Source: Stegostoma tigrinum (Eukaryota). From it: 64,000 nt of DNA. Made by a program: the position numbers and the translations under genes. The stretch lies in contig NC_081368.1 in NCBI RefSeq assembly GCF_030684315.1, positions 48,189,734 through 48,253,733 of the forward strand, read 5' to 3'. Positions 1-64,000 of the stretch are shown here, piece by piece. The notes under the pieces were generated by a model, which was not told the DNA's origin, did not search any database, and saw only the letters and a list, made by a program, of their open reading frames with translations. Numbering within the stretch: position 1 is the first letter of the stretch; every line of letters starts with the position of its first letter.

Positions 1-107
1 ATTCTCAGAATTGATGGATAGGGCAGTTGCTAGGTGAGCAACTCCACACTAGGAATAGGGAGGCAGAAGTAGTGGTCAGTATGTTTGTACATACAAGTTT
101 CTATTGG

Positions 108-111
108 GTGT

Positions 112-179
<68 letters not shown>
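108..179. repeat. (TG)n microsatellite
   Basis: Almost uninterrupted TG dinucleotide run of about 70 bp; explains the CVCV/HTHT ORFs in the track. Confidence 0.98.
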
Positions 180-182
<3 letters not shown>

Positions 183-704
183 AGGGTGTTGGAGGTGAAT
201 GGAGAGTACATAGATACTGGAGTGAATTAATAACGTGGAGCTTAAAGCAGGTAAGTCTTTTGGCTTTAGTGTAAACTGCCCTCCACCTCCAGGCAGTACA
301 GAAAGTGCTGTTAGTGTATTTACGTCATGAATCTGCTCTGCTGATATCCTTGCATCTGCCAAGGTTCCCAGGACCCCAAAAACAGTTTTAAAAAAGGCAC
401 AAGCCACCTGAAAAGCTTCTTCCCTTGCAATGTTCTGCTACCACTAAAATTAGAGTGGATTCTTGATTAATTGATTGTGTTTGAAAATTTTCAAACTTCA
501 ACTGACCCAAATTCATTTTGGGGATTAAAATTATCCTTTTAGTCTCATTGTTTGGCCATTCAATTGTATCACAGGAAAATGCCCGAGTAACAACCATGAA
601 AGATTCTTTGACAGAGTTGATGACTTCTCAATAAATTTTATCCAACTTGATTTGTGAAATGCACAATAAAATTCTTGCATAGCTACCACCTAATAAGAGT
701 TGTC

Positions 705-710
705 TTTATT
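705..710 (-). terminator. CETN2: Candidate polyadenylation signal of CETN2
   Basis: AATAAA on the minus strand about 480 nt downstream of the CETN2 stop codon; no transcript evidence. Confidence 0.4.
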
Positions 711-1193
711 CCAACCTGCTACTCTCTATATTTATGCAAGACCCATTTAAAGATAAACTCCAGAACTAGAAATCTAGATCAGTTCATTGAAAATTTAAAA
801 TATACTAAACATGCTCACAGGTTTGAACAACACAAACAGACTTCTTCATAGTGACTGAAGTCATGGAGAAATTAAAGTGGTTCTGCAAAATGACAATTAA
901 GGTACCATGTTTACAGCCATACAAATAAAAATAAGACACATCTTTTTAAGATCACTTCTCTGTCCCCAGTCCTGTAAATATAATTGTAAATAATGAAATT
1001 TACCTCAAAGAAGGTAAAACACAATTTACTGAAGTAACCAGCTTCCTCCTCTTGTATGCAATGGACAGCCATTCAATCTTCTCTTCCATTAACATTGTCA
1101 GATTATGGTTGCCTTTATCCATTGTCCTGTTATTCAGTAAGCAGGTAATAGAGCAAAAGAAAGAAACACAAGCAACATGTGATAGACAGTGTA

Positions 1194-1283
1194 TTAATAC
1201 AAACTGGTCTTCTTCATGATTCGAAGGAACTCTTGTTCATTGACCTCCCCATCACCATCACGATCTGCTTCATCGATCATTTC
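1194..1283 (-). CDS. CETN2: Centrin-2, last coding exon (EF-hand 4 and C-terminus)
   Basis: Acceptor atacag|GAA; reads [29 protein letters not shown] (30 codons); KKTSLY end is diagnostic of centrin-1/2. Confidence 0.97.
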
Positions 1284-2439
1284 CTGTATATTGACAAAAA
1301 AAAGGCAGAATTTTTTTTTGGTTTAAAGTCCACAAAACTATGCTTTCTTGCAACTGTTACAACAATTGTAAGTATAAAATTGTATGTGAAGGATGTTGAT
1401 GTTCGAATAGTAAAAAAAATGTTGAAAAGCTAGTTAATTCTAAAATAAAAATTCCCTGATCAATGGGAATCCATAACATGGAGATAAAGCAACCTAAAGA
1501 TGGTGTTCCCACCTACAGAACTTAACAGTGGTACGAGTTCTTCCTCCTACAAAAATATTAAGTAGATTTGCTGCTAAAAGCTTCTAACCATATTTTTCAT
1601 GAGATTAAATTAATATTCCATTTTTGGTTCTGTACAGATTTGCCTTGGCCATACATCTCATTCATTGCTAACAAATAGCAGACAACAGCTTTTGCCTGTT
1701 TTTGTTCAGTTCTGGTAAATTTTTAAGAAGAGTTAAAGAACAACCTAACAATTGTTGCACCAATTTCTCCCTCTCTGCCTCAAAAGGTCCTTGACTCCTG
1801 TCACTAACCTGCTCACAGTAGTGCGGCTGTGATTCAAAGTTTGGAACAGAAGGGTAAAAATCAACCTGATCCTCCAGCATTGCAGCATCTTTTGTTTAGA
1901 TCCATATTTATTGGCACTAGCAACAGCTGTGAATCAAGTTCTCATAAATATTTGAATTGTTTAGTTTAACAACTATGAATTAAAACTTGATGATAAATGG
2001 TTCCTTATATAGTCCTGATTCTTTTGTTTGCTTAAAAAGGCAGCATCATGTCAGTGACTTCATCTAATAGTGATAGGATTTCTTTATCGTCTACTGTCTT
2101 AGCCATATTGAAAAGGTTGCAAACTACAAAGTTAGCAGGTTTCAATGAAAAGTCGACATGTAGATGGAGCAGAAAAGCTTTCCCCGCTCAATGATCTTTA
2201 TCATTAACACCACCTATTAGTTTTGGTCTGCTACCCCTTAATATTAAAAACTCTGGCACTCTCAAATTTAAAATTATTAATCAATCAACTTTTTTTTTGT
2301 GGAAGAAACTTCCATGTTTCTCTAGTGTTTTCTATCTTCGCTCCTGAATGACCAGGTTCTTGACCCTTTATCCTATACTCTCCTGCCACTTTTCCTTTCA
2401 AATTCTTAAATCAAACAACAACTTATTTTTATACAGCAC

Positions 2440-3110
2440 ATTTAGCATAATAAAATTCCGTAACCCACTTAATACAAGTGTTTAAAAAAAATGTGACACA
2501 CCAAGCCACATAAGGAAAGATACCAATTGACTCATGGCTTGTTTTAAGCAAATATGCTTCAAGGAGCAGCTTAAATTATGAAAGACAGAAACAGGCATTT
2601 CAGGAAGGAGTTGGTCTTGGCCTGGCAGCTGAAGCATGGCAGCAATGTGGAATGATTAATGTTGGAAATGCTAGCATGTGTTAGAAATAGAGAGAGAGGC
2701 TGCCCTGGGAGAATTTACAAACATGGATAACAACTTTAAAACGTTGTCATTGCCTAGCTGGAAATAAATGCAGTTATGAAGCAAAGGAAAGATGGATGAA
2801 CAGAATTTGGCACATGTTAGGTCATAGAAAGCAACATTTTGAATGGCCTCCAGTTTGCAAATTAAGGAGGCAAAGCAGGATTGTATTGGAATAGCCAAGT
2901 CTAAAAGTAACAAAGTCATAACTGGGCACTTTAACTGTAGAAACGGCAAGGACATGGAGTCCAGCATTGTTAGAACAGTGGAATTGGGCAATTGTAGTTA
3001 TGAGGAATATGTAGTAGAAAGCTCATCTGGGGGTGAAGCAGGGCACGAAGGTTTGAACAGTTCGGTTCAGTCTCAGACAAGTACCAGGTAAGGACGAAGC
3101 AGGTAGCCAG
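2440..3110 (-). mobile_element. Decayed L2-like LINE fragment
   Basis: Purine-rich degenerate sequence with the gcagctgaag(g)ca motif that recurs in other LINE remnants; recognised by eye only. Confidence 0.45.
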
Positions 3111-3644
3111 AAAACACAGCTCATGATCCACGGTAATCCTCTGAAATTATCCATTTACCTACAAGGGACTTTTCCAGCCAATATTTCAAGTCTGGCCTGT
3201 CTGGAATATGTCCGCAGAATCACTGAGGTATACAGCATAGAAACAGGCCTCTCAGCCCAGCTTGCCCATGCTGCCCAGTTTTCACAATCAAACTAGTCCC
3301 ATCTACTTGCATTTAGACCATTTCCCTCTATACCTATCCCATCCATGTATCTGGCTGGAAAAAAATAAATAAAAATCAGTTCCATTGGTGCTGGGCCCAG
3401 CTGGACTTGTTGGGGTAGACAGGATGTCAGCAGAAAGGTTCCAGCATGGGTGTTTCGGTAGGAGTAGTTGAAGGCGTCAGTTCTTGCAAGGTGAGGTCGG
3501 GCTAAGGGTTTGAGAGCCAAAGGTGTTGAAGTTTCAGTTTAATAGTTACCTAGAATTTAGAATAGTTTTGAAATCCTCTAACTTTTCCTGCATTACTATT
3601 AAATTCAAATGAGTCAAATCCTTCCAAATTCTAAGTTTGGATAG

Positions 3645-3835
3645 TGGGAACAAAATCAGAAATTGCTGGAAAAACTCAGCAGGTCTGGCTGTATATGTGG
3701 AGAGAAAGCAGAATTAAAGATTCGAGATCAGTGACCAAGAAATGTTAACTCTACTTTCTCTCCACAGATGCTGCCAGACCTGCTGAGTTTTTCCCGCAAT
3801 TTCTGATTTCAGCTTCCACAGTTCTTTGGTTTTTT
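3645..3835. repeat. Inverted pair of Penelope-type terminal repeats (short foldback)
   Basis: cagaaattgctggaaaaactcagcaggtctggc...gtggagagaaag followed by its reverse complement ctttctctccacagatgctgccagacctgctgagtttttcccgcaatttctg. Confidence 0.75.
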
Positions 3836-3999
3836 AATGAATAGTGGGCAAATTTAGTCATACATTTAGAGCAGACCCGTTCACACTTAGTGACCCCAGT
3901 CAGATTTAACAATTGGACGGTTAAACCAATCATCCACCACAGACATTTAAACTTTGCATCCCTTAAACTTAAAGAAGTGGAAATGGGATCTAGGGGGTG

Positions 4000-4860
4000 T
4001 ACGGGCAGGGTGTGACAGAGACAGGATAAGACTACAGTCAGAATAAAACAAGAGTCAGGATGTGGGTTTTTAAGGGGATAGCAGTAAAAGATGGTGCAGC
4101 GAGTATCACTTAGAAACTGCAGGAAATGACCAGAGATATAAAGGAAATGATTTAAAGTCAGTAACAGTTATTCTGAGAGTAGCAAGATCAAGGTCTTGGC
4201 CATGAATATGGATATGAGTATTTAGAGAAATTCAGGAAGCAAAGCAAGGCAATAAACTCTGAGCAGAGAATAAGAACATTTGAAATCAAGATTGAAACCA
4301 CTAATGATGAGAAGCCACTGACTGCAAAAGCAAAAAAGGGAAAAGCAAAGAACATACATCATCAAGAAACTTGGATGAGTGGTACAGAACAAAGGTTATA
4401 AGAAGTGCAGCATGGTGGAAATCCTAAAATAGGAACAGAGGTTGCCAGTGTAGTAAGGAGACAAGTCAAGATGTTATTTTCTGATAAAGGTTACACTGCC
4501 ACAGCAATCTGAGCAAGGCAAATGGTAAGAAGTATTGCCAAGTGGTGACACTTAGGGGAAAGGTGGGAAAAGGGTTCTCGCCCCTTAGCCATGTCTCACT
4601 CAAGACCATGATGTCAATGTGTTCATCCATGATCAGTTCATGGATTATGAGATCCTTTCTAGTAAGTGAACATAAATTCTGCAGGGAGATGAAAAGAGGA
4701 ACAGTAATGGGCAAGCCATTTCAGTCCAAAGGATCAGAGCTGGGTGTGAGAGGTAGGAGGTTGACAAGATGAGCCTTTGGAATGTGTGCAGTCTGGGAAG
4801 GGCAGGGAGGTAAAGATGTAGAACATGATTGAGCTTTTGGGATTCCTGTTTGTTAGGAGG
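4000..4860 (-). mobile_element. L2-like LINE fragment with APE endonuclease N-terminus
   Basis: ORF 4466-4714 reads LQNLCSLTRK...EHIDIMVLSETWL, matching the N-x-x-S-L and D-I-x-x-L-x-E-T-W-L motifs of LINE endonucleases. Confidence 0.7.
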
Positions 4861-5349
4861 CAGTGACACATGCCTTGTTAAGAGTAGGAAAGACGAAAAG
4901 TACTGAAAAGTAAAAAGGTTTTAACAGTAGAGCTTACAAAGCAGGGTCAAAATAGCTTTTTTTGAGGTTTCTCCTAGAGATTTTCTCAAGCACTACGTTT
5001 TGATTTTTGGGGCTATTATTTCATTTGCAACAACTCATTTAGGTGGCGATACAGTCATGTTTTAATATCCCTTATGTATGTGTTGACATATCGGGCATTT
5101 GGTGCAGATGTAGAATTTTTAAAAGTCCTCAACAGCCTAAATAATCGAATATCCATTAAACTTAAATCCACAACACTCAGGAAATCACTAACTTCTTACA
5201 CACTGCAGTACTTAAATTGGCACAAAGTAACAAGCATAAGTTAGCAACAGGAGTATTTTTCAAAATAACACTGATGTTTCTTGACACTTCTACACATAAA
5301 CCGATCACTCTAAACACCTTCCACAGGGGGCTGCAGCTAATCATACATG

Positions 5350-5445
5350 AGCAAGCGAGTTTTGGGAAGATTTGTAGCTCAGGTTAAGGTCTGGATGTGA
5401 GTTTGTTCGCTGAGCTGGAAGGTTAGTTTTCAGACGTTTCGTCAC
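5350..5445 (-). mobile_element. Penelope-like element, 3' terminal piece (split from 9821-10400 by the Tx1 insertion)
   Basis: Minus strand begins GTGACGAAACGTCTG, directly continuing the sequence interrupted at 9836. Confidence 0.8.
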
Positions 5446-5722
5446 TTTTTTTTAATTTGAAAAAATATACTTTATTCATAAGATGTACAAAAAATAAAAC
5501 ATATTTATACACCTACCCAGTCATGCAAGCCGCTCCAGGTTACCCAGGGGGTACATACATCAACTAAAGGGAAAAAAACAAACAAAAAAGGGAAAAAAAA
5601 GCAAAGAAAATACCCTGGCAGTTGTCACCCTGCACAGTCCCAGTTGGCCCCCTGACCAGCTGGGGAAGGCGCCAGCTGGGCCCAGGTACCAAATAGGGCC
5701 TTCTATTCTGGACGAGGGGGTT

Positions 5723-8156
5723 TCATACCGTGGTCTTGCCCCACCGCGCCCTGGCGGCAGCTGCCCCAAGCTTTAGCACGTCCCTCAGCACGTAGTCCTG
5801 GACCTTGGAGTGCGCCAGTCTGCAACATTCGGTCGGGGTCAGTTCTTTCAGCTGGCAGACCAGCAAGTTGCGGGCAGACCAAAGAGCGTCTTTCACTGCA
5901 TTGATGGTCCTCCAGGCGCAGTTGATGTTGGTCTCGGTGTGCGTCCCAGGAAACAGCCCGTAGAGCACGGAGTCCCGCGTCACGGAGCTGCTCGGGACAA
6001 ACCTCGACAAATACCACTGCATCCCCCTCCAGACCTCCTGCGCACAGGCACACTCCAGAACGAGGTGATCGACAGTCTCGTCCCCCCCCCCCCCCCCCGC
6101 AGCCACCTCGAGGGCAGCGTGCGGTGGCGCAGAGATTCCGGGCATGCACAAAGGATCTCACTGGCAGAGTCCCTCTCACCGCCAGCCAAGCAATGTCCTT
6201 GTGCTTGTTTGAAAGTTCTGGCGATGAGGCATTCTGCCAAACGACTTTGGCAGTCTGCGTGGGGAACAACACGACGGGATCCACCCTCTCCTTTTCCCGA
6301 AGGGTCCCGAGGATGCTACGTGCTGACCACTGCCTGACGGCCTTGTGGTCAAAAGTGTTTCTTTTCAAAAATTTCTCCACGAAGGACAGGTGGTACGGAA
6401 CGGTCCAACTACTCGGAGTGTTCCGCGGCAACGAGGCCAGGCCCATCCTTCGCAACACCGGGCACAAGTAGTGACACTTGGTGTTTGCGTACTGAGGATC
6501 TACGCACAGCTTGATGCAGCCGCACACAAAGGTAGCCGTCAGGGCGAGGGTGGCGTTCGGTACGCCCTTTCCCCCATTTTCCAGGTCTTTGTACATGGTG
6601 TCCCTGCAGACCCGGTCCATCCTCGACCCCCAAATGAAGTGGAAGATGGCCCGGGTGACTGCATCGGCGCAGGTCCAGGGAATAGGCCAGGGCTGCGCCA
6701 CATACAACAGTACCGAAAGCCCCTCGCACCTGACAACCAGATTCTTACCCGCGATGGAGAGGGACCGGAGCGTCCACCTGCCCAGCTGCTGCTTCAGTTT
6801 GGTGATACGCTCCTCCCAAGTCTTAGTTCATGCCCCAGCTCCACCAAACCAAACACCCAGCACCTTCAGTTAGTCTGTCCTGACAGTGAAGGGGATGAAG
6901 GAGCGGTCGTCCCAGTTCCCGAAGAACATGACCTCGCTCTTAACCCCTATTGACTTTGGCACCCGAGGCCAGTTCAAACTGGCCGCAGATGTCCAATAGT
7001 CTACTCACCGACCGACGATCGGTGCAGAAGACGGCGACATCGTCCATGTACAGGGAGGTCTTGACCAGAAGGCCTCCGCTGCCTGGGATAGTCACGCCCT
7101 TCAGGCTCACGTCCTTCCTGATGGATGCGGTGAAGGGCTCCACACAGCACACAAACAAGGCAGGAGAGAGCGGGCAGCCCTGCCTGACTCCAGATCTAAC
7201 AGGAAAACTGTCCGATTCCCACCTGTTGATCGAGACTGCGCTAACAATGTTGGCGTAGAGCAGCCGGATCCAATTGCGGATGCCATCCCCGAACCCCAAT
7301 TTGGAGAGGATGTCCCCCATGTAAGCATGAGAGACCCTGTCGAAGGCCTTCTCCTGGTCCAGGCTGACGAGGCAGGTGTCCACCCACCTGTCCTGTACGT
7401 AGGCGATCGTATCCCTGATGAGCGTGAGGCTCTCAGCGATCTTCCTGCCCGGCACAGCACAGGTTTGGCCAGGGTAAATCAGACTCCAGGACAGACCTGA
7501 CCCAGTTGGCTATGACCTTGGCCAGGATTTTGTAGTCCACGTTCAATAGTGAAATGCGACGCCAATTCTTAATTTCTTCCCTCTCCCCCTTCCTCTTGTA
7601 AATGAGGGTGATGATGCCCTTCCTCATGGACTTGCACATTTCCCCTGCCCGAAGCGCACTATCGTACACCTCCAGCAGGTCCTGGCCGACCAGGTCCCAC
7701 AGAGCGGAATACAGCTCGACTGGCAAGCCGTCACTCCCGGGAGTCCTAAACCTCTCCAAGGACTTGAGGGGTTCTGGTCAGCTCGTCCAGGGATATCGGC
7801 CGGTCCAGCCACTCCCTCGTGCCTTCGTCTAAGGCCTCCGTGATAGACAACAGGAACGACTCGGAGGTCGTGCTGTCCATGGGCTTAGTGTTGTACAGTC
7901 CGGCATAGAAGGATCTGCTGATCCTCAAAATGTCGGGCCGAGACGACGTCACCGAGCCATCATCCTCCTTCAGCCGGCTAAGCACAGAGCTCTCTTTGTG
8001 CACCTTCTGAAAGAAGAAACGTGAGCACGTCTCGTCCTGCCCCACGGAGTGGACCCTGGACCGGAAGATTATCCTGGAGGCCTCCGCGGCGAAAAGCGAG
8101 GCTTGCTGGCTCCTCACCTCACGGCGCATATTAGTGCTCGCAACTCGTACCCACAT
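5723..8156 (-). pseudogene. Tx1 ORF2 (reverse transcriptase), several frameshifts, endonuclease missing
   Basis: Starts MWVRVASTNMR at 8156; pieces in track ORFs 7746-8192, 7433-7759, 6940-7455, 5703-6707 and 5723-6151 join by frameshifts; includes PGSDGLPVELY, KNWRRISLLNVDYKILAK, YMDD. Confidence 0.9.
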
Positions 8157-9621
8157 TGTGGGCAGTGAGCGCAGTACCCTCCTCAAGTCCAAGGTCCAGC
8201 CCCTCCATCTGTCCCTTCATGCCCATTGCCCGGGCTAACTGCTGGACGCTCTCCGGGCTCAGGAAACCGTCCGTGCTGCCTTCCGGGGGGCAAGCCCCCG
8301 TCGGGGGTGCGGAGGCAGGAGGGTCCGGCTCTGGGTCAGGCTGGGGACGCGCTGTTTCCTCCTCCTTCCCACCTGGAAGTTCCGGGGGGCCCTCCAGTGC
8401 CCCAGCGGCACTTGACTGGATGTCGGAGGGAGCCTTAGGACGCCTCCCGTCACCTGGAAGCGTGGTGCTGCTTTCCTTCTCCCTGGAGACCTTTAACTTC
8501 TGCTTCGGGCGGGCCCTCTCCGAATCCCCCTCGTCAGAGGAGCTCTTATAGCCCCCCTGTAGCTGCCTCTTCCCGCCTGATGGTTGCGGTTCCCGGGCCC
8601 GTCGATGCACCTTGCTCCTCGCTTTCCAGACCGTCGTCCACTCCCCTGGGTCACTTGTCACCGCCTCCATCGACTCCGGGTTGTCGGGGGGGGGCGGGGG
8701 GGGAGGGGGGGGGGGCAGCGGAGCCTGCAGGGGCGCTTTGCTGGCCTCGGGCCCATCCTGCGGGGCTGGGCCCTCCTGCATGACCTGGCCCTCCTGCACA
8801 TTAGTGGGGTCCTTGCTGGGCCCTGGTGCCTTCCTCTCCTCCGGGGGGGCTGGCTCTGCATTGCCCCCGCCGGCGACCTGGGCATAGGTGATCCCCCGCT
8901 GCGGGCATGCCCTATAGAGGTGGCCCGCTTCCCCGCAAAGGTTGCAGCTTTTCTCTTGTGGGCAATCCTTTGCAAGGTGTCCCTCCTCCCTGCAGTTCCT
9001 GCAGATGGTGGCTTTGCAGTCGGCCGCCACGTGACCTGGCCTACCACAGGCATGGCAGACTTTAGGTTGCCCTGCATAGGTCAGGTAGCCCTTGCTCCCG
9101 CCGATCGCGAAGCTGGACGGTGGGTGTACGACGTTCCCGTCCACGCCCATCCTCAGCGTCACCTTGACCTGCCTCTTACTGGTCCAGATGCCAAAAGGGG
9201 TCCATGATGTCAGTTAGGTCCCCTTCCACCTTCACGTACCTTCCAAGGAAGGTCAGGACATAACTGCTGGCACATGCGGGTTGTACATGTGTACAGTCAC
9301 CATACGGCTCCTCTGCGCTGGCATCACAAACAGCGGGACAGCGGTCAATACAGAGAGGGGGCCCTCATCTCCTTTCTCCTTGAAAACCTCCAGGAAGCGC
9401 TCGCAAAGCTTGGCACTCCTGAAGGTCACATCATAAAAACCTCCTCCAGGGAAATCCTGCAGGCAGTAAATGTCCGCAGCAGCGAACCCGCAACAATCCA
9501 ACAGGACCCTCTTCATGAGGAAGGTGAGGTCCACAGGTGCACCTTCATCCACCTTCTTTACGGAAACACGGATGGTGTTCCGGACCCACTGACCTGGGGC
9601 ACGAGCACTTGCCACAGCCAT
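8131..9621 (-). pseudogene. Tx1 ORF1 (gag-like zinc-knuckle protein), one frameshift near 9260
   Basis: MAVASARAPGQWVRNTIRV...YDVTF then CHACGRPGHVAADC, CRNCREEGHLAKDC, CNLCGEAGHLYRAC and a Pro-rich tail; overlaps the ORF2 start. Confidence 0.85.
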
Positions 9622-9820
9622 CGTTGAAGGTTGGCTGCTCCCCTGAACCAGCGTTAGGCTGAAGCCAGCATTAAGATCCACTGGTCGCAAGGGCGCACGG
9701 TGAACCTGATGTCTTCCTTTCACCTCCAACACAGCACTCTCCTCCTCTCGGTCCACAAGAGGGTGGGTCTTTATTTTGTTCCGGATGTAAGCTGGTTCAC
9801 TGAGCTTGAAGGTTTGTTCC

Positions 9821-9859
9821 CAGATGTTTCGTCACCATTCTAGGTAACATCAACAGTGA
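9821..9859 (-). ncRNA. Minimal hammerhead ribozyme motif of the Penelope element (degenerate)
   Basis: Minus strand TCA-CTGTTGA-T-GTTACC-TAGAAT-GGTGAC-GAAAC-ATC-TG: CUGANGA box with one substitution, 6-bp stem II, GAAA box, NUH triplet. The 5431-5445 copy keeps GAAAC-GTC-TG(A). Confidence 0.7.
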
Positions 9860-10400
9860 GCCTCCGACGATGCGCTGGTGTTATGTCCCGCTTTCTATTT
9901 ATCTGGTTAGGTTTCCTTGGGTTGGTGATGTCATTTCCTGTTCTTTTTCTCACGGGATGGTAGATTGGCTCCAAATTAATGTGTTTGTTGATGGAGTTCC
10001 GGTTGGAATGCCATGCTTCTGGGAATTCTCGTGCGTGTCTCTGTTTGGCTTGTCCTAGGATGGATGTGTTGTCCCAATCAAAGTGGTGTCCTTCCTCATC
10101 TGTATGTAAGGATACGAGTGATAGTGGGTCATGATGTTTTGTGGCTAGTTGATGTTCGTGTATCCTGGTGGCTAGCTTTCTGCCTGTTTGTCCAATGTGG
10201 TGTTTGTCACAGTTCTTGCAAGGTATTTTGTAGATGACATTCGTTTTATTTGTTGTCTGTATAGGGTCTTTTGAGTTCATCAGCTGCTGTTTTAGTGTGT
10301 TGGTGGGTTTGTGGGCTACCCTGATGCCAAGAGGTCCGAGTAGTCTGGCAGTCATTTCGGAAACGTCTTTGATGTAGGGGAGAGTGGTTATGGTTTCTGG
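9821..10400 (-). mobile_element. Penelope-like element, 5'-truncated, GIY-YIG endonuclease region
   Basis: ORF 9840-10355: NVIYKIPCKNCDKHHIGQTGRKLATRIHEH (GIY-YIG, YIG degenerate to HIG) ... HFDW ... REFPEAWHS. Confidence 0.9.
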
Positions 10401-10660
10401 TTACATGAGCAAAGCTGGAAGATTTTAACCAGGCAGTTAGTACCTCCTTCCACTGCATCTCTGATCTTAATCTCAGGTTTAGTTTACTAACTGACATTGC
10501 TCACACAAACACTACAGTTTTCCCTCATCTGCAGCAATAAGCTAGAGATGCCACCTTCATTTTCAAGAAAAACATTATCACAGTAATTTCACATTTTCTT
10601 TGTATCAGTCATTGGGGTATGCTTTTACTAACACATATTAAATACTGCCCCTTCCTCCAT

Positions 10661-10755
10661 TTGAAGAAAAAGGGTCTTGACCCGAAACGTCAGCTTTCCT
10701 GTTCCTCTAATGCTGCCTGACCTGCTGGGTTCCTCCAGCTCCACGCTTTATTATC
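10661..10755 (+). repeat. Penelope terminal-repeat fragment with hammerhead-like motif
   Basis: ttgaaga...gggtcttgacccgaaacgtcag followed by the tgctgcctgacctgctg...tccagc tail shared with other PLE ends. Confidence 0.7.
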
Positions 10756-11199
10756 GACTTCCTCATCCAGCCCTTTTTTAGCCTTCTCCTTCCCTTGGCA
10801 GATGACCACCCTCCAGTACCTGAGCCCCAGAAAAAGGCATGGCCCAGCCACCGACTTTTCCAAAACTCATGGCTTTGGCAGGATCTTTGCACTGGCAAAA
10901 TGAACCTCCTGTGATTGCCACTCCTTGAATGACCTGTACTTCCTTCAGTGATAAATCATCAAAAGCTATCAACAGCAATTGCAAAAGTGACTGGAGGAGC
11001 AGTTCCTCATAGATATTGTCCCTTCCACTTAAGAGAATGACTTTTGTCCCATAGGCCAGCCCAGAATGAATTGTCCCAGGCACTTTCAAGGGATAAATGG
11101 GAAAAGAAATAAGTAGGAAAACAGAATGGAAGGACTTGGGTATGAATCACAAGAAGTGGTCAAATTAATCCCAGAAAATTACTACTTTATCGGTCTGTT

Positions 11200-12590
11200 C
11201 TGAATCAGCAAAATGATGGCAGGGGGTCATCAACGCTGTGATCAATTTACTTAATCTGATCACTGAATTACAATCTGGGTTTTGCCAGCACCACTCAGCT
11301 TCTGATGTTATCACTGTATTAGTTGAACATGAACAAAGATCTGAACACAGAAGGGAGTGGAGAGTGACTACATTTGACATCAAGGCCACATTTGACTGAG
11401 TGTGGCATCAAGGATCCATCACAAAATTGGGCTCAGGGGGAATGGGGGGGGGGGGGGGAAAGAGAGAGAGAGAGAAAACCTCTTCCCTGGTTGGAGTCAT
11501 ATTTGGCATAAAGGAAGATGGCTGTAGATGTTGAAGATCAGTCTTCACAGTTCAAAGCTATCTCTGCAGATGTTCCTCGGGGTAGTGTCCTAGGCCCGGT
11601 AATCTCCAGCTATTTCATCATCAACAACCTTCCCTCCATCAAAACCTTCATGTCACCTCAGATACTGGAGTAGTACATGTCCAAATGCACCAGGTTCTGG
11701 GTGATGTCCAGGCTTGGACTGACAAAAGGAGAGTAAAATTCATGCTGTACTAATGCCAGGCAAAGACCTTCCCCAGAAGAGAGAATTGAACGATTTGAAT
11801 TTCAATGGCTTCATAAATCACTGAATTTCTAATATCAACATCCTGGGGGTCATCATTGACCAGAAATTGAACTGAATGTAGGAACAAATTATTACAGATG
11901 CTGGAATCTGTACTGAAAACAAAAAATGAAGAAAGTCATAGTGCGTCAGGCAGCATCCATGGAGTCAGAGCAAGCTAACACTTCAAGTCTAGATGACTCA
12001 AAACATTGGCTTGCTCTCTCTCTATGGATGCTGTCTGACATACTGCAATTTCAAACATTTTTTGTTTTCAGAAATTTAACTAAACTAGCTATTCAAATAC
12101 TGTGACAACAATAGCAGGTCAGACACTGGGAATCCTACCAATTCACCTACTGATGCCCAAAAGCCAATTCACTATCTATAAGGCACAAGTCAGGAGTGTA
12201 ATAGAATATTCCTCACTCTCCTGGATGAGTTCAGTTCAAACAACACTTGAGAAACTTGACACCAACCACCATAAGGCAGGTTGTTTCACTGGTATGACAT
12301 GCTCAAACATTCACTCCCTCCACCACCAACACTCAGTAGCATCAGTGTGAAACGTGTACAAGATGCACTGCAGACATTCAACATGGCTCCTTACACAGCA
12401 CCTTCCAAGTCCGTGACCACTATCTGGAACAGTATTATGGGTGAACCTACACCTCTGATGCCATTATGGATAAAGCTGCACCAAACAGGCTGCAGTGATT
12501 TAAGAAGACAGTTCACCATTTTTTCAGAGTTTCTAGAGATCAGTAATATTTGCTAGCCCAGCCAGTGAAGGTCACACCCTTGAACTAATT
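11200..12590 (+). mobile_element. Decayed CR1/L2-group LINE (RT to 3' end), interrupted by an inverted PLE repeat at about 11880-12070
   Basis: Degenerate D-I-K-A-x-F-D and V-P-x-G-S-V-L-G-P motifs; IYKAQVRSVIEYS in ORF 12102-12350; related fragments near 15740-16260, 35180-35610, 40220-41330, 50040-50330, 61780-62510. Confidence 0.7.
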
Positions 12591-12949
12591 AAAATAGAAA
12601 AACTACATAGATCTAGTTATATGTTTATTCACTTGTATTCTATACTCCAGGTAATATACACTAGTTTTACATAAGTGCTCATATCCTTGGAACATTCTGT
12701 TCTATCTACACTGTATTCATATCAAGACTAATTCTAATTCTTTTGTAGCCCTGAACTGTACGTATTACTTCAAATATAGACTAAACAGAACTTCGAATAG
12801 CTGTGGCACATTGTATTCTTACCTTCCAATTATAAAGACTAATATTCCATTTCACTCTTCTTTGTACAAAAAGATGGAAATATTTACAGATCCTATATAA
12901 CTAAACAAAAATAACGATACAACAAACAGAAAGGTAGCACAAGAGCAAA

Positions 12950-14790
12950 ACCTGCAAATGCTGGAAATTGGGAATATAAAATTAACATGATGGAAATGCT
13001 CGAGATAACAAAGTGTAGAGCTGAATGAACAGAGCAGGCCAAGCAGCATCTTAGGAGCATAAAAGCTGACATTTCAGGCTTAGACCCTTCATCAGAAGAG
13101 GGGGAGGGGGACAGGGTTCTGAAATATATAGGGACAGAGCGGAAGACAGATCGAAGATGGATTGAGGAGAGGATAGGTGGAGAGGAGACAGACAAGTTAA
13201 AGGGGCGGGGATGGAGCCAGTAAAGGTGAGTGTAGGTGGGGAGGTAGGGAAGGGATAGGTCAGTCCGGGGAGGATGGACAGGTCAAGGGTTAGGGGATGA
13301 GGTTAGTAGGAAGGAAATGGGGGTGCAGTTTGAGGTGGGAAGAAGGGGATAGGTGAGAGGAAGGGGCGAGCTCGGATTGTAGATGGCGGAAGTGTCGGAG
13401 GATGATGTGTTGTATCCGGAGGTTGGTGGGGTGGTACGTGAGGATGAGGGGGTTTCTCTTTTGGTGGTTATTGCGGGGTTGGGGTGTGAGGGATGAGTTG
13501 CAGGAAATGCAGGAGACGTGGTCGAGGGCTTTCTCGATCACTGCGGGGGGAAGGAGAGGGGAAGAGTTGCGGCCCTTGAAAAACGAGGATATCTGAGATG
13601 TACGGGAGTAGAATGCCTCATCTTGGGAGCAGATGCAGCAGAGGCGAAGGAATTGGGAATAGGGGATGGCATTTTTGCAGCAAGGTGGGTGGGAGGTGGT
13701 GTATTCTAGGTAGCTGTGGGAGTCAGTGGGCTTAAAATGGATATCGGTTTTTAGGCGGTTGCCTGCGATGGAGACAGAGAGGTCCAGGAATGTGAGGGAG
13801 GTGTTAGAGATAGTCCAGGTGAACTTGAGGTTGGGGTGGAAGGTGTTAGTGAAGTGGATGAACTGTTCAAGCTCCTCAGGGGAGCACGAGGCGGCGCCAA
13901 TACAGTAATCAATGTAACGGAGGAAGAGGTGGGGTTTTAGGGCCAGTGTAGGTACGGAACAGGGATTGTTCCACATAACCTAAAAAGAGGCAGGCACACT
14001 TTGGACCGATGCGGGTACCCATGGCCACCCCTTTGTCTGTAGGAAGTGGGAGGAATCGAAAGAGAAGTTGTTGAGGGTGAGGACAAGTTCGGCTAGGCGG
14101 ATGAGGGTGTCAGTGGAGGGGGAGTGGTCGGGCCTGCGGGACAGGAAGAAGCGGAGGGCCTTTAGGTCATCTGCATGGGGAATGCAGGTGTATAGGGACT
14201 GGACATCTATAATAAAAATGAGGTGTTGGGGACCAGGGAATTGGAAGTTCTGGAGGGTGTGGGTGGTGTCACAGACGTAGGTAGGAAGTTCCTGGACCAA
14301 GGGGGAGAAAATGGAGTCCAGATAGGTGGAGATGAGTTCGATGGGGCAGGAGCAGGCAGACACAGTGGGATGATCAGGACAGGCAGGTTTGTGGATTTTG
14401 GGAAGGAGATAGAAGTGGGTTGTGCGGGGTTGGGGAGCAATGAGGTTGGAGGTGGTGGGTGGGAGGTCACCAGAGGTGATGAGGTTGTGGATGGTTTGGG
14501 AGATGATGGTTTTGTGCTTGGGGGTGGGGTCATGTCCAGGGGGCAGGTGGTAGGAGGTGGTGTCGGAGAGTTGGCGTCTGGCCTCAGCGGCATACTACAA
14601 CTGTGCCTCCCTTGTCCGTAGCGTTTTATGGTGAGGTTGGGATTGGAGTGGAGGGCTGCACATTCTGCCGGGGGGGGGGGGGGGGGGGGGGGGGGGGAAC
14701 AGGGGAAGAGGTTGGTGTGGGCGAGGGGGGTGGAGAGGTTGAGGCGATTGATGTCTCGACGGCAGTTGGAGATGAAGAGGTCGAGGGAGG
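12950..14790 (-). mobile_element. Penelope-like element with RT and thumb region, GIY-YIG deleted
   Basis: DVQSLYTCIPH, LVLTLNNFSF, LFLRYID, TDIHFKPTDSHSYLEY in ORFs 13980-14363 and 13290-13976; 3' terminal repeat with CTGATGA...GAAA motif at 13066-13095. Confidence 0.9.
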
Positions 14791-15219
14791 CTAGGAGGCC
14801 TTGTGGTGGTGTCCAGGAGGTGGGAAATGCTCAGCAGGTCGAAGTAGCATCTGCAAACAAAAAGCTTTAGTGTGTTGGGTTTATCCATCTTTCAGGTGAG
14901 GCTTTGAATCTAGAACCCCCTGCTTATTCAGCTGCATGCAAAAGATCATGCAGTACCTTCTCAAGAATAATACGGATTCTTTACTTGCACTGATCATCAT
15001 TCTTGTTAACATCACCAAACGGATCAATAGATTATTGATCTAGGTTCATTTTTGTGAGAACTTGCAATATGCAATTTAGTTGTTGCATTTTCCCATGTAA
15101 AAAAAAAGTGACTATCCTTCAGATAATGAGTTGATCATAAATCACTTCAAGACAAGGGGGCTGTGCGATGCACTCAACAATGTGTGCTGTTTCTTTTATT
15201 AATTATGTAATAAATTCAC

Positions 15220-15357
15220 CTGCAATTCTTCATCTGTCAGATTTTCTCCAAGTTCTTTTGCTACACGTTTCAGATTTTTGAATGAGATTCGCCCAGTTTC
15301 ATCATCATCAAATAGTCTAAAGGCTTTCAAAATTTCCTCCTTTGTATCTTTCTCAGC
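15220..15357 (-). CDS. CETN2: Centrin-2 coding exon 4 (EF-hand 3)
   Basis: ctcag|GCT...CAG|gtgaat; [46 protein letters not shown], 138 nt, phase 0/0. Confidence 0.97.
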
Positions 15358-16425
15358 CTGAGAAAAACAGCCAAATGCAGAGATTCAGTTTCTAATTTTA
15401 TTAATTTTTTTTAAAAAATTCCATGCATCAATAAGTTTCCTAGGCATTGTAATGTTGTACAAGGGAGAAATATGACAAGATCCTGTTCAATGTGAAAATT
15501 GCAGTCAACGAACCCAAGCCCTACAACACCTCTAAATTTTGCAGATATTTTGTTTCCTAATAAATGAAGATCAACATTGGGTGTATATCAAACTCTACAC
15601 AATTTGACATTTCTCTTTTTCCATTTAGAATAGTCTATAATTTGGAGTTGGCAATGGAAGTGAAATGGAGCTAATCAACCATTACATAGACTTCTTTCCA
15701 CAATTCATTCTGCTGCAGTTCTGTGTTTAGTTCTTCAAGGTATGCGGAGGTCACTGGTTTGTCATGTGTTTGTTGTTCAAATGGTGGTGGTAAGTTGCCA
15801 TTGAACTGTTATAGTCCATGAGGTGTAGATACAGCACAGTGCTCTCAGGAAGGGAGTTCCAGGATACTGATTTACAGCAATAAACAAAATATTGAAGTTC
15901 CAAGTCAGAATGGCACATAACTTGACGGAGAACTTCTAGTTGGTAGTATTTCCATGTCTGCTACCCTAGTCTGTGTGGTAGAGGTTGCAGATCTGGAAGG
16001 TGTTGATGAAGGAGCCTTAATGAATTGTTGCAGTGCAAATTGTGTATGGCACACACAAATACCAGTGTGTCAGTAGTGGAGGGAGTGACTGTTTAAGGTG
16101 GTGAATGGAGGCCCAACCAATCGACCTGCTTTTCCCTGGGTGGTGGTAAGTTTTGTGAATGTTACTGGAACCACATTCATTGAGGCAATTGGAGGTATTC
16201 TACCATACTCTTGACTTCCGTCATGTAGATGGTCGAGATATGAGGAGTCAGAAGTTAATTAATAAGTAGTTTGTGAAAAGTAAAAGATTGCAAGTGAGTT
16301 TGGAAGTTCACACCATAGAGTGCTACAGCAAGACCCACTTCTGCAGACCAAATGTTGAGCTCCCTTAACTGTAACTTTTAAAAGAAACAAATGCAACAAC
16401 ATTCATCTTCACTTTTTAAAATTAC

Positions 16426-16554
16426 CATTTTTTGTGTGATGACTGCCAAAAATTCATTAAAGTCAATTTTCCCAGTGCCTTCTTTATCAATTTCTGCAAT
16501 CATTTTCTTTATCTCTTCTTTCTTGGGTTCAAATCCCAAAGCTCGCATTGCAAC
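16426..16554 (-). CDS. CETN2: Centrin-2 coding exon 3 (EF-hand 2)
   Basis: ttcag|GTT...ATG|gtaatt; [43 protein letters not shown], 129 nt. Confidence 0.97.
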
Positions 16555-17736
16555 CTGAAGAAAAAAAAAAATATGAATGACACGGACTGTCATCATTTAA
16601 AGTCAGGATTGCATTCCTGAAAATTGTGATTTTAAGTCAAAAGATTTCCAATGAAGCATCGACTGTAAAATCTGGAATTAGGTTCCCTCCGAGTTTAAAA
16701 ACAGGCGAAGCTGTGTTTGAAGTTATTAAATTCTTACATTGGTAAGTAAAATACATTTAAAAATTCAGAACGAAAGTGTTCTACAGGGCTATTAGATTGG
16801 CCAGGTCCATCTAGTGGCGGAGTTGATTAGTGCAGTTGGACACCAAAGACCACATGCACCGACTGTCCAAGTCCATTGGATAGAGCCCCAGAACCCAGTT
16901 ACTGATTTGTGATTGTGACAAATACTGACAATGCATGCAAAGGATGTTAAAATTAAAATGCCAGAGCAAAAGGGAAAAAAAAGGCCCGAAAGAACAAATG
17001 GGGTTGAAACAAACTAACAGACTAACATTAAATTTGGACAATGTGTACTTATCACGGTCAACATATTGCTGAAAAATGACGACTTGTGGATGACTTCCAA
17101 ACCCATACACACATTCAGTCAAATGATCCACCACTGTTAGGAAATTAACCTAGAAGGTTACATGATTCATTTGAACAGATAAAGAGCAGATGTAATGTTG
17201 CTGAACTCATACAACTAATGTAAGAAGATACATTCAGTTTGACATTCTTTTGCACTGGTTTACAAAAAATTACCAAAAGTATGAAACGTTCATCTGAAAA
17301 TTAACATTTGGACAGAGGCAATAAGCAAATTCAAAACCTAACAAGAGCTATTCAGTAGCCCAACCGATCCATGCTGGTGTTTAGTCTCTACAAAAGCCTT
17401 TTCATATAGCCGACTCAACATTTTTTTTTATGTTTTCTCTTGTGTCTACATAGCTTTCACTTGATTTAAAAGTTTTACAGGTGCAACACAATACTGACAT
17501 TCACTATTGTCAGCAACAATTTAAGGCAAGTTTGGGCAGCACTTCAGACAAAGCAATAGCACTGCACAAACAGTACTGGATCCAAGGCACCAATTTACGA
17601 AGCATAATATCAAAAAGTCATAATACCTCTAATTAAATCCAAAACCCATATTTTAAACTTGAATGAAAAAGGACAAGTATGAGGATGTGAAAGAAGACTA
17701 GTTACCATGAACTGGCAAATAAGGCTAAGAACATCA

Positions 17737-18079
17737 GGGCGTCACGGTGGCTCAGTGGTTAGCACTGCTGCCACAGTACCAGGGATTCCAACCTCAGATG
17801 ACTGTTTGTGTGGAGTTTGCACATTTTCCCTGTAGGTTTCCTCTGGGTGCTCCAGTTTCTTCCCACAATCCAAAGACATGCAGGATTGGTGGACTGGCCA
17901 TGATATATTGCCCACAGTCTTCAGGGATGTGTAGGTTAAGTGCATTAGTCATGGGAAATGCAGGGTTACAGGGATAAGATGGGGGGGAGGAAATGGGTCT
18001 GGGTGGGATGCTCTTTGGAGAGTTGGTGTGGACATGATGGGCTGAATGATGTGTTTCCTTGCTGTGGGGACTCTTTTGA
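17737..18079 (+). mobile_element. HE1-type tRNA-derived V-SINE
   Basis: Head cacggtggctcagtggttagcactgctgcc, central tgtggagtttgcacatt...ccaaagacatgcagg domain, CR1-like tail. Confidence 0.85.
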
Positions 18080-18290
18080 TCAACTCTCGGAATATATCAG
18101 TAGATTATGTTGCGGCACACATTTAGGGGTTTATCTTAAAATATACAAAATAATTATTTCTCAAGAGGAAAGAAAAAAATCTAAGGGGAATGTCTATCAC
18201 AGTGTTTAATTCAAAAAGTTAAAAATAGTGTAAAAGATAAATCTGTGCTGCATAAATCTACCACTCTATAAAAAGCATATCATCGTGCAA

Positions 18291-18820
18291 ACATAAGAAC
18301 ATAAGATATAGGAGTAGGAGTAGGCCATCCGGCCTGTCGAGCCTGCTCTGTCATTCAATAAGATCATGGCTGATCTTTTTGTGGACTTGGCTCCACTTAC
18401 CCACCCTCTCACCATTACCCTTAATTCCATTACTGTTCAAAAATCTAACTTTGACTTAAAAAGCATTCAATGAGGTTGCCTCAACTGCTTCACTGGGCAG
18501 GGAATTCCACAGATTCACAACTCTTTTGGGTGAAGAAGTTCCTTTTCAACTCAATCCTAACTCTGCTCCCCCTTATTTTGAGGCCATGCCCACAGGTTCT
18601 AGATTCACCTGCCAGTAGAAACAACCTCCCTGCTTCTATCTTATCTATTCTCTTCATAATTTAATGTTTCTATAAGATTCCCCCCTCATCCTTGTAAATT
18701 CCAATGAATATACTCCCAGAGTACTCAATTTTTTCTCATAAGCCAAGCCCCCTCAATTATGGGATCAACCCAGCGAACCTCATCTGCACCCCTTTCAGTA
18801 CGGTACATCCTGTCTCAAGT
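18291..18820 (-). mobile_element. CR1 LINE 3' fragment
   Basis: acataagaacataaga tail repeat followed by typical CR1 3' sequence (gggaattccacagattcacaac). Confidence 0.75.
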
Positions 18821-18879
18821 AAAGAGACTAAGCTCGACAGCAGGTCAGAACATTGGATCGAGCATTATTAAGTAGAAAA

Positions 18880-19815
18880 GATTGATGGAAAATTAACGAG
18901 AAAAATTAGAATACAGTAAAAGCTGGCTAGAAATATGAAAAAGGTGGTAAATATTTCTTCAGATTTTTTTGAAAAAAAGTTCACAAAAAGTGAGCCTTGG
19001 TCCAATAGAATGTGAATTTAGAAAATTAATAAGGGAAAATAAGGAGACTGCACATGAATTTGAGCTGGTATTTTACATATCTTCTACAATGAAGATTGAC
19101 AGGCAATATCCCAGAATTAGTTGTAAATCAGAAAAAGGAGCAAGGTAACAAAAAGTTACAATCAGAGAAATGGTACTGAACAAATTGTTGCAACTGCTGT
19201 CTGACAAGTTCCTGGATCCTGATGGACTTCATCCCAGGATCCGAAAAAAAAAAGTGGTTGGTGAAATGGTTGATGCATTGGCTTCATTTTACAAAATTCC
19301 TTAGACTCGAGAAACATTCTTGTAAGATTTGAAGAGAACAAATGTAATTCTTTTATTCAAAAAAAGGGAGACAGAAAACAGAATAATACAGGCTAGTTAT
19401 CTTAGCATCTCATGAGGAAGACATTAGAAGCTATTATTACAGACCTTATATCAGGGCACATAGAACATAGGTAATCAGGTAGTGTGAACATGCCTTTGTA
19501 AAAAGGATTTCCAAATTTAACCAGTTTGCTGGAATTCTTTAAGGAAACAAAATTATGCTGTAGAGAAAGGGAAACTGATGGATAAAAATCTATTCAGATT
19601 TATACAAGGCATTTTGATAAAGTGTCACATTAAAGCTTATTGTGGGAAATAAAGCTCATGGCATTGGGGGTAGCATATTGGCGTGGATAAGAGATTGACA
19701 AAGTAACAGAACTACAACAGTGTAAAAAGTTATCAGAACTAGTAGGAACATGGAATAATCACATCAGCTATGGTCTTCTTGAGTGGCAGAGCAGACTACT
19801 CCTACTTCCAATTTG
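18880..19815 (+). mobile_element. Decayed CR1 LINE RT fragment
   Basis: Degenerate PGPDGLHPR, NVIxLFKK, YRxVxL and KAFDKV motifs; ends next to the CETN2 exon 2 donor. Confidence 0.7.
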
Positions 19816-19827
19816 TGTGTTTAATAC

Positions 19828-19986
19828 CTTTAATTCTTTGGCATCAATAGATCCAGCGCCATCTGTGTCAAATAGATCGAATGCTTCTCGTATTTCCTGT
19901 TTTTGTTCTTCAGTGATTTCTGGTTTTGGTCCAGCTTTCTTCATTTGTACTGCTGTACTCAAAGGTGTCTTTTTATAGGCAGAGGT
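19828..19986 (-). CDS. CETN2: Centrin-2 coding exon 2 (N-terminal extension and EF-hand 1)
   Basis: ttacag|ACC...AAG|gtatta; [53 protein letters not shown], 53 codons, same length as the human exon. Confidence 0.96.
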
Positions 19987-21609
19987 CTGTAACATTGCAA
20001 ATAATCATATGTTTTCAAATTAGAAAGGATACTGTGTATTCCATCAATATCTTTGACTAGAAACATATTTCTTTGTGAATTTCAAAGACTTGCACTTACG
20101 CAATACCTTCAACATCATGAAATATTAGAAGGCACCACATGAGAAACAAATGGCAAAGTACAGAGAGAGAGGGAATTACTGAAAGCACACAGTGAAAGTG
20201 GTGAGTTTAAATGAGTGTCTTGCAAAGGAGAAGGATCGGACATTGTGTTTGGACAGAAAATTCCACCATCGGAGCCCCCGGTGCAACCACCGACTGGTGG
20301 TGATGGTAGGGTGGAGGGGGTTTGGGGGAGTACAAGGGACAGGTAGTTAGCCATACTTGATCTGGGCTAACATTTCAGCTGCAAAGACGAAAGTTTAAAT
20401 TTGAGGGTGGAAATTGGGAGGCTAGCTGGGAATCGATTTGATTGAATGTAGAGGTAACAATTTCAATTGTGAAAATTCCATTAACTATGGCTGAGACATA
20501 GATGGAGACAGAAAATGTTTCAAATGTAAAATAGGTACAATAGTCTTTGTAATGAAAATAATATGAAAGTAGAAATCCGACACAGGGTTAAACAGGATCC
20601 TAGAGAGGCAAACAGTCTGGTTCAGACCAAACCGTGGCCACAAAAAGGCGAAGAGTCAGAGGTATAGATAAGGATTCATGTTCATCTCAGCATTTAAAAA
20701 AAAACTGTAATCCTGTGACATGTAGCTAGGTTATCCAATGTCCAAGACTATGCTTCTCAAAACATGGGGCATGTACAAGTATACCTGCAATACCTCACAA
20801 TCCGGAGGAGGCTGGGAGAATTTACAGTTTGTAGGATTTATTTAGAGATTTATAGTTATATTTGAAGCTGTAATGTTGGATACAAGACCATGCAATAATT
20901 TTGCATTAAAGTTTATTTTGTATTCTGGAATTCTACCAAAATATGACAACTTGGGAGTGGGAAGGTGGAAACCATAAATCCTTCCACCAGAAATGGATAG
21001 GGTAGAGTGATAGTTGTTGTCTATTTCCTCTAAAAGAAATAAAAGTGTGACAGATCAGGAAACCTTCAATAATCTCCTCAACCTTATTAAATAGCTCTGG
21101 CAATTTCAAATCCCACTTTGCCCCTCAATAAAATGTTACCTAATTTCTAGGGTGTGGTTTCATGCATACCAAGAACCTTGTATCTTGCCCATGTGGCTAT
21201 TAATCAGAGTACATTGTTATTTCTTCTGCACATCTTCACAGTAATCACTTCTTTCACAGGCAGTGACTCATGCAGGAGTAGTGTTTCACTTACAGCAGTT
21301 ACCCTCTAGTATCCTGTCTAGATTGAACAGGATTTTAACACTTATGTGGTTAAATCAGACTCTTTATGGTATCTTTTCCAGCAATTTATTCTAGTCAGCA
21401 ATTGAGGAAATAGAGGGAGGGATGGAAGATTGTGAGTGGAGGGAATGAGGTGCATATTCCTCCCTGATCCAGAAGATATGAAGATTGTGTTGAAGAAAGA
21501 TCAAGGCCTGAAACATCAAGCTTTCATGCTCCTGTGATGCTGCTTGGCCTGCTGTGTTCATCCAGCTCTACACCTTGTTATCTTAAATGAAGTCAGGTGT
21601 TGGTGATGG

Positions 21610-22745
21610 GAACTATGAAACTCATGGCAGACTGGTACAAAAAGTGAGATCATGAGGTATGAGGAGTGAACTGACAAGATGGATATGGAACTGGCTTAGT
21701 CATAGGAGACAGGGGGTAGAGGTGGAAGAAAGCTTTTTGGAATGGAGGGCTGTGACAAGTGGTGTTCCATAGGAATCAGTACTGGGGCCTCTGCTGTTTG
21801 TGATGTACATAAATGATTTGGAGGAAAACGTAGCTGGTATAATTTGCAGGTTTGTGAATGATACAAAGATTGTTAGAGTTCCAGATAGTGTGAAGGATTG
21901 TCAGAGAATAAAACAGGATATGAATCAGTTGGAGGCACAAGCAGAAAAATGGCAGATGGAGTTTAATCCAGACAAATGCGAGGTGATGCATTTTGGAAAT
22001 AATAAGTGAATGGCAGAAACCTTAGGAGTATTGATATGCAGAGATATATGGATGTGCAGGTCCACAGATCACTGAAAGTGGCAGCACAGGTAGATAAAGC
22101 AGTAAACAAAAAACGCCTATGGCATGCTTCCCTTCATTGGAAGGGGTATTGAGTAGAAGGATAGACAAGTTATGCTGCAGCTTTATAGAATTTCAGTTAG
22201 GCCATACTTGGAATATTGTGCATAGTTCTGATCACCACACTACCAGAAAGATATGGATGCTTTGGAGAAGGTACAGAAAAGGTTTCCTAGGATGTTGCCT
22301 GGTATGGGGGATTTTAGCTAGGAGGAAAGGTTGGATATACTGGATTTGTTTTCACTGGAACACAGGAGTTGAGGGTTAACCTGATAGAAATTTCTAAGAT
22401 TGTGAATGCGTAGATAGAGTGGAAATATGAGGCTTTTTCCCTGGGTGGAAGAGTTAATTACTAGGGGATACAGGTTCAAGGTGTGAGGGGGGTGGTTTAA
22501 GAGATGTGTGAGGCACGTTCTCCATACAAAGGGTGGTGAGTGCCTGGAAGTCACTGCCAGAGGCGGTGGTGGAATCAGACACAATAGCAGCATTCAAGAA
22601 GCACCTGGACAAATAAATGAATAGGAAGGGAAGAGAGGGATTCACATCCTGTAAGTGAAGACAGTTTTAGTATAGATGGGCAAAATGTGTTGACGCACGG
22701 TAGGAGGGTTGAAGGGCCTGCTCCTGTGTTGTATTGTTCTTTGTT
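21610..22745 (+). mobile_element. CR1 (HER1-like) LINE, RT to 3' end
   Basis: GVP*ESVLGPLLF, YINDL, FVNDTK, WQMEFNPDKCEVMHFG; 3' tail gaagggcctgctcctgtgttgtattgttctttgttc. Confidence 0.88.
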
Positions 22746-23028
22746 CCAAACTACTGGATTATGGTTAAAAATATGTCAACCTCACTGAGACAAAAAAACA
22801 TACTCAGCTTCACTTTTCTATCACAGATACACCTATCCATTATAGTATTGGTAGGTATAACCACCACACTCCTTGTGGAAATGAACACCATCTTCAAAAG
22901 AGAAAATACTGTGTATTGTGTTATATGGAACTGCAACCATTCTAAATAAGATAGATTGGAAACAGATATAGCAGCTCACAACTGGGCATCCATGAGGCTA
23001 AAATTCCTAAAATCTGTCCATCTCTTTA

Positions 23029-23340
23029 GGGCAGCACCCGTGGCTCTGTGATTAGCACTGCTGTCTCACAGCACCAGGAACCCGGGTTCGATTCCACCCT
23101 CCGTCCACTGTCTGCAAAGAGTTTGCACATGATTTCCCATGCCTGCATGGGTTTCCTTTGGGCGCTCCAAATTCTTCCCACAGCCCAAAGATGTGCAGGT
23201 TAGGTAGACTGGCCTTGCTAAAAGTATCCAGTGTTCAGGGATGAGTAGATTAGAGCTATGGGTCTAGGTGGGATGCTCCGAGGGTCGACGTGGACTTGTT
23301 GGGCTGAAGTGCCTGTTTCCATACTGTAGGGATTCTATGA
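23029..23340 (+). mobile_element. HE1-type V-SINE
   Basis: tRNA-like head with ggttcgattcc B-box, central domain, tail ending gtagggattctatga. Confidence 0.88.
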
Positions 23341-24789
23341 TAATCTGTTACTCAATTCTACAGCCTAAAAAGGTGTCTAGGTGTACGGGGAGAGCAGGAG
23401 TATGACATCAAGATCAAGGATCAGTTGAATGGCAGAGAGGATTCAATTGGGTGAATGGTCAACTCACATTCGTATTTTCTAAATTTCTATCTGCAAAGCA
23501 CAAGTCAGGTGTGATGGAATTCAATGGGTCCAAAAAGTTTGACAGCTGTGCCACTTTCAGCTATAAACGATTGGATCCAATTAAACAATTGAAGAAAGGG
23601 ATTCCAATGATATCCATATCCTCACCAGGGAGCCTACAACATCAGTGCAAAAGCCAAGAAGAGATGTGCCAAGTGATTTCATTTCAGATGGCAAAAGGAA
23701 ATCTGTTCTTCATTAACACAGGAAATGACACTAAAGGTCTGCTCCATAATAAAGAAAAAAATCAGACAAAGGCCAACTGATGTGATTCTACATTCCTCCT
23801 GAGGTCCCAGCATCACAGATATCAATGAATCTTCAATCATTTTGATTGAGTTCATGTAAAAATCAAGAAATGTCTGAGCCCAGGGCACACAGCAAATGCA
23901 CATTCTGATGAAAAATCACCAGGCTTGAAAGGTTAATTCTGCTTTCTCACAAAAGTTACTGCCAGATCTGCTGAGCTTTGCTAGCAATTTCTGTTTTTAT
24001 TTTTGGAAATAACAAAGGTTACAGATTTAGATGACATCTAGGCCATTGTAGTCAAGAACAAATCAAGCTCCCAGTTAAACTATGTCACTTTTATTGTTGG
24101 ACAAGTAGCAGTGTTGCATTATGAAAATTGGTTAGATACGTTATATTCCATTAAAATAAAAGGGACAAATCCAATCAGGCCAATATCAAGCTGCTACATG
24201 CAAAACTTTGAGTTAGAAGCAGGTGGGATCTTTTGGCTGTGCCAATGTTCTCTGTCAGCTGCATGGACGCACGCCACACACCAGGAAAGCTAAACCTGCA
24301 CATTTCCCATGATTGAATGTAGCCATCAAGTGTGTGGACAAATAGCCAAAGGAGGAATCCTTGTCACACTTCCGACTAGCACATTTCCAAGAGCCACATA
24401 GATAGCCAACGAAAGAATCATCTGGACCTCCACACTGCACATTTTCAACTGTTTCATATGGATAGTGCATGAATCCCAGGATCCTTCACACACCAGAATG
24501 GAGACCAGTACTTCTGAACTTGTGACTTGGCCACACAACTGCTTCTAGCTCTAGGCAAAATGTAAACATCTGTGATTGTCAAAATAGCTAGACCCAATCA
24601 CCACCTGGCAGAAGAGAACTGGGGAGACAGGTGAGTTAACAGCCTTCGCGACAGTGACCAGGAAGACCAGGCACAAGGTCTAGGAGGTAGGTTGCTACTC
24701 TGGAAGCAAGTAAGCCATGCCAGATACATTTCTCTTTTGTATTTTAAAAACTTTGCTTTCTTGATAAATTTAAGTATGTCCAAAAGTAA

Positions 24790-26430
24790 AGCAAAATGAG
24801 TCAGCAAAGAAAGAAAACCTGAGCACATTTCATAATGGAATGGCTTTCTGAGGTCATTAAAATTAAATGCCATCTCCAATGCAAAAACAGAATGCGTGAC
24901 TCAGTCTCAGATTCACTTTAACTTATTGTGAAATGTACGATCTGGAGTAGGTGAAAGTTCTCACTGATAATATCATACATGGTGTAAAGATGAATGCATC
25001 AATGCTTCCATACAGGACATTGATGATCATATGACAAAGTAATTGAGAGCTTGCACAGTAAGAATTACACCTTTGGATTTGTGGAGCACATTGGTTTCAT
25101 TACACAAAGGCAGTTCATGGATGAATTGCACAAATCACTCTTTCATACATTGATAGTGGATGAATGTACAGACATTTCAGTTTACAAAATAAAAAATGTT
25201 GATTTTGTACATCAAGTTTGACCAGAATTTGCTTAAAATTCTGCATTTGCAGGAATTTTGAAACTCACTGCATCAGTGCTAATTGTGGCAGCAATCAATT
25301 TTATGTTCAGTGACCTTGACTTACAGAAAATGGTGATGTTTACATTAGACGGAGCAGTTATGCTGGGAAAGATAAAGTAGCCATAGTCTTGTGATGCAAA
25401 ATTAAACATTCATCAGAAGAGCATTGCATTGCTCATAGAAAATATCTGGGAATTGATGTTTGGACAGAGGTGTCAATTATGCAAGACATTAAAATGCTTC
25501 AAAGGAACTATGTAAAATGATCAACTGTGAAGAACAGAAAATAAAATCTTCAAATTGTCCTCGTCAAAGAATGTAATACAGTTGCATTTCAACCTCTGAA
25601 TGATGTGAAGTGGCCGTCAAGACATTTTGCAGTGAGTGCTCTAACATAAAAACCACAATAGCTCAATGGAGTACTGCAGACAGCAAGTGAATAAGCGCAA
25701 TGATCCAAAAAATAAAATATTGCCTGAAACTGCTCACAAAGTCAAAATATTGCATTGCATTGACTGCTTTGAATGACAGTCTCAGTGAACTGGCATCGTT
25801 GTGCAAATTCCTGCAGAAAAGCTCTTTGACAACAATTGACGCTATGCAATTTCCTGACGCCTCACTAAACTGAGGACTCGGTATCTAGGTGAACTTCTTT
25901 ATCGGAGTGAAGAAGGTTCTGGCTGCTCTCAGTGATGTGAACGCTACCACAATCTTTAAATTTATTCAATGCCTACATGACTATCTGGTAAGATTTCCAC
26001 AAGAAGAATTACGAGAGTGGCATGCATTTAACCAGGCTGCAAGAAACCAAGAAAACAGATTATGAATTTGGAAAACACAGTATTGTGCAACATATTGAAA
26101 CATTTCACTTTATAACCACACATTTGTATTATTTTGGTTGAAAAGATACATGAAGAATGGTCCGATTTCAAATTTATGGTTGTGGACATACGTTCTGTTC
26201 AAACATTCAGTGATTTGGTGGGCTATTTCAGGCATCAAGTGCTGACTGCGAGTGTAGATTTAGCCTCATGAATTTGATTAAGTGCAAATCCACAAAGAGA
26301 TTAGAATAGATCGCTTGGGACAATTTGATACAAGTTGGGTCATACATTTCATCTGGACAAATTTTAATCCAAATGCAGTTTACAATCGTTGGGCAGCAAA
26401 TTAAGATTGGTATAAAAGACCGTCAATAAA
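24790..26430 (+). pseudogene. Decayed hAT-superfamily transposase
   Basis: Ordered motif remnants across frameshifts: HTLIVDECTDISV (about 25145-25185), MVMFTLDGAVMLG (about 25330-25370), EHCIAHR (about 25420-25440), FQPLNDVKWPSRHFAV (about 25590-25635), ASSADCExxFSLMNLIK (about 26230-26285). Confidence 0.8.
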
Positions 26431-26459
26431 GGAGTTAATAAACTGCTAGTAAGGAGGTG

Positions 26460-26530
26460 GCAATTCAGGAACAGTGGTAGAATTCCCACCTGTTATGCAG
26501 GAGGTCCAGGTTCAATTCCCACCCAATGCA
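26460..26530 (+). pseudogene. tRNA-Gly(GCC) pseudogene
   Basis: 71 nt colinear with vertebrate tRNA-Gly-GCC (CAGTGGTAGAATTC...GGTTC(A)ATTCCC..CCAATGCA); CpG decay, broken acceptor stem, anticodon altered to GTT, no T-run terminator. Confidence 0.8.
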
Positions 26531-26583
26531 TGGTACTTCTTCCCTTCTGTTCGTGCTATACTCTTTCTAGTGGGTGACAAAAT

Positions 26584-26903
26584 GGTTAGCCCTGCTGCCT
26601 CAGTGGTTTTGATTTTAGCCTTGGGTGAATATGCAAACTCCACACAGACAATTCTCTCTGTGTCTGTGTGGGTTTCTGCTGGGTGCTCCAGTATCCTCCC
26701 ACAGTCCAAAGATGCGCAGGTTAGTTGGATTGCCCATGCTAAATTGCCCCAACAAGGGATGTGCAGGCTAAGTGAAATAGCCACAGTAAATGTAGGGTTA
26801 TGATGATAGAGTGGGGGTTGGGTCTGGGTGGGATGCTCTTTGGAAAGATGGCGCAGACCCAATGGGCTGAATAGCTGCAAACCACACTGTAGGGATTCTA
26901 TGA
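26584..26903 (+). mobile_element. HE1-type V-SINE
   Basis: Central domain gggtttctgctgggtgctcc...ccaaagatgcgcaggttag and tail gtagggattctatga. Confidence 0.8.
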
Positions 26904-27229
26904 TCCTCTTTTGGTCAAATAGTATATATCTTGAACACAGCACCAAATCCAAACAGGTCCCCAGACTTCTGAATTTCCAATTGTTGTTTATTTTAGCAGA
27001 TCGAATATCTGTAGTTGTGAGATAGTATATATGCATGTTTTTGATAGTTAATAATGATAAAAATTGGCATATACATGTAGAATGCCTGTAACTGTAAATA
27101 TTAACAAAAGGCAAAAAAAAACGCAATTCAACTGCCACTCAACGCAATATGCCACTCTGGGACCTACACAGGCCCCAGAAAATTTAGAGGGATCATTGAG
27201 TTCCACCCTTTTCATCATCCTCATTTTTG

Positions 27230-27376
27230 GGCTGTGGGAGGAAATCGGAGTACCCGGACAAAACCCACGCAGTCACGGTGAGAATGTGCAAACTCCACAC
27301 GGACAGTCGCCAAGGGTGGAATCAAACCTGGGTCCCTGGCACTGTGAGGGAGCAGTACTAACCACTGTGCCACCCA
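27230..27376 (-). mobile_element. HE1-type V-SINE, 5' half
   Basis: Reverse complement of head (accactgtgccaccc) and agaatgtgcaaactccacac domain. Confidence 0.8.
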
Positions 27377-27949
27377 GGACTCTGTAAAATGCTGTTGGCA
27401 TAGAAGATTAGTCACAATCACGTTGAGTAGCAGAACTTAATGGGCCGAGTGGCCTACTCCTGCTCCTTTTTTCTATATTTATTTCTGCGAAGCACAAGTC
27501 ATAAACGTTACGAAATACTCTTCACTTCCCTGGATAACCCATTTCTAACAATATTTTAAGTAGTTCAGCTTTATTCAGAACAAAGCAGCCCGCTTGATGA
27601 TACCTCAGCAATGACTGCTCTGTACAACATGCATTGTAGTAACTCGTCAAGGCTTCTCCTGGAATGGATTGCTAGCCACAACATCAAACGTCACTGTTTT
27701 CCTGGCTGTTTCATTTGTTTTAAATATCAAGGTTTATCCGACAGCACCTCACCCAGAACAGCATCATCAGCAGGAGCACGGAAACACAATCACCAACAAT
27801 GTGCCCTCAACAAAAACACACAATAACCTGACTTAGAAATACATCATTGCTCCTGTATTACTGTTAAAAAGAGTCTTGGAACTCCGCCGCCCCCCCCCCC
27901 CCCACCACCACCAATAGGAGGTAGCAGACATCCCTTCCTAATAAGAGAC

Positions 27950-28040
27950 AACAAGGTTAAAGACGTGGATGAGCACAGCAGGCCAAGCAGCACCAGAGGA
28001 GCAGGAAAGCTGATGTTTCGGGTCTAGACCCATCTTCAGA
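27950..28040 (-). repeat. Penelope terminal-repeat fragment with well-preserved hammerhead core
   Basis: Minus strand CTGAAGA-T-GGGTCTAGACCC-GAAAC-ATC-AG at 28010-28039. Confidence 0.7.
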
Positions 28041-28182
28041 AAAATTCTTGGAATAATCGATCACTCTTTATCAAGCTGTTGTTCCCACTTTCTCACATTG
28101 TAGAAGATTCTGACTCCACTCTCCCTCTGACTCAATCTTCATGAAGCTGTTGTTTCCACACGTGTTACTTCTAAGCACAGAT

Positions 28183-28210
28183 TCTCTCCCTCTCTCTCTC
28201 TCTCTCTCTC
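28183..28210. repeat. (CT)n microsatellite
   Basis: Short CT dinucleotide run. Confidence 0.85.
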
Positions 28211-30766
28211 TTTTAGATAGTGGTGACTCTCTGGATCCTCCTTTCTCTCCGTTTTGTTTTAAAACTGTGATATCCGATATGGCTACTTTGATCGTTTCTT
28301 CAGTTTGTCAACTGAAATTTGTTAAGCAGCTAATATTATCACAGGGACTCTTAAAGTCTAACTAGCTGGCATTTATTTCCTATTTTAAAGCTGGATGAAT
28401 TCATGTAGGTGAGTTGCCCTGCTTAAAAGGCCAATTTTGAGAATTAGTTCGAGATATGAAAACTAAGCTTAAACCTTGCATAATTAGGGACTAGTAACCC
28501 AGAGGTTTATGCTGATAATATACAGACATGAGCTCAAAATCCCTGATGGCAACTGGTGAAGTTTGAATTTAATGAATAAATCTAGAATTGAAAGTGAGTC
28601 CAATGAATCCATTATTGACTCTTGTAAAAGAAAATCCCCACATAACTAACGCCTTCCTGGACAGAGAGGCAAGCATCCTTACCCCATCTGGCTGATCAAT
28701 GCTCAGATCCACAGCAATGTGGATGATTCTAAACTGCCACTCAACTGTATCAAGTTGCTACAAAGTCCAAAGAAATGAATGAAACCAGACAGACCACCTG
28801 GCATCAACCTGCGGACAACTGCAAACCTAGCACAGTCACTTGCTCTTCCTTCATTGTCCCATGGCTAAAATCCTGGAAACATTTTTCTCAGAGGACTGTT
28901 GATGTGCTGAGGTCTGCCAGCAATTCAAAAAAAGGCCATTCATCCTCATCTTTTCTGGAGCAGTTATGGATGGGCAATAAGTACTGACTTAGCCAGCAAA
29001 AAACACATTCCATAAATGAAAAACGATTTTTTAAATGCTGTGCAATTATCAGAAATCAGTATACATTTAAACTGAAAGGAGCCTCCCCACTCCAGCCATG
29101 ACAAGAAAATTAACCAAGTATGTCTCTAAACAATTTCTCTGTCATATGCCCTAACTGATATCTGTACAGAAAATGCTTCATATCCATCTGTTCAGTAACC
29201 TTCAATATCAAAAACAAGACTTTTTTAAAGCTGTCATCACTTGACTTTCTTTTATCACCACCATCTTTGATTCAATTAGATGTCTGGGTAATTGCTTGCA
29301 GCTACTTCCACTCTACCAAAAATTCACTGAACTGCAGCAGGCAACCTATTCACATGGAACTTCTGCCATACTTCCACAAAAGAAAAAACACCATTAACAG
29401 CCCTAACTCCAAAGATTTTCCTAGTTTATCTTACAGCATTATCTCTATTTTTTCATAACTGCCACTTTACAAACTTTACTTCAGAAAACATTCACTCAAC
29501 ACTCTACATGCCTGTGTCATCCCAAACACAAAATTTAGAAGAATCTTGGTCTGGAGATATCCAATTTTGAGACACTGTGCCTGTAATTCAACCATAAAAT
29601 TACTGCCCTGATCGTAAACAATATCTCAAGTTTTACAAGGACCATTTTATCATAAGACACTTGTCAGAATTAGATAAACTAAGAAAACAAATGAAAGAGT
29701 TTTAGGTTTGTCAGTAAAATTGGTTAGTGTTCAACAACCAGTACGATCGCTGGATTCTATCAATTCAATCCCTTAATAAGGGACTAGTTCCTCATTTATG
29801 TGTCTGCAACAATTTTGTATTGATTTTATATTACAACAAAAATAAAATTGGTATTTATTTTATGGTTAGGGGGTATTGGCATCCAACCCAACTGATTGAA
29901 CAATATCCTGTATTTTAAGCCATTTTACAGGAGCGTTTTTGAACACAATTTAACATCGCCCCAATGCAAATAGAGATGAAATCATCACTAGCAACCTGTA
30001 ACTTGAATTGTACTCTTGTACCCGCATATCAAAATCACCTAAGTAACATCAGCGTTGGGCTACAGTTTAAAGAATTAAAAGTGTGTGCTTGGTGCAACAT
30101 TTAGTCTAGAATATTTTGGTGTCTTGCTCCGTTATTTCATTAAACTCTACACCAAATGTGCCAGTGTTTACGATGATTAACTTTTTAAATTCGTAATTGT
30201 TAGAGCATTCAGCACCCAAGTCATCACGTTTCTTGAAAACAATGTCGGTAAATTAACTAATAAAGCATTCACTTCTGTTCCCGGAATCTTATAAACAGCT
30301 AGACAACAGTGGCAATTTTGGCAGAAGGTGCTTTTAACCTTTAGTTTACGTTGGAATGGTTCAAAGGAAAGTGAATTATCTATCATGTGTTAGAAACGAG
30401 GTTCAGGAGGAAAAACCCTGTCTGTTCTTGCTCATCCTGCGTCTGTGCTGGGTTACAGTGGAGTCGAAATCGAACCGCGCCCAAAACCCTTTAATTGGTA
30501 CGTTAAATAGTCAACAGTGCACTCACTTATCGTCCTACCTTCTGCCTTTGCTTTATGATGCCCAAGCCTCAAATTAGGTCTTTACGATCCGACTCTCCCC
30601 ATTTTACCCGATTCCTAACTGTCACTCCCACACACTTCCAAATTTCGCAGCTTCCCCCATAATGCTCCCGCTATTCACCTGCTATTTGTCAGCAGCCGTT
30701 GGCGGCTTTCCCACGAATGTTTTAAAATGCCGGTCAGAATATCGGATGAGAAGTGCCTTTACTCAC

Positions 30767-30778
30767 CTTGGCAGCCAT
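30767..30778 (-). CDS. CETN2: Probable CETN2 first coding exon (MAAK)
   Basis: gaaATGGCTGCCAAG|GTGAGT: good Kozak context, consensus donor, phase 0 matching exon 2, directly downstream of a CpG/CCAAT-rich promoter-like segment. Confidence 0.6.
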
Positions 30779-30839
30779 TTCCACACGCTCTAGACAATAC
30801 GTTAACAACAAATTTGCAATTCCCCAGCTGTCGCATTTC

Positions 30840-31060
30840 CAGACGCTCAAGCTCCATAGCAATCGGCCGACCAATCGCAGTCCAGAAGCGGTCATTCCCA
30901 TGGTCACCGGTGACGCGTCAGTCATTTTGGCTAGTAGGCGGGCTCCGCCTGAATATTCACCAATCCGACTGCGGTTCCCACTGCAGGGCAACGCCCCCTC
31001 GTTCTGATTTGTCACGTTAGTGACGTCTGGTGTAATTGCCGTTGACGGCTTCTAGCTTTT
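30840..31060. promoter_or_regulatory. CpG-containing promoter-like region (CETN2, possibly bidirectional)
   Basis: CCAAT at 30871 and 30960, palindrome TGACGCGTCA at 30911-30920, TGACGTCT at 31021, GGCGGG, X-box-like CTCCATAGCAAT; CpG retained in an otherwise CpG-depleted region. Confidence 0.7.
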
Positions 31061-31409
31061 GGCTTGGAGACGAGGGTGTTGGAAAAATTTGGCGGTTTGT
31101 ATTTGGAAGTGTGTGGTGTGCGTTTTTCTCATCACTCTGACCTGCTCAGTACTGCCTATCGGACGTGAAGCCTTTACCAGTAAATCCTCCACTGACCCTT
31201 AAAGTTTCCCTCATCCATATCAGTGTTAACAAGGGTTTCCGTCTCTCTCACCCCCTCAAAACTGTGTGAAGTGATCCCACTGGAAGAAGGAATACGCCGG
31301 ACCAGGGTCATGGGCTCTTGAATTGTGGAACCCTGAAAACCACGGTATCTGCTGCTTCTTCAGCAATAATCTTGGTAAGGATATGCTTCATTCTAGGAAA
31401 TGACATAAA

Positions 31410-32020
31410 CCAAACGTCAACAATAAACAACTGCACCTCCCAGTCGCGAACCATTTCCACTCCCCCTCCCATTCCTCAGACGACATGTCCATCATGGGCC
31501 TCCTGCAGTGCCACAATCATGCCACCCGAAGGTTGCAGGAACAGCAACTCATATTCCGCTAGGGAACCCTGCAGCCCAATGGTATCAATGTGGACTTCAC
31601 CAGCTTCAAAATCTCCCTTCCCCACCGCATCCCAAAACCAGCCCAGTTCGCCCCCTCCCCCCCACTGCATCCCAAAACCAGCCCAGCCTGTCTCTGCCTC
31701 CCTAACCTGTTCTTCCTCTCACCCATCCCTTCCTCCCACCTCAATCCGCACCTCCATTTCCTACCTACTAACCTCATCCCACCTCCTTGACCTGTCTGTC
31801 TTCCCTGGACTGACCTATCCCCTCCCCACCTATACTCTCCTCTCCACCTATCTTCTTTTCCCTCCATCTTCGGTCTGCCTCCCCCTCCCTCCCTATTTAT
31901 TCCAGAACCCTCACCCCATCCCCCTCTCTGATGAAGGGTCTAGGCCCAAAACATCAGCTTTTGTGCTCCTGAGACGCTGCTTGTCCTGCTGTGTTCATCC
32001 AGCTTCACACTTTATTATCT
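31410..32020 (+). mobile_element. Penelope-like element, 5'-truncated 3' end
   Basis: Encodes MSIMGLLQCHN...RRLQEQQLIFRLGTLQPNGINVDF (GIY-YIG C-terminus); nearly identical to 44445-45085; hammerhead-like CTGATGA...AAAAC at 31928-31957. Confidence 0.9.
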
Positions 32021-32729
32021 CGTCAACACTCTGGATTGGGGGTTAAACCGCTTGACTGCTAAAACAGCAAATTTCGTATCCGTATCTCCCTCTCCAATAA
32101 AAGTACCTGAAGCAAACAAGTTATTTTCTCCCATCAAAGACAACAAAGTGTGGAAATGTCAGCTTTCCTGTTCCTCTGATGCTGCCTGCCCTGCTGTGTT
32201 CATTCAGCTACACACACGTTGTTATCTCAAACTCCAGCATTGGTAGTTCCTACTATCTCTTATCAAAGAACAGAAGGTCTTGGCAAAATGAACACAATTT
32301 TAAAGCTACCCACTGGTGGTATTGAATTCTGGTTCTCAGTATTTTTTGTCCGCCCAAAATAACAATTTGTTTTTGTTTGTGCATGTGTGCAAGGGTTTCA
32401 AAATGGATTAGAGTTATATTGATCGCGTGTACCTGTGACTTGAATTTAAATCTTTGTAATAAACAGCCATTCTTTATGTTCAAAAAACCTGATCAGTGGT
32501 TTGATTTTGTTAATTTTATTCCAACAAATAGGTCAATTAGGAGTATACATTACTTTGATTTCATCACTAACTTTTTGTGGTGACCCTGGAATACTCGTGC
32601 TTGAGAATCAACACACTTTCTCAAGTGGGTCATGCTTCCTGTATTTGGACCCCCTCAGTGGCAGCTGTATTTCAGCCCATACACTGTTGCAAGCAGGCCT
32701 GCCAGAGGAAACAAACAAACTGCCCAAAC

Positions 32730-32860
32730 TGCTCTCTGATGAAGGGTCTAGGCCCAAAACATCAGCTTTTGTGCTCCTGAGATGCTGCTTGGCCTGCTGT
32801 GTTCATCCAGCTTCACACTTTGTTATCTTGGATTCTCCAGCATCTGCAGTTCCCATTTTC
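32730..32860 (+). repeat. Solo Penelope terminal repeat
   Basis: Near-identical to 31925-32020 and continues ttggattctccagcatctgcagttccc. Confidence 0.85.
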
Positions 32861-33699
32861 ACATTGCCCAAAATAATGTTGACTTTTCATTGACAACTGA
32901 AATTAGAAGCCTACAACAGCTTACTCTTCTTTCCTGTCCCGTTTCTTTTGCTAAAAGACAAGAGAGACATATTGCTGTATTTGTTTGTCCTCCATTAGTG
33001 AAGAGCCATAGAGTCATACAGCATGGAAACAGACCCTTTCGCCCAACTAAACTAGTCCTATTTGCCTGAATTTGGCCCATATCCTTCTAAAACTTTCCTT
33101 GTCATTTGGCAGGCCCAAGCCTCTCATATTTGCAGCTCGTTTCCAATAAGACCATCAGCAGCCCATACAAAATAATAGAGTATTATCTCAAATATACTTT
33201 TCCAACTTTCCAACTCTTTATATATAAATAAATGTGAAGAAACTCAGCAGGTCTGGCACCATCTGTGAAGGAAGAAACAATATTCTGACAATAAATCGAA
33301 ACAATATTTTGAATACAATATTCTGAATGCTCTCACACCTGCTCAATTTCTCCAGAATATACTGTATTTATTTCGTCTCTTGACTTTAGTGATGTCTTGC
33401 TTTTATTCGCAGCTATGCGGGACCTGACCATTCACCAACAACAAAAGCAGAAGTTGATCGAACAAGTCTGGCACCATCTGTGGAAAGAAAAGAGTTAACG
33501 ATTCGGATCCAGTGACCCTTTTTTAGAAGCGAAAAGTTAATGTTGCTTTTTCTGCATAGATGCTGCCAGACCTGCTGAGTTTTCCCGGAAATTTCTGTTT
33601 TTGTTTCTGATTTCTAGCATCCACAATTCTTCATTTCCAACCCCTGCCCATTCATCCGATTGACCCGGAGAATGGGTAACCTGTGGGTGAAACGAAGCC

Positions 33700-33850
33700 C
33701 CATTCTGATTGGTCACTGCTTCACGTGCCATCACCAGCCCATGGTCATACGATAATCCGATTGGAGGATGCATGTGTCACCCGGGTAACGGTTGCCGAAA
33801 AGCGGTATGTCGACCAATCAGAGACAGGGCTACTATTATCGATGTAGTTG
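33700..33850 (+). promoter_or_regulatory. NSDHL: NSDHL proximal promoter
   Basis: Three CCAAT/ATTGG boxes (33708, 33760, 33814), E-box CACGTG 33722-33727, SRE-like ATCACCAGCC 33730-33739, X-box-like GTCACCCGGGTAAC 33776-33789; NF-Y plus SREBP architecture is usual for sterol-synthesis genes. Confidence 0.7.
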
Positions 33851-33929
33851 AAGAGGTGGAGCTTCGGGTCGTTAGCTGTGCCTGTATCTTTTATTCTAAA
33901 ATCTACGAGGAGACTTTGCTACTGGGGAG

Positions 33930-33947
33930 ATGGCCACACGTTTAAGG
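33930..33947 (+). CDS. NSDHL: NSDHL coding exon 1 (MATRLR)
   Basis: gagATGGCCACACGTTTAAGG|GTAAGG; strong Kozak, phase 0; MATRxR start resembles non-mammalian NSDHL. Confidence 0.88.
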
Positions 33948-34819
33948 GTAAGGATATTGCGGGCTAATGCTATATAATATTGCGAGGTTTTGTTGGATAC
34001 ACAAAGAATGGGGAACTGTCGATGCAGTGTGCAGACTATGTTGTAATACAATGGTAATCACCTGCCCGAATCATTTATGCAAATACACCTGGCGTTTTCA
34101 CTCTAAAAACATGAATTGCTGGAAATGTATGGGATGCGCCTGTGGCGAAAGGGAGAAGCATTTAACCCTTCAGGTCCACGAGCCTCCCCAGACTTGGAGA
34201 AAGTGAAAGGATGAAGGCAGGGAAAAGATCACAAAAGGTAGACAGTGATAGAGTGTAAATTAGGAGACATCACCTGATAAAAGGATTAATGTTGCAAGGC
34301 CAAAGGAACCAATGCCTAATATGGTGTTATATTGTGCACATAGTGAAAAGGCAGGATATTGACAGCAGTTAATGATGTTTATTAGAAGTGCTGGTGCGGA
34401 CACAATCTGCCGAGTCGCAGCCTGCTGCACTGTAACACTTTTGTGATTATGCCACCTGAGATCTGATGAATGGTATCATGGAGAAAGGTGACGTTTTCCC
34501 TGCTATTAAAAGAATCCATTGCTTTTTTTAATGGTTGCACAAATGATGACTGAGGAGTGGACCAACACCATGCAAAAGGAATGGTTCTTTTGGAATGCTG
34601 GAAGTGAAGGACACTGTATTTGACATCACACTTGAGCTGGCAGAAATGGCAGAGGATGATCAATTGTCTGCAAAGTCTGGTGGAGTAGAATGAGAGAACA
34701 AGTGGAACACGAGAATGGTTCGAGGAAGGAAGGGAGGAGTTGATAGCTGGAATGCATCTAAAGGGAGAGACAAGATTGAGGTCATTTCAATCAGTCAGGT
34801 AGAGAGAGAGACTTTGATT

Positions 34820-35130
34820 AGAATCATAGAATCCCTACAGTGTGGAAGCAGGCCATTCATCCCAACAAGTCCACACCGCCCCTCCAAAGACCCATTCTCT
34901 TACCCTTTCTCTATAATCCAACATTTCCCATATCTAATCCACCTAATTTACACACCCTGAGTCACTACGGGCAATTTAACATGGCCAGTCCACCTAACCT
35001 GCACATCTTTGGATTGTGGGACGAAGCCAGAGCACCTGGAGGAAACCCATGCAGACACGGGGAGAATGTGCAAACTCCACACAGACAATCAGTCGAGGGT
35101 GGAATCAAAACTGGGTACCTGGTGCTGTGA
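34820..35130 (-). mobile_element. HE1-type V-SINE
   Basis: agaatcatagaatccctacagtgtgg tail and central domain in reverse orientation. Confidence 0.85.
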
Positions 35131-36166
35131 TTATGGAAAAGGAACTTGCATTAGAAGTGCTAGAGGTTTTGAGTTATTTTTGTTGTTCTTGGGATGTTGG
35201 TGTCGCTGGCTAAGTTAGCATTAATCATCCTGGAGAAAGTGATGGCATGCTGCCTTCTTGAACTGTGGTAGTTTGTGGGGTGCTTGTAGACTTGTAGGGC
35301 TTTTAGGGAAGTTGTTCCAGAATTCTGAGCCAGTGACTGTGAAAGAACAGTGATGTAGTTCCAAGGTATAGTGGCTTGGAGGAGACCTTGCAATGGGTGG
35401 TGTTCCCATGCATCTGTAGCACTTGTCTTCTAAGATCTCGAGGTTCCAGGTTGGGTAGATGCTGTGAGAGCAGCATTGATGAATTAATATAGAGCAGCTT
35501 GTTAATCGGACATCCTCTTACCGCAGAGAGTTGGTGATGAAGGGAGTAAATGTTGAAGGTGGATGGGGAATATTTTATCACAGTCCCAATTTGTGTCCTG
35601 TAGGTGGTGGATAGGGATGAGGGGAGCAGAAGATGACCTACTTTCCAACCTCTGACCTATTCTGGTAGCCACTTTATTTATGCATCGCAGGCCAGTTAAA
35701 TTTCTGGTCACTGTAATCTCCCCATGACATTTTAAGATCAACAATTTTAGATTATAACCTCTGCTCCCATTTTGTTTCCTTGTTGGCTTTTCAACAAAGA
35801 TATTGAAAAAGTTTTGTTTTTTTTTCCTTTTGGTTGGCAGTTTTTCATGTTGCCTACACATATCTTTTATTCCTTTACTTGCCCCATTATTGATTGTGGC
35901 TTTGGAGCATTGATCCTTGTGATAATACGTTCCCTCCTGATGTTTAATACCCCTGCATTTTACCCTGTCACAGACCTTCTCCCTTGCTCTTTTTCTACCT
36001 CTACCTGCTCAAAATCTATTACATCTCTGACTTTTCCCAGTTTCGATGAAAGATTATTAACTTGAAACACTAACTCTCCTCCTCAGATGCTGGCAGGCCT
36101 GCTGTGCATTTTATAGATGACAAAAATGTAATATGTTTTACTTTTGACTGACTTTTCGTTTTATAG

Positions 36167-36328
36167 CACAATAAGAAATGTACAGTTATCGGGGGCTCAG
36201 GTTTCTTGGGTCAGCATTTGGTGAAGAGGCTTCTGGAAAAAGGCTACACTGTTAATATTTTGGATGTTCGAAAACCTGTTGAGAATGAAAGAATTCAGTT
36301 CTTCAGTGCGGATTTGTGCTGTAAAGAG
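36167..36328 (+). CDS. NSDHL: NSDHL coding exon 2 (Rossmann NAD(P)-binding motif)
   Basis: ttatag|CAC...GAG|gttggt; [54 protein letters not shown]. Confidence 0.96.
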
Positions 36329-37484
36329 GTTGGTATAAGGTACATTTTAACATTGTAATATTGATGTCTCAGTTTCTCATGATGCCAGCAGCATGCATAA
36401 AGAGAAACAGCTCGGCTTTGTAATATTTGATTTGCCAGTGATATATCATTCCTTTTTTTGTATGACTCTAATTTTGTTAACTGAACTTAACACAAGCCTT
36501 CAGTTTAAAAAATATTATCTAGGACTGACAACACTTGTTCCTGACTTGACATTGTTACTGGAGAAAAACTTTTTCATGGGTATGCTGACGCCACACAGCT
36601 CTGCCTCACCACTACCTCCCTCAAATTCCCTGTTATCAGACTGACCGACAGATTACTGACATCAAGGATTGGATGAGCAGAAAGTTTCTCCAATCAATGT
36701 AGGCTTTGGTAGAGGGTGAAGAATTAACAATTGATTTACTGAGAAGTGAGTTCCTAAATTGGAACTCTGTGTGACAGACTGTAACTTCAGAATTTCTGTG
36801 CTGATGTGTTTATCTGATGTGCTGAAGTTACGGTCACTTTCAGAGGGGAACTGTAATTATGAACTGTACATCTTAGTGTTGTGTGTGTATATACACATAT
36901 TTTTAATGGCACAAACTATGTGGTAGGAATGTATTCAATGAATGTAATGGCTTATTCTTTCCCAAACTGTACTTCTGAGATGTTCATCAATGAAATTTAA
37001 GGAGATCTGTCTCTCAGAGTGCTCCCCTTGTTATATCAATGCTCTATCCCGAATGTACCACAACACGGGAAATTGAGGTGAATGTCTATGATAACGGACC
37101 TTCTTTGTGCTCTCAGCTGAATGTCAATGGAATATATTCTAACAGGAGCCACCTATCAGAAATGTTAATGTGATTTGATAGAGATAGTATTTGCTGTCTG
37201 CTTTTTTTTTTAGCACTTTTGTGGTCATCACGATGGATCTGACAGCTAAGTTTTCTTGGAGACATCTTGGCGAAGTTATGCCACAGATTGATTTAGTTTT
37301 GGTATAGCCTAGACCCTCACCTAAAATCTCAGATATTGAATTTAGTTGCAACGTAGAAATGATTGTTATTCAGCAAATATCCACAGGTTGTGCCTCTAGA
37401 TAATTTTGATATTAAGTGTCTTTGTGTATTGAAAGTAAAATTACAAACTATGAAGTTGTGAATTAATAAATTGTGATTCTTTAG

Positions 37485-37631
37485 GATATACTGCCAGCAG
37501 TTCAGGGTGTGAGCCTCGTGTTCCACTGTGCCTCTCCAGCACCTTCTAGTGACAACCGAGAGCTCTTCTATAAGGTTAATTACATTGGGACTAAAACGAT
37601 AATTGAAGCATGTAAAGAAGCAGGTGTTCAG
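37485..37631 (+). CDS. NSDHL: NSDHL coding exon 3
   Basis: tttag|GAT...CAG|gtaaga; [49 protein letters not shown]. Confidence 0.97.
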
Positions 37632-37721
37632 GTAAGAAATTATACATCGCAGTTTTATAACCATTTGTCTTCCTGCCATTCCACCAATCTTTCATGATTA
37701 GCACATTTTTCTTGTACACAG

Positions 37722-37850
37722 AAACTGGTGCTGACTAGCAGTGCTAGTGTCGTATTTGAAGGCTCCGACCTAAAAAATGGTTCAGAAGACCTGCCATACG
37801 CTAAGAAGCCCATTGACTACTATTCACAAACTAAGATCTTGCAGGAAATG
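37722..37850 (+). CDS. NSDHL: NSDHL coding exon 4 (catalytic YxxxK)
   Basis: cacag|AAA...ATG|gtaagt; [43 protein letters not shown]; preceded by a 90-nt intron. Confidence 0.97.
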
Positions 37851-38616
37851 GTAAGTTTAAAAGTCTGACATCACTTTCAATTTAAAAATGAAATTGTAGT
37901 TATGAATTTAGATTTGTCTTAGATATGTTAGTTTATGATATAAACTTTACTGATTATTTGAGCTGAAGTATTTACTTTGCAACACTTTCTGGTAAAACAT
38001 TTCTGTTAAGAAAAATCACCTTATTCATAAAGATCTACTCCATATTGATGATTCTATTCAGTTCCCATTCCTCCGCTACAACAATATGTTTACAGCCTAA
38101 TAATGGAAGATGTACACTGTATTTATACTTTCCACACCTGGCATGATTATGATTTCAGAGATTACCAATCTGTGTAGCTTTTATGTTGTTTAATGCTGGG
38201 TCAAAGCCTGGATGTCAAAACTCACCTGATCCACGTGACCATTCAGTTAGCATTCCAGTTCTGCAATAGATGCAATTTAAAAGTAAACTTGTAAAAGTAA
38301 TTTTCTGTTGCTAGTCTCCTAACTTATTCATGTAGACCTTTATGTTTTTGGAGAGACTACATGCATCCTCCTTCCGTGCATATGTTTGCTCTTTTACATG
38401 TCTGTTTGTTCTTTCAAGCGCTCTTGCACTCTGACTATTGTATGGTACACTTGACCGTCCAATACTTGTAACATTTAGTTCTAAGTATTAAGATTCAGGA
38501 ATTGTATTGTCATTTAGAAAATATAATGAGAAAATTGCAAATTGCATTAATTAAAGTGGAAGCTGTAGCTTCTTCCCTGCCTGTTAACAACTGACATCTC
38601 TTTTTAAACATAACAG

Positions 38617-38759
38617 GAAATTCTTCGTGCTAATAATCCAGAACAGAACTTCATGACAATTGCAATTCGTCCACATGGCATTTTTGGACCTCAAGATCCA
38701 CATTTAGTGCCTGTCCTTGTACAGGCTGCAAAGACTGGCAAGATGAAGTTTATAATTGG
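38617..38759 (+). CDS. NSDHL: NSDHL coding exon 5
   Basis: aacag|GAA...GG|gttggt; [47 protein letters not shown](G), 143 nt, ends in phase 2. Confidence 0.96.
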
Positions 38760-39320
38760 GTTGGTACTGTTTAGACAGATTTGTGCATTTAGTGTTTGTT
38801 GAGTTTTTCATACTAAATCTGAACTTCTAGGAAGCAACAGAGAACAGTTGGAAGCTGGTAGTAACTTTGACAATGTGCTATGTCACTCGTCTGTTCTTTG
38901 GCGAGAGATTATCTGAGTGGGTAGTTATGTGAAAACATAATCCACTTTGCAACATGATTCTTTCCAACTCCCTGTGCTTTGTTATTGATAAATGGTGCTA
39001 CCTTTGATCTGTATTCAAAACCATTCTCATCTCCTTGTGGAATCATTAGAGTCTAAAGAAAGCCTAAGTTGTAAAGATGGGGAGTTGCATATTTTCATTT
39101 TCATGAATGTGAGTGGATAAATGTGTCATATCTCTGATATTAAGGGATGGGAGAATGTATTCTGTAAAACTTTTCTATAATTTCTAATTTATAAATTCTG
39201 CACATAGTTTAAAGCGCTATAGCTTAAATGTCAATTACCATGCCTTGGAATCTGCCGGATGTGACTGCAGTTTTCAATTGATTGTTTTATCAGGCAATGA
39301 GACTAACCATGTTTCTACAG

Positions 39321-39423
39321 AAATGGCAAGAACCTGGTGGACTTCACATATGTTGATAATGTTGTGCATGGGTTGATCCTAGCAGCAGAAAATCTTCACC
39401 CGAAGTCATACATCTGTGGAAAG
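39321..39423 (+). CDS. NSDHL: NSDHL coding exon 6
   Basis: Branch-point gactaac, ctacag|A AAT...AAG|gtaaga; [34 protein letters not shown]. Confidence 0.97.
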
Positions 39424-39429
39424 GTAAGA

Positions 39430-39790
39430 GATTCATAGAGTTATACAACATGGAAACAGACACTTGGGTCGAACTTGTCAATGCCAAACGGATATCCTAA
39501 ACTGATCCAGTCCATTTGCCAGCATATACCTCTAAACCCTTCCTATTCTTGTACTCAAACTGATGCCTTTTAAATGTTGCAATTGTACTCGCCTCTACCA
39601 CTTCCTCTGGCAGCTCGTTCCATACACACACCATCATCTGCCCCTCAGGTCCCTTCTAAATCTTACCCCTCTCATTTTAAGCCTATGCCGTCTAGTTTTG
39701 GTCTCCCCTTCCCTGGGAAAAAGACCTTGGCTATTCACTTTAACCATGGCCCTCATGATTGTTATAAATCTCTATAAAGTCACCCCAGAG
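39430..39790 (-). mobile_element. CR1 LINE 3' fragment
   Basis: catagagttatacaacatggaaacag tail then cctctaccacttcctctggcagctcgttccata, typical CR1 3' end in reverse. Confidence 0.8.
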
Positions 39791-40489
39791 TAATCTGCCT
39801 CGACATACATTATCTCACAACTTCATTGTTGTTTTGTTTGATCATGATTATTAGACTTGACATCATTTTTCCCATCGTTCCTGAACTGGTCCACTGGCAG
39901 TGCAGTGATGATCTATTTAAAAAGAATAAGACCCTGAAATTTCTGCCTTTTTTTTTCTGCCAATATGACTTCAATTTGAAAAATTTCAATAACCTATTTA
40001 GCCATGAATCCCATTGTTAACATGTGCAGGTGAATAGAAGAATCAGTTTAATGCAAGACTCCAAAGAGAGATTTATAATGGAAACACAAATTATCTCTGC
40101 AATCAGTTGAAAAGTTCTTTGTTTTCTTTGGCAAATTGTTAGTAGAAATTACCTTGTAGGTGGTTAATATCATAGTACAGTTGTAGCACAAAAGGAGGTC
40201 ATTGAGAGGTGAAGGCATAGAGGTATTGTTGCTGGATAGTAATCCAGAGACCCAAGTAATGCTCTACTGACTGGGTTTAAATCCCACCAGATGGTGGGGT
40301 TGGATTAAAAGCCTCATGATGACCACGAAGCTATCATCAATGGTTGTTTAAAACTCTACCATGCTTTCTTTATCGGACCTGATGTGGATCCAGACCTGCG
40401 GCAATATGGTTGACTCTTAATTGGCTTGCTAGGCCATTTTGAAGAGCAATAGGTCGAGCCAAACTGCTAATAAGTCTCAAAAAATAAAG

Positions 40490-40716
40490 TAAAAACCAAA
40501 AGAACTGTAGATGCTGTAAATCAGGAACAAAAACAAAGTTGCTGGAATAGCTTAGCAGGTCTGGCAACATCTGTGGAGGAGAAAACAGAGTTAATGTTTC
40601 GGGTCCAGTGACCCTTCCTTCTGAGGAAGAGTCACCGGACCCGAAACATTAACTCTGTTTTCTCCTCCACAGATGCTGCCGGACCTGCTGAACTTTTTCA
40701 GCGACTTTGCTTTTAC
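40490..40716. repeat. Inverted pair of Penelope terminal repeats with opposed hammerhead motifs
   Basis: About 90-bp arms mirrored around 40620: ...acagagttaatgtttcgggtccagtgacccttcct|tctgaggaagagtcaccggacccgaaacattaactctgt... Confidence 0.85.
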
Positions 40717-41819
40717 TCAAAAAAAGTAATTAAACATGACAAATCATCTGTAACCAAAAACTGAGAGAGCTGCCCCAAGCAACAGCCTGACTTTGTTAGG
40801 TATAATTCCATAGGTTTGACTGTGTCCCAGACAACATCATGTCCCTTCCTGGATCTGTTCTGTCTCACCATCAAGAGCACCAATAGTATATTTTCAGGAA
40901 GGAGTTGCCTTGGAAGTGCTGAATATTAACCCTGGAGCATACGAAGCTTCAAGACTTCAGGTGAAACAAGAGCCACATGCCACCCATCTGCTGATGAATC
41001 CATTCTTCCCCATGTTGACAGCCACTTGGAGGAAGAAATGGTGGCAAAGGCACAGAATGTACTCTGGTCAGGGACTTCAGTGGACTTCACCACCAGTGGC
41101 TCGGCAGCACTGCCACTAATAATGAAGCAATCCATACCCAAATGCACCAAGATGTAGGTAGTTTCTAAATTTGAGCTGACAAATAGTGAGTATCATCTTG
41201 TTTGACTCTTCAACCACCTTTATCTACATCAACTTGGCTGCACCAATTCAAGAAGGCAGCTCACCATCATTCTTTGAATGGCAGTAATGGTTGGGCAATA
41301 AATTGTGAAACCCATGTCCCCTGAATAAATAATATCAGGAAAAAAAGAATTTAGTCTTCTATTCATGCTGGTTCTCTGCCACAACAACTCTGAGTCGTAC
41401 TTTGCCCTCCTTTCCTCTAAAGCACTGTAGATTTTCTTTTCTCCTCAGATAATTGTCAAATTCTCTCTCGATAGCCTCACTTAAATCATCTTTCACCACA
41501 TTCTTGGGTAATTCCAAATGTTATCCAGTTGTCATTCCTTTTTTGTTAAGAAAGAGTTTTACTTCATGTTGCCAATTATTCTCCTGAGTGACCTTAAATC
41601 AGTGTCCCTTGGTTTTTCATCCTTCTGTCAGTCAGAACAGTTTCTCCCTAAATAATCTGTCCAGACCACTCCATTTTCAACACCTGTATGAAATGTACTG
41701 TAATCGTCCCTGCTCCAAGGAGGTAGGGGTTCCTGTGGTCCAGTGGTAATGACCCACCATGAACACAGGTCTCTTGGTTCAAAGTCTCACAAAGTTCTCA
41801 CAGAACAGGGACTTGAAAG

Positions 41820-42070
41820 GAATTTGTGGATTTACATGTACATCTTGATCAATTAAAACCCTCTAACTGACTAAAGATCTGACATCGTCTTATGTTTGTT
41901 TAGTACATCCTCATAGGTGGTGTGACCCTTTGATCTTTTTCTCATAAACTCTGTGTCTGTTACTACCTCTCTCACTAACGCCTGAAGAAGGAGTCAGACT
42001 CTGAAAGCTTGTGTTTTCAAATAAACCTATTTTACTATTACCCGGTGTCTTGTGTATTCTGACATAATCC
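41820..42070 (+). repeat. Penelope terminal-repeat fragment (third family)
   Basis: CTGAAGA-AG-GAGTCAGACTC-T-GAAAGCTT at 41982-42010 followed by aaataaacct...; related to 57865-59150. Confidence 0.65.
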
Positions 42071-42177
42071 ATGTTGCCATTGAACAAAATTATTGTTATA
42101 TAGTGTGAAGTTAGTTTGAAAGAACTGTTATTTTGAAATATAAATAGTACATTAACTTTCTTTTTTAATTCCAATAG

Positions 42178-42510
42178 GCTTATCATATCACAAATGATGA
42201 ACCAATTCCCTTTTGGACATTCTTGTCTGAAATTTTAGTTGGACTAAATTATGATCCTCCAAAGTATCACATTCCATACCTGCTGGCTTATTACTTAGCC
42301 TTTTTTCTCTCAATTTTGGTGTTGCTATTAAAGCCAATTGTGACCATTAAACCTACATTCACTCCCATGCGAGTAGCATTGGCTGGAACATTCCACTACT
42401 ACAGCTGTGAAAGGGCAAAGAAAGATCTAGGATATAAACCTGTTGTCTGCCTGAGTGAAGGAATCAAGTATACAATTCAAAGTTTCACATACCTCAGCAG
42501 GTCAAAATAG
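42178..42510 (+). CDS. NSDHL: NSDHL last coding exon (membrane anchor and C-terminus)
   Basis: aatag|GCT; [20 protein letters not shown]...[30 protein letters not shown]...FTYLSRSK*; the seven exons sum to 1035 nt = 344 aa. Confidence 0.97.
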
Positions 42511-44127
42511 CAACAGTTTGAACCAACCCATTATACTTCTGGCTTTCAAACTGATGATAGCACATGGATTTGAATATCAAGATTCACCATTACTCTTTCT
42601 TTGGTAATTTGAAATGTTTACTAGTTCTTCACTGGGTTGCAAGATATGTATTTATGCAACAACTAAATTGCTGCCTTTTGATATTCCTGGAAGAGGTATC
42701 GATCGTATTCATTGGTATTATTTTCTATGGCCTTATAGGTAAACAAGTATAACTCTCATCTCTCTGTGAATGCTCTAGATAGTCAGTATTGGTGACCAGG
42801 AAGCATTGAGTGAAAACTAATGTTTACAGTATCTACTTTGATACATTTTGGGAATCATTAAAGCTGTTGTTTAATGCAAATTAACAAATAATTCAACTTG
42901 AGTTTGAAAGACTGTTTTTATGTATGTCAAGTTCTTGGATGTGAAATGTTTGGTATTCACTTGACCCTTTTAACTCATTATTTTAAAAATCATCTCCAAG
43001 GTTGAAGCTCTGTAGCTTTATACGGCCTTGCTTCTCAAGGATACAAATATTCAGCTTTTTGTTTTGAACTTTGTGCAATGTTTTTGTGTTTCAAGTGGTA
43101 CTTCTTGTTTTTGGGAAAGTTTAGGTAAAATAAAATAATCAGAAAGTTGACCAAAATCATGAAACTGAATTTTGTTTCTATAACATCACTGCAAACATAA
43201 TCTCAGAATGTTGGGATATAAATAAGCGAAAATAAAATCATCTTCCTTTTTTTCCCTTGTGTTTAACAATATCCAAATAGTTTGTTCTAAACTCAGAATG
43301 TGATATTGCTATGAAACTTTTAGTTATTCCTATTCTCAAGTATAATGACACCATTCTTCATCATTTCTTTTCTTCAAAGATGACAATACATATTTTCTGT
43401 ATGTCTGTGACAAAATTTCAGTAACTTCTTCGTGGTGTTCTCTTTACTGTGTCTCTGACTGCTTTTCTTTAGGGTGGAAATAATACATTGATTTAAATCT
43501 CAACGTTGTTTCACTTAATTCTATGTTAAATCTTTCAAACATACATGTGGATCCTTAAACGGTTAAAACATCAAGATGTCAAATGTCATTTGTTTCTTTT
43601 AAAATACTTCCTAAATACCATTTGAAAGACTAGTGTCTTCAGACCTCTGGGCTTGTTATCATGCATATCCTGTTCAAATTAACTGTTCTTCAAAGGGAGT
43701 ACTGGATATTATTCCTTCAAAGCTATGAATTGTAAGTTTGGATTTGCTTTCTCTGAATTACAGGCTTGAGGGGCTGAATGGCTTACTCCTGTTCCTTTAT
43801 TCCAGAAATGAAATATGATTCCTTAAGAATACATGACTGTAAATCATAAAACTATTCCTTTTGCTGAGATTGTAAACTGTCATCACAATCTGTTTTAGTA
43901 TTTGTTTATCCCAAGGCTGATGGTGATATGTGAGATTTCATCTAACTTAGCTTTTTAACCCTTCTGTGAACTGTCTTCTGATGTATTTCAATTGATTAAA
44001 CATGCCACCTATACTACTGTTACAGGAAAAAGTCTCCGGTTGTCTTTCTTTATGAATTGACTTGAGATGTAAAAACATTCATATGTATTGCCCAGTAACA
44101 ACAAAAAGGTTTGGAGTTCACAAATAT

Positions 44128-45086
44128 GGTCCATCCCCGCCCTTGTCTGCTTTCCCGAGAGACCACTCTCTCCGTGACTCCCTTGTTGGCTCCACACTGC
44201 CCTCCAACCCCACCACACCCGGCACCTTCCCCTGCAACTGCAGGAAATGCTACCCTTGTCCCCACACCTCCTCCCTCACCCCTATCCCAGGCCCCAAGAT
44301 GACTTTCCATATTAAGCAGATGTTCACCTGCACATCTGCCAATGTGGTATACTGCATCCACTGTACCGGTGCGGCTTCCTCTACATTGGGGAAACCAAGC
44401 GGAGGCTTGGGGACCGCTTTGCAGAACACCTCCGCTCAGTTCGCAATAAACAACCGCACCTCCCAGTCGCGAAGCATATCCACTCCCCCCTCCCATTCTT
44501 TAGATGACATGTCCATCATGGGCCTCCTGCAGTGCCACAATGATGCCACCCGAAGGTTGCAGGAACAGCAACTCATATTCCGCTTGGGAACCCTGCAGCA
44601 CAATGGTATCAATGTGGACTTCACCAGCTTCAAAATCTCCCCTTGCCCCACTGCATCCCAAAACCAGCCCAGTTCGTCCCCTCTCCCCACTGCACCACAC
44701 AACCAGCCCAGTTCTTCCCCTCCACCCACTGCATCCCAAAACCAGTCCAGCGTGTCTCTGCCTCCCTAACCTGTTCTTCCTCTCACCCATCCCTTCCTCC
44801 CACCCCAAGCCGCACCTCCATCTCCTACCTACTAACCTCATCCCACCTCCTTGACCTGTCCATCCTCCCTGGACTGACCTATCCCCTCCCCACCTATACT
44901 CTCCTCTCCACCTATCTTCTTTTCTCTCCATCTTCGGTCCGCCTCCCCCTCTCTCCCTATTTATTCCAGTTCCCTCTCCCCATCCCCCTCTCTGATGAAG
45001 GGTCTCGGCCCAAAACGTCAGCTTTCGTGCTCCTGAGATGCTGCTGGGCCTGCTGTGTTCATCCAGCCTCACGTTTTATTATCTTG
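44128..45086 (+). mobile_element. Penelope-like element, 5'-truncated, with GIY-YIG domain and terminal repeat
   Basis: RDHSLRDSLV...PGTFPCNCRKCYPC...FTCTSANVVYCIHC then (frameshift) YIGETKRRLGDRFAEH; CTGATGA motif at 44992-45021. Confidence 0.92.
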
Positions 45087-46564
45087 GTCACATTTTATCT
45101 TGGGGCACATTGGCTAGTTCATGGATTTCTCAGTCTAGAACTAAAATCCAGTAAGCTTTGTTAAAATGTTGGTGCTCTGAAAACAAAAACAGAAAGCACC
45201 TTTTGAGAACTTTTAAACATCGTGGATGGATTGTTAACCATAATTGTATTATAGATGTTAATTTATTTTAATATATTACGCTGAATAAAACTACACTATT
45301 ATTTCTTTCTTAAATCTTTTTAATAATCCTCATCGAAAGCTCGCTTTTAAGACATCATGAAGAAATTTGTCCAAATCATTTATTTAATTTGAGTTTGAAT
45401 GATCTAGCCCATTCTTTTATAGAATTAAGGAGTAGCTTAGCAGAAACTCTCTATTTTGATGGGACATCTAAATGTCTCAAAATGCGTCACAGAAGATTGG
45501 ATTGATTCTTGATATTAGTGTTTGATGTGTCATTTTGGAGCCTCTGTATCCCAAAAGCTCATCTTGACTGTATATTTACCCTCTTCCTGTTAGAAATTAG
45601 GGTTCCTTTTAAAGTTGAATTTGTCTAGTATTTACTGCGTAGCAAATAATTTGGATCTGAATCAGTTTGTAATTAGACAAAAGGAAGGTGACAACGATTG
45701 CCAAGGCCGTAATGTTTCATAAGCTTATGCCAAATAATTATATGGCAGTTCATGTAGCCTAGTATAAATGCATTGTTTAGGAAAATAAAAGATTTTTCCC
45801 CTCAAACGGAATGATGAATAACTTCCAGACGAGATTGAGCAAGTGCAGATGAATGTCAAGAATAGCTGTCCTATGTCTATTGGCTAGAACATTTAAATGG
45901 GTAATTGACACAAACTATCAACCTGTGGAATTATGGCATATCGACAAGTGCTCAGGATCAGACATAGTACTTGTACAGACATCCCTTGACAGAGGGCTGG
46001 CCCATCTTCCATCTGAAGAAAGCAGCTGAGATTGTAGGAAGATCCAGGGAAGAGTTCTGTAACACATCAGCTAGAGAGCAAGATGTAGTCCTTGCATTAA
46101 AGAGTTTGACATACATAGAAAACTACAGCACAGTACAGGCTCTTTGGCCCTCGATGTTGCGCCAACCTGCGAAACCAAACTGAAGCCCATCTAATCTACA
46201 CTATTCCATTATTATCATATAGTTCATGCCCACTGCTTGTTCACCTTCTGGTATCAATGACAATCCTCTCATCATGGATCGGACACTTTTTTTTGTCTAG
46301 TTAACTAGACAACATCTAACTGCTGTTTCTTAAACTTAATACATTATCTGAAATTTTCTTATGCATGTTTGACTGACTATACTCATGAATTGTCAAAATC
46401 TAACCTAGTACTACACTTGCACATTATCTACGGGATCTATGTGACATCCAGCAAACCTCAAAAAGTGCTCAGATATCTCATTTGTTAAGACTCACCAGTG
46501 GTCTATTGTTTACCATAAATAATTAGTCAAGCCCTAAGACTCAGCAAATAAAGAAGGATTAAAG

Positions 46565-46875
46565 GCCAATTATGCTGCGGTGGTAGTGTCCCTGCATCTG
46601 AGCCAGGAAGCCCAGGTTCAAGTCCCACCTCCTCCAGAGGTGTGTAATACCATATCTGTACAAGTTTATTAGAAAATATTATAAATTTAGGACACTTGTA
46701 GCTCTGAGCCAGAGGCCTAGGTTCAACTTCCCCTTTTCTCAAGAGGTGTGTAATAACATCTCTGAACAGGTCGATTAGCAAAAATTAGAATAAAAATTAA
46801 AGACATTTGAAATGTAGCAGAGTGTCCCTAACTGTGGGCCAGAATGTCAAATGAAAGTCCCTCTTGCCCCACACA
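46565..46875 (+). repeat. Tandem tRNA-like SINE units (about 3 copies)
   Basis: Repeating ctgagccag..ggttcaa(g)tcccacct..agaggtgtgtaata..at.tctg.aca.gt..attag.aaaa units with B-box-like GGTTCAAGTCCC. Confidence 0.6.
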
Positions 46876-46879
46876 TAAA

Positions 46880-47725
46880 ACTCTACATCGCAGGAATAGG
46901 CCCTTCAGCCCACTATGTCATTCTCAACTAATCCCATCTGCCTGCAATTAGTCCACATCCCTCTCTTCCTCATCTGTTCATGTGTCTATCTAAATGCCTC
47001 CCAAACTTTGCTAATTATTCTGCTTCTACCACCTGCATTCCAGGAATACTAGCTTCTATGTAAGAAAAAATAATTTCTTGCACATGTCCCTTTAGCATTT
47101 TTTTTCTCACCTTAAACTATGCACCCTTGTATTTGGCATTCCCATCCTGAGTTAAAAAAAAATCAGACTATCCACACCTGTCATATTTGATATGTTTCAT
47201 CAGGTTGACGCTCAGCCTCTAATGCTCTAGCTAAAATAATCCAAGTTTGTCAATCTGTTCTTGCAGCTAAGATATACTCCAATCTAGGCAACATCCTGGT
47301 AAAATCGTTTACACCCTCTCTAAAGCTTCCACATCCATCCTGTATTGTGGGGACTGGGACTGCAAACAAAACTGCAAATGTGGCCAAACTAAAGTTCTAT
47401 ACATCTGCAACATGATTTGTCAATTTTTATACTTGATGCCCTGACTGATGAAGGCCTTTCTTGCTTCTTTATTTACTTGACACTTTCTATGGACTTGGAT
47501 CCCAACATTTCTGTGTATATCAGTACTTTGAAGGATCCTGCCGTTAAATATATACTTTCCTGTTGCAATTGACCTCCCAAAATGCATCACTTCACACTTG
47601 TCTGGATTAAACTCCATCTGCCATAGATCAATTGTATTCTTTCTCACGGGCTAATTGGACCACCTACATTTTCATCCACGTTATATATACGTTACAAACA
47701 ACAGAGATCCCAGCAGTGATCTTGC
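46880..47725 (-). mobile_element. CR1 LINE RT-to-3' fragment
   Basis: ORF 47420-47647 contains WQMEFNPDKCEVMHFG as in the 21610-22745 copy. Confidence 0.82.
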
Positions 47726-48429
47726 AGACCCTCAGAAAGCCAACAAAACCCTATTGAATTATTCAAAGACAGCAAAAAAGATGGATGTGAAAAGATTGAA
47801 ATGAAACATGTGGGATCTCCTGACTAAAGATAAAAGCATCTCAGAAGGATAAGTGAGGAGTGTACTCAATAGGGTTAATAAATGGATTATTTCTGAGTTC
47901 CACTGCAAAGAACTCATCAACCCAAGATGTGATTGAAAACTGTTTACAATATGCTTGTGTCATTTGTACTCGTAAGTTGTGGGTCCAAGGCCCATATATG
48001 GTACACCTAAAATTTTTGGTGGCCTTTCCATCATCTATTCACCTATCCTGACCTGTGAGAAATTAAACCTGGCAATAGGTGGTGAACAAGTGTGCAAAGG
48101 CAAGAGTGGCTTGCCCAATTGCAGCCCTGAAATGCCCACTTAAGGGCTGCTTTCCACCTAGGTACCATTTTGAAGTTTGGTTGTGATTCGAGGTCAGGAA
48201 CAAAGCTAGTAAATTAGCCTGCTTTGGTTCCATGAGGAAAAGATAATGTGTTGGAATGACCTTTCTCATGGGATCTCATTTCCAGATTAGTCTGACCCTG
48301 CTCCCTGCTCCAGTGGCACTTATCCCCTGGTGTTTCTGATCCACATTTGATTTCATCTAAGAAAAGTAAACCTTCACAAATACAGCAGCTTTCCTTTCAT
48401 TTCCTGCCCTGACACCCCTCCAACTACTT

Positions 48430-48756
48430 GGGGCAACACAGTGGCACTGCAGCATCACAGCGCCAGTGCCTCACGTTCAAATCCACCCGTGGGCAACTCT
48501 CTGTGTGGAGTTTGCACATTCTGTCCTTGCGTGGGTGTCCTCCGCGTGCTCCAGTTTCCTCTCTCAGTCCAAAGATGTGCAGGATTGGTTAGGTGGATTG
48601 GCCGTGCTAAATTGTCCATTGTGCTCAAGGATGCGTAGATTAGGTGGATAACGGCGGGGGGGGGGGGGGGCGTGGGTGGGTGTGGGACGGATTCTCTGAG
48701 GGTCAATATGGACCTGTTGGGCCGATGGGCCTGTTTCCACACTGTAAGGATTCTAT
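48430..48756 (+). mobile_element. HE1-type V-SINE
   Basis: Head, central tgtggagtttgcacattct domain and tail gggcctgtttccacactgtaaggattcta. Confidence 0.85.
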
Positions 48757-51089
48757 AAACCTCTCTGCATTTACCCTTTGTCTGTTATAACCAAGCCAAT
48801 TTTGTATTCAATTTGTGATCTAACCATGCATCCCATGTGATCTAATCTTCCGGAGCAGCCTACCATGAGGGATGTTGTCAAATGCTTTAGTAAAGTCCAT
48901 GTAAATACAATCCAGTGCCTTATCTTCGTCAATCATCTTCATTACTTTTTCGAAAACTCAATCGAATTTGTAAAACAAGACCTCCCTTAGCAGTGCATTC
49001 CAGACATGTATAAAGTCATGTGTCATCAAATATTTGGACACGTTGATTAAAAATTTTAAAAGAATGAATGGTGGCAGCTCTGTAGTTCAACTGCAGCTGC
49101 CATTTGTTGGTAACGTAGAGTCCAATAAGCAATGGTGATCAATGGCGAGCATCATTGGTGAAATAGCTCAAGATAACAATATTGGACAGATTTCATATTG
49201 CCAGGCCACATGTAGATTTTGTGGCTTGGGGAAACAGTATTCCTTATCTATCTTGAGTGTTTTCATTTGCAGCCAATTTTCAATTCTTTAAAAGGGCTGC
49301 TCTTAAATGTTTAGTTGCACTTCAGCCCCATGTTCCCAATCTATGGGCACCATGGGTGGGAAGCAATGGGCAGGTTAGGGGGTGCTCTTCATGGGCCTGT
49401 TTCTGGGCTTGGCCAAAAAAGCCATTAATAGGTCCTGGCAGTGAGCTGGGGAGGTGGTCACTCTTTCAGATCATCTTTTACATTTTTGTCCATGTTTGGA
49501 TGTCCATTGAGAGGGAGCATGCAATATCCTTTGGCGTGTTAGAGGCTTTTTGAGACTGGGGCTGGGTCATCATCACCTTGCAGAATGTAACATTTCCATT
49601 TACCTTTTATGAATTTCCTTTGACCACTTGTTTGAATATTTTTTAATGTGCCCCACTAGGGCTGTCTAACCATTTATTAATTTGGCCTTTAAAAGTGAAA
49701 AGCATGATTTGGGGCCAGCAGGTCCACATTCAAGTCTCACCTGTTCTAATGGTATATCTGAATAGGTTGATAGAAAAGAAGTTTAAGAAGTTGATATGAT
49801 GCAGTGATGGTGTCCCAAACCCTGGGAAGGCCTGCGTTCAATTGCAATCTGCTCCAGGGGCTTTTTGACATATCTGAACAGGTTGATTAAAAATATCTAG
49901 CAATAATGACTAGGGCTTTTGTATAGCAGTAGTAATACAGAGAAAGTTGGAGAAACTCAGCAGGGCTGGCAGCATCTGTGGAGAGACACAATTGTCGTTT
50001 TGAGTCCGGTGTGATATAAGCAATGTCGGCTGACCTAATATTTATTGTCTCTCCCACTGTGCTTTTGAGAAAGTCGTGATGAGATACCTTTTCAAACTAT
50101 TGCAATCCGTTTGATATAGATACACCCACAATGCCACTGTAAGAAGGGAGTTTCAGGATTTTAATCTAGTAACAATGAAGGAATGCACGTGTATTTCCAA
50201 GCTAGGATGATGAGTGACTTGGAAGGGAACTTGCAAGTCATGGTGTTCATATGTACTTGTTGCCCCTATCCATCTAGATGGGAGGGGTTGTGGGTTTGGA
50301 AGGTGCTGTCTGTGGAGCCTGGGTGAAGTTCTCCCTCTAGACTAGAAAGTCTCGACTGAAGTCCCACCTGCCACGGATGTGTCATAACATGTTCAAACAC
50401 ACAGAGCTCAATGTGACACTTTCTGGCCCATAGCAAACTTGGTTTCCATTCAACTAATGCCCCATTACCTTAATGGGCTCACTTTCTCAAATACATTTAT
50501 TACATGATATATCTTATGCATATTTTGAGAAACCATATATGCAACATAAACATCATTAGCCCTCTGTTAGTTAGAAATTATCAATGCTGCATCAATGAAC
50601 CTGTTGAGCTAATGAAATGTTAATTGAAATTTGCTTAGTAAAATCTGGTTTGTTCTTTTGACTTTACTCAACAGAATAATGAGACACCTCGACGTATCAG
50701 CCTCTTTGCAACAGCTAATGGGAACTGCAGATGCTGGAGAATCCGAAGGGTCTAGGCCCGAAACGTCAGCTTTTGTGCTCCTAGGATGCTGCTTGGCCTG
50801 CTGTGTTCATCCAGCTCCACACTTTGTTACTTCTGTGCAAGAGCAGTTGAGTGACGCTCAATCTGGCGAAAAGTTACGAACTTGCACGCTGATCCGTTTC
50901 AACGTTAAAATTAAAGCATGATACTGCGGGTGCTGGAAGTACAACATGTTGGAGAAATTCAGCGAGTCTGGAGAGATCGGACTCGAAAAGATCTAAACTG
51001 TGTCTCTCTCCACAAATGCTGCCAGCCCTGCTGAGTTTCTCCAACTTTCTCTGTACAGTACTCTTCTCAACGTTATTTTGTTTCTAGCA

Positions 51090-51366
51090 AGAGTAGCGTC
51101 TGGCTTCTCGCGTGTAGTAATTGGGAGATGCATCACCTTCCGTGTTTCCCGATTGGCTGTTGCGGACGCATTTCATTCATTTATTTTTTTGAAACCATGG
51201 TCCAATTTGGCGCCGACCCCAGCGCACGCGCCCACGGTACAACTGGGCTCTGCGCATGCCTGAAATGAGGACCGGTTGAGGCGGGGGTATCAGAGGTCGT
51301 CTTTATCTAAGATGGTGGCGGGGTTGGTGCGAGTGGTTGTTGTGTGAGCGATACTTACTGTAACAA
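51090..51366 (+). promoter_or_regulatory. CpG-island promoter and 5' leader of the SLAIN-family gene
   Basis: ATTGG 51152, CCAAT 51202, NRF1-like TGCGCATGCC 51251-51260, GC box GAGGCGGGG about 51278, YY1-like AAGATGGTGGC 51309; CpG-rich through exon 1. Confidence 0.72.
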
Positions 51367-51782
51367 ATGGTGGGACCGAGTTCAGCCGAGCCCGAGGCCG
51401 GAGTTGACCCCCGGGCATCAACCGGCTCGGGATGCGCGGCTGCCATCGTCACACCGCTGCTCGATGCAGACAAGGAGGTGAAGAAGCTGCAGGATTTGGT
51501 CAAAAAGCTGGAGTTGCAGAACGAGCAGCTCCGGTGCCGGAGCGGCCGAGGTGGTAAGGTGCTCCTTGGCGGCGGGGATGGGCCGCCCCCTGCGGCTAAC
51601 GGCGATCTGCCCGACTCCGCCCACGATGCTCTGGACGTGGAGCTGAGTCCCAGTGACCCGCTCGCGGCCGACTGTGAGGCATTGTTGAGCAGTGTCCTCC
51701 CGGGGGAGCAGCCGCCGGTTTATCTGGAGGAGGATGTCCTGGACCTGGAGCCGGACTTCGGGACTGCGGAGGAGGACAGCTG
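51367..51782 (+). CDS. SLAIN motif-containing protein, coding exon 1
   Basis: Coiled-coil motif EVKKLQDLVKKLELQNEQLR characteristic of SLAIN1/2; acidic segment ending EEDS(W); donor TG|gtaagc in phase 2. Paralog identity uncertain so no symbol given. Confidence 0.9.
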
Positions 51783-52704
51783 GTAAGCACTGCCATGCAG
51801 GACCGCACGGTTATCCTGCCCAGTCTGGATGGCAGTCAACCTATCCCGACATTTTGAACCGCCTCTCGAGATCCTTAGAAGGGGTCTCTCAAAATTCTTG
51901 CTGTCATATTTAGGGAAGTTGTGGGTCTAGTCGTGCAAGTGTTCTCCCAGGGCAGCTTAAGGATAGTGGCTGTCGAGAACGCACTCTTTTCACAGCAGAA
52001 TTTTATCAGCCAAGCATTTGTGTTGGATCATTTTTAAACTACCTACTTTATTTCCCCATTGGAGATAACTTGTTCTCACTGTTTTAATCTGTTCACAGTT
52101 TTTTTTCATGTTTCATTGAGTATACATAAATTACACTTTAACGACGCGAAATCATTTTAAACTCGGAGTACTGGCTGCAAAGGCCGGAAACGTCAGCTTT
52201 TCTGCTCCTAAGATGCTGCTTGGCCTGCTGTGTTCATCCAGCTTCACACTTTGATCTGTTATTGGCTGCAAAATTACCTATTGACTCTAAATACGTAGCG
52301 TTGCTAGTTTTTAGCTAATGAAGCTGTACGCTTAAGTATATCATTGAAAGAATTTTGCCGATTAACCTGCCTGCCCGATACACTAAAATCAACAAAGTAA
52401 TGGCTTTTTTTCATAAAGTAAACTTTCTTGTCTTGATTTTTAAGCCTACTTTGGTTCAAGAAGGTACTGTCTGGTAATTTGATTTGATTTAGAGCTAGAA
52501 TTGAAATTAACACAAGACTAACTCTAACTCTTTTAATATAGATTAAAGTCAGTACAATCTCAGCAGATCGTAGGGCTGCTCTCTCACTATTCTGATGGCT
52601 TAACATGAGGGTCACAATACCTCAGGCCCGGGGACATGTTACAAAGTACTTAATATTAACTGTGGGAATTGACCCCACACTGTCATTCTGCATCTCAAGC
52701 TAAC

Positions 52705-54300
52705 CTTTTTATTTCAAAAATATACTGTATTCATAAGAATATCTTTAGTCACAAAAACAGTTTGACTCTGTACAGTAGCATATGAAGAAGCAAACAAATG
52801 TTATTGGTTGACTTTATCCAACAAACAAACCAAAGGCATTCCTTACTTGCACAACCCTTTTATTTACATGTATCTGAGCCATTGGTAGGGTGTGGTAGTT
52901 GTTTGAAAACAGAGTGGACCCCAGTTTAATTTTGGCAGAAAGACTTTAAATGGTTGTCTTTCCTCGCAGTGCCTTGGCAACTGCTGCCGCAAGCTTTAAT
53001 ACGTACTTCAGCACACAGTCCTGAGCTTTTGAATGCGTCAGTCTGTAACACTCAATGTCAACTCAGTGCTCTGGAAGATGAGCAGGTTTCCGACAGACTA
53101 AAGAGTGTCTGTCTTTCACTGAGTTGATGGTCCTCCAGGCACAGTTGATGTTTATCTCGGCATGTGTCCTTGGGAACATCACAGTAAAGCAGAGTGCCTC
53201 AACAAAACCCACTGCATCTGTCTAGACTGTGAAGGCACATTCCACCAGATGATGTGTGACAGTTGTATCAGTCCACTCTTCAGTGATGGTGCAGTGTGTC
53301 TGGGCATACATGAAGGATGTCACAGGTAGTGCACTTCTCTAGGTGCTTGCTAGAAAGTTCTGGCCATGAGGCATTCTACCACTTGACTACAACAGTCTGC
53401 TCAGGGAACAACCCAACAAGGTCTACCCTGTGTTTTTCTTGTAGAGTCTTGAGGATGCTTCATGCTTGCCGCTTCCTGATGGACTAGTGAGCAGAGGTTT
53501 TTTTCTCCACCTAAGAGGACGTAATATGGAGTGGGCCAACTACTCTGAGCATTCCACGGCAGAGACTAGACCATTGTTTGTAACACCAGGGCCAAGTAGA
53601 ACCTCAGTACAAAGTGACGCTTGGTGCTTGCATACCAAGGATCTGAAAAGAGCTACACACAAAGGTAGCTATCTGGATGAGGGCAATGTTGGATATGTTC
53701 TTCCCCACTTTATCTAGAGTTTTGTAAATGGTGTCCCTGTGGACATGGTTCATCTTAGTCCTCCAAATGAAGTGGAAGATGGTTTGGATGACTGCAATGG
53801 TGCTATCCAGCTTAGGTGACATGAGAGAGCTGCTGGGAACCAACAGTGTGCGTTTACTTTTACATAACTTTTTTAAACATTTTGAAGGCAATCACATATG
53901 TAGGGCTAAAGGAATGCAGAACTTGGGAGTTTAACATGTTTGGAAGTGCAGGCACTATTTTGAAGGGAACAGTGGCAATCAACTTGTGCATGTGTTCATT
54001 CTGCCATGATCAACAACTTCTTTTTGATCAATATCAAAAGGACACAGGAGTGAAATCTGACGTTCTTTAAAATAACCTAAGGGGACAGGTAGGTCTTATT
54101 CGCAACTGAGTGGGCACTCTATGGAGGAGAGGTGATGATTGGTGAGCTGGCATTCCGAAGTGCTAGCATGGGCTGGATCTGTATGCAGATGCAGTTTTAA
54201 GTTGACCTACAGCTTTGCTAGGTAGAAATGGTGTGAGTGAGATGGCAAAATTGAAGTTAGTACTTGTAGGTGGGCAGTGAGAAATACTGGACATTATGGT
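52705..54300 (-). mobile_element. Older decayed Tx1-like L1 fragment (ORF2 C-terminal part and 3' end)
   Basis: TIFHFIWRTKMNHVHRDTIYKTLDKVGKNISN parallels AIFHFIWGSRMDRVCRDTMYKDLENGGKGVPN of the 5446-9820 element; similar terminus aaaaatatact(g)tattcataaga next to a T-run. Confidence 0.82.
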
Positions 54301-56119
54301 CAGCTATGATATCCTTCAATTGGATGCTCTTATTCACTGACAAACTATAATTTTGCAAGACTAAGATGAAGTCATAATGGGTATTGGGAGGAGGATATAA
54401 GGACAGGAATACTGAATTTCCAATTGAAAGTATTACTGTTTACTGGAAGAGATCCACTGTTGTTGGACAAAGGTAAGCTGCTGTGTAAAGTGTCACTAAA
54501 GCTAAGTTTCTAACATCCTGGATTGTTAGTTTACCTCAGGTTATCACATCCTTCCCAGTGAAGAGGTTGGAGATTCAATTTACAATCCAAGATCATGGTA
54601 TGAAATCTTTGAAATAGCATCCCCGATCTTCTGGGACAGAATGGGGTGAAGGTGGAAAGGTCCAAGCCTCCACTGTAAAAGATAAGCACGTAGTTTTAAA
54701 CAAGGTCAGCAGCATGCATGTTTACTCTGCAGTTGATGTGGGCCAATATGTGCATGTTTCTTTAGGCTGTGATACTAAATTGAACTTCAAATGGGTTTGG
54801 AATTTGTTTTGGAGAGCCGAGACTTCACCCACTTCACCTTTTTAACATTTTGTCCTTCACCCAGTGCCTACAAAGCAGATTATATCATTGCTTATCTTTT
54901 GAGTTGTTTGATTACTGTATTTTTGCATCAGATCTTTTAATGTGGAGGTTTTTGATTTTGCTGGTGGGTGTGAAATATGTTACTTCATTATTTGCTTTTC
55001 TGGTCTCCTACTTTGCTATCAGGGATTGATCTGAAAATTCAATGACAAAGGGGTATCATGGTTTGCTGCTCTGTCAGTTGTCAGGTCTGACAACTGTGCT
55101 CGTAATTGCAGTGCAGATTCAATGGTGAAATGGCCTAATTCGGTTCCTATATTTTATGGTCTTGTGACCTTAAACCAACAAGCTACAGAATGTCCATGAA
55201 GTAGAATCCAAACCAAGAAGTACTAAACAGCAAATACAAATTAGATTACATCTGATACAGAGAGTAATATAAATGGAAAAGACAGGAAAAATAAGCAGAA
55301 GTTTTGTAGATTTTTTCCAAGAATAAGACTCTACTACTTGCCAGGGTCAGATTGACTGATCATGTTACTAAAAATGAATGCAGCATTGCTACAACCTCAT
55401 ACTTGTATTAACTTCTTTGCAAAATTATCATTAAACCTCTGTACTTAAATGTCCCAAGGAGACGAAGAGTGATTTGGCTGACAACTTTTTAGGTCTTTGT
55501 GCATAACTGCACACATATAACCGAAAGAGTGAATTGATTGCACTATTAACTCGAATGCATTGATGGCACCATGTACTATTTTAACTCTCCATCAAGGCAA
55601 TTAGTTGAACCGACCTCTTTTGATCATTGCTCCAACCCCAGACTTTAAACACGTCTTTTTAAGCATCCATTGATTTTTTTTTCAGTATGTAAAATTGCAG
55701 CTGCCTCATCTGACCCTGAAACAGTTTAGCTTCATAATGTTCAAATTGATCAACTTTATTTTTGCTTTAACGTTAAATGAGCCAACATTTTGTATAATTT
55801 AACAGCATAACTATTGAGTCACCTCTCTGTTCTTCTTATCCTAATGTAATCTGTCTTCAGGCTCCATAAATCCTCCTTCCTTGAAATACAACTTTTGTAA
55901 GAATTCAGCGTAGATCCTTCAGTCATTGGTCTAGAATGTATCCTCACCATTTAAATAAATATCTCTTGCCATATTCGTATTAACTTCATTTGAAACTGCA
56001 ATGTCAGTGGCAAATTTTAAAAGCTTAGAACTCAAAACCATGCAATTGGAAGGCTTTTAAAACCAGATGCTTAAATTGTTAAATGTGCAGTCAAATAAGT
56101 TAACATGGATCATTGAGGG

Positions 56120-56350
56120 ACTTTTTTTTTCTCTATTGAGGGTGGTGAATTTCTGGGACGGGCTACCAGAAGTAGTGGAGGATATAAGTCTGAGTTCATA
56201 ATTTAGGAAACATTTAGAGGGCTACGTGGATGGGAAAGGTTTGGTAGGATATGAACCAAATGCAGGCAAATAGGACTAATTTAAATTGTGAAAACTGGGC
56301 AGCATGAGCAAGTTGGGCCGAAGGGCCTGTTTCATGCTGTAGGCCTCTGA
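56120..56350 (+). mobile_element. CR1 LINE 3' end
   Basis: gagggtggtgaat...ggatatgaaccaaatgcaggcaaataggact...gggccgaagggcctgtttc tail. Confidence 0.75.
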
Positions 56351-56518
56351 CTGCACCACCCTATTAATAGAAGGGGAGCAATACTGGTATATTCATTTAG
56401 GGGTAATGAGGGTTTAAGTTCAAACCTATGATAATCCATGGTTTCTTGACTACTCTTATAGAAGTTGCACCTCTGCAAAAGGAATTGTTTCCTGATTTTT
56501 TTTTTTCTTTTGTGCAAG

Positions 56519-56664
56519 GTTATATGTTTCACCAAAGAAGACGGCAACAACAGATGCAAACCAGAAGGCACAAAGTCCTCTCAAATGGTGCAGACAAGTC
56601 CTCGATCATCCCAGCCGAGAGACTGAAGCTGCCTGTCGTAGCCTCATCTGTAGACTCGATCAAG
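56519..56664 (+). CDS. SLAIN motif-containing protein, coding exon 2
   Basis: Long pyrimidine tract, gcaag|G completes TGG; (W)[48 protein letters not shown] matches SLAIN WLYxSPK / WCRQVLDxPS / LDQ; donor G|gtaagt. Later exons not found in the window. Confidence 0.93.
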
Positions 56665-57864
56665 GTAAGTTGTCTGTGTAGCCAAACAAAATACTTTGTA
56701 CACATGGTTGTCTGTCAGTAATCAAAGATCCGTTCAACATTTGGTACAATGTTTTATATTTTTGGGTGGACCTTAGGATCATAGGAGAAAGTTGTCATGC
56801 TTAGATTTGTGTTTACTTTCTTGCAGAGCAATAGCTGTCACTTATAAATTTCCTGTAATTGTCAGATTAATCAAATATCAAGTGTAGGAGGCAGTTAGAA
56901 CTAGCAGTTAGCAAAATCTTAAATGGAAAGTCCCTGTTTTTGACATGCTTTTGTACCTAATTGGAGTGGTTCTGAAATTGCTGATGCTTGCGTTTTAGGC
57001 TATTCAACAGTATTTTGTTTCAATTTAATGACTTTATTCAGTCATTCTGTTTGATATTTGAGTTTTGTACAAGCTGCTTTTGATGATTCTTTTCAGATGT
57101 AGCAAAATTTAATGTTCATGGTGCATATATAGCAAAAAAAATCTTAACAGCCATTTCTGAAGCTGTTACATGACCACATCTGCAACCTTGAATAAGTCAG
57201 CTTGCTATGAAATTTTTAATCATTCTCATTAGCAGGTGTAATGTATTCAAGTTTCTCCTTTAGGCCTTGTAAAGTTTATTAACCAGGATCTTTAGGTGGC
57301 CAAGTTGTTTGGAGTAGCTAAGCAGTGAATCTGCAGGCATAGTCTTTTAACTATACTCATTCTTTATTAAGTATCAATGTCTGTAAGGAGCTTGAGCACG
57401 TCATGACCTGATCTATATCCTCATGGCAAGTAAGATAAGTAACTTCAGATGCATCACTTGTGACTTTTCATTCAATACAAATTGAAAATAGGATCTTCAA
57501 CCAGTAGCCTCTCCTGTTGCACTTTGAGGTAATATTGATTTTCATCCTGTTTGCCTTGTCTTATTTAATTTTTCTTTGTTATGGGGTGTTTTGGTTTGCA
57601 TTTTACTTTTGGAAACAAGATTCCTAAAGCACAGTTTGGTTTTATAAAAACAAAGCTGAACTTATTTTCTAGTTGTTTTAACTGGCACCTGCTGCTCCAA
57701 AATGGAAGAATTGCCCCTGAATTTGCTACTCTGTGCCTGACAGCATCATTATGATTTGTCTTCACTCTGAAAGCTGGTAAATAGTCCATAGTCAGACTAA
57801 ATCGTCTTTATTTACAGGAGAATAAACAGGGGCAATCAGTTAATAAATTAGTAATTCACTCAAG

Positions 57865-59150
57865 CTAAAGATCAGAAATCAGATGACATCAGGTTATAGT
57901 CCAACAGGTTTATTTGAAATCACAAGCTTTTTGAGTGTCTCTTTGTTGGAAGAAGAGAGAAGCTCACAGGCACATAATTTATAGGCAGGGGCATCAACGG
58001 ACAGAGATCAAAAGATCATACAAATGGTGTGAGAGGAGTGTGGACAGGCTGAATGATAGGTTTCTGCAGGTGATCAAGAGTGTCAAATGGTATCAGTGTC
58101 AACTAGTGTCTAGCAAGTGAAGGGATGTCCTAAAATCTGATCAAATGAGGCAGAGTTAATTACAAAAAAATTGAAAATAAAGATGGCAGTGGAGACAAAC
58201 CAGATGATTGGAATAACACGATAGGTATAACGGTCACATGTCGAGGTCCAACCAAAATAACAAGTAATCCAAAACTGTACAACCTAATTAAGGTAGAGAT
58301 CATAACAATTTATGAAGGTGATGATGTCAAAACAGGACAGTCAGGAAGATTTTATGGGTACAGAACAGAATGGTGGGTTTGCATCACGCAACAATCGCCA
58401 GACAAGAATCACCCCACCACCCCCCACGCGGAACACTTCAGCTATCGTGGACATTCAGCCTCCGATCTTTGGGTAAGTGTCTTCCAAGGTGGCCTTCAAA
58501 ACCCAACAATGCTGAAACACTGAGCAGAAACTGATAGGCCAGTTCTATATCCATGGAGACAGCCTGAACCTTGATCTTGAGCTTGCATCATGCTATAAGT
58601 GACCCCTTCACACTGTTCTGGACCTGTAAAATCTTCCTGACTGCCTTGTTTTGACACCATCGCCATGACAAATTATGATCTTTCTACCTTGATGAGCTTG
58701 TACAGATTTGGGTTACTTATTGCTTTCGTTAAACCCTTGGCATGTGACTGTTATACCTATTATATTATTCCAGTCATTTAGTTTGTCTCTGGCACCACTT
58801 TTTTTATTTAAATTTTTGTTTCGTAATTATTTCTCTGCCTCATTTGATCAGATTATAGGTCAACCCTTCCCTTGTTATTCAGTGATTGACACTATTCACA
58901 CCGTCTGACAGTCTTCACCTGTGGAGACCTATTATTCAGCCTATCCACACTCCAGTCACACCATTTGTATGATTGTGGACTAATTTGCCTATAAATTTTG
59001 GTCTGTGTGCTCTTCTCCTCATTCTGATGGAGGGTCAATGCTCCAAAAGCTTGAGATTTCAAATAAACCTGTTGGACTATAATCGGTGTCATCTGATTTC
59101 TGACCTTGTCCGCCCCAGTCCAACGCCAGCACCTCCACATCAAAGATGAA
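57865..59150 (+). mobile_element. Penelope-like element remnant with long inverted terminal repeats
   Basis: 57870-58380 is the diverged reverse complement of about 58600-59105; the centre encodes a GIY-YIG C-terminal remnant (EHFS..GHSASDLWVSVFQGGLQN). Confidence 0.8.
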
Positions 59151-62100
59151 ATAGTCCAGGTAGCCACAATATGTCCTTTGCAACATATTTCTTGCACTTC
59201 ACAAAGCTTGTAACCACCTGCTATTACCAGGTCAAAAAGTTATTAGTGCAAAACCAATGCACAAAATGTGAAATCCTGAGTTTGATTAGCACCATCAACA
59301 TTCACTGCCTTCACCTTGGCGAAGGCAGTGGCATAATGGTAGTGTCACTGGACTAGTTACCCAGATGTTAATGTTCTGGGGACCTCTGGGAATTCAGTTT
59401 AAAAAAAATTATCACCACCTGCGCAATGACTGCAGTAATTCACCAAGCACCTTCAAAACTTGTGACTTTGTCCCAGCATAAATACAGTGACTTGGGACTA
59501 CATAGCTGTTCCTTCATTCTGTCAAAGTCATGGAAAACCTTGACTAACAGATTTGTGGTTGCCCGTACACCTTAAGGACTGCAATGAAATCAAAATCATG
59601 GATGTCCCACAATGTTTGATACCTCAATGACCACCACACTTCAAAATGTACTCAGTTGGCTGTAAAGCCCTTCATGATTTTTGGTAGCCATGAAGTACAC
59701 ATTCTAAAATCAAGTCTTTCTGATTCTGGGACAAAACTCTCTTTCCCAGTAATCGCCTGCCAATTTTATTTCACACCAACCTGCGTGGCTAGGTGAAGTA
59801 TTTTAAAATGACTCTGAAGTAACTTCATTTAGTTTCATGAGGAATGGAAGCAAAAGAACTCAGAATAGGCTTCTGAAAAATACTGATTGCTGCTCATCCT
59901 TCTCTAGACTCTTTCATTACCTCAACGTTCTGGCTTCCATGGCTGAGTTTTGTGTTGTATTAAACTATCCATTGCATGACTTGTAATAGAAGTGTTCAAG
60001 GAAAAAAAGAGACAATCTTAGCATCTATTAAGCACATGGTTACCTGGGCATTTGATGCCACACAAGCTGTCATACACTCATGAGGCTGAAAAAGGTGTAT
60101 GGATAATATATTGACATGGATTGCAGATTGGTTAACTGATTCCTACTGTTTCATAAAAAAGTTGTATCGAGCATCATTACTGCAGACAATCAGTGCTTGC
60201 AACTTGATGTGCATCTTGTAAATAAACATATCTACACCCAAGTTTGAATGATTAATATAGATGCACAGAACAGTGGCTGTAGTACTGATGCTTAAAAGCA
60301 CCAGTATATAACTTCCAGCTCGCTGTAGTGAGGGAAGGTGTGGTAACAGCCCTTGAGCACTGGGTTCATGCCACTTAGCTTTGGAGATTCTTTGTGCGTT
60401 CTTCAACTTTTGACATCTGTTGAGCTGTTTTGGAAAATTATGTGCACAATATCAACCACACTACTATTCTTAAGCTGTTGATTCCTCATCAAAAAGCTCA
60501 ACTGAGGTTTTTTAGACACTTATCTGGTTATCTTTATTTACCTTGTGCTTTATATTACTACCATTGGGGAGAAAAGTTTTAATTTACAACTCATAATTTC
60601 CTGTTTCTTTTCACAGATCTTTCTGATAGGAAGACCTAATCCTATGTCTCTCGATTTTGTGCGAAGATATTGGCTTTCGTAGTTACTAATTTAATTTCAT
60701 TTGCATATGCAAATCTTCTGTTCACCAGTAAGAAATGCTTTGAAATTCAGAATTGCAGGTCTGCAGTCCTCCAGGTATTCTAATCAACAGTGCAGTCCAT
60801 TAATTTTCCAAACCAAGCATTAAAGATACAATTCAGTTGTAATCACAAGTGTTTTTCTATGATTCTTTAACTATTAAAATGATATTGGGGTGCAGTTTAA
60901 CTCGAATGAGTGCAGCCATTTTAGGTTGCCTGCATTTTGATGGAAGCTGTTCATTAGTGCATGCCTGGAAATTGAGAATGCTGTCTACAATATTTCCCTC
61001 CATTTGTGGACAGTCATGGCATGTTCCCTGCAGGTTTCTGTGGTGAACTAAATTGTCTGTTACTACTGAGAGCCGACGTGTCTTTCTGGCAATGAAATGG
61101 CACAGCTTATTTCTTTACCAGACACGTACCTCCAAATGTAAAATCTGACTGCACCTTTTATTGCAGCTCCTTTTTTTTTAGAAACAACAATGCCACTGGT
61201 ATATTTTTGTGCTCTGAGCATGCAAGCACCTGGAGTTGCATCCATGTTATCACCAATATTTGGCTTATAAACATTGGTAGCAGTGTTTGCCTTGTGGTGT
61301 TTCTTGATTCCATACTCTCTACATCTTGTTCTTCTGACCTATGATCCTTCCTTAATGTGGTGTTCTTATCCCTTATCATAACTACCCACTTTCTTTTCCT
61401 TGATGCCTATCTTTCCCTAAATATCAGTTTTTTTTTTGAATTTTCATTCCTACCAATGGCCACTCTTGGGTCACATCTTTCATCGCAACTAGATAATATC
61501 AACTTATTTCTCCTGTCAATTCACCTGTTTTGATGTGAATGCTGCATGCATTCAGTGTCCCTTTTAACTATGCTGCTTTTAATGTTATCCTAGTCTACAA
61601 TTTGACTTGCTGGTATTTGTTTCTGCTCTCTTCCACTTTCATTTACTACATCAAAACTTAACAATTGTTAGTTTTTTCTCTCACATCTGATTTCTGCCTG
61701 GTTCCATCCTCTGGCTGCTTTAAACTAGTCAGGCTGGTCAAACAACAGCCCGACATTGTCTGTGTAGTATGATTGATAGGCTGTCTCTGATATCACCATC
61801 CCATTAGCAGCATGCAAATGTTAGTCAATAGCTGCCTCTGAAAAGGGAATCTAACTATCTTTCCTTTATGTTCAATGGTATTACAATTGCTGAATCCCTG
61901 ATTATCAACTTCCAAGTTTAGCATTGACCAGAAAGTGAACTGGGTCAGCCACATGAATACTCTGTCCAAGAGCAGGTCTCGGATTAGGAATTCTGCAGAA
62001 AGCAATACATGCCCTTTTATTCTCACTGCCCGTCTGTTTGTAATGCATGAGTTAGGAGTGCAATAGGATAATCTCCGTTTTGCTTGGATGTGTGCAATTT

Positions 62101-63149
62101 CAACAAAAAGGTAGACACCAACCAGGAGAAAGCAGCCTCAACCAACACACAGCCTGCATCATTGGCACCTTGTCTAACAACTTTGACTGACTTTCATTCC
62201 CTTTAGCACTGATGCATATTGGCACTGTGTGCCTCAGAAGATGCAGTGCAGTAATTTCCAAAGGCTCCTTCAATAACACCCTACAAACTAAAACTTCTAC
62301 CATTTAGAAGGGCAAGGGCAACAGTTGCTTGTGGACACCATTACCTACAGGTTCCCCTCCAAGTCCCACTCCGAGCTGATTTGGAGCTGTATCATTGTTC
62401 CTTCACTGTCACTGGGTTAAATTCATAGTCATCCCTTCCTAACAACTCCTCTTTAGGTGTTACTGCGCACCAAGAACTCCTGCAGTTCTTGAAGGCACTT
62501 GCTAACATCTATGTACATGAAGGGCTCTTGTGCAGGGAGGTTGAGTAGTTTGGGCTATAGAAGAATGAGAGGAAACCTTTGTTGTAACATTTAAGATTCT
62601 TATGGGGCCTGACTAGGTAGATGAGAGGTTGATTTCTTTTGTGGGTGAGTCTGAAACTCGAGCATAATCTGAGTAAGGGGTTCACCATTTAAGCTAAATG
62701 AAGTTAGATGTTTGTCTTTTTGAGGTAAGTCAATCTGCATAATTCTTGACTGCAGAGGACTATGGAGGCTGGGTCATTATATAAGTTCAGGGACTGAAAA
62801 AGAATTTAAAAAAAACTTATGGGAATAAGGCAGTAAAGTGGAGTTAAGGATTATCAGTGGCCATAATCTCGTTGAATGGCTAAGTAGACTAAGCCAAATG
62901 ATCTTCCTCTTTTTCCTACATCTTAAGTAACTTGTTCTCCTTGTGCAAGACCTACCTGCCCCCTGAATCCGACTGTAGAAATTGAAAACACTCCCTCCTA
63001 ATACATTTTCTGCAGCTGTGTCCATTTGCTCAATTTGACTTCTCATTCTGTGGTGCTGCCTTAGTACACGTTTTCCATCTCCTTCCTAATTCTTTAATGT
63101 CTGCTTTTAGGTAGAAAGAAGGATATCATCCTATGTCATTGGAACCACA

Positions 63150-63300
63150 ATCATCATCTCTGGCAGAAGAATGTACTGGAACAACTCTGACATCCTTGTT
63201 CCTGGCACCAGGGAGGCAACATAGAACCCTGCACTTGTATCTACATGCAGCTGTAGATGCATGTGCAAATGTTCTTCTCTTGTCCCTGTCCTCTGCAAAA
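63150..63300 (-). mobile_element. CR1 ORF1 (esterase-like) fragment
   Basis: ORF 63126-63311 contains RVLCCLPGARNKDV, resembling the VCCLPGARVxDV motif of CR1 ORF1. Confidence 0.6.
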
Positions 63301-63580
63301 ATAAGTGCCATCTTCAGTTCTCAAATTTGTTATTTGTCACAGTCACCTTGTTCTGGATCCCAGAGTTTCACTTCATGCAGCTAGTGTCAATTTCTGCACG
63401 TGCACGTACAGGAGGTTTCAAGCCCAGCCATAGCCCTGCCGTGCCTAAACTCATGTTCAGAATATAGACTAGAAAACAGAATTACTTCCTTTCACCATCA
63501 TTCCTGTGCCTATAAAATAGATATTTGAGTTATGTAAAACTTTTTTATATATTGCATCTATTTACACACCTTTTCTAAAG

Positions 63581-63875
63581 TAGAATCATTAGAAACCCTA
63601 CAGTGTGGAAGTGGGCCATTTGGCCCATCAAATCTATACTGACCCTCCCCTCAAAGAGCATCCCGCCCCTGCCCCCTACCTAATCACTGCATTTTCCATG
63701 GCCAGTCCACCTAACCTGCACTCACTCGCTTCTATGGACTATGGGAGGAAGTTGGAGCACCCATCGGAAACCCACACAAACACTAACGGAAAGGCAACTG
63801 TGCGTAGAGAGACAGAGGGTAGAATTGAACCTGGGTTCCTGGCAGTGAGACACGCAGTGCTAGACAATGTTCCAT
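63581..63875 (-). mobile_element. HE1-type V-SINE
   Basis: tagaatc..tagaaaccctacagtgtggaa tail, catggccagtccacctaacctgca domain and gaattgaacctggg B-box in reverse. Confidence 0.82.
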
Positions 63876-64000
63876 CCTTAACGGATTACCTTCCCTTTGG
63901 AAATACAACATCTGAACGTTTGTAAATGAGCTGCATGGTGAATGATTTCACAAGTCAGGATACATGTTACGAAAAAATTAAACTCCCATTAGACTTTACA

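Follow-up and report, generated by a model that had tools for sequence, protein, structure and literature searches.

A Tx1-type retrotransposon targeting the minimal hammerhead of a Penelope-like element, and its probable use of an RNA carrying a core-mutated copy of that motif

Retrotransposons of the Tx1 clade are known to insert into other mobile elements. According to the available text of PMC4494074, Xenopus Tx1 resides in the piggyBac element Tx1D, crocodilian Tx1-Mar in Mariner-N4, Tx1-8_Crp and Tx1-4_AMi in LTR elements and Tx1-9_AMi in Harbingers; a Penelope-like element (PLE) is absent as a target from this text, in which the word 'penelope' occurs 0 times. Another member of the clade, Keno, is specific for U2 snRNA (available portions of PMC4494074 and PMC4640811). 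For R2, the accessible part of PMC3774820 describes RNAs some of which keep upstream 28S sequence, and an earwig element with a 22-bp copy of its downstream target that differs by three substitutions. The minimal hammerheads of metazoan PLEs are described in the accessible sections of PMC4209133 as weak and, as monomers, inactive in vitro, with a conserved ACGU self-pairing. Changes in the hammerhead core are costly, namely 10-100-fold for A6 and >100-fold for G12 or A15.1 (PMC4075628).

The window, i.e. the whole 64,000-nt stretch of Stegostoma tigrinum DNA analysed here, contains a Tx1 element nested in a PLE. The PLE is present in two pieces, both on the minus strand (10399-9836 and 5445-5356), and is bordered by its own 11-bp target-site duplication TACATGAGCAA, read directly at 10402-10412 (copy 1) and 5344-5354 (copy 2) and given no strand. 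Thus, removal of the Tx1 rejoins one 5'-truncated PLE insertion, as an earlier note on this locus had held. The 5' piece of the PLE (9836-10399) contains a C-terminal GIY-YIG-type ORF, assigned by its homologues, among which are GIY-YIG domain proteins and RT-bearing proteins; searches of Pfam and NCBIfam with this piece gave zero matches. The ORF stops with a TAG at 9842-9840 (minus strand), within loop II of the hammerhead, whose 5' half (stem I, CUGANGA box, 5' strand of stem II and loop II) spans 9836-9859 on the minus strand and shows a Tx1-linked A6U change at 9853. The Tx1, likewise on the minus strand, starts with a leader of 55 nt (9781-9835), captured from the sequence that lies downstream of the target and diverged from it, with a G16.2A change at 9825 and the predicted cleavage position after 9823. 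ORF1 (8131-9621) is frameshifted and encodes two ZCCHC3-type RNA-binding domains with CCHC knuckles, as judged from domain matches and a near-intact natural copy (L172). It is followed by an ORF2 remnant (5723-8124) recognized by its RT and zf-RVT domain matches, from which a deletion of ~980 nt at 8124 takes out the AP-like endonuclease; with this loss the window copy, which also carries frameshifts, is dead. The 3' UTR (5446-5722) ends in an 8-nt A tail (5453-5446) and adjoins the 3' piece of the PLE (5356-5445, minus strand), consisting of the target copy from GTGAC onwards, the 3' half of the hammerhead and the PLE tail. The two flanking 55-mers (5391-5445 and 9781-9835) differ at one of the first 15 nt and at nine of the next 40, in agreement with the earlier count.

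By sequence, the target appears to be a PLE minimal hammerhead: it has CUGANGA and GAAA boxes, stems I and II, a palindromic 15.2-16.2 and a position at the end of the PLE ORF. The fold comprises a 3-bp stem I, a 6-bp stem II and the ACGU palindrome, and each of its pairs can form in 92-100% of 179 copies. An Rfam search of the window returned no hammerhead match, and no significant structure emerged from single-strand folding (z -1.26, -1.26 and -0.07). The S. tigrinum genome contains 2,877 occurrences of the Tx1 3' end, 2,115 of which are followed by the strict target motif (reversed-pattern controls, 0). Of 76 family copies taken unselected in position order, 75 share a single insertion site within stem II of the hammerhead, as do the 30 best-matching 3' ends without exception, the window's own among them, and all 29 copies picked by a stretch of ORF2. 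Seen from the target, matched patterns found 1,401 sites filled by full-length Tx1 and 11,959 empty ones, i.e. about one in ten is filled. The suggestion that this family targets the PLE hammerhead is thus borne out. Beyond this genome, the PLE was seen in contigs of three other organisms, where the 5' part of the Tx1 was essentially uncovered, and a metagenome contig scan for the Tx1-PLE 3' junction found 0 instances. Contigs of one of these organisms (organism B) gave thin cover over the Tx1 3' junction, of insufficient length to count.

By its make-up, the family appears to be a LINE of the Tx1 type. In the natural copy L172, ORF2 is a stop-free frame of 1,159 aa with matches to PF03372, PF00078 and PF13966 (AP-like endonuclease, RT and C-terminal zinc domain). 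Its A-rich tails measure 7-10 nt in 102 of 113 cases, and truncated copies are flanked by 15-16-nt duplications. At the protein level it is 37% identical to a protein named 'transposon TX1 149 kDa protein', with best matches of 45-48% in amphibians, and comparison to human L1 ORF2 reached an E of only 1e-4 over the N-terminal 279 aa. The same genome harbors an older sister subfamily that is off target and always truncated; a search for longer copies of it returned the targeted family alone. Another element (L169) was considered as a second hammerhead-targeting family and rejected, its 28 off-target relatives having unrelated flanks.

The diverged leader belongs to the Tx1 itself, as had been proposed: it is present at 30 of 30 5' ends, and on the Tx1 tree a single change at its position +54 compares with 13 in shuffles. 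Tx1-specific alleles span positions -18 to +55. Between -45 and +15, three of them go beyond symmetric CpG decay, and all three fall on positions of the hammerhead core while stems I and II are unchanged. A6U (-18T) occurs in 47 of 100 listed Tx1 junctions versus one of 100 listed empty sites (hand counts; p 4e-16). G16.2A (+11A), which abolishes the ACGU self-pairing, occurs in 76 of 100 listed junctions versus 7 of 100 listed empty sites (hand counts; p 5e-25). The replacement of GAAAC by TGATT (+6 to +10) was found at 114 sites, and all 12 that were fetched run into Tx1. One or more of these lesions is present in 96 of 109 junctions, as opposed to 8 of 70 empty sites, and none in 13 of 109. 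The complete hammerhead described earlier at the 5' junction is the exception, the core being intact in just 5 of 109 Tx1 junctions versus 41 of 70 empty sites; A6 and CGTC are both retained in 16 of 100 listed junctions. The CUGUUGA core ascribed to local substitution is indeed present in the window, but represents a recurrent Tx1-linked allele rather than local decay. Similarly, where a copy is full length, the first 15 nt of its 5' repeat do not form a simple target-site duplication, the G>A difference being an allele brought by the Tx1: at +11 of paired ends, A (5') with G (3') was seen 42 times and the reverse three times (64 scored, 10 unscorable). Tx1 letters occur at +16 in ~95% of junctions, at +11 in 77% and at -18 in 48%, and -18T is found with all four leader types and on all PLE subfamily backgrounds. 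Position +11 lies at a CpG, and 3' copies also read A there in 23 of 102 cases. On the Tx1 tree, -18T is weakly clustered (17 changes versus 21.7, p 0.03), and it is rarer in the youngest clade as delimited by the +54 marker (4 T of 15).

These alleles at -18, +6 to +10 and +11 lie 5' of the GUC site (+13), so that the copied RNA must have extended upstream beyond the cleavage site by 31 nt or more, and the location of the three lesions in the core implies that it included an uncut hammerhead. We therefore consider it probable that a Tx1 inserting almost only at this one site makes an RNA that begins upstream in the PLE, carries the uncut, core-mutated hammerhead and anneals with it to the target for 5' joining. 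The start of this RNA was sought through upstream-target duplications and through clustered short upstream arms, neither of which gave it.

Several other explanations have to be weighed against this reading. The one-site distribution might stem from a single insertion of a non-specific Tx1 into a PLE, the PLE reverse transcriptase then multiplying the composite as a passenger. Such a history would suit the 60 of 76 copies (79%) that are full length at the 5' end, the uniform tails (8 nt in 60 of 113), the PLE-like inverted or deleted 5' ends of 14 of 76 copies and the finding that every close relative bearing an ordinary duplication is truncated and lies off target. It is hard to reconcile with four truncated copies (L068, two in L084, and L176) that duplicate 15-16 nt of their own site including private variants, with the 9 of 76 copies inserted in the leader of another Tx1 as tandem arrays, or with the PLE flank markers and the G/GG junction, which are unclustered on the Tx1 tree (p 0.20, 0.09, 0.10 and 0.65). 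Moreover, one PLE pair holds different leader types in its two arms, and upstream PLE arms at filled sites are, after 5.3 kb of Tx1, as long as those of empty PLEs (medians 375, 333 and 337 nt). Taken together, these truncated copies, the arrays and the unlinked flanks indicate that targeted insertion occurred repeatedly. We conclude that the family is a sequence-specific retrotransposon, most copies of which reached one multicopy site by independent insertion, and regard passenger amplification as a very improbable account of the whole. As 14 of 76 copies have neither a 5' junction nor a duplication, and the head-to-head pair L228/L229 is 98.7% identical, a minority of copies may nevertheless have moved or been duplicated as PLE-Tx1 composites. 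Slightly less credit is due to the idea that the endonuclease prefers PLE copies already bearing T at -18, which would make the allele uninformative on the RNA. A few empty sites do have T (2 of 70; one of the 100 listed), but in 12 pairs combining a T-bearing Tx1 arm with an empty sister arm, the sister reads A in 10, T in one and is deleted in one. Since the arms of head-to-head pairs otherwise share their subfamily marker (40 of 47 scorable pairs), -18T was not a pre-existing target allele. In addition, three truncated on-target copies with PLE upstream are all A, T occurs irrespective of PLE subfamily, and no such preference would explain +11A and TGATT, each of which departs from the 3' copy of its own locus.

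The earlier note had envisaged that host PLE read-through followed by hammerhead cleavage at GUC frees the 5' end of the Tx1 RNA. A hammerhead-shaped motif does lie directly upstream of nearly all full-length copies, some junctions keep A6 and CGTC as given above, and R2 frees its RNA by a ribozyme (available part of PMC3774820). Nevertheless, a cleaved RNA could not deliver the Tx1 alleles found between 2 and 31 nt 5' of the cut, and lesions prevail at the junctions; the allele data thus largely refute this model, which we hold to be highly unlikely. Judged from the junction sequences, R2-like processing of a co-transcript by an active ribozyme marking the RNA 5' end does not appear to operate here. 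The switch from identical to diverged sequence, previously tied to the GUC site, is at +15/16 and equals the duplication length of truncated copies, and therefore more likely marks the second-strand cut. We also considered a long-range split hammerhead cutting just past the Tx1 3' end, with the Tx1 as a giant loop II; A6U would impair this form as well. The most serious competitor, though unlikely in our judgement, accepts a targeted Tx1 with an upstream-extended RNA and takes the core changes for neutral alleles of a small number of long-lived master copies, or for changes serving another purpose such as promoter or upstream ATG, the ribozyme being irrelevant to the Tx1. The CpG context of +11 speaks for it, the -18 change also deletes one of three in-frame upstream ATGs, and the weak clustering of -18T and its rarity in the youngest clade would also fit neutral decay from few master copies. 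Furthermore, minimal hammerheads are little active in vitro (accessible sections of PMC4209133), hence the pressure to disable them is possibly small. The case for selection against cleavage consists of the three lesions, all of them in the core next to unchanged stems. Partial transfer with every insertion should, moreover, dilute an unselected T in targets that are 99% A, yet T is found in all four leader types.

Returning to the upstream-extended, uncut RNA, an insertion might proceed as follows. The AP-like endonuclease would nick both strands, the bottom one at GAAT^G^GTGAC and the top one ~15-16 nt downstream. A full-length cDNA would then pair with the homologous target, overwriting it over a variable distance. 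Source copies with a weakened core would be favoured and their changes would persist, because self-cleavage would strip the RNA of its homology arm. Every insertion remakes a usable target in its leader, which accounts for the tandem arrays. Going further, we tentatively propose, with a little less than even confidence, that a LINE recently turned specific for the ribozyme of another retroelement, captured this ribozyme as its 5' end and underwent selection for a broken core on three separate occasions, the uncut arm driving homology-directed, mostly full-length insertion that also overwrites the host ribozyme. In this reading, the off-target, invariably truncated subfamily would be a non-specific ancestral form that persists beside it in the genome.

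If the parasite has repeatedly lost exactly core bases, this would be indirect evidence that PLE hammerheads do cut in cells, and if the captured-and-broken-ribozyme reading is true, the emergence of target specificity and the activity of PLE hammerheads in vivo both become testable. How sequence specificity originates could be studied with the help of the closely related off-target subfamily, which this genome also contains. Finally, an APE-type LINE that combines 5' target homology with 79% full-length insertion has a property sought for retrotransposon-based gene insertion.

Compared to the transposon-targeting Tx1-clade elements in the available text of PMC4494074, the present family likewise consists of APE/RT LINEs with two ORFs that occupy a constant position in an abundant mobile element, and it shares tandem insertion with the Tx1-related SINEU-3; unlike those elements, its target is a PLE, within a ribozyme and 5 nt past the PLE stop codon. 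With Keno it shares the targeting of a conserved structural RNA sequence; this sequence belongs to a host RNA gene in Keno, as far as these sources describe it, and here to the ribozyme of another retroelement. The target resembles metazoan PLE hammerheads, as covered by the accessible sections of PMC4209133, in being type I without helix III, with an extra nucleotide before stem II, G10.1-C11.1, a palindromic 15.2-16.2 and opposite-strand pairs 100-700 bp apart, and differs from those described there in that full-length Tx1 copies interrupt about one in ten of its occurrences. A further parallel is R2: uniform 5' junctions carrying RNA-borne target variants point to R2-like 5' joining by target homology, and the cDNA-target heteroduplex, the captured diverged copy of the downstream target and the spread of junction variants via RNA all have counterparts in the available part of PMC3774820. 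R2, as portrayed there, employs a restriction-like endonuclease and forms its 5' end by its own active HDV-like ribozyme, whereas the Tx1 described here is an APE element that takes over the hammerhead of its host element in a core-mutated state, with conversion extending at least 18 nt into the target.

On the minus strand of the window, the end of a Penelope-like element (PLE) ORF and the 5' half of its hammerhead ribozyme (10399-9836) are followed by a 55-nt leader (9835-9781), the body of a Tx1-clade LINE with an A8 tail (9780-5446) and a 3' piece of the PLE (5445-5356). An 11-bp duplication of the PLE itself was found outside both PLE pieces. The homologues of the PLE protein bear GIY-YIG and RT domains, the closest named ones coming from carpet sharks (78-91% identity). 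The pair of 55-mers flanking Tx1 differs at 1 of the first 15 positions and then at 9 of 40. The hammerhead overlaps the final codons of the PLE ORF (9840-9856) and the stop codon opens loop II, so that Tx1, inserted 5 nt past the stop, leaves the ORF whole. This Tx1 copy lacks ~980 nt, including the endonuclease; in a natural copy outside the window (L172), the ORF1 and ORF2 frames contain no stops, and endonuclease, RT and zinc domains are present.

The window also contains a distant Tx1-like RT fragment (52952-53796; 66% identity to L172). A second abundant repeat carries hammerhead-like motifs (CUGANGA...GAAA..UC) at 13095 and 28039 (minus strand), with PLE-type RT fragments nearby (13290-14594). 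A common short repeat, paired in inverted orientation, forms long hairpins (3653-3809, 11913-12071 and 40567-40676), whose Rfam miRNA matches were weak, below gathering score.

Genome-wide, the stem II motif has 18,586 exact matches and the Tx1 3' 20-mer 2,877, of which 2,115 are followed by GTGAYRAAAY within 6-20 nt. All 30 Tx1 3' ends of the best-matching set adjoin the target. As an unselected sample we took 80 of the first 82 listed 20-mer places, the other two being left uncounted; four belonged to an older subfamily and 76 to the targeted family. Among these 76, 74 sat at the target site (one placed 5 nt upstream), one had lost the first 8 nt of the site, and one (L222) lay off target with a 16-nt duplication. 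The 5' end was full length in 60 copies, and nine were inserted within another Tx1's leader. A separate set picked by an ORF2 stretch was on target in 29/29 cases. Thus, the earlier note's proposal that the family targets PLE hammerheads is borne out, and we have very little doubt about this targeting. The family is real, high-copy and sequence-specific, with a new kind of target.

Some copies might instead have moved as passengers of the PLE: 14 of the 76 lack both a 5' junction and a duplication, and L228 and L229 are 98.7% identical. However, internal deletions are common (18/60 full-5' copies are short) and may account for most of the 14. At four truncated copies the duplication spans 15-16 nt of that copy's own site and takes in private variants such as an AAC insertion (L068) and TGATT (L084), which argues against passenger copying. 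We further built a Tx1 tree of 70 copies with CpG columns removed (6/76 were left out for deletions or inserts in their slices). Three PLE flank markers did not cluster on it (p 0.20, 0.09, 0.10), and PLE arms upstream of Tx1 are as long as those at empty sites, again speaking against passengers. The G/GG junction did not cluster either (24 changes versus 23.6). Leader position +54 (+1 being the G of GTGAC) changed once versus 13.0 times in shuffles, confirming the earlier note's suggestion that Tx1 carries its leader. Seven of eight head-to-head Tx1 pairs were 91-95% identical, inside the random-pair range (median 92.8%).

At L084:5760-7075, a single site holds a stack of three Tx1, of which two are truncated; all three are flanked by the same TGATT-type 15-16-nt duplication. 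Head-to-head PLE pairs are frequent, 74-1,800 nt apart, with common subfamily markers (L108/L109, L124/L125 and a set of 55 pairs); about 11 with Tx1 in both arms occur among 100 listed 20-mer places.

Counting with matched patterns yielded 1,401 Tx1-filled and 11,959 empty sites. In hand counts of the first 100 listed of each, -18 was T at 47 filled versus 1 empty site and +11 was A at 76 versus 7. Comparing 109 fetched full-length junctions with 70 empty sites, Tx1 letters numbered 103/0 at +16, 84/7 at +11 and 52/2 at -18; the remaining differences from -45 to -1 were at CpG sites and common to T and A junctions. At loci with both ends, +11 was A in the 5' copy and G in the 3' copy 42 times, the reverse three times. 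A third variant, TGATT in place of GAAAC (+6 to +10), occurs at 114 sites, and 12/12 fetched lead into Tx1. We considered whether -18T had been present in the target beforehand. When PLEs lie head to head, the two arms have a subfamily marker in common in 40/47 pairs, but opposite a Tx1 arm with -18T the sister arm had A in 10/12; truncated copies had A in 3/3. This rules the possibility out, and the alleles must therefore come from Tx1 RNA. Judging from these alleles, the RNA very probably reached 31 nt or more beyond the predicted cleavage site (after +13) on its upstream side and was uncut when copied. The hammerhead core is intact at 5/109 junctions versus 41/70 empty sites, part of this gap being age, as Tx1-flanking sequence shows more CpG decay. 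The evidence thus runs opposite to the idea that ribozyme cleavage frees the Tx1 RNA 5' end. Upstream of full-length junctions (-39, -34, -31), unlike at empty sites, CpG decay is strand-biased, with C>T at -39 in 30/109 junctions versus G>A at -38 in ~5.

From the 113 junctions typed (53 GG, 60 G), we infer that the endonuclease nicks at -1/0; the top strand would be cut ~15-16 nt downstream. Full-length cDNA would then anneal through the homology, which spans at least -18 to +55, and overwrite the target over a distance that varies. Past +15, the leader would seldom be corrected and would drift, which would explain the switch from identical to diverged sequence described earlier.

Tx1 junctions carry the hammerhead lesions A6U (-18T), G16.2A (+11A) and loss of the GAAA box (TGATT), so that the ribozyme appears to be carried uncut and damaged in its core rather than exploited, as the earlier note had it. 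Published effects are 10-100-fold for A6 changes and >100-fold for G12 and A15.1 (PMC4075628); slow cleavage is also described for an A6C variant found in nature (PMC3088659). With G16.2A, the ACGU palindrome can no longer pair with itself, a pairing described as conserved in PLE minimal hammerheads, which are dimer-dependent motifs (PMC4209133). As targets are 99% A, the presence of -18T with all four leader types and the 17 changes it needs on the tree suggest that T-bearing copies were favoured as source copies. We lean slightly towards selection for disarming; a few master copies, without such selection, could give a similar allele picture.

To sample the older subfamily, we took the 30 copies closest to a single diverged 3' end. 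Of these, 28 lay off target and were 5'-truncated to <1.5 kb, and duplications of 10-19 nt were visible by eye in most. Over much of ORF2 these copies (L241-L270, e.g. L242, L259, L262, L268) share 92-95% identity with the targeted family, and a few mix old and new alleles. Thirteen sites in the 3' region separate the groups: 25/31 off-target copies had mostly old alleles, and 0/75 on-target copies had more than three. Divergence was 7.5% in the old group versus 4.9% in the targeted one. A genome search for longer old copies found none reaching the endonuclease. Target specificity likely arose recently; the sample was picked by similarity to a single old copy.

Full-text literature searches listed no paper reporting a Tx1 that targets a PLE or hammerhead; such a target could be recorded in Repbase, in papers behind a subscription or in the supplements to PMC4494074, which lay outside their scope. 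The available part of a 2026 preprint on PLE-derived retrozymes (10.64898/2026.07.22.740005) does not mention Tx1. The same PLE hammerhead occurs in other organisms (contigs of runs X2, X3, X5) with stems and core kept, a different loop II and, in one, a change at the variable N7 position. Known Tx1-clade families include some that target DNA transposons and LTR elements (PMC4494074, PMC4640811), whereas the target here is a PLE hammerhead. R2 offers a precedent for 5' joining through target homology, and earwig R2 one for a diverged copy of the downstream target (PMC3774820); such a copy is also found at the Tx1 5' end.
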